Below, piece by piece: positions 1 to 64,000 of a stretch of 64,000 nt of DNA; within the stretch, counting starts at the first letter, position 1, and each line of letters opens with the position of its first letter. This DNA is from Francisella tularensis subsp. holarctica. GTDB taxonomy: Bacteria > Pseudomonadota > Gammaproteobacteria > Francisellales > CACEW01. The position numbers were made by a program, and so were the translations under genes. The DNA lies in the NCBI GenBank assembly GCA_945879065.1, contig CAMCUU010000002.1, positions 3,543 through 67,542 of the forward strand, read 5' to 3'. The notes below the pieces were generated by a model, which had not been told where the DNA came from, searched no databases, and saw nothing but the letters and a program-made list of their open reading frames with translations.

Positions 1-124
1 TTCTTTTAGCTTTTTTTAATTCCCCTCTGTGCAGAGGGGTCTTTGCGGCGGGGTCTTTGTGTATACTCTGCGGCTTTTATTTTTGAGCTTTATTTTAGCC
101 GATAGACCGGGGTCAGAAACAACT

Positions 125-2917
125 ATGTCCGCTTTTTTACAAAAAATATTTGGAAGTCGAAACGAGAGATTAATTAGCCAGCTAGGCAAGAAAGTAGTGA
201 AAATAAATCAGCTGGAAAAATCCATGCAAGATTTAAGTGCTGAGGGGTTAATTAATAAAACACAAGAATTAAAATCCAGAGTCCAAGCGGGAGAAAATCT
301 AGATTCTGTTTTACCAGAAGCGTTTGCTTTAGTTCGTGAGGCGTCTTCTCGGGTTTTGGGCATGAGACATTTTGATGTGCAGTTAATTGGCGGCATGGTC
401 TTACACCAGGGCAAGATTGCAGAAATGCGAACTGGGGAAGGCAAAACCCTAGTGGCTACTTTGCCTGCTTTTTTAAATGCCCTGACGGGGAATGGCGTTC
501 ATGTCATTACCGTCAATGATTATTTAGTCCAGCGGGATGCGGCTGAGATGGGGAAATTATTTTCAGCCTTGGGTTTAAGCACGGGGATTATTATTAATAA
601 TCTATCTCCAGAAGAGAGAAAAAAAGCTTACAGCTGCGATATTACCTATGGGACTAATAACGAATTTGGCTTTGATTATTTAAGAGACAATATGACTTTC
701 TCGAAAGATCAGCAGGTCCAGAGAAAATTAAACTATGCCATTATCGATGAAGTGGATTCTATTTTAATTGACGAAGCCAGAACGCCCTTGGTTATTTCAG
801 GCCCCGCGGAAGACAGTTCAGAGTTATACAAAGCTTTAACTTTATTAGTTAAAAAATTAAAGCCCAGAGAGGGCGAAACAGGGCCTGGAGATTATTATCT
901 AGACGAAAAATCCAAGCAGGCTTTTCTCACAGAAGATGGTCATCATCATATGGAAAATTTACTAGCTGAGGCTGGTTTACTAAGCCCTGGAGAAAGTCTT
1001 TATGCGGCTGAGAATGTCTCCAAGATGCATTATATTAGCGCCGTTCTAAGAGCCAATTTTTTATATGCTTTAGATACGCACTATATGATTAAAAATGGCG
1101 AAGTTTTAATTGTCGATGAGCATACAGGGCGTGCCATGCAAGGCCGTCGTTGGTCCGATGGATTACACCAGGCTATTGAAGCGAAAGAAGGGGTAAAAAT
1201 TCAGAACGAAAATCAGACCCTCGCGTCAATTACTTTCCAGAATTTTTTCAGACAATACACAAAAATTTCTGGTATGACTGGAACGGCTGATACAGAGGCC
1301 TATGAGTTTCATCAGATTTATGGCCTGGAAGTCATTGTGATTCCTACTAATAAACCCATGGTGAGATTGGATTACCCCGATGTCGTGTATCTTACAGAGC
1401 AAGAAAAATTTGAAGCCATTGTCAAAGAAATCGAAGTCTGTCATGCAAGACAGCAGCCTGTTTTAGTCGGAACGACGTCGATAGAAAACTCTGAAAAATT
1501 AGCGCATTTATTAAATCAAAAAAATATTCCTCATGATGTTTTAAACGCCAAACAGCATGAACGCGAAGCGCATATTATTGCCCAAGCAGGTCGACCTGGA
1601 GCCGTGACTATTGCGACCAATATGGCCGGTCGTGGGACAGATATTATGCTGGGGGGTAATTACAAGGCTGAGATAGAAAATAAAAAAATAGAATTAAATT
1701 TAGAAAATCTAGAGCCAGAATTAATTAAAAAAATCAAACAAGAATGGATGGCTCAGCATCAGCAGGTCTTACAAGCGGGTGGTTTATATATTTTAGGCAC
1801 CGAGCGTCATGAATCTCGACGTGTAGATAACCAGCTCAGAGGTCGGGCAGGGCGTCAGGGCGACCCTGGAGTGAGTCGTTTTTATTTATCTCTCGAAGAC
1901 CATCTATTAAGAATCTTCGCAGGCCCTTGGGTTAAAACATTAATGTCTAGAATCGGCATGGGGCGCGGTGAGGCTATTGAGAGTCGCATGGTCTCTAATC
2001 AAATTGCCAAGGCGCAAAAAAGAGTCGAAAACCATCACTTTGATATTCGAAAAGCCCTTTTAGAATTTGACAATGTGGCGAATGATCAGCGCCAGGTAAT
2101 TTATAAAGAACGTCAAATTTTAATTGACAGCCAAGACATGACTGAAACCATTGAAGCCATGCGAGATAAAGTCGCTGAGAGTTTGATTTTTCAGCATATG
2201 CCGCCGCATACCCTGGAAGCCCAGTGGGATATTCCAGGTTTAGAGCGGGCTTTATTAGGCGATTTTGGTCTGAGTATTCCTATTCGTGAGTGGCTAGATC
2301 AAGACCAGACCCTGACAGAGCAAGAAGTTTTGCCCAGGGTTTTAAATTTATTACAAGAAAATTATAAAAATAAAAAATCAAAATTAGATCTTGTGAGTAT
2401 TAATCAATTAGAAAAAACCATTGTTTTACAAATCTTAGATAATTACTGGCGAGAGCATTTAGGCCAGATGGATCATTTAAGACATAGCGTGAATTTACGG
2501 GGCTATGCCATGAAAGATCCTAAGCAAGAATATAAACGCGAGTCTTTTAATTTATTTAGCAAAATGCTGGAAAGATTTAGATACGAGGTCATTGGGACTT
2601 TGTCTAAATTGCAAATTAACCCGGTTAATAACCCAGTTAATAACCCTCCTAATAATTCAGCAACTAATCCAACTCCAGAAAATAGGGTGACCTTACAAAA
2701 GCCCAGAGAAGATAATCAAAAACATATGGGCGTCATGAATTTTCAGCAGGCGTCTTTAACCCATCTAGGCACTCAAGTGGATCTACCGCTGAGGGACTCT
2801 GCGGTGATAAAACCTAATGAAGCGCATTTAGCCCAAGAAAAAATCATCAGCCGTAACGAGCCCTGTCCTTGTGGTTCTGGGGGAAAATTTAAGCACTGTC
2901 ATGGAAAATTAGAGTAA
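125..2917 (+). CDS. secA: Preprotein translocase ATPase SecA
   Basis: Track ORF 29..2917. The conserved start MSAFLQKIFGSRNER is at 125. Motifs MRTGEGKTL, DEVDSILIDEARTPLVISG and the C-terminal zinc motif CPCGSGGKFKHCHG are present. Confidence 0.97.
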   Translation: MSAFLQKIFGSRNERLISQLGKKVVKINQLEKSMQDLSAEGLINKTQELKSRVQAGENLDSVLPEAFALVREASSRVLGMRHFDVQLIGGMVLHQGKIAEMRTGEGKTLVATLPAFLNALTGNGVHVITVNDYLVQRDAAEMGKLFSALGLSTGIIINNLSPEERKKAYSCDITYGTNNEFGFDYLRDNMTFSKDQQVQRKLNYAIIDEVDSILIDEARTPLVISGPAEDSSELYKALTLLVKKLKPREGETGPGDYYLDEKSKQAFLTEDGHHHMENLLAEAGLLSPGESLYAAENVSKMHYISAVLRANFLYALDTHYMIKNGEVLIVDEHTGRAMQGRRWSDGLHQAIEAKEGVKIQNENQTLASITFQNFFRQYTKISGMTGTADTEAYEFHQIYGLEVIVIPTNKPMVRLDYPDVVYLTEQEKFEAIVKEIEVCHARQQPVLVGTTSIENSEKLAHLLNQKNIPHDVLNAKQHEREAHIIAQAGRPGAVTIATNMAGRGTDIMLGGNYKAEIENKKIELNLENLEPELIKKIKQEWMAQHQQVLQAGGLYILGTERHESRRVDNQLRGRAGRQGDPGVSRFYLSLEDHLLRIFAGPWVKTLMSRIGMGRGEAIESRMVSNQIAKAQKRVENHHFDIRKALLEFDNVANDQRQVIYKERQILIDSQDMTETIEAMRDKVAESLIFQHMPPHTLEAQWDIPGLERALLGDFGLSIPIREWLDQDQTLTEQEVLPRVLNLLQENYKNKKSKLDLVSINQLEKTIVLQILDNYWREHLGQMDHLRHSVNLRGYAMKDPKQEYKRESFNLFSKMLERFRYEVIGTLSKLQINPVNNPVNNPPNNSATNPTPENRVTLQKPREDNQKHMGVMNFQQASLTHLGTQVDLPLRDSAVIKPNEAHLAQEKIISRNEPCPCGSGGKFKHCHGKLE

Positions 2918-2923
2918 AAAATA

Positions 2924-3607
2924 ATGGCTAAGAAAAATATTCAGGCGCTGATTTTTGATTTCGATGGTGTTTTATTTGACAGCAGCCGGCTGCATTTTGA
3001 GGCAATGCAGATTGTTTTGTCAGAGCTGGAGATTGATCTTTCTTATGAGACCTATCGCCAAAAATATTTTGGTGTTAATGACCTCGTTATTTTTCAAAAT
3101 TTATTACCCAAAATTTATTCAGATCCTGTGTTTATTAGATCTTTATTACAAAAGAAAATAAAAATTTTCTTAGAAAAAGTTCATCATGATTTAACTATTC
3201 CAGCGATTCCGGGGGTTTTAGATTTTTTAAAAAATATAGAAAATATGATTTTTTCCAGGGCCATTTTCAGCAATGGTAATGGCCTGGAAGTTAATTCTAT
3301 TTTAGAAAAATTAGAGTGCGGCGAATTAAAATCTTACTTTCAATTTGTCACGACCATTGATGATGTGACTTATGGCAAGCCCAACCCAGAGGGTTATTTA
3401 TTAAGCGCGAAAAAATTAAAAATAAATCCAGAGCATTGCTTAGTGATTGAAGATTCTTTAGAGGGCCTTCGTGCGGGGAAATCAGCAGGAATGACAGTGA
3501 TTGGACTCGCGACGACGTATGAGAAAAAAATATTAAAACCCCATGCTGACTTTGTTGCAGAGAGTTATAAAGATGCCTGGGAGTTTGTGTCAAATCAGAC
3601 TAGATAG
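2924..3607 (+). CDS. HAD-IA family hydrolase (phosphatase / beta-phosphoglucomutase-like)
   Basis: Motif I FDFDGVLFDS, plus GKPNPEGY and EDSLEGLRAGKSAGM. Confidence 0.8.
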   Translation: MAKKNIQALIFDFDGVLFDSSRLHFEAMQIVLSELEIDLSYETYRQKYFGVNDLVIFQNLLPKIYSDPVFIRSLLQKKIKIFLEKVHHDLTIPAIPGVLDFLKNIENMIFSRAIFSNGNGLEVNSILEKLECGELKSYFQFVTTIDDVTYGKPNPEGYLLSAKKLKINPEHCLVIEDSLEGLRAGKSAGMTVIGLATTYEKKILKPHADFVAESYKDAWEFVSNQTR

Positions 3608-3617
3608 ACTAGATAAT

Positions 3618-3694
3618 TGGCGCGCCCGGAGAGATTCGAACTCCCGACCACCTGGTTCGTAGCCAGGTACTCTATCCAGCTGAGCTACGGGCGC
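3618..3694 (-). tRNA. tRNA-Arg (anticodon ACG)
   Basis: The reverse complement reads GCGCCCGTAGCTCAGCTGGATAGAGTACCTGGCTACGAACCAGGTGGTCGGGAGTTCGAATCTCTCCGGGCGCGCCA. It folds as a cloverleaf with anticodon loop CTACGAA and an encoded CCA. Confidence 0.95.
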
Positions 3695-3873
3695 TGAAAA
3701 GAGGCGCAATTGTATGGATGCCCCTGGGGTGGTGTCAATAGTTTTGGAAGGGCTTTGGAAGAAATGTATTCGCCTTGACTGGTTTTGCTCGCAACCCTAG
3801 TATCGGGCCCTCTTTGGAGACCCTTGTGATTATTTTTTAGATTATTTTTGATTAATAAATAGGAAAAACTTGT

Positions 3874-4602
3874 ATGAAATTTTTACCAAAATTATTGCCT
3901 GTTGTTTTACTCGTAGCGGCTGGTACCAGCTTTGCTGCAAGCACCCCAACTTACACGACTCAGGATCAACAATTAGGTTATACCTTAGGGTATGACATGG
4001 GCAAAGGCCTGAAGCAACAGGGTGTTTCTGTTGATATCACTGCTTTCAATGCCGGATATACCGCCGCAAATTCCAATGCCACACCGGCTTTAAGCGCTGA
4101 TCAAATGAAAGCAGCGACAGATCAATATCGCCAAGTGGTCATGGCCAGCATGAAAAAAGAACAAGCTGCTCAGCAAGCCAAAATAGATGCTCAAGCGACG
4201 ACGAATGCGACCGCTAGCCAAGCATTTATAACCAAGACTTCTAAGCAAGATGGCGTCATGAAATTATCCGATGGTGTTTATTATAAAGTGATCACTATGG
4301 GTAAAGGCCCGATGCCTAAAGCGACTGACACAGTGACTGTCAATTACGAAGGGTCTTTAATGGACGGTAAAGTATTTGATAGTTCTTATGCTCGTCATAC
4401 CCCAGCCTCTATTCCATTGAATGCCGTCATTCCTGGTTGGACAACAGCGCTGACTCATATGCCCGTCGGCTCTACCTGGACTTTATATCTCTCCCCAGAC
4501 CAAGCCTATGGTAAATATGCGCCTCCAGTGATTGGCCCTAACCAAGCTTTAGTATTCAAAGTTGAATTAATTAAAATCGACGCCCCTGCTGCTAAAAGCT
4601 AG
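3874..4602 (+). CDS. mip: Mip-type FKBP peptidyl-prolyl cis-trans isomerase with signal peptide
   Basis: Signal peptide MKFLPKLLPVVLLVAAGTSFA, a long helical linker, and a C-terminal FKBP domain (VTVNYEGSLMDGKVFDSS, VIPGWTTAL, LVFKVELIKI). Confidence 0.9.
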   Translation: MKFLPKLLPVVLLVAAGTSFAASTPTYTTQDQQLGYTLGYDMGKGLKQQGVSVDITAFNAGYTAANSNATPALSADQMKAATDQYRQVVMASMKKEQAAQQAKIDAQATTNATASQAFITKTSKQDGVMKLSDGVYYKVITMGKGPMPKATDTVTVNYEGSLMDGKVFDSSYARHTPASIPLNAVIPGWTTALTHMPVGSTWTLYLSPDQAYGKYAPPVIGPNQALVFKVELIKIDAPAAKS

Positions 4603-4630
4603 GTGTGATTTGAATTAAGAGTGAAATTAA

Positions 4631-4667
4631 AAAAAGCCAAGATTTTTAAATTTTGGCTTTTTTTTTA
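4631..4667 (+). terminator. Rho-independent terminator after mip
   Basis: Stem AGCCAA (4635-4640) pairs with TTGGCT (4653-4658), followed by a T9 run. Confidence 0.7.
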
Positions 4668-4722
4668 AATTTTAAATTTTTTATTTTTATTTTTTTTATT
4701 TATTTTTTAGGAGAACTCAATC

Positions 4723-5586
4723 ATGAAATTAAGCACTGCTCTTGTTTCCATGGTCCTTGTTGGTGCTGTCTGCATTGGTGGAACGGCGTTTTATTTTCAA
4801 AAACATAATGCAAATTCAAATTTAACTTCAGCCAGTAATCTTAATTCTACTCAAGCGGCTAAGGCTTTAATCGCCAAAGCAACCGGTGGACGAGCTGTTG
4901 TTTTACAAACTTTTATGAGTGGACCGTTCCAGGGCTTTATTTTAAAAGGGACCGAGGCTAATTCTCCCGAAGGGATTTTATTTACCTATATAGATCCTAC
5001 TACCGGCCCCTATTTAATCAGCGGTAATCTTATGAACAGCCAATTGAAAAGCTTAACCGAGCAAGCTTTTGATCAATATATTAGCCCCGGCAAAGCCAAA
5101 GCCGCTTGGGATAGTATTGGCGCTGTAAGCTATGTCTCCATGGGTTCAGATTCAGCCCCTCATAAACTTTATGTCGTTGCAGATCCCAACTGTGTTTTCT
5201 GTCATCAGTTTTATACGGCTTCTAAATCTTATGTCGACTCAGGTCAGTTACAAATTCGCTGGATCTTGGGTGCATTCTTGAAAGACTCCAGCAAAGGCCG
5301 TGCAGCCGCTATTTTGGGTGCTGCTAATCCTGCTGCGGCGTTTACGCAAAACGAACAAGGCTTTAACGACGCTGGAGAAGAAGGCGGAATCACGCCTGCT
5401 TCTACTATATCTCCAGCAGTGACGGCACAGATCAAAGCCAATATGGACTTCATGATTAAAAATCAATTTATGCAGACCCCAACTTTGATTTATAAAAACA
5501 TGGGCAATACCCCCATGATGTACACAGGTCTGCCAGATGCTGATCAGCTGAAGGTCTTGGTTAATTCCATGGGATCTAGTTTCTAG
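4723..5586 (+). CDS. DsbC/DsbG-family thiol:disulfide interchange protein
   Basis: N-terminal hydrophobic anchor and a thioredoxin-fold active site, ADPNCVFCHQFY (CxxC). Confidence 0.75.
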   Translation: MKLSTALVSMVLVGAVCIGGTAFYFQKHNANSNLTSASNLNSTQAAKALIAKATGGRAVVLQTFMSGPFQGFILKGTEANSPEGILFTYIDPTTGPYLISGNLMNSQLKSLTEQAFDQYISPGKAKAAWDSIGAVSYVSMGSDSAPHKLYVVADPNCVFCHQFYTASKSYVDSGQLQIRWILGAFLKDSSKGRAAAILGAANPAAAFTQNEQGFNDAGEEGGITPASTISPAVTAQIKANMDFMIKNQFMQTPTLIYKNMGNTPMMYTGLPDADQLKVLVNSMGSSF

Positions 5587-5625
5587 AAATTATTATTGAT
5601 TAAAAATAATAGAAATTAGGGTGTA

Positions 5626-5656
5626 GGGGCGAATCTTGTATTCGCCCTTATTTTTT
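5626..5656. terminator. Hairpin terminator between convergent genes; intact copy of the dispersed hairpin GGGCGAAT-5nt-ATTCGCCC
   Basis: Stem GGGCGAAT (5627-5634), loop CTTGT, stem ATTCGCCC (5640-5647), then TTATTTTTT. Confidence 0.65.
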
Positions 5657-6793
5657 GATGAGCGGCTTCACAAGATTGGTTATTTTTAAAACCAAAACTG
5701 AACAAATATAAGTCAGCGCTAATACTAAAATTAAGATTAATAAATAAGTTAAAAAATTAATATTTTTAGCTTTCAGCCAAATAATAAAATAAATATAAAT
5801 ATACCCATGGACTAAAAAACCGGGGGCTATTAACTCTCGAAGATGGTTGATAAATCTAGATCTCTCCAGCTTTTCAAAGCCCCATAGTTTCATGCCTACT
5901 AATAAAATTCCCAGTAATCCCAGCCCCAATAAGCTATTAGCTATGGGCCAAGTATAAAAATTAATTTGAGCGAGAAAAAATAGAGCTAAAAATAAGAGAG
6001 ATAATAAAATAACTAAAAAATTATTTATTTTTAAAATCTTAAAATTTTCTGCGCGAGCTAAAACTAAGCCTATAGCAATAGGCATCAGTGCAGACACCGG
6101 CGTGAGATTTAAATTCAAACCCCAGGAATTAGTCCAAGGATTAATAAAAACTTGGGTGAAATATTGAATAAAAATTAAGCATAAAATTAACTTAAAACCA
6201 TATTTTTTATAGCTCGATAAAATTATTGGGAAAATTAAATACAGCTCAAAAATCATTCCAATAAACCACCAGGGGCCTAAGAGCATATCTTGATCAGGCG
6301 GGATCCAAAGCTGAATGCTTGAGAAAATTAAAATCCAGTGAAATAAGCTGGGTGAATGAGCCATGTTGCATTCGATCCAAAGCGATGTCACAAGCCAGGG
6401 AATTAATAAATAAACTAAGCGATTTTTAAAATAAGGCAGAAATTCCAAAGGGGTATTTTCATAGCGTTTATATAAGCCATAGCCTGTCAGAATTAAAAAA
6501 CTCGCAACGGCGGTGTAGCCTAGGCTGTTAATTAATAGGGGTATGAATCTCCAGGTCAAAAAAGTTTGATGGAGCAATATTTGATATAAGTTTAAATAAT
6601 TAGATTGCCAGTAAAATTCACTCAAGGGCCAATGGGTTGCTGGGCTGATTAAATTAGTACTGGTGTTATGAATAATGATTAAGATCATCAGGAATATTTG
6701 AAATAATTGGGTTTGAAGACGTGTCATAGTTTTCCATTGAGTTAGCAGAGTTTTCTTTAGCCGTATCCGTCTAATTATTAGCCGGATAGGCAT
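5648..6793 (-). CDS. Polytopic membrane protein, acyltransferase-3-family-like
   Basis: About 10 hydrophobic segments. GYTAVASFLILTGYGL resembles the acyltransferase_3 motif. An alternative ATG start lies at 6727. Confidence 0.5.
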   Translation of the reverse strand: MPIRLIIRRIRLKKTLLTQWKTMTRLQTQLFQIFLMILIIIHNTSTNLISPATHWPLSEFYWQSNYLNLYQILLHQTFLTWRFIPLLINSLGYTAVASFLILTGYGLYKRYENTPLEFLPYFKNRLVYLLIPWLVTSLWIECNMAHSPSLFHWILIFSSIQLWIPPDQDMLLGPWWFIGMIFELYLIFPIILSSYKKYGFKLILCLIFIQYFTQVFINPWTNSWGLNLNLTPVSALMPIAIGLVLARAENFKILKINNFLVILLSLLFLALFFLAQINFYTWPIANSLLGLGLLGILLVGMKLWGFEKLERSRFINHLRELIAPGFLVHGYIYIYFIIWLKAKNINFLTYLLILILVLALTYICSVLVLKITNLVKPLIKK

Positions 6794-6940
6794 TTCTGGC
6801 GTTTGGAGTAATTAAGACACCAGTGGTCCATTGCTATTATTAGATTCAATGGCCTCAGGATCCCCACCGCCAGTGTAAAGAGCAGCGAGGAGAGTAAGGG
6901 TGGGGCGATGCCAAGGAGATTGGGAGATCATGAGCGTTTC

Positions 6941-7516
6941 CTATCCTGAGTTTATGCTGCAGTTAGCTGGATCTGCGATGAAACTAACCGTTGCTGAGCT
7001 GTCTCCCACGTAAGAACTAACACTAACGTTCGCAGTGACGTTGTTATAACAATGACAGAACTCAGTGTTATCAGTTCCCCAATCTCCTTGAATACCCCCA
7101 TCTGCGTAACCGTAGTAAGAAATAGAAAAGGCCCGAACTGAGGCTGGATCTAGATCAGGGATATTGCTTGCAATCGTATAAAGTTTGGCTCCATCAATAT
7201 TATAGGCTGAGCTTCCAGGTGAAAAAGAAAAGCTAGGGGCATTAATAGGAAGAGTTTCGCCCATATATCCGGCCGTACAGTCTGAGGTGCTATAGAAAGC
7301 AAATATGGCGTTGGTGATAGGGTGCCCGCTCCAAGTGTTATTAAAAGTAATCGTTCCTGCTGAGGGGTCCGTGCCCAATGCGCCTGTCCCCGCAGGTTTT
7401 AAAATATTTCCCAGAGAAAAACTGGGATTCGCGGCAAATAAATAGGCTGAAAAAGCAAGGCTGAATAAGCCCAATCCCAATACAAAGGCCGATTTTTTAA
7501 GCAAGATTCTCATCAC
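6941..7516 (-). CDS. Secreted hypothetical protein (signal peptide, 4 Cys)
   Basis: N-terminus MMRILLKKSAFVLGLGLFSLAFSAYLFA looks like a signal peptide. No recognisable domain. The gene is GC-richer than its neighbours. Confidence 0.55.
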   Translation of the reverse strand: MMRILLKKSAFVLGLGLFSLAFSAYLFAANPSFSLGNILKPAGTGALGTDPSAGTITFNNTWSGHPITNAIFAFYSTSDCTAGYMGETLPINAPSFSFSPGSSAYNIDGAKLYTIASNIPDLDPASVRAFSISYYGYADGGIQGDWGTDNTEFCHCYNNVTANVSVSSYVGDSSATVSFIADPANCSINSG

Positions 7517-7637
7517 TAGTTTTTCTCGAGAGCGCTAAAAATAATAAGGGCGTGAATTTAGCTGAAGATTTCAGTTTTTGGGTATTCATCTTTTAAAAAG
7601 TAACTGATTTTTTTATCCCAATTTTTGATAAAGATTT

Positions 7638-8573
7638 TTAATTATTTTTAAATAATTTCTCCACCTCAGTCCGGCTAAATGCATAGTTGCATTGACAAAA
7701 TTCGCACAGGACTTCGATCGAATCTTTTCCATCAGCACCGTCTAAAATTTTAAAACTTTCTTCTCGGCCCATGAGTAAAATCGCATTGCGCATTTTGTCG
7801 ATAGAGCAAGTACAGCCGAAATAAAGCGCTCTGGGTTCAAAGGCTAAGATAGGATCTTCGTTGAATAGTTTATAAAGCAAATTTTCAGGGCGGTCTTCTA
7901 ATAATTCTTGATCTGTCAGGGTGTTAGCCAAAACAGAGACATGAGCAAAATGATCTTCGTTTTCTAGATTTTCCAGGGTATTAATATCAGGCATGCGTTG
8001 TAATAAAATCCCAGCGGCTTTTTGATCAGCTTGATTTTTTTGATTTGACACACTGATTTTTAAAAAAGTCTGGAGCTGATCGGATTGGCAAAAATAAGCC
8101 CGCATGGAATCACTTAAAGAATCACCTGTTAGGGGGATAATGCTCTGAAAGCGGTCCATCGAAGATTCAGACTGATAAGTCATGACTAGTTTTCCATCGG
8201 GGCCTAAGAGCTCTAAGAAAGATAAGTCAGCAGGAGGTAAATTTGTCCACTGTGCGAGGGCTCTCAGCTTGCAATCATGAGTGCATTGAACAGACAGTAA
8301 TTGAATAAAGCTGGTCCTGTTGTTTTGTTCCGAATTATTTTGATTATTTTGGAACTGGAGCGTTATTTTTCCGCGCTCTTTCGACAGATTAAATAATAAG
8401 ACCACGGCCACTAAAGCTTCAGACAGCAAAGTTTGAATAGCGGGTGGGTAATCTCTTTGGGCCAAGATAGTTTTTATCACTTGGTCGAGTTTAACCATAA
8501 CGCCGCGGATGGGTCTTTGGTTAAAAATAAAGCTGAATAAAAGGTCAGAAGAGTTTGAGAGATCTTGAGTCAT
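7638..8573 (-). CDS. hslO: Redox-regulated chaperone Hsp33
   Basis: The N-terminus is similar to HslO, and the C-terminal zinc centre CTCS...CEFCQCNY is present. Confidence 0.9.
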   Translation of the reverse strand: MTQDLSNSSDLLFSFIFNQRPIRGVMVKLDQVIKTILAQRDYPPAIQTLLSEALVAVVLLFNLSKERGKITLQFQNNQNNSEQNNRTSFIQLLSVQCTHDCKLRALAQWTNLPPADLSFLELLGPDGKLVMTYQSESSMDRFQSIIPLTGDSLSDSMRAYFCQSDQLQTFLKISVSNQKNQADQKAAGILLQRMPDINTLENLENEDHFAHVSVLANTLTDQELLEDRPENLLYKLFNEDPILAFEPRALYFGCTCSIDKMRNAILLMGREESFKILDGADGKDSIEVLCEFCQCNYAFSRTEVEKLFKNN

Positions 8574-8581
8574 GTTTTTCT

Positions 8582-9627
<1,046 letters not shown>

Positions 9628-9631
<4 letters not shown>

Positions 9632-11661
9632 AGTTTAAAAAACGCTCTTATTTTTAATAGTTGATCTCGAATCTGAACCGCTTGTTCAAACTCAAGATTT
9701 TCCGCATGTCGACGCATGGCCTTTTCGAGGGTCGTTATTGTCTGTTTTGCCTGTGCAGGGGTCAATGCATCAAGGGCGATATCCTTATGGATATTTTGAT
9801 TTTTATCCGTGATTTTTTCTCGGGTACTGCGGGTATCTTGCGTATTTCTATAACCCTCTTGGGTCAAAATATTATCCACTGATTTGTGAATCCCCTGGGG
9901 AGTAATTCCATGAATTTGATTGAATTCGATTTGTTTATTTCTGCGTCTATTAGTTTCATCGATGGCTCTTTGCATGGAATTTGTGATTCTATCGGCATAT
10001 AAAATCGCTCGGCCATTAATATGTCTGGCTGCTCGCCCAATCGTTTGAATTAAAGCGCGATCGGATCTTAAAAACCCTTCTTTATCCGCGTCGAAAATAG
10101 CGACTGTAGAAACTTCCGGCATGTCTAAGCCTTCTCTGAGTAAATTAATGCCAATTAAAACATCAAATATACCAGCTCTTAAGTCTTGAATAATTTCAAT
10201 GCGCTCAACGGTTTCAATATCCGAGTGTAAATATCTGACTTTAATACCATGGTCTAATAAAAAATCAGCGAGATCTTCCGCCATTCTTTTAGTGAGCGTT
10301 GTAATTAAAACGCGTTCTTGTTTTTCAGTGGCTAATTTAATTTCCTGCATGACATCGTCTACTTGGGAGCCAGCCGGTTTAATTTGAATAACGGGGTCGA
10401 TTAAACCAGTGGGTCTGACTAATTGTTCTGCAATGGCGCTGGCTTTTTCTAGTTCGAAATTTCCAGGTGTTGCTGAGACATAAATAGTCTGAGGCATGAG
10501 GTTTAAAAATTCTTCAAATTTTAAGGGCCTGTTATCCATGGCGCTGGGTAATCTAAAGCCATAATTAACCAAATTTTCTTTGCGCGCTCGATCGCCTTTG
10601 TACATAGCGCCTAGCTGCGGAATAGTGACATGGGATTCGTCGATAAATAACAAAGCATCTTTAGGTAAATAGTCTATTAAAGTGGGTGGGGGCTCTCCAG
10701 AAGATCTTCCTGATAAATATCTGGAATAATTTTCTATCCCAGTGCAGTAGCCCATTTCGACCATCATCTCCAGGTCAAAATAAGTTCTTTGTTTGAGTCT
10801 TGCGGCTTCTAAGATTTTATCTTGCGACTCCAGCTCTTTGACTCTTTGAGCCAGCTCTAATTTCACATCGTCGATAATTTCTAGAATTCGTTCTTTGGGC
10901 GTCACATAGTGAGATTTTGGGTAAATAGTTAACCTGGAAACTTTTTGGCTGATCTTTCCAGTCAGAGGGTCAAAGTAAGAAAGAGATTCTATTTGATCGT
11001 CGAATAACTCTATGCGAATAGACTCTTTTTCAGAATCTGCTGGGAAAATATCTATTAAATCTCCCCGTACTCTAAAAGACCCCCGGTCTAAAACCACATC
11101 ATTGCGCTCGTATTGCATCTTGCTTAATTTTTTTAAAATTTCCCGCTGATCTAATTTATCTTTTAAATTTAAATGCAAGACCATGGATAAATAAGTCTCG
11201 GGGTCTCCCAAGCCATAAATAGCAGAGACGGTCGCAACAATAATAGTGTCATGGCGTTCTAAAATAGCTTTGGTGGCTGACAGTCTCATCTGTTCAATGT
11301 GCTCATTAATAGACGCATCTTTTTCTATAAAAGTATCTGACTGGGGGACGTAAGCTTCGGGCTGATAATAATCATAATAAGACACGAAATATTCGACGGA
11401 ATTCTCTGGAAAAAAGCTTCGCATCTCGCCATAGAGCTGGGCTGCGAGGGTTTTATTATGGGCCAGGATTAAAGCGGGTCTTTGAGTATTTTTAATTAAA
11501 TTAGCCATGGTAAAAGTCTTACCCGACCCCGTAACGCCTAATAACACTTGATGCATTAAGCCATTATTTAAACCTTGTTCTAATAATTTTATAGCACTGG
11601 GCTGATCTCCAGCAGGGCTGTGAGGTGAGTGTAAAACAAAGGGCTTAATTGAATTTAACAA
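9628..11661 (-). CDS. uvrB: Excinuclease ABC subunit B
   Basis: [12 protein letters not shown] Walker A, helicase motifs, and a C-terminal UVR domain ([12 protein letters not shown]). Confidence 0.97.
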
Positions 11662-12382
11662 GGCATCTCTCTTCTTGAATACCTGGAATACCTGGAACTT
11701 GAATTAAAATTTTCTCAATATTGTTAATTTTTATATTTTTATTATTTAAATTTTTAAGCTCAGTAATTTCTAAATCAGTCTCGAGATACTTGCCTTTCAT
11801 GGCCAGAAAAAAATTGGGAGAGGGGGTGTCAGAGGGTTTGATTAATAAATTTTGGCAAGCCAGAAACATATCTGTTAAAGAGCTAAAAGCTCTGGAAATA
11901 ATGATATTAAATTGATTTTTATAGTTTAAATTTTCTCCCGCTTCTTCAGCTCTTAAATTTAAAACTTCGCAATTTTTTAAATCTAATTCATAGATAACTT
12001 GCGTTAAAAATCTGGTTTTCTTCCCATTGCTGTCTAGCAAACTAAAAAATTTGCCAGGACAGGAGTCAGAGTAAGCAATAGCTAAGATTAATCCTGGGAT
12101 TCCAGCACCTGTGCCAATATCAATAATTTTGGTTAATTTATTTTCTGGGTTTTTATTTTCTAGATATTTAATAACACTGAGCGAATCTAAAACATGATGG
12201 GTCAGCATTTTTTTGGGGTCTGTTATGGCCGTTAAGTTATAAGTTTTATTCCATTTATATAATAAATTTAAATAGGCCAAGAGCTGATTAATTTGGGTGT
12301 CTGATAAATTTAAATCTAATGCTTTGACGCCCGCTCGGAGAGGCTGCTCCAGTGTTTTAAAATCCATGGTTATTTTAATCAT
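11645..12382 (-). CDS. rsmG: 16S rRNA (guanine527-N7)-methyltransferase
   Basis: [10 protein letters not shown] and the SAM motif [16 protein letters not shown]. Overlaps the uvrB start by 17 nt. Confidence 0.85.
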
Positions 12383-12449
12383 CTCTTAGCTGAAAAAGCG
12401 GGTATTGTACTGGAGATGCAGCTAGAAAAAACCTAGAAAATAGCGAATT

Positions 12450-13370
12450 TTAAGAGGGGCTTTGTTCAGGAATACAAGGTAAATTATCACCTAGTAAATG
12501 CAGTTTTTGGGCTTTCTGCAAGGCAAAGATTTTTGTCCAAAAGTCTTGCTCAATATCGCGATGATTAATGGGGTAGCAGAAAAAAATAATACTAATTTTT
12601 ATGCCCTTCTCACCCTCTCCAGCAGGCTCAGCACGGACTTTAGGATGTAGGTCAATTAATTTAGCCAGCTCTTTATTATGATCTTTGATATACCGATGGC
12701 AGTAGGTCTTATCGTCTTTATAGCAATCATGTAGCACTTCGCTAATGGCTTTGGCAAACAAGTCTTTAATAGGATTTAAATCAGAATCATAGGGAATTAA
12801 ACACTCGGTTTTATAGCGACACAAATTAGTATCTGGAGAGTAAGTAATAATGGGCTTGGTAATAATCAAACCATTGGGGATTTTGATAGATTTTCCAGTG
12901 GTTTGCCTAATGCCAATTTCATCCGCTTCGTAGATTTTAAAAAACAGGGGGCCAATCGTATGGACATAACCACTGAGCTCTTCGATTTTTATATAGTCAC
13001 CTTCTACAAATATTCCACGCCAGTTAATAATTAACCAGCCGACAAAGTTCATGATGGTTTCTTTATTCGTAATCACTAAGCCTGCCGCGACGATACTTAA
13101 CATGGTAAAAAAATGTTCGAGGCCTTCGATCCAGATTTTTAAAATAATTAAAGCAAAGAGACAGATTGAAATATAAATCACGCGAGAGCGAAATTTGGCC
13201 TGATGTTTTTTGGTGTCATAGCGACGGGCAAAGATCAAATTAGTAAACATCGCCGCACAAAATAAAATAATGGCGGCTAAGACAGAATCAACCAGGCCCA
13301 TAAAAATGGGGTCGTTTAGAAAATTGGGAAAACTAGCCAGATGGGTAGAAATCTTAGAAAGAGCTGACAT
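12450..13370 (-). CDS. MscS-family mechanosensitive channel
   Basis: Three N-terminal TM helices followed by an MscS beta-domain (GDYIKIEELSGYVHTIGPLFFKI). Confidence 0.8.
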   Translation of the reverse strand: MSALSKISTHLASFPNFLNDPIFMGLVDSVLAAIILFCAAMFTNLIFARRYDTKKHQAKFRSRVIYISICLFALIILKIWIEGLEHFFTMLSIVAAGLVITNKETIMNFVGWLIINWRGIFVEGDYIKIEELSGYVHTIGPLFFKIYEADEIGIRQTTGKSIKIPNGLIITKPIITYSPDTNLCRYKTECLIPYDSDLNPIKDLFAKAISEVLHDCYKDDKTYCHRYIKDHNKELAKLIDLHPKVRAEPAGEGEKGIKISIIFFCYPINHRDIEQDFWTKIFALQKAQKLHLLGDNLPCIPEQSPS

Positions 13371-13413
13371 GATTTAATCTCACTTATTTTTTTAATATTT
13401 ATTTTAATTTTAT

Positions 13414-14388
13414 TTAAAGCCATTTTAGAAATTTTAAAATACAAAATTCAGTGATCATGAGTATGAGTAAAATCACACACACAATCCAAAAAGAGAGGGA
13501 GAAACCAGCGCCTGGAATTCCCCCGACATTGATGCCGAGTAAGCCAGTAATAAAACTTAGGGGCATAAAAATCACGGCGACAATAGATAATAAAAATATT
13601 TTGTTATTAATTTGCTCTTGGGTTGCATTCATTAATTCTTCTTGTAATAAATTGGCTCTGTCCCGTGCGCTCTCTAAATCTTCAAGAATTCTAGTCGTGC
13701 TGTCAGCAGATTCTCGCAAGCTGATTTTTTGCAAGTCGCCTAACCAAGGTAATTTATCTAAAGGGAGTCTTAGCAAAGCTTCGCGTTGAGGAATTAAATA
13801 GCGACGAATGCCAATAATTTCTCGGCGATATTCGGATAATTTTTTTCTTTTCTCATGGATATGTTCTTGGCTGTCTTCTAATTGATCCATCTGTTCATTG
13901 ATATCAATGGCTAAGTCAGACATTTTTTCAATAATAGATTCCAAGATTAATCTTAAAATATCCATGCTATTGCTGACTAAAATATCTTGGTTCACTTGGC
14001 TTAAAAGCTTGCCCATAAAGTCCAATGGTTTTCTATGCACAGAGACAATGATTTTTTCATTAATCCAGAGTCTTAAAGAAATCATCTCAGAGGGCTCTTG
14101 GCTATGGTTGGGATTTAAGCAGCGAAGATTTAATAATAATCCCTCTGGTGTGGCCTCGGCTCTGGGGCGCGTTTCGCTGGCTGATAAAGATCGAGCAATA
14201 TATTTAGGAATGCTAGGAACCGCTGAAATAGTTTTCTGAGGGGTGGGGCAGTGGATATTAATCCAGATAAATCCGTCTTTTCTTTCCAGGGCTTCTGGAA
14301 TCTTGGATATTTCTAGATTTTCAGCCGTGCCTTCTGAATAAACAAAAGTGGCTTTGATATTTCTTTTATCTAAAAATTCTAGTGGCAT
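13414..14388 (-). CDS. zntB: CorA/ZntB-family divalent cation transporter
   Basis: C-terminal TM pair with the ZntB-like motif TGLLGINVGGIPG. The track ORF begins at a TTG (14418); the ATG at 14388 is preferred. Confidence 0.78.
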   Translation of the reverse strand: MPLEFLDKRNIKATFVYSEGTAENLEISKIPEALERKDGFIWINIHCPTPQKTISAVPSIPKYIARSLSASETRPRAEATPEGLLLNLRCLNPNHSQEPSEMISLRLWINEKIIVSVHRKPLDFMGKLLSQVNQDILVSNSMDILRLILESIIEKMSDLAIDINEQMDQLEDSQEHIHEKRKKLSEYRREIIGIRRYLIPQREALLRLPLDKLPWLGDLQKISLRESADSTTRILEDLESARDRANLLQEELMNATQEQINNKIFLLSIVAVIFMPLSFITGLLGINVGGIPGAGFSLSFWIVCVILLILMITEFCILKFLKWL

Positions 14389-14573
14389 GGTGTGAAGCTC
14401 CCAGCTTGGCTCAATCAATAACAGCTCAATAGTGCGGGGCCTAGTATAGATTTTGTTTGGGCTAAAAAAATATGAGTTAAAAAAGAGTTTAAGAAAAATT
14501 GAATATGGCTAGTTGATCTGGTATAAAGGCGCCCGTTTTATTGGTTGGAATCATTTGAAATTAAGGAATTGAG

Positions 14574-14810
14574 ATGGCAAGAGTCTGTCAATTAACGGGG
14601 AAAAGACCCATGACAGGGAATAAAGTTTCCCATGCAAATAACAAAACGAAGCGTCGTTTCTTGCCTAACTTGCAGATTCATCGTTTTTGGGTTCCTAGTG
14701 AGAACCGCTACGTCAAACTTCGTATTTCCCACAAAGCCATGCGGACTATTGATAAAAATGGTATCGAGGCAGTGTTGGTAGATCTTCGCGCTCAGGGCGT
14801 TAAAGTTTAA
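14574..14810 (+). CDS. rpmB: 50S ribosomal protein L28
   Basis: [34 protein letters not shown]. Confidence 0.95.
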
Positions 14811-14835
14811 AAATTAGAAAGTAAGGAGTACTTCC

Positions 14836-15006
14836 ATGGCAAAGAAAGGGAAGGTTGAGAAAATTCGTATGGTCGCTTCTGATGGCTCAGGTCATTTTTA
14901 TACCACGCAAAAAAATAAGCAGAACACCCCAGCAAAATTAGAGCTCTCTAAATTTAATCCGGTTGCTCGCAAACATATGTTGTATAAAGAATCCAAGATT
15001 AAGTAA
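14836..15006 (+). CDS. rpmG: 50S ribosomal protein L33
   Basis: Not in the ORF track because it is under 60 aa. My translation is [56 protein letters not shown], with an AGGAG RBS upstream. Confidence 0.93.
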
Positions 15007-15043
15007 TAAAATTAAGTAATTTTTTAAATTATAAAATTTTAAT

Positions 15044-15071
15044 AAAAACCCAGTTAATTCTGGGTTTTTTC
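15044..15071. terminator. Bidirectional hairpin terminator
   Basis: AAAAACCCAG, loop TTAATT, CTGGGTTTTTT, between rpmG (+) and the 163-aa gene (-). Confidence 0.7.
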
Positions 15072-15096
15072 TTATGTATTTTTTGCTCTTTATTTT

Positions 15097-15588
15097 TTAT
15101 CTGCTGAGGGCAGTCTCGTCACTGATGAGACCGCTGAGAGATAGCGCAGATACCACAGAAGAAGCGGTCAAGAAAAGAGTGCTGATGCCACACAAGGTGC
15201 TGATGACGTTAATACGCAGATTTTTGTAGTGGACATAATCTTTAGCTTTTGCCAATGACAGACCTAGTGCCATGGATGAAAGAGTTCCCAAGGCTAGAAA
15301 GCATAAGCTTGCAGTCAGCAGCTGGGCTTGAGGTGGGCGCTCTTTAGGGTAAGTGGCAGCGACATAGATCTCTTGAAAGACGGGAGGGAGTATATGAATT
15401 GCTAGTCCAAAAGGGCTGACCTGTGCGGCCCATGCTCTCATCAAATCCTCGTCTAAACCCCCTTTTAAGTATTCTTTTATAGAGGCAGCTAGAGAAGAAA
15501 AATAACCTAATGACGCGGGTTCCCTTTTCGTCAGTTCCCCTCTCGCTCTTTCCGCTTGCTGTCTTCTTGTCATAGTTGAACACTCCAT
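15097..15588 (-). CDS. Hypothetical membrane protein (orphan, GC-richer)
   Basis: Charged N-terminus followed by 2-3 hydrophobic segments. No recognised domain. Confidence 0.45.
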   Translation of the reverse strand: MECSTMTRRQQAERARGELTKREPASLGYFSSLAASIKEYLKGGLDEDLMRAWAAQVSPFGLAIHILPPVFQEIYVAATYPKERPPQAQLLTASLCFLALGTLSSMALGLSLAKAKDYVHYKNLRINVISTLCGISTLFLTASSVVSALSLSGLISDETALSR

Positions 15589-15691
15589 CGTAGTTAATTA
15601 AGTTACCCAATTTTTCAAAATTGGGTGGGTCTAAAAACAGGGCCGCGATAAAACAAGAGATCGAAATAAAAAGCAATCTTGTTATTGGGCT

Positions 15692-16225
15692 TTAGATTTT
15701 TTTCAGAATTTTAAACTCGTAGTCATATTGATTTTCTTTATTTTCAGGCAGGGTTTTATCATGAAATTCGGAGTGAGTTAAACACCAGTCAGAAGATTTA
15801 AAAGCTGGAAAAAACGCATCGCCGTTTAGATTCACTTTGACTTCTGTTAAATAAATCTTCGACGCATAGGGTAAGAAAATTTCATAAATCTCAGCGCCGC
15901 CGATAACCATAATCTCGATTATTTCTAGATTGTCTGGATTGTCTGGATTCTCTGGATTCTGAAGATTTAAAACATCTTGGAAATTATTAAATATCTCAGC
16001 CCCTGGAAATTTAAAATTTTGATTTCGAGTTAAAACTATATTTCGTCGCTTGGGTAATATTTTGCCAATCGATTCGAGCGTTTTTCTACCCATGACAATG
16101 GGCTTATTTAAAGTCAGCTCTCTAAATTTTTTTAAATCACTGGGCAAACTCCAGGGGAGTTGATTGTTAATCCCAATGACCTGGTTTAAAGAACAAGCGG
16201 CGATGAGAGAAATATTATTTTTCAT
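15692..16225 (-). CDS. folA: Dihydrofolate reductase
   Basis: ISLIAACSLNQVIGINNQLPW, VMGRKTLESIG, GGAEIY. The track start at 16237 is a TTG; the ATG at 16225 is preferred. Contains an in-frame PENPDNPDN repeat. Confidence 0.9.
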   Translation of the reverse strand: MKNNISLIAACSLNQVIGINNQLPWSLPSDLKKFRELTLNKPIVMGRKTLESIGKILPKRRNIVLTRNQNFKFPGAEIFNNFQDVLNLQNPENPDNPDNLEIIEIMVIGGAEIYEIFLPYASKIYLTEVKVNLNGDAFFPAFKSSDWCLTHSEFHDKTLPENKENQYDYEFKILKKI

Positions 16226-16233
16226 GATAAAAA

Positions 16234-17028
16234 TCAAACCGCAATCGGCGCTTTAATACTCTCGTGATATTTATAATTGACTAACTCAAAATCACTTATT
16301 TCATAGCTGAAAATATCTTTCGCTTTGTTTTTAATTAATAGCTGCGGCGGCGCCAAAGGCTCGCGTGAAAGCTGCTTGGCGACTTGCTCATAGTGATTGC
16401 TGTAAATATGACAGTCACCACCAGTCCAGACAAATTCCCCGAGTTTTAAATCACATTGCTGGGCAATCATATGAGTTAATAAAGCGTAAGAGGCAATGTT
16501 AAAAGGCACGCCTAAGAAAGCGTCTGCTGATCTTTGCATTAATAAACAAGAGAGTTTCCCATCGGCGACATAAAATTGGAAAAAAGCATGACAAGGCGGC
16601 AGGGCCATCTTAGATAATTCGCCGACATTCCAGGCAGAAACAATAATTCTGCGAGAGTCGGGATTAGTTTTTAATTGTTGAATCACATCACTGATTTGAT
16701 CAATCACTTTGCCATCTGTTGTAGGCCAAGCGCGCCATTGATGACCATAGACGGGCCCTAAGTTTCCATGCTCGTCGGCCCATTCGTCCCAGATATGAAT
16801 ATTGTTATCTAAAAGATATTGAATATTGGTGTCACCTTTTAAAAACCAGAGCAATTCGCAAATAACACCCTTCATAAATAATTTTTTAGTGGTGACTGCT
16901 GGAAAGCCTTTGGACAAATCAAAACGCATCTGATGGCCAAAAATACTTAAAGTCCCAGTGCCAGTTCGATCTGTTTTTTCAACGCCTTCGTTTTTAATCC
17001 GTCTTAGAAAATCTAAATATTCTTTCAT
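16234..17028 (-). CDS. thyA: Thymidylate synthase
   Basis: [12 protein letters not shown], and [12 protein letters not shown] containing the catalytic Cys. Confidence 0.97.
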
Positions 17029-17029
17029 G

Positions 17030-17827
17030 TTAATCCCCTGATTTAACCCTATTTTTTCTGGCCCAATAAATTATCAGAACCCCAGTAATTATCATGGGGA
17101 TGCATAGTAATTGCCCCATAGTAAAAATATTTAAATAAAAGCCTTTTTGAATATCGGGCTCTCTGAAAAATTCTATAAAAAATCTTATTAATCCGTACAA
17201 CACTAAAAACAAACCAGAGACTTCCATGCGAGGTCTTAGCTTTCTGGAGTAGATAAATAAAATTAAAAATAACAAAACCCCCTCGCCCAAGAATTCAAAT
17301 AATTGGGAGGGATATCTGGGATAAGGCCCGCCATTGGGGAAAATCATGCCAATAGGAGAATTAGTCACGCGGCCAAATAATTCGCCGTTGATAAAATTAC
17401 CCAATCTTCCAGCGCCTAAGCCAATAGGGACTAAAGGCGCATAGAAATCAGTCACATCGAAAAATTTGATTTTATTTTTCTTCGCAAAGATCCAGGAAAA
17501 TAATAAGACCCCTAATAAACCCCCATGAAACGACATGCCGCCGTCCCAGAGGTAAAAAATTTCTTTGGGATCACTTAAATAATAAGAAAAGTTATAAAAC
17601 AAAACATAGCCTAATCTTCCACCCAAAATTACACCCAGAGCCCCGAATAATAAGCCTTCTGAGACTAAGTCAGAATTGTTAATGCCCCGCTGCCAGGGTT
17701 TTTTAGATCTAAAAGATCCCAAGATAAAAGCCGAGATAAAGCCCAATAAATACATCAGGCCATACCAGTGGATTTTTAGGGGGCCCAGGGACAGGGCAAT
17801 AGGATTAATGTGGGGGTAAGAAAGCAT
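17030..17827 (-). CDS. lgt: Prolipoprotein diacylglyceryl transferase
   Basis: [44 protein letters not shown]. Confidence 0.95.
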
Positions 17828-17901
17828 GGGATCTTATTAAATTTTTAATTATTTTTAAGATCCCAAACTTTAGCATTGAAGCCCGCTTGGACTGAAGCAA
17901 T

Positions 17902-18381
17902 TTATGCAGGTTCAGTTCCTGGGGTCTCCCCATCATCGGCAGCACCGGCGGTTTTTGTGACTCCAGCTCCAGCTCCAGCTCCAGCTCCAGCTCCAGCTCC
18001 AGCTCCAGCTCCAGCTCCAGCTCCCATTATGACTAATGAGTTTCTATCAGAGGAAGAGCGACGACCGCTGTGATCATATTCTTCTTGGCGGGACTGGTAA
18101 AAGAAGCCTACTTCAGTGCCAGCTTTTTTAAGTAGGGCAATTAAGTAGGAGTTTTCATGCCTGCCCTTGAACTCCGTAAACGCTTCATTTCTAGCGCCGC
18201 CAGTATAATTTGTGTTTATTGGGAGGTGCCGTGCTGCATTGGAAGCGTTTATATAAATAACCCAGGCTATCATAGCCTCCTCATCGGTAAGTTCTTTCAG
18301 TCTAGAAATAAGATCAGTTGCCCCGGCTACTCCAGCCTGGTTTATTTGGTATTCTAATACGGTGATAGCAAAGATTGGCAT
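17902..18381 (-). CDS. Hypothetical small protein with a (Gly-Ala)n tract (paralog 1)
   Basis: 159 aa. Paralogous to 20368..20796, sharing W(V/T)IY.NA.NAA and LxALLK(K/Q)AGT. The GA tract is encoded by (CCAGCT)10 as read on the + strand. Confidence 0.65.
   Translation of the reverse strand: MPIFAITVLEYQINQAGVAGATDLISRLKELTDEEAMIAWVIYINASNAARHLPINTNYTGGARNEAFTEFKGRHENSYLIALLKKAGTEVGFFYQSRQEEYDHSGRRSSSDRNSLVIMGAGAGAGAGAGAGAGAGAGAGVTKTAGAADDGETPGTEPA
17963..18022. repeat. Hexanucleotide microsatellite (CCAGCT)x10, in frame
   Basis: Counted directly. It encodes GAGAGA... on the minus strand. Confidence 0.9.
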
Positions 18382-18413
18382 GAAATAATCTCCTTTATGA
18401 ATTTTTTAAATAT

Positions 18414-18458
18414 TTGTACAAAACGCCGCGCATTATTTCTTTTTTTTTTTGCTGTAAA
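18414..18458 (-). promoter_or_regulatory. Conserved upstream block with a T11 tract (copy 1)
   Basis: TTGTACAAAACGCCGCGCATTATTTC-T11-GCTGTAAA. Identical to 20825-20868 except for tract length. Confidence 0.55.
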
Positions 18459-18616
18459 CCTTGTTTTTACATTAAAAGTCTAATTTTTATTAAGTTTTTA
18501 AATGTCTTTAAAAGCCCAGTGTTTCTGTCAATGCTTGTGTAAATTCCGGCGAGGAAAGTTCTGGAGTACAATGCGCCCTTTTTTCTGGGTACTGGTTTCA
18601 ATAGGGATTTAAAAAA

Positions 18617-20288
18617 ATGACGGTAGATTTTGGGATTGGTGTGAGTAATTTTGCTGAGATTATTAATCTCAAAGCAACTTATATAGACAAGACTTTATTG
18701 ATCAAAGAGCTCTTAGAAGATTTTTCTTCTGTCATTTTATTTCCCCGCCCCAGAAGGTTTGGGAAAACTTTAAATATGACCATGCTCCAGTGTTTCCTAG
18801 ATAGGAAAGACATAGAAAAAAAAAGACTTATTTATTAATTTGAAAATTTCCCAGTATTCAAAAATTTTAAAGCATCAGGGAATCTATCCCGTTATTTTTG
18901 TTTCTCTTAAAGAAATCAAAAAAGATAATTTTAAAGAAGCGCTAGAGGGCATTAGAGTTTTAATTCAAAAACTATTTCACGCCCATCAAGATCTTTATGA
19001 AGAATTAGCGCCACACTACCAAGCTCGATTTGATCGCTTATTAAATCTTGAAGGCTCCAATGCTGAGTTGGCCCAAAGCTTGCAATTTTTATCTGAAATT
19101 CTAGAGAAAAAATATGATCAAAAAGTCTGGATCTTAATCGACGAATACGACACGCCCTTGCAGCAGGCTTGGATGAAAGATTTTTACGAGCCCATGAAAT
19201 CTTTTATGCAAAGTTTTTTAGGCGCGGCTTTAAAAGACAATACTTCGCTTTATAAAAGCGTCTTAACTGGAATCATGCGGGTCTCGAAAGAAGGTTTATT
19301 TTCGGATTTAAATAATATCAAAGTCCATTCAATGCTTTCTGAAAGATATGCTTCTTATTTTGGTTTTACTGAAAAAGAGGTGGACTGGATTTGCCAAGAG
19401 GCTGGTTTATCAGATCAGCGTGAAAAAGTGCGTGAATGGTACAAGGGCTATCAGTTTGGTGACTTAGCGATTTATAACCCCTGGTCCATTATTAATGTTG
19501 CAACAGAGAAAATATTTGAATCTTATTGGGTTCAAACGGGTTCCAGTCAAATTCTTGAAGATCTAATAGCCAAATCTTCCGATGAATTTAAATCGGATTT
19601 TGAAGCTTTAATTCAGGGTAAAAATATTAAAAAATCTATTAGTGAAAGAATCTCTTTCCCAGAAATTAAAAATAGAGTTGAAGATTCTATTTGGGCCTTT
19701 TTATTATTCGCTGGGTATTTGAAAATTACTCATAAAGAAAGTACTAACCAAGATCCTATTTGCCAGCTGCAAATTCCGAACGAAGAAATCAAAGGGATTT
19801 ATCAAAGTTATTTTTTAGGCTGGCTGAAAAAATCTAATTCAAGACAGGGCGAAAAAATGCTGGATGCCTTAGTTGCTGGAGATGTGATTAATTTCGAGAA
19901 AAACTTTACCAGCTATTTACAAGAAACTCTGTCTTATTTTGATTTTGGAAAAACCATTCATCCTGAAAAATTTTACCATGCCTTAGTACTTGGCATGCTC
20001 GTGTATTTAAGAGCCACTCATCAGGTTTTATCTAATCGAGAGTCTGGGTTTGGAAGATATGACGTCATGATTATTCCCAAAGATGTTTCAAAACTGGGGA
20101 TTATTATTGAATTTAAACTCGCAGAGTCGGGGTCCAATAAAATCATGGCACAAGAAGCAGAAAGTGGTTTGGCGCAAATAGATGCTAAGAATTACCAGTC
20201 GGAATTAAATGCCAGAGGGGTTGGTCAGATTTTAAAAATCGCCATTGTGTTTTTCAAAAAGAAAGTACTGATTTTGCATGAGAGATAA
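18617..20288 (+). pseudogene. AAA-ATPase-like / PD-(D/E)XK nuclease (PDDEXK_9-type) gene, frameshifted in an A9 run
   Basis: The N-terminal ORF (YIDKTLLIKELL, RPRRFGKTLNMTML) ends at 18838 and the protein continues in another frame from 18840. The A9 tract lies at 18816-18824. The C-terminal motif GRYDVMIIP...IIIEFKL is present. Confidence 0.8.
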
Positions 20289-20367
20289 AAAAATCGGGAT
20301 CTTTAATCACTTTACTTATTTTAAGATCCCGAGTTTTGGTATTGAAGCGCGCTTGGACTGAAGAAGT

Positions 20368-20796
20368 TTATGGAAGAGAGGCGCCCCATTCCCACGCAGC
20401 ATCAGAATAATCAGCAGGGCCTACGGTTACTATGGCTCCAGCTCGAGCTCGAGCTCCAGCTCCAGCGAAAGGGGTAGCAGTACCAGCCATGGAAGCCGCC
20501 TGTTCTTTTTCGCGCTTCTGGTAAAAAAGAGCTAAGTCAGTTCCAGCTTGTTTAAGTAGGGCAACTAAGGAGGAGTTTTTATCCCTGCTCTCGAAGTCGG
20601 TACACTCAGCCTCGGTAGCGCCTGATGCATAGAATGCCCTTTGAGTGGGGGTCTTTGCTGCATTGTAAGCGTTGCTATAAATGGTCCAGCATATTGCATT
20701 TACATCATCGCCAAGGCTTTTCAGTATAAGAGTAAGATCAGACACACTAGGCAACCCAGTGTGATTTTGACCGGCAATGAAAAAAGAAAATTTCAT
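20368..20796 (-). CDS. Hypothetical small protein with a short GA/RA tract (paralog 2)
   Basis: The ATG at 20796 matches the paralog-1 start context (CATGAAATAA). C-terminal FAGAGARARAGA. Confidence 0.65.
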   Translation of the reverse strand: MKFSFFIAGQNHTGLPSVSDLTLILKSLGDDVNAICWTIYSNAYNAAKTPTQRAFYASGATEAECTDFESRDKNSSLVALLKQAGTDLALFYQKREKEQAASMAGTATPFAGAGARARAGAIVTVGPADYSDAAWEWGASLP

Positions 20797-20824
20797 GAAA
20801 TAACCTCGCTTATGGATTAAGTAG

Positions 20825-20868
20825 TTGTACAAAACGCCGCGCATTATTTCTTTTTTTTTTGCTGTAAA
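20825..20868 (-). promoter_or_regulatory. Conserved upstream block with a T10 tract (copy 2)
   Basis: Same sequence as 18414-18458 with one fewer T. Confidence 0.55.
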
Positions 20869-20892
20869 AAAGTCGAATTTTTTATTAAGTTT

Positions 20893-29813: not shown

Positions 29814-30761
29814 TCACTTTCCTCCGTAACTTGGGCCATCACCTTCTCCAAAGCGGCGATAAGCATCTCTTGCTGCGGCCTTGGCAGCTTCAGCAGCTTC
29901 TTTTTCAGCGGCTTTACGAGCAAGCGCTTCTGATCTCATACGAGCGGTTCTTTCTTTATCAGTTTCTGCTGTGCTTGCTGGACTTCCACTGGCGCCGCCT
30001 TCTGTTGGAGTGTGCTTAGGTGAAAATGCCAATGCGGCAGAGCCACGATGAACTGCAGGCAGAATAGCAACACCAGAGGGTGTATAGAAATCACCGACTT
30101 TTTTAGCTACTGCTTCAGAAGTTTTTGCATAAGCAGCTTGAATATTTTTTGTGACTTCTAAAAACTTTTCCAAAACAGGGGTCAGGCTATTTAAAGGCAG
30201 TGTTGGCATATCGGAGGGTAACAAAGTGACGCTCTCGCTAATGCTCAGGGAGGATAAGGGTATGGGGGCTATGGAGTAAACCGCCGAAGGCGCGCTTTCA
30301 GAACTGCTTTTTAGGCTGCTTGCAGGGCTTTCATCAGTGACGCTAGGGGCTGGCAGTAGCTTGCCTACCTCAGCTTCAATCACTGGGATTAAGTTATTCG
30401 CAATAGCGATCAGTGTCAGCTGATTGAATGTCCCTAAAAAAGAAACGTGGATTGTCTCGGGCTTATCTGGAGTGGAATCAGTAGCCTCAGCGAGTCGAAA
30501 TAATCTTGCATGTTCTGCGAACCAGCCTTTTAGGTGCTCTTTTTTTATCTGAGCGGCTTCGCCCAATTTTTCGACTAAGAAAGCAGAGATTGTTGAAAGA
30601 TTCCCGCCCGAAATTTCAAGAACCATTTGGCTCCCTGTATCGCTCAATTTTTCTGCCCTGACTTGTAATTTGAAAGGCATGTTATCTGCCGCTGCGCCAG
30701 AACCACCGCCGCCTGCACCTGCTGGGGCTGCTGTTGAATCTTTAGCTGGAAAACTACTCAT
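29814..30761 (-). CDS. Ala/Ser/Gly-rich orphan protein (315 aa)
   Basis: It is the only long ORF in a GC-richer stretch. N-terminal AGAGGGGSGAAA and a C-terminal AEKEAAEAAKAAARDA helix. No known domain recognised. Confidence 0.6.
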   Translation of the reverse strand: MSSFPAKDSTAAPAGAGGGGSGAAADNMPFKLQVRAEKLSDTGSQMVLEISGGNLSTISAFLVEKLGEAAQIKKEHLKGWFAEHARLFRLAEATDSTPDKPETIHVSFLGTFNQLTLIAIANNLIPVIEAEVGKLLPAPSVTDESPASSLKSSSESAPSAVYSIAPIPLSSLSISESVTLLPSDMPTLPLNSLTPVLEKFLEVTKNIQAAYAKTSEAVAKKVGDFYTPSGVAILPAVHRGSAALAFSPKHTPTEGGASGSPASTAETDKERTARMRSEALARKAAEKEAAEAAKAAARDAYRRFGEGDGPSYGGK

Positions 30762-31043
30762 ATTTTTTATTCCTCACTTCGTAAAAATTAATAATATTTT
30801 TTAAAAAAATTGCTTAAAGATAAAACTTAAGCGGAGCGGAGATTAAAATTTTTTCTGCTGGAAAAGAATCTAAAAAAGCTGAAAAAATAAATAAAAAAGA
30901 GCTGTAGAAAAAAGCGTTTTTTGATCTATGAACAAAGACTTTTTGTAGGGGTAGGTCCGTGTATCAATAATCAATAAAAAACAGAAATTTTTCTGAAATT
31001 TAATTTGCTAGTCAAATGCCTAGTAAGTAAATGCCTAGTAAAA

Positions 31044-32567
31044 TTAACCAAGCCCAGTTCCATAATTATTCCCATTCCCATTCCCATTCCTATGGCCATC
31101 TAAGTGGGGGGTAGAGCCTTTTGGTTTATGTCTTTTTAATGGAACAGCGGTGTGGCCACTTGCAACTATTGTTGAACCACCTGCATCGGAGCGCGTATCC
31201 GAAGGGACGGGATCTGTTGCATTTCCAGTAGCGACTGACGCAGGCAAGTGTTTTTGATCTTTATAAACACCTAGATTTTCAACAAGAGAGCTGATGTTCA
31301 TAAAAAGCGCTAAGAGCATATTGATGCCAATACCAGCCCCGAGTTGATAATGTGGGTGGCGTTCAAAAGGAAGCTCAGTGTGCTGGGCAACCCAGTGGCC
31401 CGTTAGCTGACAACCATCTTTGATGATCGGTGCGATGGCATCTTTAGCGCTGGAAAAAAGAGGTGCAGCGGAGGGAGCCAAAGAAAGGACGGCAAGCACA
31501 ACCGCTAAGATCCTCAGGCCAGGTAAGTTTCGTTGATGCTTATTCCAAATGGGTTCTAGTCCACGAATTAATCCACGAGAAATCCATAAAATATAAAATG
31601 GATAATTAATCCCAGTGGATATCCATTGGATAGCTAAGTGAGTGCCTACAGCTGTTTTTTGAAACTGGCAGGCTATGTTTTGGCCAAGTGCATTAGGGTT
31701 GCCTAAGGCAGTCAAGACACTGGCTCGCATAGTGAGTACATACAGCGCTGAGCCAATGACCGAAACAGCTGATAATAAGCCAATGATGCGTTTGACGCTG
31801 GGGCTATTTTCTAAACCGTGAGTGTTCTTCTCTAGATCAAACCATTCATAGCGGTAGGCGTTTTTTAAATAATTCCAGGTATCTGGGATAGCGGCAAAGC
31901 CTTGAAGAACAGCTAAAGCCCGAGCGATGGCAGTCATATACCAACCGAAGACGGTCCCCACTGAACCCGGTAAATCTAAAAGCACTGCTCCAGCAACAGT
32001 GGCTTCCAGCATGGAAATAGCAGCAGTGAGGCAGAGAGGGTAAAGAAGAGCAGCTATAAGATCAGCAGGGATTCCCGTCAGGCCACAAAAAGCATTGAAT
32101 AATTTTTGATATTTTTGTCGCGTGGTATTTTTTCCATCTTTCTTCGGGCCGACCAAAAAGTTTCTAAACACTAAATAATAAAGCCCAAAGTTAATGACCG
32201 CGCTATCTCCAGCGGTTACCCATCGAAATGGATTAGAGTGAATTTCTGTTGAGCCTTGGCGATTCATACATACATAAGCAAAAGCAACAGGGAGCGCTAA
32301 AACAACGGCTGTTTTATTTAAGTTTGCAAGAGTGGTTCCTAAGGCGCTCATCTCTTGCTTAAACCAATCGCAGCATGTTTGTTTTTTAGGAGTCATAAAA
32401 GCGCTTGCTGAAGTGGGTAACTCAGAAGTTAAAAGCGAGCTTCCAGGACCAGCCTCAGGATCTGTATTGGGGCCTTGAGGTGCTGGGGTGTCAGGGGTTC
32501 CATAACTTGTTCCATTCCCCAAAACAGCATTCAGTGGATTAAAGACGTTCGTGGGTTGTCCTGACAT
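31044..32567 (-). CDS. Large polytopic membrane orphan with disordered termini (507 aa)
   Basis: About 10 hydrophobic segments, a Pro/Gly/Thr-rich N-terminus and a (GN)n C-terminal tail. Confidence 0.62.
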   Translation of the reverse strand: MSGQPTNVFNPLNAVLGNGTSYGTPDTPAPQGPNTDPEAGPGSSLLTSELPTSASAFMTPKKQTCCDWFKQEMSALGTTLANLNKTAVVLALPVAFAYVCMNRQGSTEIHSNPFRWVTAGDSAVINFGLYYLVFRNFLVGPKKDGKNTTRQKYQKLFNAFCGLTGIPADLIAALLYPLCLTAAISMLEATVAGAVLLDLPGSVGTVFGWYMTAIARALAVLQGFAAIPDTWNYLKNAYRYEWFDLEKNTHGLENSPSVKRIIGLLSAVSVIGSALYVLTMRASVLTALGNPNALGQNIACQFQKTAVGTHLAIQWISTGINYPFYILWISRGLIRGLEPIWNKHQRNLPGLRILAVVLAVLSLAPSAAPLFSSAKDAIAPIIKDGCQLTGHWVAQHTELPFERHPHYQLGAGIGINMLLALFMNISSLVENLGVYKDQKHLPASVATGNATDPVPSDTRSDAGGSTIVASGHTAVPLKRHKPKGSTPHLDGHRNGNGNGNNYGTGLG

Positions 32568-32646
32568 TGTTGATCTCGCTTTTTTAGCTTATTTAAACAG
32601 CGGCGGACGGTACAAAAACACTTTGCCAATTGCAATCCTCAATTTT

Positions 32647-32661
32647 TAGGGGCGAATCTTG
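32647..32661. repeat. Half copy of the dispersed hairpin (TAGGGGCGAATCTTG)
   Basis: 15 nt identical to 5624-5638. The sequence diverges inside the loop. Confidence 0.6.
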
Positions 32662-32685
32662 CATGGGGGGCCGATTTTTTTATTA

Positions 32686-34098
32686 TTAAATCGGCTTCTC
32701 CAGCAACCCATAATAAAACCCATCGCCTCCAGAGAGCTCAGCCTCTGGATCTGCCCCATCTCCAGGGAAAATCTGCCAGCCAAATTTAGTTTTAGTCCCT
32801 AAGGGCAATTCAAAATCTAGTTTTTTAAATTCAGGATGGGCTGATAAAAACTGGCCCAGGACATAGTCATTCTCAATGGGTAATACAGAGCAGGTGGTAT
32901 AGAGCAGTAAACCACCTGGTTTTAAACAGCCAGATAAATTATTTAATAGCTGGAGTTGATCTCTCGGCAATCTTTTTAAATCAGACTCTTTGCGCAGAAA
33001 TAAAATATCGGGATGTCTTCGCACTACTCCAGTCGCTGAGCAAGGCGCGTCTAATAAAATTCGGTCGAATTGATCCAGTGGATTAACCCCCTCTCTGTCC
33101 TGAAAGATTTCATCTTTCAGTCCTGTCTCTCCCGCCAGGGGAGAGACGAGATCTGAGTGATCAGCCAACAAATCTGCGCAAATAATTTTAGGTAATTCAA
33201 ACCCGGCTCTTTGAAAATTTTCTTTTAATTTTTCAAGTCTTAAAAAATCAGAATCTGCACAGGTGAGATCTAGCTCTTTATTCACTTCTAATAAGCTTAA
33301 AGCCTTGCCACCCGGTGCTGAGCAAGCATCTAATATTTTTAAATTATTATTTTTATTTGATAAATCTAATAATTTTAATAACTGGGGCACATAGTGCAAA
33401 GACAAATCTTGAATATAAAACCAGCCTTCTGAATAGCCGGGTAAATCTAAAATATTAATATTTTTAGCTCTTAACTCCAGGCAATTTTCCAGACCCAAAT
33501 CCAGTCTTTGAATAGCTGAAATATCTTTAAGATTTAATAAATTTAAATAATCTTGGGTCTTTATTTTTTGGCTATTAATTCTTAAAAAAATCGGCACTTT
33601 AGACTCTGAATTTTTTAAAATACTGTCCCAATTATTTTTTTTATTTTCTGGAAAATATTTCTTTAAATTTTTGACCCACCAGTCTGGCCCATAGACTTTT
33701 TTAAATTTGGGTTTTTCTCTTAAGTCTTTTCTTAAACAAGCGTTGATTAAACTCTTGGCCCAGTTTTTATTAATTAAATCTAATAACTCTACTGTTTCGA
33801 AAACTACGGCGTGGTCGCTCACGGACATAAATCTAATTTGATATAAGCCCATTAATAAAATAATAAAAACATCTTGGTCTTTGCTTTTAAATTCTTGGGT
33901 TAAATAAGTTTTAGCTAATTTTTCTAGGCCAAAATATTCCCGCAAGACCCCATAAGATAAAGTCTTCACCCAGGCCCGGTTTAAGCTGGAGATAGAGTCT
34001 AAATATTCATGTTCTACGTGGCTTAAAGAGTGCTTTTTAATTAACACTTCACTCAAAATAGAAAACCCAAGGGCTCTTAAATTATCGCCGCTGTTCAT
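32686..34098 (-). CDS. rsmB: 16S rRNA (cytosine967-C5)-methyltransferase
   Basis: N-terminal NusB-like domain, DACSAPGGKA, LLDAPCSATGVVRRHPDI, YTTCSVLPIEND. Confidence 0.9.
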   Translation of the reverse strand: MNSGDNLRALGFSILSEVLIKKHSLSHVEHEYLDSISSLNRAWVKTLSYGVLREYFGLEKLAKTYLTQEFKSKDQDVFIILLMGLYQIRFMSVSDHAVVFETVELLDLINKNWAKSLINACLRKDLREKPKFKKVYGPDWWVKNLKKYFPENKKNNWDSILKNSESKVPIFLRINSQKIKTQDYLNLLNLKDISAIQRLDLGLENCLELRAKNINILDLPGYSEGWFYIQDLSLHYVPQLLKLLDLSNKNNNLKILDACSAPGGKALSLLEVNKELDLTCADSDFLRLEKLKENFQRAGFELPKIICADLLADHSDLVSPLAGETGLKDEIFQDREGVNPLDQFDRILLDAPCSATGVVRRHPDILFLRKESDLKRLPRDQLQLLNNLSGCLKPGGLLLYTTCSVLPIENDYVLGQFLSAHPEFKKLDFELPLGTKTKFGWQIFPGDGADPEAELSGGDGFYYGLLEKPI

Positions 34099-34144
34099 GT
34101 TTTATATACCCCTGTGATTTTTTAGATTTTTTAAATTTTTTAAA

Positions 34145-34951
34145 TTAATTTTTTTGAAAGATTAAATCCCAGACCCCATGGCCTAAGTTTTCACCGCGTT
34201 TTTGAAATTTAGTACTGGGCCGTCCGGTTATTTCTTGATTGGGTGCAAAATTATTTAACCCGTAAATATTGGATAAGTCTTGATTCTCACCCAGAATTTT
34301 TAGCATCTGCTCTGCATAGTTTTCCCAGTCTGTTGCTAGATGAATTTGACCAGAGTTTTTTAATTTTAAAACTAATTTTTTAACAAATTCTTCTTGAATT
34401 AACCTTCTTTTATGATGCTTTTTCTTATGCCAAGGATCTGGAAAAAATATTTGTATTTTTTGTAAATAATTATTGGGAATATATTTTTCTAAAATCTCTA
34501 CGGCATCATGAGATAAAACTTTTAAATTAGTTAAATTTTCTTGATTCTTATTTTCTTGTTCTATGCCCAGTAAAATATGCCCCACTCCAGGTCGATGAAC
34601 TTCCAGGCCCAGATAATTTAAATCTGGATTGTCTTTGGCCATTTGAATTAAAGAATCCCCCATCCCAAAACCGATTTCTAAGACCAGAGGGTTGTTATTT
34701 TTAAAGTTTTTATTTAATTCTAAATTTAAATCTATGCCATAAATTAAATACAACTGATCCAAAGCCCGGGCTTGCGAGGGAGTCAGCCGACCTTCTCGCC
34801 GAACGAAGCTTTTGATGGTTCTTAGGTTTTTTTGATTTGCTGGTAAATCAGTGGGTAAACCAGCGGGTAAATCAGCGGGTAAATTTTCTGGTGAATTAGC
34901 AGATAAATTTTTTAAAAAATTATTAGAAAAATTATTAGAAGAAATAGTCAT
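34145..34951 (-). CDS. trmB: tRNA (guanine46-N7)-methyltransferase
   Basis: LEIGFGMGDSL and FFPDPWHKKKHHKRRL. N-terminal repeat extension PENLPADLPAGLPTDLPAN. Confidence 0.9.
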   Translation of the reverse strand: MTISSNNFSNNFLKNLSANSPENLPADLPAGLPTDLPANQKNLRTIKSFVRREGRLTPSQARALDQLYLIYGIDLNLELNKNFKNNNPLVLEIGFGMGDSLIQMAKDNPDLNYLGLEVHRPGVGHILLGIEQENKNQENLTNLKVLSHDAVEILEKYIPNNYLQKIQIFFPDPWHKKKHHKRRLIQEEFVKKLVLKLKNSGQIHLATDWENYAEQMLKILGENQDLSNIYGLNNFAPNQEITGRPSTKFQKRGENLGHGVWDLIFQKN

Positions 34952-35020
34952 GCCAGTGCTTTTGCGAAAAAGGATAATGACTATAATGGCGCCGATTTTT
35001 TTGTAAAGAGGATTGCCAGC

Positions 35021-35749
35021 ATGGCCAAAACAATTGCCCTTCTTCAGCAGAAGGGAGGTTCAGGGAAAACGACAACGTCGGTGAATTTAGCCGGTGGATT
35101 GCGTGAGTGTGGTTATAAAGTTTTGATTACAGACATGGACAAAGATAAGCCAGACGCTTGGTCTTGGGCTGCTAAAAGCGAATCCATGAAAGACTTGGCC
35201 ATTCAGGTTGATGAAAAACAAGCGCGTGAAGAATTATCTAAGCTCAAGTTAATTTATGATTTTATTATTATTGACACCCCGCCAAATTTTCAGACCGCTG
35301 CGCTCAAAGCGGCTTTACTCGCAGATCTAGTAGTTATACCTACAGCACCTTCAGGCATGGATCTTTCTGGTTTATTAGAAGCTAAAGAATTAGCTCAAAC
35401 AGCGGACAGACCCTATAAATTATTGGCTAATAGAGTGGCTAAAAATACCGTCATGAGTCGGAGCTTATTACAAGTCTTAGAAGAAGATGGGCATGGTTTT
35501 GAATCCCATATTCCCCAGAGCATTAAATTTGTGGAAGCCGAATCTCAGGGTTTATATATCGGTGAGTATGAACCCAATGGCAATGCCCACCATGCAGTAA
35601 AACAAGTCTGTAAAGAAGTTTTAGATTTTTTTAACTTAGCCCATAAGAAATCCCCGCAAACCCAGGCTAATCAGGCTAATCAGGCTAATCAGGCTAATCA
35701 GGCTAATCAGGCTCATCAAGACAAAATCTTAGAAAAAGAAATAGGTTAA
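35021..35749 (+). CDS. parA: ParA/MinD-family partition ATPase (small, plasmid-type)
   Basis: Deviant Walker A QQKGGSGKTTTSVNLA and DTPP. C-terminal (QAN)5 repeat. Confidence 0.85.
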   Translation: MAKTIALLQQKGGSGKTTTSVNLAGGLRECGYKVLITDMDKDKPDAWSWAAKSESMKDLAIQVDEKQAREELSKLKLIYDFIIIDTPPNFQTAALKAALLADLVVIPTAPSGMDLSGLLEAKELAQTADRPYKLLANRVAKNTVMSRSLLQVLEEDGHGFESHIPQSIKFVEAESQGLYIGEYEPNGNAHHAVKQVCKEVLDFFNLAHKKSPQTQANQANQANQANQANQAHQDKILEKEIG

Positions 35750-35754
35750 TTTCC

Positions 35755-36681
35755 ATGAAAAAAATATCTTTATTTGGTCGTAAACGCTTGGGAGATTTGG
35801 TCGAAACAGAGACTATTTCTGAGATTAAAAAAGATGAATTATTAGCTTTAAAATTAGATCAAATTAATACCGAAGCTCGGTCTGCGGGAAATTTACAAAT
35901 GCTGCCGATTGATTTGATCAAGCCCGATTTAAATCAGCCCAGAAAGCAATTTAGGCATATTGATTCTTTGGCTAAAAGCATTGAAGAAAAAGGGATTATC
36001 CAGCCCATTATTGTGTCTATTAAAAACAAAGACGGCTTTTATACCATTATTGCTGGAGAGCGTAGATACAGAGCCGCTCTTGAGGCTGGATTATTAACTT
36101 TGCCCTGTATTATTCGCCAAGAGTCAGACGCCAATATTTTAATTTTGCAATTATTAGAAAACGACCAAAGAGAAAACGTCTCGCCCTTGGAAGAATCAGA
36201 AGCTTTGTGTCAATTGATTAACCAAATGAATTTATCTAAAGCCCAAATTGCCAAAGAACTAGGTCGTGATCCGAGCTGGGTGTCGATTAGGTTGGGTTTG
36301 AAAAAAGCCAGTGAGGGAATAAAAGCCTTAATTCAAGACGGCATTATTGAAGACATTCGAACCCTTCATGAATTAAGAATGTTCGAAGAGTCTGATCCGA
36401 TTAAAGCCCAGACTTTAATTACCAGAATGCGCAATAACACCGTGACCGGGTCTTATCGACAAGTGATTGCGAATGCCAGGCGCGAGAAAAATTCTAGTTT
36501 AAGAGCTGCCAGGACTTATAAGATTCAAAATATAAAACTAGATCAGCAAGAAAGTACAACTTATCTGGAGCTGGACTTAGGGGGTGAACGCCCTGTTCGC
36601 TATGAAATTGATCAAGATTTATTGGAAAATTTTGTGAGTAATCTAATCAGCAATTTAGACTTAGCTGAAGTTACTGTTTAA
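35755..36681 (+). CDS. parB: ParB-family partition protein
   Basis: ParB N-domain IIQPIIV...IIAGERRYRAA and HTH LSKAQIAKELGRDPSWVS. Confidence 0.85.
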   Translation: MKKISLFGRKRLGDLVETETISEIKKDELLALKLDQINTEARSAGNLQMLPIDLIKPDLNQPRKQFRHIDSLAKSIEEKGIIQPIIVSIKNKDGFYTIIAGERRYRAALEAGLLTLPCIIRQESDANILILQLLENDQRENVSPLEESEALCQLINQMNLSKAQIAKELGRDPSWVSIRLGLKKASEGIKALIQDGIIEDIRTLHELRMFEESDPIKAQTLITRMRNNTVTGSYRQVIANARREKNSSLRAARTYKIQNIKLDQQESTTYLELDLGGERPVRYEIDQDLLENFVSNLISNLDLAEVTV

Positions 36682-36718
36682 AAGTTTAAAAATTTAAAAA
36701 TTATTACTGGAGAGCCTT

Positions 36719-38299
36719 ATGCGTCGTCAATGGTATCTAGGTTTTGGCCTGATTTTGCTCTTTGTTTTTTTATTATTAGTCATGATTCATCATGGCCCCT
36801 GGATGCTGATTTTCTTAGTGCCCTTATTATTACTTTGGGCCTATGACGTCACCCAGACCAAGCACGCTATTTTGAGAAATTTTCCAGTCTTAGGGCATAT
36901 CCGATTTTTTCTAGAATTTTTCAGGCCTGAAATTCAGCAATATTTTATTGCCGATGATGTCTCTGAGCGGCCCTTTGATCGAGAGACTAGAAGTATTGTG
37001 TACCAACGGTCGAAGAATATTCGAGATACGATTCCGTTTGGAACTGAACGAGATATTCGAGCCATTGGTTATGAGTGGATTTTACATTCTTTAAGACCGG
37101 TTCCTGTCAGCCATGTTGAACCTAGAATTATGATCGGTGGACCCCAGTGTAAGCAGCCTTATTCAGCCTCTCGATTGAATATTTCAGCCATGAGTCATGG
37201 GGCTATTTCAGCGAATGCTATTTTGGCTTTGAACGAAGGCGCGAAACTAGGCAATTTTTATCACAATACGGGTGAAGGCGGCTTAAGTGAGTACCATTTA
37301 AGACCCGGCGGTGATATCACTTTTCAAATAGGAACGGCTTACTTTGGCTGCCGTGATGATCATGGGAATTTTGACCCGGAAGAATTCGCAAAAAAAGCGG
37401 CTTATCCCCAGGTCAAAATGATCGAATTAAAGTTATCTCAAGGTGCGAAGCCTTCTCATGGCGGGATTTTACCAGCGGCGAAAGTCACTCAAGAGATTGC
37501 GGCTATTCGTAAAGTTAAAATGGGCGAAGATGTTTTCTCACCGCCGGCTCATACGGCTTTTTCTACTCCAGAAGAGCTGATTTTATTTATTCAAAAATTG
37601 CGCGAATTATCTCAGGGCAAACCCGTAGGTTTTAAATTATGCATGGGACGAAAAACAGATTTTTTTGCCATTTGCAAAGCCATGCTCTCGACCCAAATTT
37701 TTCCTGATTTTATTAATATTGACGGTGCTGAAGGGGGTACGGGAGCTGCGCCTTTAGAATATGCCAACCATGTCGGAACGCCTTTAGACGAAGGCTTAAA
37801 CTTTGCTCACAATGCTTTAATTGGCATCGGAGCTCGGGACAAAATTAAACTTATTTGCAGCGGTAAAGTGGCAACAGGTTTTGATATTTTGACCAAGATG
37901 GCGCTAGGTGCGGATGTTTGTAACGCCGCTCGTAGTTTCATGATGTCCTTAGGCTGTATTCAGTCTAAACAATGCAATGCGAATACTTGCCCCACAGGCG
38001 TTGCCACTCAAGATAAAAGATTAATGAAAGGCCTGGTAATTAAAGAGAAAAAACATCGCGTCTTGAATTACCATAATTTAACCATGCATGCTTTCTTAGA
38101 ATTAATTGCAGCCATGGGGATTTCTAATCCTAGTGATATTCAGCCTATTCATATTAAGCGACGCATCGCGCCGGATTTAATCAAAACCTATGCTGAAATT
38201 TATGATTATTTTGAAGAAGGTTGTTTATTAAAACCAGAGACGATTCCGATTCACTATGCCCGCCATTGGCTGACGGCTTCGGAGAAACATTTTAAATAA
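36719..38299 (+). CDS. FMN-binding glutamate synthase-family protein (GltB domain-2-like) with N-terminal TM helices
   Basis: NISAMSHGAIS, NTGEGG, DGAEGGTGAAP, and the CNANTCPTGVATQD Fe-S-like loop. Confidence 0.85.
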   Translation: MRRQWYLGFGLILLFVFLLLVMIHHGPWMLIFLVPLLLLWAYDVTQTKHAILRNFPVLGHIRFFLEFFRPEIQQYFIADDVSERPFDRETRSIVYQRSKNIRDTIPFGTERDIRAIGYEWILHSLRPVPVSHVEPRIMIGGPQCKQPYSASRLNISAMSHGAISANAILALNEGAKLGNFYHNTGEGGLSEYHLRPGGDITFQIGTAYFGCRDDHGNFDPEEFAKKAAYPQVKMIELKLSQGAKPSHGGILPAAKVTQEIAAIRKVKMGEDVFSPPAHTAFSTPEELILFIQKLRELSQGKPVGFKLCMGRKTDFFAICKAMLSTQIFPDFINIDGAEGGTGAAPLEYANHVGTPLDEGLNFAHNALIGIGARDKIKLICSGKVATGFDILTKMALGADVCNAARSFMMSLGCIQSKQCNANTCPTGVATQDKRLMKGLVIKEKKHRVLNYHNLTMHAFLELIAAMGISNPSDIQPIHIKRRIAPDLIKTYAEIYDYFEEGCLLKPETIPIHYARHWLTASEKHFK

Positions 38300-38419
38300 A
38301 CTTTATTTTTAAATTTTTAATAGAAAAATTTTAATAAAAAAAATAGCGGATCAGATCAAGCGTGAGGGAGAGAGGGAATAATCTGATTCGCTATGAGTTT
38401 TTCTAGTTTTTATTTAAAT

Positions 38420-38842
38420 TTATTCTTTGACTACTAAGACATCACAGGGCTGCTTGGTCAAAATAGCCCGCGCGACGGTAAATAAAGCCATGAGTCCACT
38501 GCGACAATTGCCCACCACAATTAAATCTGTCTCAGTCCGACGGGCGTGTTCAAAAATCGCTTGATTGGCAATCCCTTGTCTTAAAAAACGTTTATTCATG
38601 GGTATTCCCACACGATCACCGATTTCATTCATATCATGTTCAGCTTTCTTTTGAATTTCATTTTCAAGATCTGTGATGCTGGCCAGAGAAAATTCCATAC
38701 CTCGGCTTAGCTCTCTGGTGACGTGCAATAAACTTAAAGTGGCTCCCGTCTCTTTGGCGATAAAAGCAGCGCGTTGAGCGGCTTTAAATTCTTCTTTGAT
38801 GGGCGAGTCAATGGCCATTAAAATATGCTGATAAGAATGCAT
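38420..38842 (-). CDS. Universal stress protein (UspA family)
   Basis: 140 aa, with HILMAIDS, DLIVVG and PCDVLVV. Confidence 0.8.
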   Translation of the reverse strand: MHSYQHILMAIDSPIKEEFKAAQRAAFIAKETGATLSLLHVTRELSRGMEFSLASITDLENEIQKKAEHDMNEIGDRVGIPMNKRFLRQGIANQAIFEHARRTETDLIVVGNCRSGLMALFTVARAILTKQPCDVLVVKE

Positions 38843-39062
38843 TTGAGAATCCTCCTAAATTGATTCTAATATTGATTCTAGTTTTAATTTTTTAGTCGAT
38901 CTAATTTAATAAACCCCTTGGGAATAAACACTTTCCAGAGGTTTTTATTATTTAAAAATTATTTAAAAATTATTTAAACGGGTCAAAAATAAGGCCGGGG
39001 AGAATAGACGAGGGGCTTAATTACGCAAGACTATTTTTAATTTAAAATATCATATAAAAATA

Positions 39063-39713
39063 TCAATCTAAAAATTGATAAAGCTGCCTTCGACAGTCAT
39101 TAATTTCTGAAAATTCAATCCCATGCAGGCCTGTTCTTATGGCGCTTTCAATATTTTCTTTCATGTCGTCAATTAAAATACTTTCGTGGGCCAAAATCTG
39201 ATTATGGTCCAAGAGATAATGATAAATCTTAGGGTCTGGCTTTAATAATTTAATTTTTCCCGAGACTGTAATATGCGCAAATAAATTAAAAAAATCATAT
39301 TTCTGAAATAAATAATTAAAAAATTCTTCCGACATATTTGTTAAGCAATAGAGCTCTAATTTTTCTCCTAATTTTTCACCTAGTTTTTTTCTCTGATCCA
39401 GCTCTTTTAATAATTCAATAGAATCTTTTTTGGGTGTTAAAGATTCTTTGGCTGTATATAAAGCATGCTGGGCTAGCTCTAAACTAATCCCCCATTGCGC
39501 TTGCATCTTTTGAGCAACTTCTTTCTCAGAAATAAGGCCCTGATCAAAGGCCAGCCAGTCAGCCAGGCGAAACATACTGGGCGTAAATTTTCCAGAATAT
39601 TCCGTATTTTTAAAAGCCTGATTAATAATATTTTCTGGATTCCAGGTTAATAAAACATTCCCAATATCAAAAATAATATTTTTTCTTTTTCTTTTTTTTT
39701 CTATTTCACTCAC
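39063..39713 (-). CDS. HAD-family hydrolase
   Basis: IIFDIGNVLL, KPDPKIY, LIDDMKENI. Contains an in-frame LGEKLGEKL repeat. Confidence 0.7.
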   Translation of the reverse strand: MSEIEKKRKRKNIIFDIGNVLLTWNPENIINQAFKNTEYSGKFTPSMFRLADWLAFDQGLISEKEVAQKMQAQWGISLELAQHALYTAKESLTPKKDSIELLKELDQRKKLGEKLGEKLELYCLTNMSEEFFNYLFQKYDFFNLFAHITVSGKIKLLKPDPKIYHYLLDHNQILAHESILIDDMKENIESAIRTGLHGIEFSEINDCRRQLYQFLD

Positions 39714-39866
39714 TTGGCTTCTCCTATTTTCCCAATTTATTCCCTATTTATTCCCAATTTATTCCCAATTTTTTAACACTTTTAAGACAGGCTCACCCAC
39801 TTGAGCTTAGCTAGATAATTTCAGTACTATGCCGCAAATTTATTAAAATAATACGGATTTAAAACA

Positions 39867-40979
39867 TTGAAAGAATTAATAAAAAATATTAATAAAAATA
39901 ATTCACAAACCCTCTCAATCATTCATTCTTATTATTCTAACTCGCCCAATTTTTCAGAAGCGGCTTTAAATATTCTGCTTGAAAAAACCAGTCAATGGTT
40001 AGCGCAAGATCAGTGTTTTATTATTTTTCTAGAGTCTTCCCAATATCCCCAGTTACTTAAAGAAATTCATAGACCGCCTGAAATTTTATATCTCCAGGGA
40101 AATATTAAAATTTTAGAAGAGCCCAAAATAGCCGTCGTCGGCTCTCGCCAAATGAGTGATTATGGCAAAGATAATGCCTGGGCTTTTTCAAAGTTTCTCG
40201 CTGAGTCTGGTTTAACAATTACCAGCGGTTTAGCTTTAGGCATTGACGGCGTTGCCCATGAAGCCGCGCTCAGTGCAGGAGGCTATACCATTGCGGTTTT
40301 GCCTACTGGAATTGACCAGTGTTATCCCAGATCTCATGCGTCTTTATTAAATAAAATAATTAGCTCTGGACAGGGCTTGGTTATTAGCGAATTTCCCTTA
40401 GGAACGCCGCCTTTGAAAACAGGGTTTCCTAGAAGAAATAGAATTATTAGTGGTCTGAGTATGGGTGTCTTAGTAGTCGAGGCAGCTTTGAAAAGCGGGT
40501 CTTTAATTACGGCTCGAACGGCCATGGAACAAGGCCGAGAAGTCTTCGCGATTCCAGGGTCTATTCATCATGCTTTATCTAAAGGCTGTCATGAATTAAT
40601 TAAAACCGGTGCGAAATGTGTTGAATCTGGCAGCGATATTCTGGAAGAATGCCGGCCTTTCTTGGGGGAGCACTTAGGTAAAGATATTTATAGGGCGCAT
40701 AAAATTACCACGCAGATGACGCAATTGAACCTGCTGGAGGCCCATGGTACACCTGGAGAAGTGATGGATGAGTCGGTCACGGGGCTTGCGGCAGATCAAG
40801 ATTATCGCGCTTTATTAGAAATCATGGGGCCTGAAATCTCTCGCATCGATGATTTAATCCAAGCTGTTAATAGACCCGCCCGTGAAGTGGCTTCGATGCT
40901 CTTGATGCTGGAGTTAGACGGTTGGCTGGAGCAGGTCAATGGTGGCTATAAGAGAGTAAAAAATTTTAGAAATAATTAA
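39867..40979 (+). CDS. dprA: DNA processing protein DprA (Smf)
   Basis: VVGSRQMSDYG, GLALGIDGVAHEAAL, FPRRNRIISGLS. TTG start in the track. Confidence 0.9.
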   Translation: MKELIKNINKNNSQTLSIIHSYYSNSPNFSEAALNILLEKTSQWLAQDQCFIIFLESSQYPQLLKEIHRPPEILYLQGNIKILEEPKIAVVGSRQMSDYGKDNAWAFSKFLAESGLTITSGLALGIDGVAHEAALSAGGYTIAVLPTGIDQCYPRSHASLLNKIISSGQGLVISEFPLGTPPLKTGFPRRNRIISGLSMGVLVVEAALKSGSLITARTAMEQGREVFAIPGSIHHALSKGCHELIKTGAKCVESGSDILEECRPFLGEHLGKDIYRAHKITTQMTQLNLLEAHGTPGEVMDESVTGLAADQDYRALLEIMGPEISRIDDLIQAVNRPAREVASMLLMLELDGWLEQVNGGYKRVKNFRNN

Positions 40980-41000
40980 ATTAAATTAAAGGGAAGGCGC

Positions 41001-41465
41001 ATGAAAGCCAATTTATTAGAAATCATTATGAGTTTATTTGCTCAACAGACTTTTCAGACAGGCCCTGCTCACCAAATTAATCAGGCTCACCAAACCCAGC
41101 CAATTCACCAGGCCACGCCTAAGCCCTATCCAGCAGCGCTGGACTCTCGTTGTTCTAATGCTTCTTGGAGAATTTACGCCGCGCCTGAAAAAGAAAAATT
41201 AGGAGAGGCCGGTGTTAACTTGCTCGAAGAATTAGTTCGAACCAATATTATTAATTTATTAGACAGAGAGCAGGTGATTAACCAAATTTTTTTACTAGAC
41301 ACTCTCGATACTCAGGAGATTCCATTAGATCACCTAAGATGGGTCCTTTTTGTGACCCTGGCGATGAAAGCAAAGAACGCACAAGAGCTTTCTTGGCTCG
41401 ATTGTTTAATTTTAAAAAATCAAAATCAAAATCAAAATAATAAAAATAAACTTACTGTTCATTAA
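41001..41465 (+). CDS. smg: Smg (DUF494) protein
   Basis: Alignable to E. coli Smg (WRIYAAPEKEKL, LDREQVINQIFLLD, LDHLRWVLFVTL). The dprA-smg-topA synteny is conserved. Confidence 0.7.
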   Translation: MKANLLEIIMSLFAQQTFQTGPAHQINQAHQTQPIHQATPKPYPAALDSRCSNASWRIYAAPEKEKLGEAGVNLLEELVRTNIINLLDREQVINQIFLLDTLDTQEIPLDHLRWVLFVTLAMKAKNAQELSWLDCLILKNQNQNQNNKNKLTVH

Positions 41466-41516
41466 TTAAATTAATTTAATAATCCTACTTACTCTCACTT
41501 ACTCCAAGAGGACCCT

Positions 41517-43814
41517 ATGGCAAATTGTTTGATCGTGGTTGAGTCTCCAGCCAAAGCAAAAACATTGAAAAAATATCTGGGCGCGGACTTTGAAGTCTTG
41601 GCGTCTTATGGCCATGTCCGTGACTTATTGCCCAAATCAGGCGCGGTTGATACAGCCCACGATTTTGCCATGACGTATGAATTAATTGATCGAAATATTA
41701 AGCATGTCGATGCCATTGCGAAGGCTTTAAAAAAAGCCGATGTTTTATATCTGGCGACTGACCCTGATCGTGAAGGTGAGGCGATTTCTTGGCATTTATT
41801 AGAGATATTAAAAAGCAAAGATTTAATTAAGGATAAACAAGTCTTTCGAGTCGCTTTCTATGAAATTACTAAAAAAGCCGTGAACGAAGCCGTGAGTAAT
41901 CCCAGAGAATTGTCCATGGATTTGATCAATGCCCAGCAGGCCAGAAGGGCTTTGGATTATTTAGTAGGGTTTAACTTATCGCCTTTACTCTGGAAAAAAA
42001 TCCGAAGGGGCTTATCAGCCGGACGGGTTCAATCACCCGCTTTAAGACTAATAGTCGAAAGAGAAATAGAGATAGAAAAATTTATTCCTAGAGAATACTG
42101 GTCAGTTGAAGCTGATTGTGAAGCGGGCTTTACGGCGAAGCTCACCCAATATAAGCAAGAAAAATTAGAGCAGTTTTCTATTAATAATTCGATGCAAGCT
42201 CTGGATATTCGCACTTGGTTATTAAATAAAACCCAGAAAAAATTAATAGTCAGTCAAGTTGAGAAGAAGCAAAGAAAAAGAAATCCTGCCGCGCCTTTTA
42301 CCACCTCGACTTTACAGCAAGAAGCCGCCCGAAAATTAGGCTTTGGGGCAACGAAAACTATGAGAACGGCCCAGAATCTTTATGAAGGGGTCGAGACTTC
42401 AGAAGGGCAGGTGGGTTTGATTAGCTATATGCGTACAGACTCTGTGAATTTGGCCCAAGAGGCGATTGAAGAAATCAGAAGTTTTATTAAATTAAATTAT
42501 GGCGATGAATATTTACCAGAAAGCCCCAAAATTTATAAAACTAAATCTAAGAATGCCCAGGAAGCTCATGAAGCCATTAGGCCCACGTCTGTTTTGAGAA
42601 CCCCTGAAAGTTTAAAGCCTTATTTAAATACAGATCAATTCAAGCTTTATAATTTAATTTGGCAGCGGACCATGGCCTGTCAGATGATCCATGCGACTTT
42701 AGATACTGTGGCTATTGATTTTGATGTGCCTGATAAAACTAATTCTGAAGCAAGATTTAGAGCCACTGGGTCTGTGATCGCTCATCCTGGCTATATGCGT
42801 TTGTATCAAGAAAGTTTTGATGAACCTAGTCAAGAAGACGACGCCGATGAAAAAATGCTGCCTGTTTTAAACATGGGCGATGTGGTTAATTTAAAAGATA
42901 TCAAGGCAGACCAGCATTTTACCGAAGCACCACCCAGATATTCAGAAGCGTCTTTAGTCAAAGCTTTAGAAGAACATGGGATTGGAAGACCCTCGACTTA
43001 TGCGTCCATTCTTTCGACTTTAGAGCAGCGCGAGTATGTTTTATTAGATAACAAAAGATTTAAGCCGACCGATGTGGGTCGCATAGTGACTAAGTTTTTA
43101 ACGGAATATTTTACTAAATATGTTGATTATGATTTTACCGCGAAATTAGAAGACAGCTTGGATGATGTCGCCTGTGGAGAGCATCAATGGGTGCCTTTAT
43201 TGCGCGAATTTTGGGATCCGTTTCACCAAAAGATTGGCGAAATTGAATTGTCTGTGAAGCGCTCCGATGTGACTCAAGAAGCGACGGATGAAACCTGTCC
43301 TGAATGTCAAAAACCGTTGGTTATAAAACTAGGAAAGACGGGCAGATTTTTTGGCTGTACGGGCTATCCAGAATGTTCTTACACCCGCTCTATGGATAAT
43401 CCAGATGATCCTGACGCAGCCTCTCGTGAGCCTGAAATTATTGCGGGAAGATCTTGCCCAGAATGTCAATCTGCCCTGCATGTTAAAACTGGAAAATATG
43501 GGAAATTTATTGGCTGCAGTAGTTATCCTAAATGTAAATTTATGGAACCTTTAGTCAAACCTAAAGAAACGGGCGTGAGATGTCCGGAATGTCATGAAGG
43601 TGAAATCTTAGAAAGAAAGTCCAAACGCGGAAAAGTATTTTATTCTTGCTCGAAATATCCCGCTTGTGCTTATGCCCTCTGGAATAAGCCTATTTCAGAA
43701 GCTTGTCCTCAGTGTCATTGGCCGATTTTAACTTTATCTATTACTAAATCTCGCGGGACTGAAAAAGTCTGCCCCCAGAAAAATTGCGGCTATGTCGCTA
43801 AGGCAGAATCTTAA
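41517..43814 (+). CDS. topA: DNA topoisomerase I
   Basis: TOPRIM domain [24 protein letters not shown], the active-site region SYMRTDS, and four C-terminal CxxC zinc fingers. Confidence 0.97.
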
Positions 43815-44275
43815 TGACTCACAACAATAATCAAACCAAAAAAATCTTATTACTCCAGGGGCCTAATTTAAATTTACTGGGGACGCGAGAGCCTGAAATC
43901 TATGGCTATAAAACTTTGCAAGATATTCATGATGCTTGTGAGCTGCAAGCTCAAAAAGCAGGTGTGGAATTAACTTGTTTTCAAAGTAATTCTGAAGGCG
44001 AATTAATTAATAAAGTTCATGAAGCTAAATCTAAAAATTTTGATTTTATTTTAATCAATCCAGCCGGTTTAACTCATACTTCTATTATTTTAAGAGATGC
44101 TTTATTAGCCGTGAATATTCCTCTTATAGAAATTCACTTGTCTAATATTTTCAAAAGAGAAGAGTTTAGAAAACACTCTTATTTTTCAGATATTGCACTG
44201 GGATTAATATCAGGGCTTGGAGAGGCTGGCTATGGGTTTGCACTATCGTATGCAATCCAATATCTTATGCGCTGA
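43814..44275 (+). CDS. aroQ: Type II 3-dehydroquinate dehydratase
   Basis: [37 protein letters not shown]. Confidence 0.93.
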
Positions 44276-44352
44276 TTTTTTGGGGCAACTATAAAAATAT
44301 TTAAGATTAAAATATTAAAAATTAAATTAAAAATTAACTAAAGGGAATTTTC

Positions 44353-44832
44353 ATGGCTTATAAAATTGAACAGATCGAAGCTTTAATTAAGCTTCTTGAG
44401 AATCATGACAGCATGACTGAATTAGAAATTAACGATGGTGATTTTTCAGTCAGACTTTCTCGCGGATCCTCCCATATTTCTGCTTCTCATGCTCCTGTTC
44501 ATCATGCGATTTCGCCTATAGCCCATGCAGCCCATCACGCAACTACTCCAGCGCCAGCAGCTCCAGCTCCAGCGCCAGCAGCTCCAGTAGTAGAAGCAGG
44601 GCATATGGTTAAGTCTCCCATGGTCGGTACTTTTTATTCTTCGCCTTCTCCAGGCGCGCCTAAATTTATTGAAATTGGCAAGGCTATTAAGATTGGCGAC
44701 ACCATTGGGATTGTCGAAGCTATGAAAATGATGAATCAAATCGAGTCGGATAAAGCCGGTATTGTCAAAGCCATTTTGATTGAAGACGGCAAGCCTGTTG
44801 AATACGACCAACCTTTAATCATTGTTGAGTAA
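44353..44832 (+). CDS. accB: Biotin carboxyl carrier protein
   Basis: Pro/Ala linker and the biotinylation motif [11 protein letters not shown]. Confidence 0.95.
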
Positions 44833-44838
44833 ACATTC

Positions 44839-46188
44839 ATGTTCAAAAAAGTATTAATCGCCAATCGGGGTGAAATTGCCCTGCGTATTCTAAGAGCCTG
44901 CCGTGAGTTAAGAATCAAAACTGTCGCAGTTCATTCGACTATTGATAGAAATCTTAAGCATGTAAAATTAGCCGATGAGTCTGTGTGTATTGGCCCGGCG
45001 CCTTCTGCTCAAAGCTATTTAAATATTCCAGCCATCATTGCTGCCGCTGAAGTCACTGGCGCTGAGGCTATTCATCCAGGTTATGGATTTTTATCTGAGA
45101 ACGCAGATTTTGCACAAAGAGTCGAAGAATCTGGTTTTGTATTTATTGGCCCAAGACCTCAAGATATTCGAACGATGGGTGATAAAGTTGCGGCGATTAA
45201 TGCCATGAAAAAAGCCGGTGTTCCAACGGTTCCAGGTTCTGGCGGGCCTTTAGGCGATAACGAATCTGAGAATTTAAAAATGGGTGAAAAAATCGGCTAT
45301 CCCGTGATTATCAAAGCCGCAGGCGGCGGCGGTGGTCGTGGTATGCGGGTGGTCAGAGCCAAAGAAGAATTAATCAGATCGATCCAAATGACCCGTCAGG
45401 AAGCCAAAGCGGCTTTTAATAATGACATGGTCTATATGGAAAAATTTTTAGAAAATCCGCGTCATATTGAAATTCAAATCTTGGCTGATGGCCGAGGTCA
45501 TGCCATTCACTTAGGTGAGCGGGATTGCTCGATGCAAAGACGTCATCAAAAAGTCTTAGAAGAAGCACCAGCACCTGGTATTACAGAAAAACAACGCGAT
45601 AAAATTGGCGCTTTATGTGTCAAAGCCTGTGAATTAATTAAATATCGTGGCGCGGGGACTTTTGAATTTTTATACGAAAACGGCCAATTTTACTTTATTG
45701 AAATGAACACTCGGGTCCAAGTAGAACACCCCGTGACTGAATTAATTACGGGCGTAGATATTGTCAAAGAGCAATTAAAAATCGCCTTTGGGTTACCCCT
45801 CACTCATGCTCAAAAAGACATTGTAATCAAAGGCCATGCCATTGAGTGCCGTATTAATGCTGAAGATCCAGAGACTTTAATGCCCTGTCCTGGAAAAATT
45901 AATTTATATCATCCTCCCGGTGGACCTGGCGTTCGCGTGGATTCGCATATTTATTCCAGCTATGTCGTCCCGCCAAACTATGACTCGATGATTGGCAAAG
46001 TCATTACTTATGGCCGTACGCGAGAAGCGGCCATCGCTCGAATGGAAAATGCGCTTTTAGAAACCAATATCACGGGGATCAAAACCAATATTCCGCTTCA
46101 GCAAAAAATATTGGCGGATCTTAATTTTCAAAAAGGTGGCACGAATATTCATTATTTAGAAAAATATATTTTGAAAACGTCGCATTAA
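44839..46188 (+). CDS. accC: Biotin carboxylase
   Basis: [39 protein letters not shown]. Confidence 0.97.
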
Positions 46189-46284
46189 TTATTAGTAACT
46201 ACTCAGGTACCCATGCATGCGCAGCCCTGCGGGAACCGCTTTTGATAGGGCTTTTGATAAAGCTTTTGAATAAGAGGGGGCCAG

Positions 46285-46336
46285 TCTGGGCTGCTAGATT
46301 GGGCTGCTAGATTGGGCTGCTAGATTGGGCTGCTAG
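46285..46336. repeat. 13-bp tandem repeat x4 (nTTGGGCTGCTAG)
   Basis: TCTGGGCTGCTAG followed by three copies of ATTGGGCTGCTAG. The last copy contains the stop codon of ATPase B. Confidence 0.85.
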
Positions 46337-47802
46337 GTCTGGAAAAGATCTTCTAGAACTACCACCCCGGTGACCAGCTCATGAAAATATTTATTTTCTT
46401 TCAAGCCAGTGGCTGAAATAAATGCAAGAAAAATTTGATTTTTCGTGCGCGTTTTTTCTTTATAAATATTTATTTTTTGCTTTAAATTTTCTGCATAATC
46501 TTGATCAATCAAAAAGGCGTCTTTGCTATATTTAATTTCACAGACCGTTGTCACGCCATCATCTCGCTCAAACAGCAAGTCAATTTGGGTTCCCGCCCCA
46601 GAATTTTCAGATCGTGGCGTGTATTTCCAGGCGCCACTGATGGCGCTGCCACTGATCCCCAAAGCATTTTTAATCTCCGTAATATGTTTATAACACAGGG
46701 ACTCAAAGGCATAGCCCATCCAGTTGTAATACGGCGGTGTTCCTATTTTTTCTGACCAAAATTTTCTATTTCGCTCTTCAGCAATGAAACTGCCTTTTGT
46801 GGGCTCTATCCATTTTAAATAAAAATAACAGTACTCATCCGTCACTCGATAGTAAGCGCCCTGCCGTTTATTACCGAGGGGGATAAAAGACTTGATAAAC
46901 CCAGTGCTTTCTAGATCCTCCAGCTTCTCTGTTAGCGTACCGCCCATGGATAAAAATTGACTCTTAGATTCGATATAAGCGCGATCAACGCCCGATCTTT
47001 TATCTGCAATGATTCGAATTAATTCTTTATAAACGGGTGCATTTTCAAAAAGAGAATCAAACACTTTATCAAATTCAGAATATAAAATGCCGTTCTCTCT
47101 AAAGCACAACTTATCAATCATCTGAGCGGCAGACTGCCCTTTTCTAATATGAGATAAATAAAAGGGAATTCCCCCACAAAACATGTAAATTTGTGTTATC
47201 TGCTCGTGATTTAAATCCAGTCCTGTCTTTTTAAAAAACTGTGCCGTTTCGCTTAAATTAAAAGGGCGTAACAAGATCTCACGAGTTGTTCTGTTATGAA
47301 GTCCGCCCTTATTTCTAATAATTTTTTTGATAATCCAAGAGGCGCTCGAACCACAAATAATTAATTTAATTCGTGGATCATTTTTCCAGCGTCGATTCCA
47401 ATAATGATCCAAGGCCTGAAGTAATCGAGATTTTTTAGTACAGAGCCAGGGCAGCTCATCCAAAAATAAAATAATTTTTCTATTGCCACTTAGATGATTA
47501 AGCGCCTTTGTCAGCTCTTCAAAAGCCTTCATCCAAGACGCTGATTTCTCAATGGAAGCACCCTGATAAAAAGTCTCCCCGATAGACTTCCCGAATTCAT
47601 TTAATTGCTCAGAGAGCGTGCCGTCTTGAACGCCAGTGACGTGAAAAAAATGGCAGGGTTTTGATTTGAAAAACTCTTCAATTAAGAAAGTTTTACCAAT
47701 TCGTCTTCGACCATAAACAGTCACAAACTCTGCTTTTCCAGAATTAAAGACATCCAGTAATTCTGCTTTCTCTTCTCTGCGACCCGCAATAATATTGATC
47801 AT
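46333..47802 (-). CDS. COG1672-type AAA ATPase with C-terminal D..ExK nuclease-like motif (paralog B)
   Basis: Collinear with 27939..29450: YGRRRIGKTFLIEE, LDELPWLCT, ICGSSASWIIKKII, QIDLLFERDDGVTTVCEIKY. Confidence 0.85.
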   Translation of the reverse strand: MINIIAGRREEKAELLDVFNSGKAEFVTVYGRRRIGKTFLIEEFFKSKPCHFFHVTGVQDGTLSEQLNEFGKSIGETFYQGASIEKSASWMKAFEELTKALNHLSGNRKIILFLDELPWLCTKKSRLLQALDHYWNRRWKNDPRIKLIICGSSASWIIKKIIRNKGGLHNRTTREILLRPFNLSETAQFFKKTGLDLNHEQITQIYMFCGGIPFYLSHIRKGQSAAQMIDKLCFRENGILYSEFDKVFDSLFENAPVYKELIRIIADKRSGVDRAYIESKSQFLSMGGTLTEKLEDLESTGFIKSFIPLGNKRQGAYYRVTDEYCYFYLKWIEPTKGSFIAEERNRKFWSEKIGTPPYYNWMGYAFESLCYKHITEIKNALGISGSAISGAWKYTPRSENSGAGTQIDLLFERDDGVTTVCEIKYSKDAFLIDQDYAENLKQKINIYKEKTRTKNQIFLAFISATGLKENKYFHELVTGVVVLEDLFQT

Positions 47803-47814
47803 TTTGATGCTTTC

Positions 47815-47919
47815 TGTGTTAGTTGGCTGAATATAAATCTATCATAATCAGCCGACTAATACAAAAATCCTGTGTTAGTTGGCTGATTATGACCTTTCTA
47901 TAATCAGCCGACTAACACA
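47815..47919. promoter_or_regulatory. Two palindromes upstream of ATPase B
   Basis: B1 is TGTGTTAGTTGGCTGA-N17-TCAGCCGACTAATACA (47815-47863). B2 is TGTGTTAGTTGGCTGATTAT-N9-ATAATCAGCCGACTAACACA (47871-47919). Confidence 0.75.
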
Positions 47920-47939
47920 AATTATTGATTAAATTTTAT

Positions 47940-49067
47940 TTATTCCCGCAGTAAAATCCGATAAGCCGGATTGATCACTAGATATTTTTTCCCGCCCAAA
48001 TCTTCTAATAAATCACGGCTTAATAAAGCCTGCAGGGCATTAGGAATAGAGGTGCTGGGAAGCTCCATAAGCTCAGAAGCTTCTGCAGTATAAATTCCAG
48101 AATCCGCATGAGTCGCTAAATATTTCAATAATTTTTTCTGCGCTTCACCCAAAGAAAAAAACTCTCTGAGTAAATCACTTCGCTCTTCTTCAATAATTAA
48201 AATCCAACTGCTCTCCACGTCTTCAATTTTGGGTAGTTTTTTAGAACACAGCGTCCATAAGGCATCGCATAAATAATTCACATAGTAAGGATGCCGCTCT
48301 GTCAGATTCATAATGGCCTGGAATACATCTTCTTCTAAAGGCTTTTTCCACTGCTCTTGCGCTGCAATATTCAAATGATCCCGATAGTGGGTCTCAAAGA
48401 TTCTTTGCAACTTAATTTTCTTACAGAGCTTGTATAAAGGCCGACCGGCATCCTGAAAAATACTTTCTATCAGATGCCGATTACTGCCAGAAAAAATGAA
48501 AGATAAATATCTGGTCTCCTGGGCTGCGCTGCGAATCCCGCCTTCTATGCCCATATTCGCACCCAATTCAGCCACACGCTGAAATTCATCTAGGACCAAA
48601 ACAGCCATCTGTTTTTTCTCAGCTAATAAGCTTTCTAAAAATAATAAAGCCTCTCGCAAAGTCTCAGGCACAGAAGCTTGCTGATTAATAATCTCCAGCT
48701 CCAGGCGAAATCCATACACTTCATAGGCTAGTTTTGGCTTGAGATTTTTAAAGCCGTATTTCACCACTTGAAGAGCCTTATCAATCGAACTCACCGCTTT
48801 GCCTATTAACTCTAAAATCCCTTTCAAAATTAAACGCTCAAGATTTTTCTCACTGGTCGCCAAGTGCAAATCCACAGTCACATGAGGCAGTCCAGAAAGG
48901 GCTAACACTTTTTCACACAAACTGCTTTTGCCATAACGTCTAGGCGCTGCTAAGAAACTATGTTTTCCATTTTGGATATTGCCAAGCAAAGTCTCCGTTT
49001 CTTCAGTGCGATTACAAAAGGCTGGATCATAAGCTTTACCTAAAGGAAAGTACTGACGTGGAAGCAT
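47940..49067 (-). CDS. AAA ATPase (PF01637-like) with C-terminal winged-helix region (paralog C)
   Basis: Walker A APRRYGKSSL, Walker B LVLDEFQ. No D..ExK tail. The ATG at 49067 is preferred to the track start at 49121. Confidence 0.75.
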   Translation of the reverse strand: MLPRQYFPLGKAYDPAFCNRTEETETLLGNIQNGKHSFLAAPRRYGKSSLCEKVLALSGLPHVTVDLHLATSEKNLERLILKGILELIGKAVSSIDKALQVVKYGFKNLKPKLAYEVYGFRLELEIINQQASVPETLREALLFLESLLAEKKQMAVLVLDEFQRVAELGANMGIEGGIRSAAQETRYLSFIFSGSNRHLIESIFQDAGRPLYKLCKKIKLQRIFETHYRDHLNIAAQEQWKKPLEEDVFQAIMNLTERHPYYVNYLCDALWTLCSKKLPKIEDVESSWILIIEEERSDLLREFFSLGEAQKKLLKYLATHADSGIYTAEASELMELPSTSIPNALQALLSRDLLEDLGGKKYLVINPAYRILLRE

Positions 49068-49192
49068 TTTTACTATCTCTTTGATTATCAATTTAAAAAT
49101 AAAGAAATAATAAAATAACATATTATTAAAAATAATTCAAAAAAAGATTATTTTTTCAATCTTTTTTCAGATAATCCAAAAGAAGATTATTT

Positions 49193-49612
49193 CTAACCAT
49201 CCGCCAGCTGATAAAAATCTTGATCTAGATTTTCCAGATTTAAATATAGATTTATATTCAAATTCACTTCCAAACCCAAGCGTTTTAAATCTTCTAGATT
49301 TTTATAATTTTTAATCTCTGGGCCCATTTTTTTAATTAATAACAAAATTAAAAAATCATCTTCATGCTTGGGGGTTTTGATCACATGGTGCTGAGATAAA
49401 GCCTGATTAAATAAATCCAAATTAATTATTTTTATATTTTTATTTAAAACTTGCTCAGCCTGCTTATTTAATCTTTCCCAGATCAAGTCTTGATAAGCCG
49501 GGTCTAGATTATTCCAGTCAATAATTTCTTTAAATCTTCTTTTACACCCCCGACAGACTTCATCGCCATAAACCGTCGAACAGATGCCAATGCAGGGGGT
49601 ATTAATACGCAT
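49193..49612 (-). CDS. DUF1289-domain (YdhL-like Cys-rich) protein with C-terminal extension
   Basis: N-terminal PCIGICSTVYGDEVCRGCKRRFKEIIDW. Confidence 0.65.
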   Translation of the reverse strand: MRINTPCIGICSTVYGDEVCRGCKRRFKEIIDWNNLDPAYQDLIWERLNKQAEQVLNKNIKIINLDLFNQALSQHHVIKTPKHEDDFLILLLIKKMGPEIKNYKNLEDLKRLGLEVNLNINLYLNLENLDQDFYQLADG

Positions 49613-49617
49613 AATAT

Positions 49618-50439
49618 TTAAGAAGCTCCTCCTGGGACAGGGGTTGATCCATGGGCTTGTTCAGATGTTTTTTCTTTGTCAGCAACTGGGGCGGCTTGAA
49701 CATAGACCAGATCCATAACAACAGTGGCAGAAGCGCCAGGGCCCCCTGCACCTGCACCTGAACCTGAACCTGAACCTGAACCCGCACCAGCACTTGCAGG
49801 CTCATCCCGTTCATCACCCTCTGCCTCTCCTTCAGGACTCTCAGAGAAAAATACGCGTTGGCTCTCCTCAGTCCATAGCGCTTCACTCAGACGATGCAAT
49901 AACACTGAGAAATAAGCCGCGCCTTGTGGACTTTTAATACTTTCCAAATCTGCAGGCTTAATATGGCCATCAATATTTCTAAAAAGCACAAAGCCCGGAG
50001 CTCTGTATCCCTTTATTATTTCTAAAATTGCCGCCTCATAGGCTTCATACAAGGGCACAAAGTTGCGACCTGCGACGCTTTTTGGAGAGACTGATTTCCC
50101 CTCAGCGTCAGGCTCACTAAGGAACTTATGGGTTAAACGATTTAATTGCCCAGCCAGCTTGTAGGCGAATAAATAATTAAAAAATTTATTCTCTGCCGTA
50201 GCGCCGTATGACAAGCTATCCAATGCTTTTTTTAGTTCTTCAAAAAGCTTTGTTTGCAAGCCATGTTCTGGTAAAGAGCCAGTAAACCAAGACAAGAGCG
50301 CTGCACCAGTACCTATAGGGTCCAACACACACTCAGTCACAGATTTTTGCGCAAGGGGATTCTTGTAAGCGATCACAAAATCTTCGAAGGCTTGTTTCAA
50401 GCCTTCGACCATGACATCAATGGGCGTTACTCCTGACAT
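49618..50439 (-). CDS. Ala/Gly-rich orphan protein (273 aa), tandem paralog of the 510-aa protein
   Basis: Collinear blocks shared with 50480..52012: LKQAFEDFVIAYKN vs LKAALDVFVTTYAN, QTKLFEELKKAL vs QTELFRNLQAAL, LLHRLSEALWTEESQ vs LLEGLESVCWTAEAQ. Also carries a GSGSGSGSGAGAG tract. Confidence 0.6.
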   Translation of the reverse strand: MSGVTPIDVMVEGLKQAFEDFVIAYKNPLAQKSVTECVLDPIGTGAALLSWFTGSLPEHGLQTKLFEELKKALDSLSYGATAENKFFNYLFAYKLAGQLNRLTHKFLSEPDAEGKSVSPKSVAGRNFVPLYEAYEAAILEIIKGYRAPGFVLFRNIDGHIKPADLESIKSPQGAAYFSVLLHRLSEALWTEESQRVFFSESPEGEAEGDERDEPASAGAGSGSGSGSGAGAGGPGASATVVMDLVYVQAAPVADKEKTSEQAHGSTPVPGGAS

Positions 50440-50479
50440 TAGACGCTCCTTTTTGTTTTCTATTTTTTGCTTTTTATTG

Positions 50480-64000: not shown

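Follow-up and report, generated by a model that had tools for sequence, protein, structure and literature searches.

To our knowledge, nearly all promoter switches driven by repeats have been described in cultured pathogens. The strength of a sigma-70 promoter depends on the length of its spacer, and the promoter repeats of Neisseria and Haemophilus include the poly-C tract of opc, the poly-G tract of porA and the (TA)n repeat of hifA/B. In the vlp genes, the tract comprises about 17-20 A residues and has a defined 'on' length. These genes form a multigene family of Mycoplasma hyorhinis, each member of which has a poly-A tract in its promoter (Citti and Wise 1995, summarised in PMC10502178). 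The 5A and 6A alleles of nspA show that expression can respond to one additional A in a promoter tract, which in this gene is located outside the -35/-10 spacer (PMC6389960). The PhasomeIt cut-off for candidate phase-variable loci is a tract of at least 10 A or T (PMC6321876).

The window, i.e. the whole stretch of 64 kb of DNA analysed here, contains the minus-strand block TTTACAGC-An-GAAATAATGCGCGGCGTTTTGTACAA twice, at 18414-18458 with n=11 (copy A) and at 20825-20868 with n=10 (copy B). Each copy precedes a gene for a protein with a GA-type repeat (GA protein). We assign a probability of roughly 0.5 to the reading that the block is a weak, portable promoter, which would strengthen stepwise with the length of the tract, so that slippage would generate heritable expression variants of the gene behind it.

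As judged from its layout, the vlp family would be the closest analogue in design. In both cases paralogues share a promoter block (here a predicted one) with a poly-A tract, and indels in the vlp tract change transcription. Both families also have in-frame coding repeats of variable size, which are (GA)n and (GT)n in the present case and are the places where contigs break. In contrast, a signal peptide, which the Vlp lipoproteins have, was not visible by eye in the present proteins. The present tract has 9-11 A and is known from sequence alone, whereas vlp switching has been shown experimentally, and the present host is proteobacterium-like and not a mollicute. The best matches of its ThyA in the genome collection were about 70% identical and spread across Proteobacteria. 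The Neisseria and Haemophilus systems are similar in that length alleles differ between isolates, and would also be similar in that a repeat in or beside the core promoter steps expression. They differ in that they mostly have G/C or dinucleotide tracts, occur in cultured pathogens and have measured switching rates, whereas the present data are comparative metagenome sequences.

Structure of the block

On the plus strand, TTGTACAAAACGCCGCGCATTATTTC was found by direct reading and by a pattern search as an exact match at 18414-18439 and 20825-20850, while 0 of 100 shuffles contained it. It is followed in copy A by T11 (18440-18450) and GCTGTAAA (18451-18458), and in copy B by T10 (20851-20860) and GCTGTAAA (20861-20868). 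The first-pass annotation had reported the block in front of both GA genes with n=11 and n=10, and this was confirmed. The two tracts are the only homopolymers of at least 10 bases in the 64 kb and are also the longest in the window. Homopolymers of this length are depleted, as 10.8 ± 3.3 were expected from an order-3 Markov model and 2 were observed.

The start codons of the two minus-strand paralogues are located 32-33 nt downstream of their blocks. Whereas the upstream block is 100% identical between the copies, the encoded proteins are just 43% identical (over 88 residues). An alignment of the DNA of copy A and copy B gave the same picture, with diverged coding regions between two nearly identical flanks, the 5' block and a 3' block.

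The constant region was delimited by an alignment of all alleles of the block, including those of related strains. It consists of the A/T-rich sequence AAACTTAATAAAAAATT(A/C)GACTTT, an optional segment of 16 nt and TTTACAGC-An-(GA or TATT)-AATAATGCGCGGCGTTTT. After GGCGTTTT, the alleles diverge at once into unrelated gene-specific leaders. The putative constant core-promoter block of copy A, TTTACAGC-A11-GAAATAATGCGCGGCGTTTT, extends over 18420-18458 on the minus strand; the alleles are identical outside the tract region, and the homology of relatives ends at 18420. At its 5' edge is the predicted -35 hexamer TTTACA (18453-18458), followed by the A11 tract (18440-18450), which forms the bulk of a predicted spacer of 15 bp, the predicted -10 hexamer AATAAT (18432-18437) and, directly after it, a GC-rich discriminator, GCGCGGCG (18424-18431). 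Further upstream, copy A has the 16-nt segment of its allele type (18459-18474) and an A/T-rich, UP-element-like sequence, AAACTTAATAAAAATTAGACTTT (18475-18497), which is conserved in all alleles.

The corresponding minus-strand block of copy B, TTTACAGC-A10-GAAATAATGCGCGGCGTTTT, extends over 20831-20868, with the predicted -35 hexamer at 20863-20868, the A10 tract at 20851-20860 and the predicted -10 hexamer at 20843-20848. Its A/T-rich upstream element, AAACTTAATAAAAAATTCGACTTT (20869-20892, minus strand), lies directly after the stop codon of the gene for a 539-aa ATPase. Within the upstream element of copy A, the run at 18484-18488 is A5, while copy B and every relative have A6. This is a second one-base run difference within the promoter region of copy A.

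The palindrome TTGTACAA (18414-18421 in copy A) had been regarded as part of the shared block. It mainly forms the start of the gene-specific 5' leader, and only its plus-strand bases 18420-18421 overlap the end of the constant block. It was absent from two of the five distinct alleles of relatives, as L092 and L087 have AAAAAA... instead, and in the alignment of relatives it occurred only before genes of the 'MPIFAIT/MKFSFF' type. Its two occurrences in the window are both at the blocks; 25 of 100 shuffles contained at least two matches, so this count is compatible with chance. The palindrome was therefore not retained as part of the block.

Neighbouring genes

Copy A is located between a divergently transcribed gene of the AAA-ATPase_like/PDDEXK_9 type and lgt-thyA-folA, and copy B is located 24 nt past the stop codon of the 539-aa ATPase_2 gene. 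The 3' block common to both copies consists of TTCAGTCCAAGCG(G/C)GCTTCAAT and a hairpin, GGGATCTT...AAGATCCC. In copy A (17828-17896, minus strand) these are TTCAGTCCAAGCGGGCTTCAAT at 17875-17896 and the hairpin GGGATCTTA...TAAGATCCC at 17828-17864, and the duplicate in copy B (20296-20362, minus strand) is located at 20341-20362 with its hairpin at 20296-20330. The hairpin GGGATCTTA-loop-TAAGATCCC abuts the start codon of lgt with no Shine-Dalgarno sequence between them, and it had no match in Rfam. Together with TTCAGTCCAAGCGGGCTTCAAT it is possibly a leader element of lgt. The contig L091, which comes from a more distant relative and is about 82% identical, has no GA gene at lgt and yet keeps the 3' block and the hairpin before lgt. 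This suggests that the 3' block originated as the leader of lgt and was copied together with the GA gene.

Copy A is separated by no predicted terminator from lgt, thyA and folA, which lie downstream of it, so that a hard off state of copy A could carry a cost if lgt lacks a promoter of its own. For copy B, read-through from the ATPase gene 24 nt upstream is also conceivable.

The AAA-ATPase_like/PDDEXK_9 gene (18617-20288, plus strand) is split into ORFs of 73 and 482 aa by an A9 run at 18816-18824, which was repeated in the Logan assembly. In relatives this position reads A7CA3, with two bases more, and the gene is intact and encodes 557-560 aa. The split gene may be a pseudogene caused by the frameshift, or else it may represent a second off state related to slippage. 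Tandem copies of 55-56 nt with inverted repeats recognised by eye are present at 27791-27922 (2.4 copies) and 47814-47921 (1.9 copies), directly upstream of ATPase_2 (PF01637) paralogues at 27939-29450 (plus strand) and 46333-47802 (minus strand). A resolvase-family protein (PF00239) is encoded at 24064-24684 (minus strand) and is kept beside the locus in relatives. Its Pfam match begins only at profile position 20, and its N-terminus reads MIYGYVCTHEHADQ where the catalytic-serine motif is expected.

Prediction of a core promoter

The block is best read as a core promoter with the -35 hexamer TTTACA, a spacer of n+4 bases, the -10 hexamer AATAAT and a GC-rich discriminator, and the A tract is most probably located in the spacer of such a promoter of the sigma-70 type. 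The conserved block opens with TTTACA, which matches the -35 consensus at five of six positions, and its 3' edge lies about 5 nt past the predicted start. AATAAT followed by GCGCGG is the same layout of -10 hexamer and GC-rich discriminator as in the ordinary promoters of the window. The promoter of the tRNA at 3694 reads TTGACA-18-TACAAT-TGCGCC and that of rpmB TTGAAT-17-TATAAA-GGCGCC; TACAAT-GCGCCC is located about 40 nt ahead of the ATG of the divergent ATPase gene beside copy A, and another intergenic site has TATAAT-GGCGCC. The identity of the promoter and its start site are inferred.

Promoter strength was estimated with a crude sigma-70 model based on consensus frequencies after Harley and Reynolds, and the scores are a rough guide only. 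TTTACA/AATAAT was the top hexamer pair for n of at least 9 and scored 2.1 bits at n=9, 3.8 bits at n=10, 6.4 bits at n=11, 8.2 bits at n=12 and 9.3 bits at n=13. For comparison, the rpmB promoter scored 7.0 bits and the tRNA promoter 15.1 bits. The pure-tract alleles A9, A10 and A11 correspond to spacers of 13, 14 and 15 bp, which is 2-4 bp below the 17-18 bp of the housekeeping promoters in the window, and a spacer of 16-18 bp is reached by no observed allele. Since all spacers are below the housekeeping length, a weak promoter is predicted, which would gain strength with every A inserted. In Escherichia coli, spacers of 13-15 bp would count as poor, so that expression of the genes is mostly weak unless the -35 hexamer has been misassigned.

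The first-pass annotation had placed the tract between TTTACA and a -10 hexamer that could be AATAAT or TAATGC. The first of these pairs was upheld as the top-scoring one, although it is predicted only. TAATGC, with spacers of 15-17 bp, was rejected, as it has no final T and scored below AATAAT at every n, by 2.0-3.5 bits at n=10 and n=11 after the spacer penalty.

Other assignments were also considered. A terminator or a structured leader was rejected, because RNA folding of both strands gave Z-scores of 0.08 to 2.6, i.e. a stability no better than that of shuffles. In the Rfam search of the window at the gathering threshold, only RNase P RNA and two tRNAs were found and no family matched the block. 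A consensus promoter scan, which admits only spacers of 16-18 bp, did not flag the block. No match to the consensus sequences of sigma-54, sigma-28 or sigma-32 promoters was recognised by eye. PmrA-type tandem TTAAT boxes in the upstream element were rejected, since the spacing is 18 nt and not about 11 nt.

Length of the tract in related strains

Contigs of related strains were obtained via exact-protein look-ups of neighbouring genes. At the lgt-adjacent locus, the tract is A11 in the window and in the Logan contig L084, A10 in ERZ650269 (L092) and A9 in ERZ27247968, JGI 3300023184, ERZ3460575 and SRR7991489 (L093-L096). Variation of the tract length between isolates, which the first-pass annotation had led one to expect, was thus present at this locus, with A11, A10 and A9 in three strains. 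The A9 and A10 alleles front the same gene and have otherwise identical flanks. At the ATPase-adjacent locus, the window, the Logan contig L085 and L087-L089 have A10, while L090 and L081 have A8-TATT. The total length therefore did not change among three strains (A10, A10 and A8-TATT), as A8-TATT differs from A10-GA by three substitutions at equal length.

The Logan contigs of ERR5863116 repeated both lengths (T11 in L084 and A10 in L085) and were 100% identical to the window where compared; a further contig of ERR5863116 (L082) was 100% identical to the window over 6.6 kb. Contigs of at least four assemblies cross the tracts with a single length per locus and thus give no indication of strong heterogeneity inside a sample. 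This is a weak test, because assemblies hide minor variants and some of them may share reads.

The window and L093, which are 97.9% identical over 1956 nt, differ by just three indels. One is located in the promoter tract, one in a T5/T6 run in the upstream element, and the third is the A9 versus A7CA3 difference in the ATPase-like gene. Runs of 8-9 bases in coding regions did not change in length, except for the frameshifting A9 tract. By these comparisons the promoter tract is a genuine indel hot spot between strains, as expected from slipped-strand mispairing, and A10 and A11 are within the range of lengths that PhasomeIt takes as hypermutable. The spread is narrow (9, 10, 10, 10, 11), and one allele lost the purity of the homopolymer yet kept its length. 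This A8-TATT allele suggests selection on length rather than on mutability.

Most indels between strains were in-frame changes of 9, 12 or 18 nt in the copy number of tandem repeats within genes. Such sites are located at 15924-15958, at 11677-11697, in the region of 22755 and elsewhere; a PDN-type repeat in the DHFR gene is one example. Repeat-length polymorphism is common in the lineage.

Exchange of genes at the two sites

The borders of homology between the window and its relatives were determined by BLAST. L087 was 98% identical to the window over 7.7 kb, and its homology ended at 20831. The homology of L092 and L093 ended at 18420, and that of L086 and L092 picked up again at 17973, just 3' of the (GA)n repeat. 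The homology of relatives thus breaks exactly at ...GGCGTTTT and returns past the dipeptide repeat, and other genes, including one for an ankyrin protein, are located between these points. The swapped intervals are 17973-18420 and 20372-20831, in which close strains with flanks of 95-98% identity carry different genes (L086, L087, L090, L092 and L093). The breakpoints are formed by the promoter block on one side and by the dipeptide repeat or the stop codon on the other.

The window has GA proteins at both sites. ERZ650269 has a gene for a 216-aa orphan at the lgt site (L092) and a gene of the MPIFAIT type at the ATPase site (L090). The strain represented by ERZ27247968 and JGI 3300023184 carries a gene of the 216-aa type beside lgt (L086, L093) and one for an ankyrin-repeat protein at the ATPase site (Pfam Ank_2, E = 2e-11). 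Besides its long (GT)n(GA)n repeat, this ankyrin protein has a second domain, and it ends in the tail ...ATPFAGAGAGVTKTAGAADDGETPGTEPA, which is identical to the tail of copy A in the window. The allele of L090 is a mosaic of both upstream flank types.

As judged from these alignments, the block is what stays constant at the 5' end of a small gene family whose members are exchangeable, and this suffices to account for the identity of its two copies. The first-pass annotation had taken this identity as evidence for a switch. That argument was given up, since the block is the constant 5' end of exchangeable genes and the homology breakpoints lie at its edge.

In viral contigs there were three matches to an 18-mer from the block, none of them (0 of 3) in the context TTTACAGC-An, and all were regarded as chance matches. 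A scan of metagenomes with a 21-mer including TTGTACAA, which was over-specific because the palindrome lies outside the constant block, gave one chance match inside a coding region (L083).

Proteins encoded behind the block

The copy A gene (17902-18381, minus strand) encodes 159 aa and is preceded by the ribosome-binding site AAGGAG (18390-18395). The protein consists of an orphan N-terminal domain, (GA)11 and the tail VTKTAGAADDGETPGTEPA. The (GA)n sequence is encoded by a hexanucleotide repeat, GCTGGA, which was detected with a tandem repeat finder in 10.7 copies at 17961-18024 (minus strand) and includes the 3' recombination boundary at 17973. The copy B gene (20368-20796, minus strand) encodes 142 aa. 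The protein has an N-domain paralogous to that of copy A, together with a short GAGARARAG repeat and a tail that has diverged. The ATG at 20796, which has a GAGG ribosome-binding site, was taken as the start of the gene. A longer ORF from 20844 was rejected, as it opens merely at an ATG within the block.

No Pfam family was found for either GA protein, and exact-sequence look-ups of both gave no record. Searches for homologues among 5.8 billion protein clusters and 1.84 billion representatives yielded the chimeric P0001, copy B itself (P0016, an exact copy of the protein) and low-complexity noise. The N-domain of copy A is, as far as these protein cluster searches go, an orphan for which homologues outside the lineage were not found. 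P0001 is encoded on L081 (ENA ERZ650281, 1267 nt), which is 91% identical to copy A over about 385 nt and then runs in frame into an AhpC/Redoxin gene. The chimera probably arose in assembly, by a join at low coverage through a short sequence common to both genes. An AlphaFold2 model based on a 3-sequence alignment had a mean pLDDT of 43.5 and was too poor for a fold search.

A lipoprotein signal, i.e. a hydrophobic segment with a lipobox cysteine, was not seen by eye in MPIFAITVLEYQINQAG..., MKFSFFIAGQNHTG..., MAGRSYSGESF... or MSGIELTAAV.... The variable N-domain, the dipeptide-repeat linker, the shared acidic tail of small residues and the one ankyrin member suggest that the genes form a set that may be co-regulated and is possibly secreted and host-directed. 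The effector repertoires of intracellular bacteria include, for example, Dot/Icm substrates of Legionella or Coxiella with ankyrin repeats and C-terminal signals. The present proteins may resemble these in combining orphan or ankyrin N-domains with a shared short, acidic, small-residue tail and in a gene content that varies between close strains. They differ in that their C-terminal tail had no database match and that the Pfam scan of ORFs of the 64-kb window revealed no secretion genes.

Further orphan proteins with dipeptide repeats near the C-terminus are encoded on the minus strand at 54924-56972 (...TPFLGAGAGAGKPIAATVSTTDPK), 31044-32567 (...NGNGNGNNYGTGLG) and 49618-50439 (...AGAGSGSGSGSGAGAG...). 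The two larger ones had no Pfam match, and none of the three has the promoter block. MSG is the N-terminal sequence of several of these repeat-bearing orphans, and likewise of an adjacent orphan (50480-52012) and of the relative's ankyrin protein.

Evaluation of the explanations

According to the proposed explanation, the block would be a portable core promoter of the sigma-70 type, composed of the A/T-rich upstream element, TTTACA, a spacer of nearly all A, AATAAT and the GC-rich discriminator. As a constant module, it would stand at the 5' end of the exchangeable genes of a small family specific to the lineage. The members of this family would combine a variable N-terminal domain (orphan or ankyrin repeats) with a (GA)n or (GT)n linker and, in most cases, a shared C-terminal tail. 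If the module is inherited or exchanged as a unit, identical copies would result and homology between strains would end at its 3' edge. The A tract would be the sole slippage-prone site inside the module, and A9, A10 and A11 would give the spacers of 13, 14 and 15 bp. With the crude model, the promoter would be weak and would become stronger with each added A, with an optimum near A13. Transcription would thereby be tuned stepwise and heritably, and in the window strain copy A (15 bp) would be transcribed more strongly than copy B (14 bp). An off/low/on switch would be possible if longer alleles arise.

The first-pass annotation had suggested on/off or volume control. With spacers of 13-15 bp in all alleles, a weak promoter strengthening with length fits better than a clean on/off switch. 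The latter appears doubtful, because it needs alleles of 12-14 A and none was among those observed; with spacers of 13-15 bp, no allele looks fully 'on'. The tract may tune or switch the expression of both genes, and the block is plausibly a case of the known promoter-repeat phase variation in an uncultured lineage. The sequence anatomy, the homology breakpoints and the length polymorphism between strains were observed directly, whereas any effect on expression and any reversibility at high frequency are inferred.

The less probable but serious competitor is that the constant module acts as a promoter and as a 5' anchor of recombination or gene conversion, and that the indels of one or two bases represent neutral slippage whose regulatory effect is not exploited. 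Homology breakpoints exactly at the edge of the block and mosaic alleles such as that of L090 are in line with it, and so are length differences of just one or two bases clustered at 10. The A8-TATT allele shows that a pure homopolymer is dispensable, and other indels of one or two bases between strains also occurred in A/T runs. However, the tract occupies the position where length counts most in a sigma-70 promoter, and it had three alleles among three close strains, versus two other indels in the 1956 nt of flanking sequence. As far as is known, changes of one base in such spacers or promoter tracts have also altered expression measurably wherever tested, as in nspA (PMC6389960). An artefact of assembly or sequencing would be a very improbable cause of the length differences. 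Homopolymers of 10-11 bases are error-prone on some platforms and the source is a metagenome assembly, but T11 and A10 were repeated locus by locus in the independent Logan assembly, and A9 and A10 were each repeated in three or four assemblies of relatives.

It is improbable, although not to the degree of an artefact, that the tract is a protein-binding or DNA-curvature element or an A-rich translation enhancer within a 5' leader whose real promoter is further upstream. Such a leader would start with the conserved ATG inside AATAATGCGCGG, which would open a short upstream ORF beginning with MRGVL. The frame ATG-CGC-GGC-GTT-TT(G/A) is indeed present in every allele, with ORFs of 7-23 codons or, in copy B, an in-frame extension of the gene (ORF 20368-20844). 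For a functional promoter, spacers of 13-15 bp would be unusually short, and there is a conserved A/T-rich element upstream. Against a leader, the conserved ATG is preceded by no Shine-Dalgarno sequence, the A8-TATT allele being without any; the nucleotides are invariant including third codon positions, while the 'peptide' is not conserved past codon 5. The distance between the upstream element and the block differs by 16 nt between allele types, a stable RNA structure was not predicted, and the -10 hexamer with its GC discriminator has the layout of the ordinary promoters of the window. The weak, length-dependent promoter is the preferred reading.

Significance of the locus

A more far-reaching interpretation, which we consider rather unlikely, is that of a contingency locus in an uncultivated bacterium that is probably associated with eukaryotes. 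The poly-A-spacer promoter would gate or tune expression, while homologous exchange would swap effector-like N-domains at the two sites. This exchange would take place between the promoter and a constant module of dipeptide repeat and tail, and the orphan, the second orphan and the ankyrin N-domains would be swapped in. If this interpretation is true, phase variation would be combined with cassette replacement for secreted proteins.

If the tract is neutral, the locus still illustrates neatly how genes can be replaced as modules with a promoter as the anchor. If it is a length-dependent promoter, a case known only from environmental metagenomes would widen the reach of this bet-hedging mechanism to genes that are exchanged between close strains, including one for an ankyrin protein. 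What the locus would add is a gene cassette that can be exchanged while the promoter at one end of it stays fixed. One promoter and one tail would then provide a handle for finding co-regulated, possibly co-secreted proteins in this lineage.
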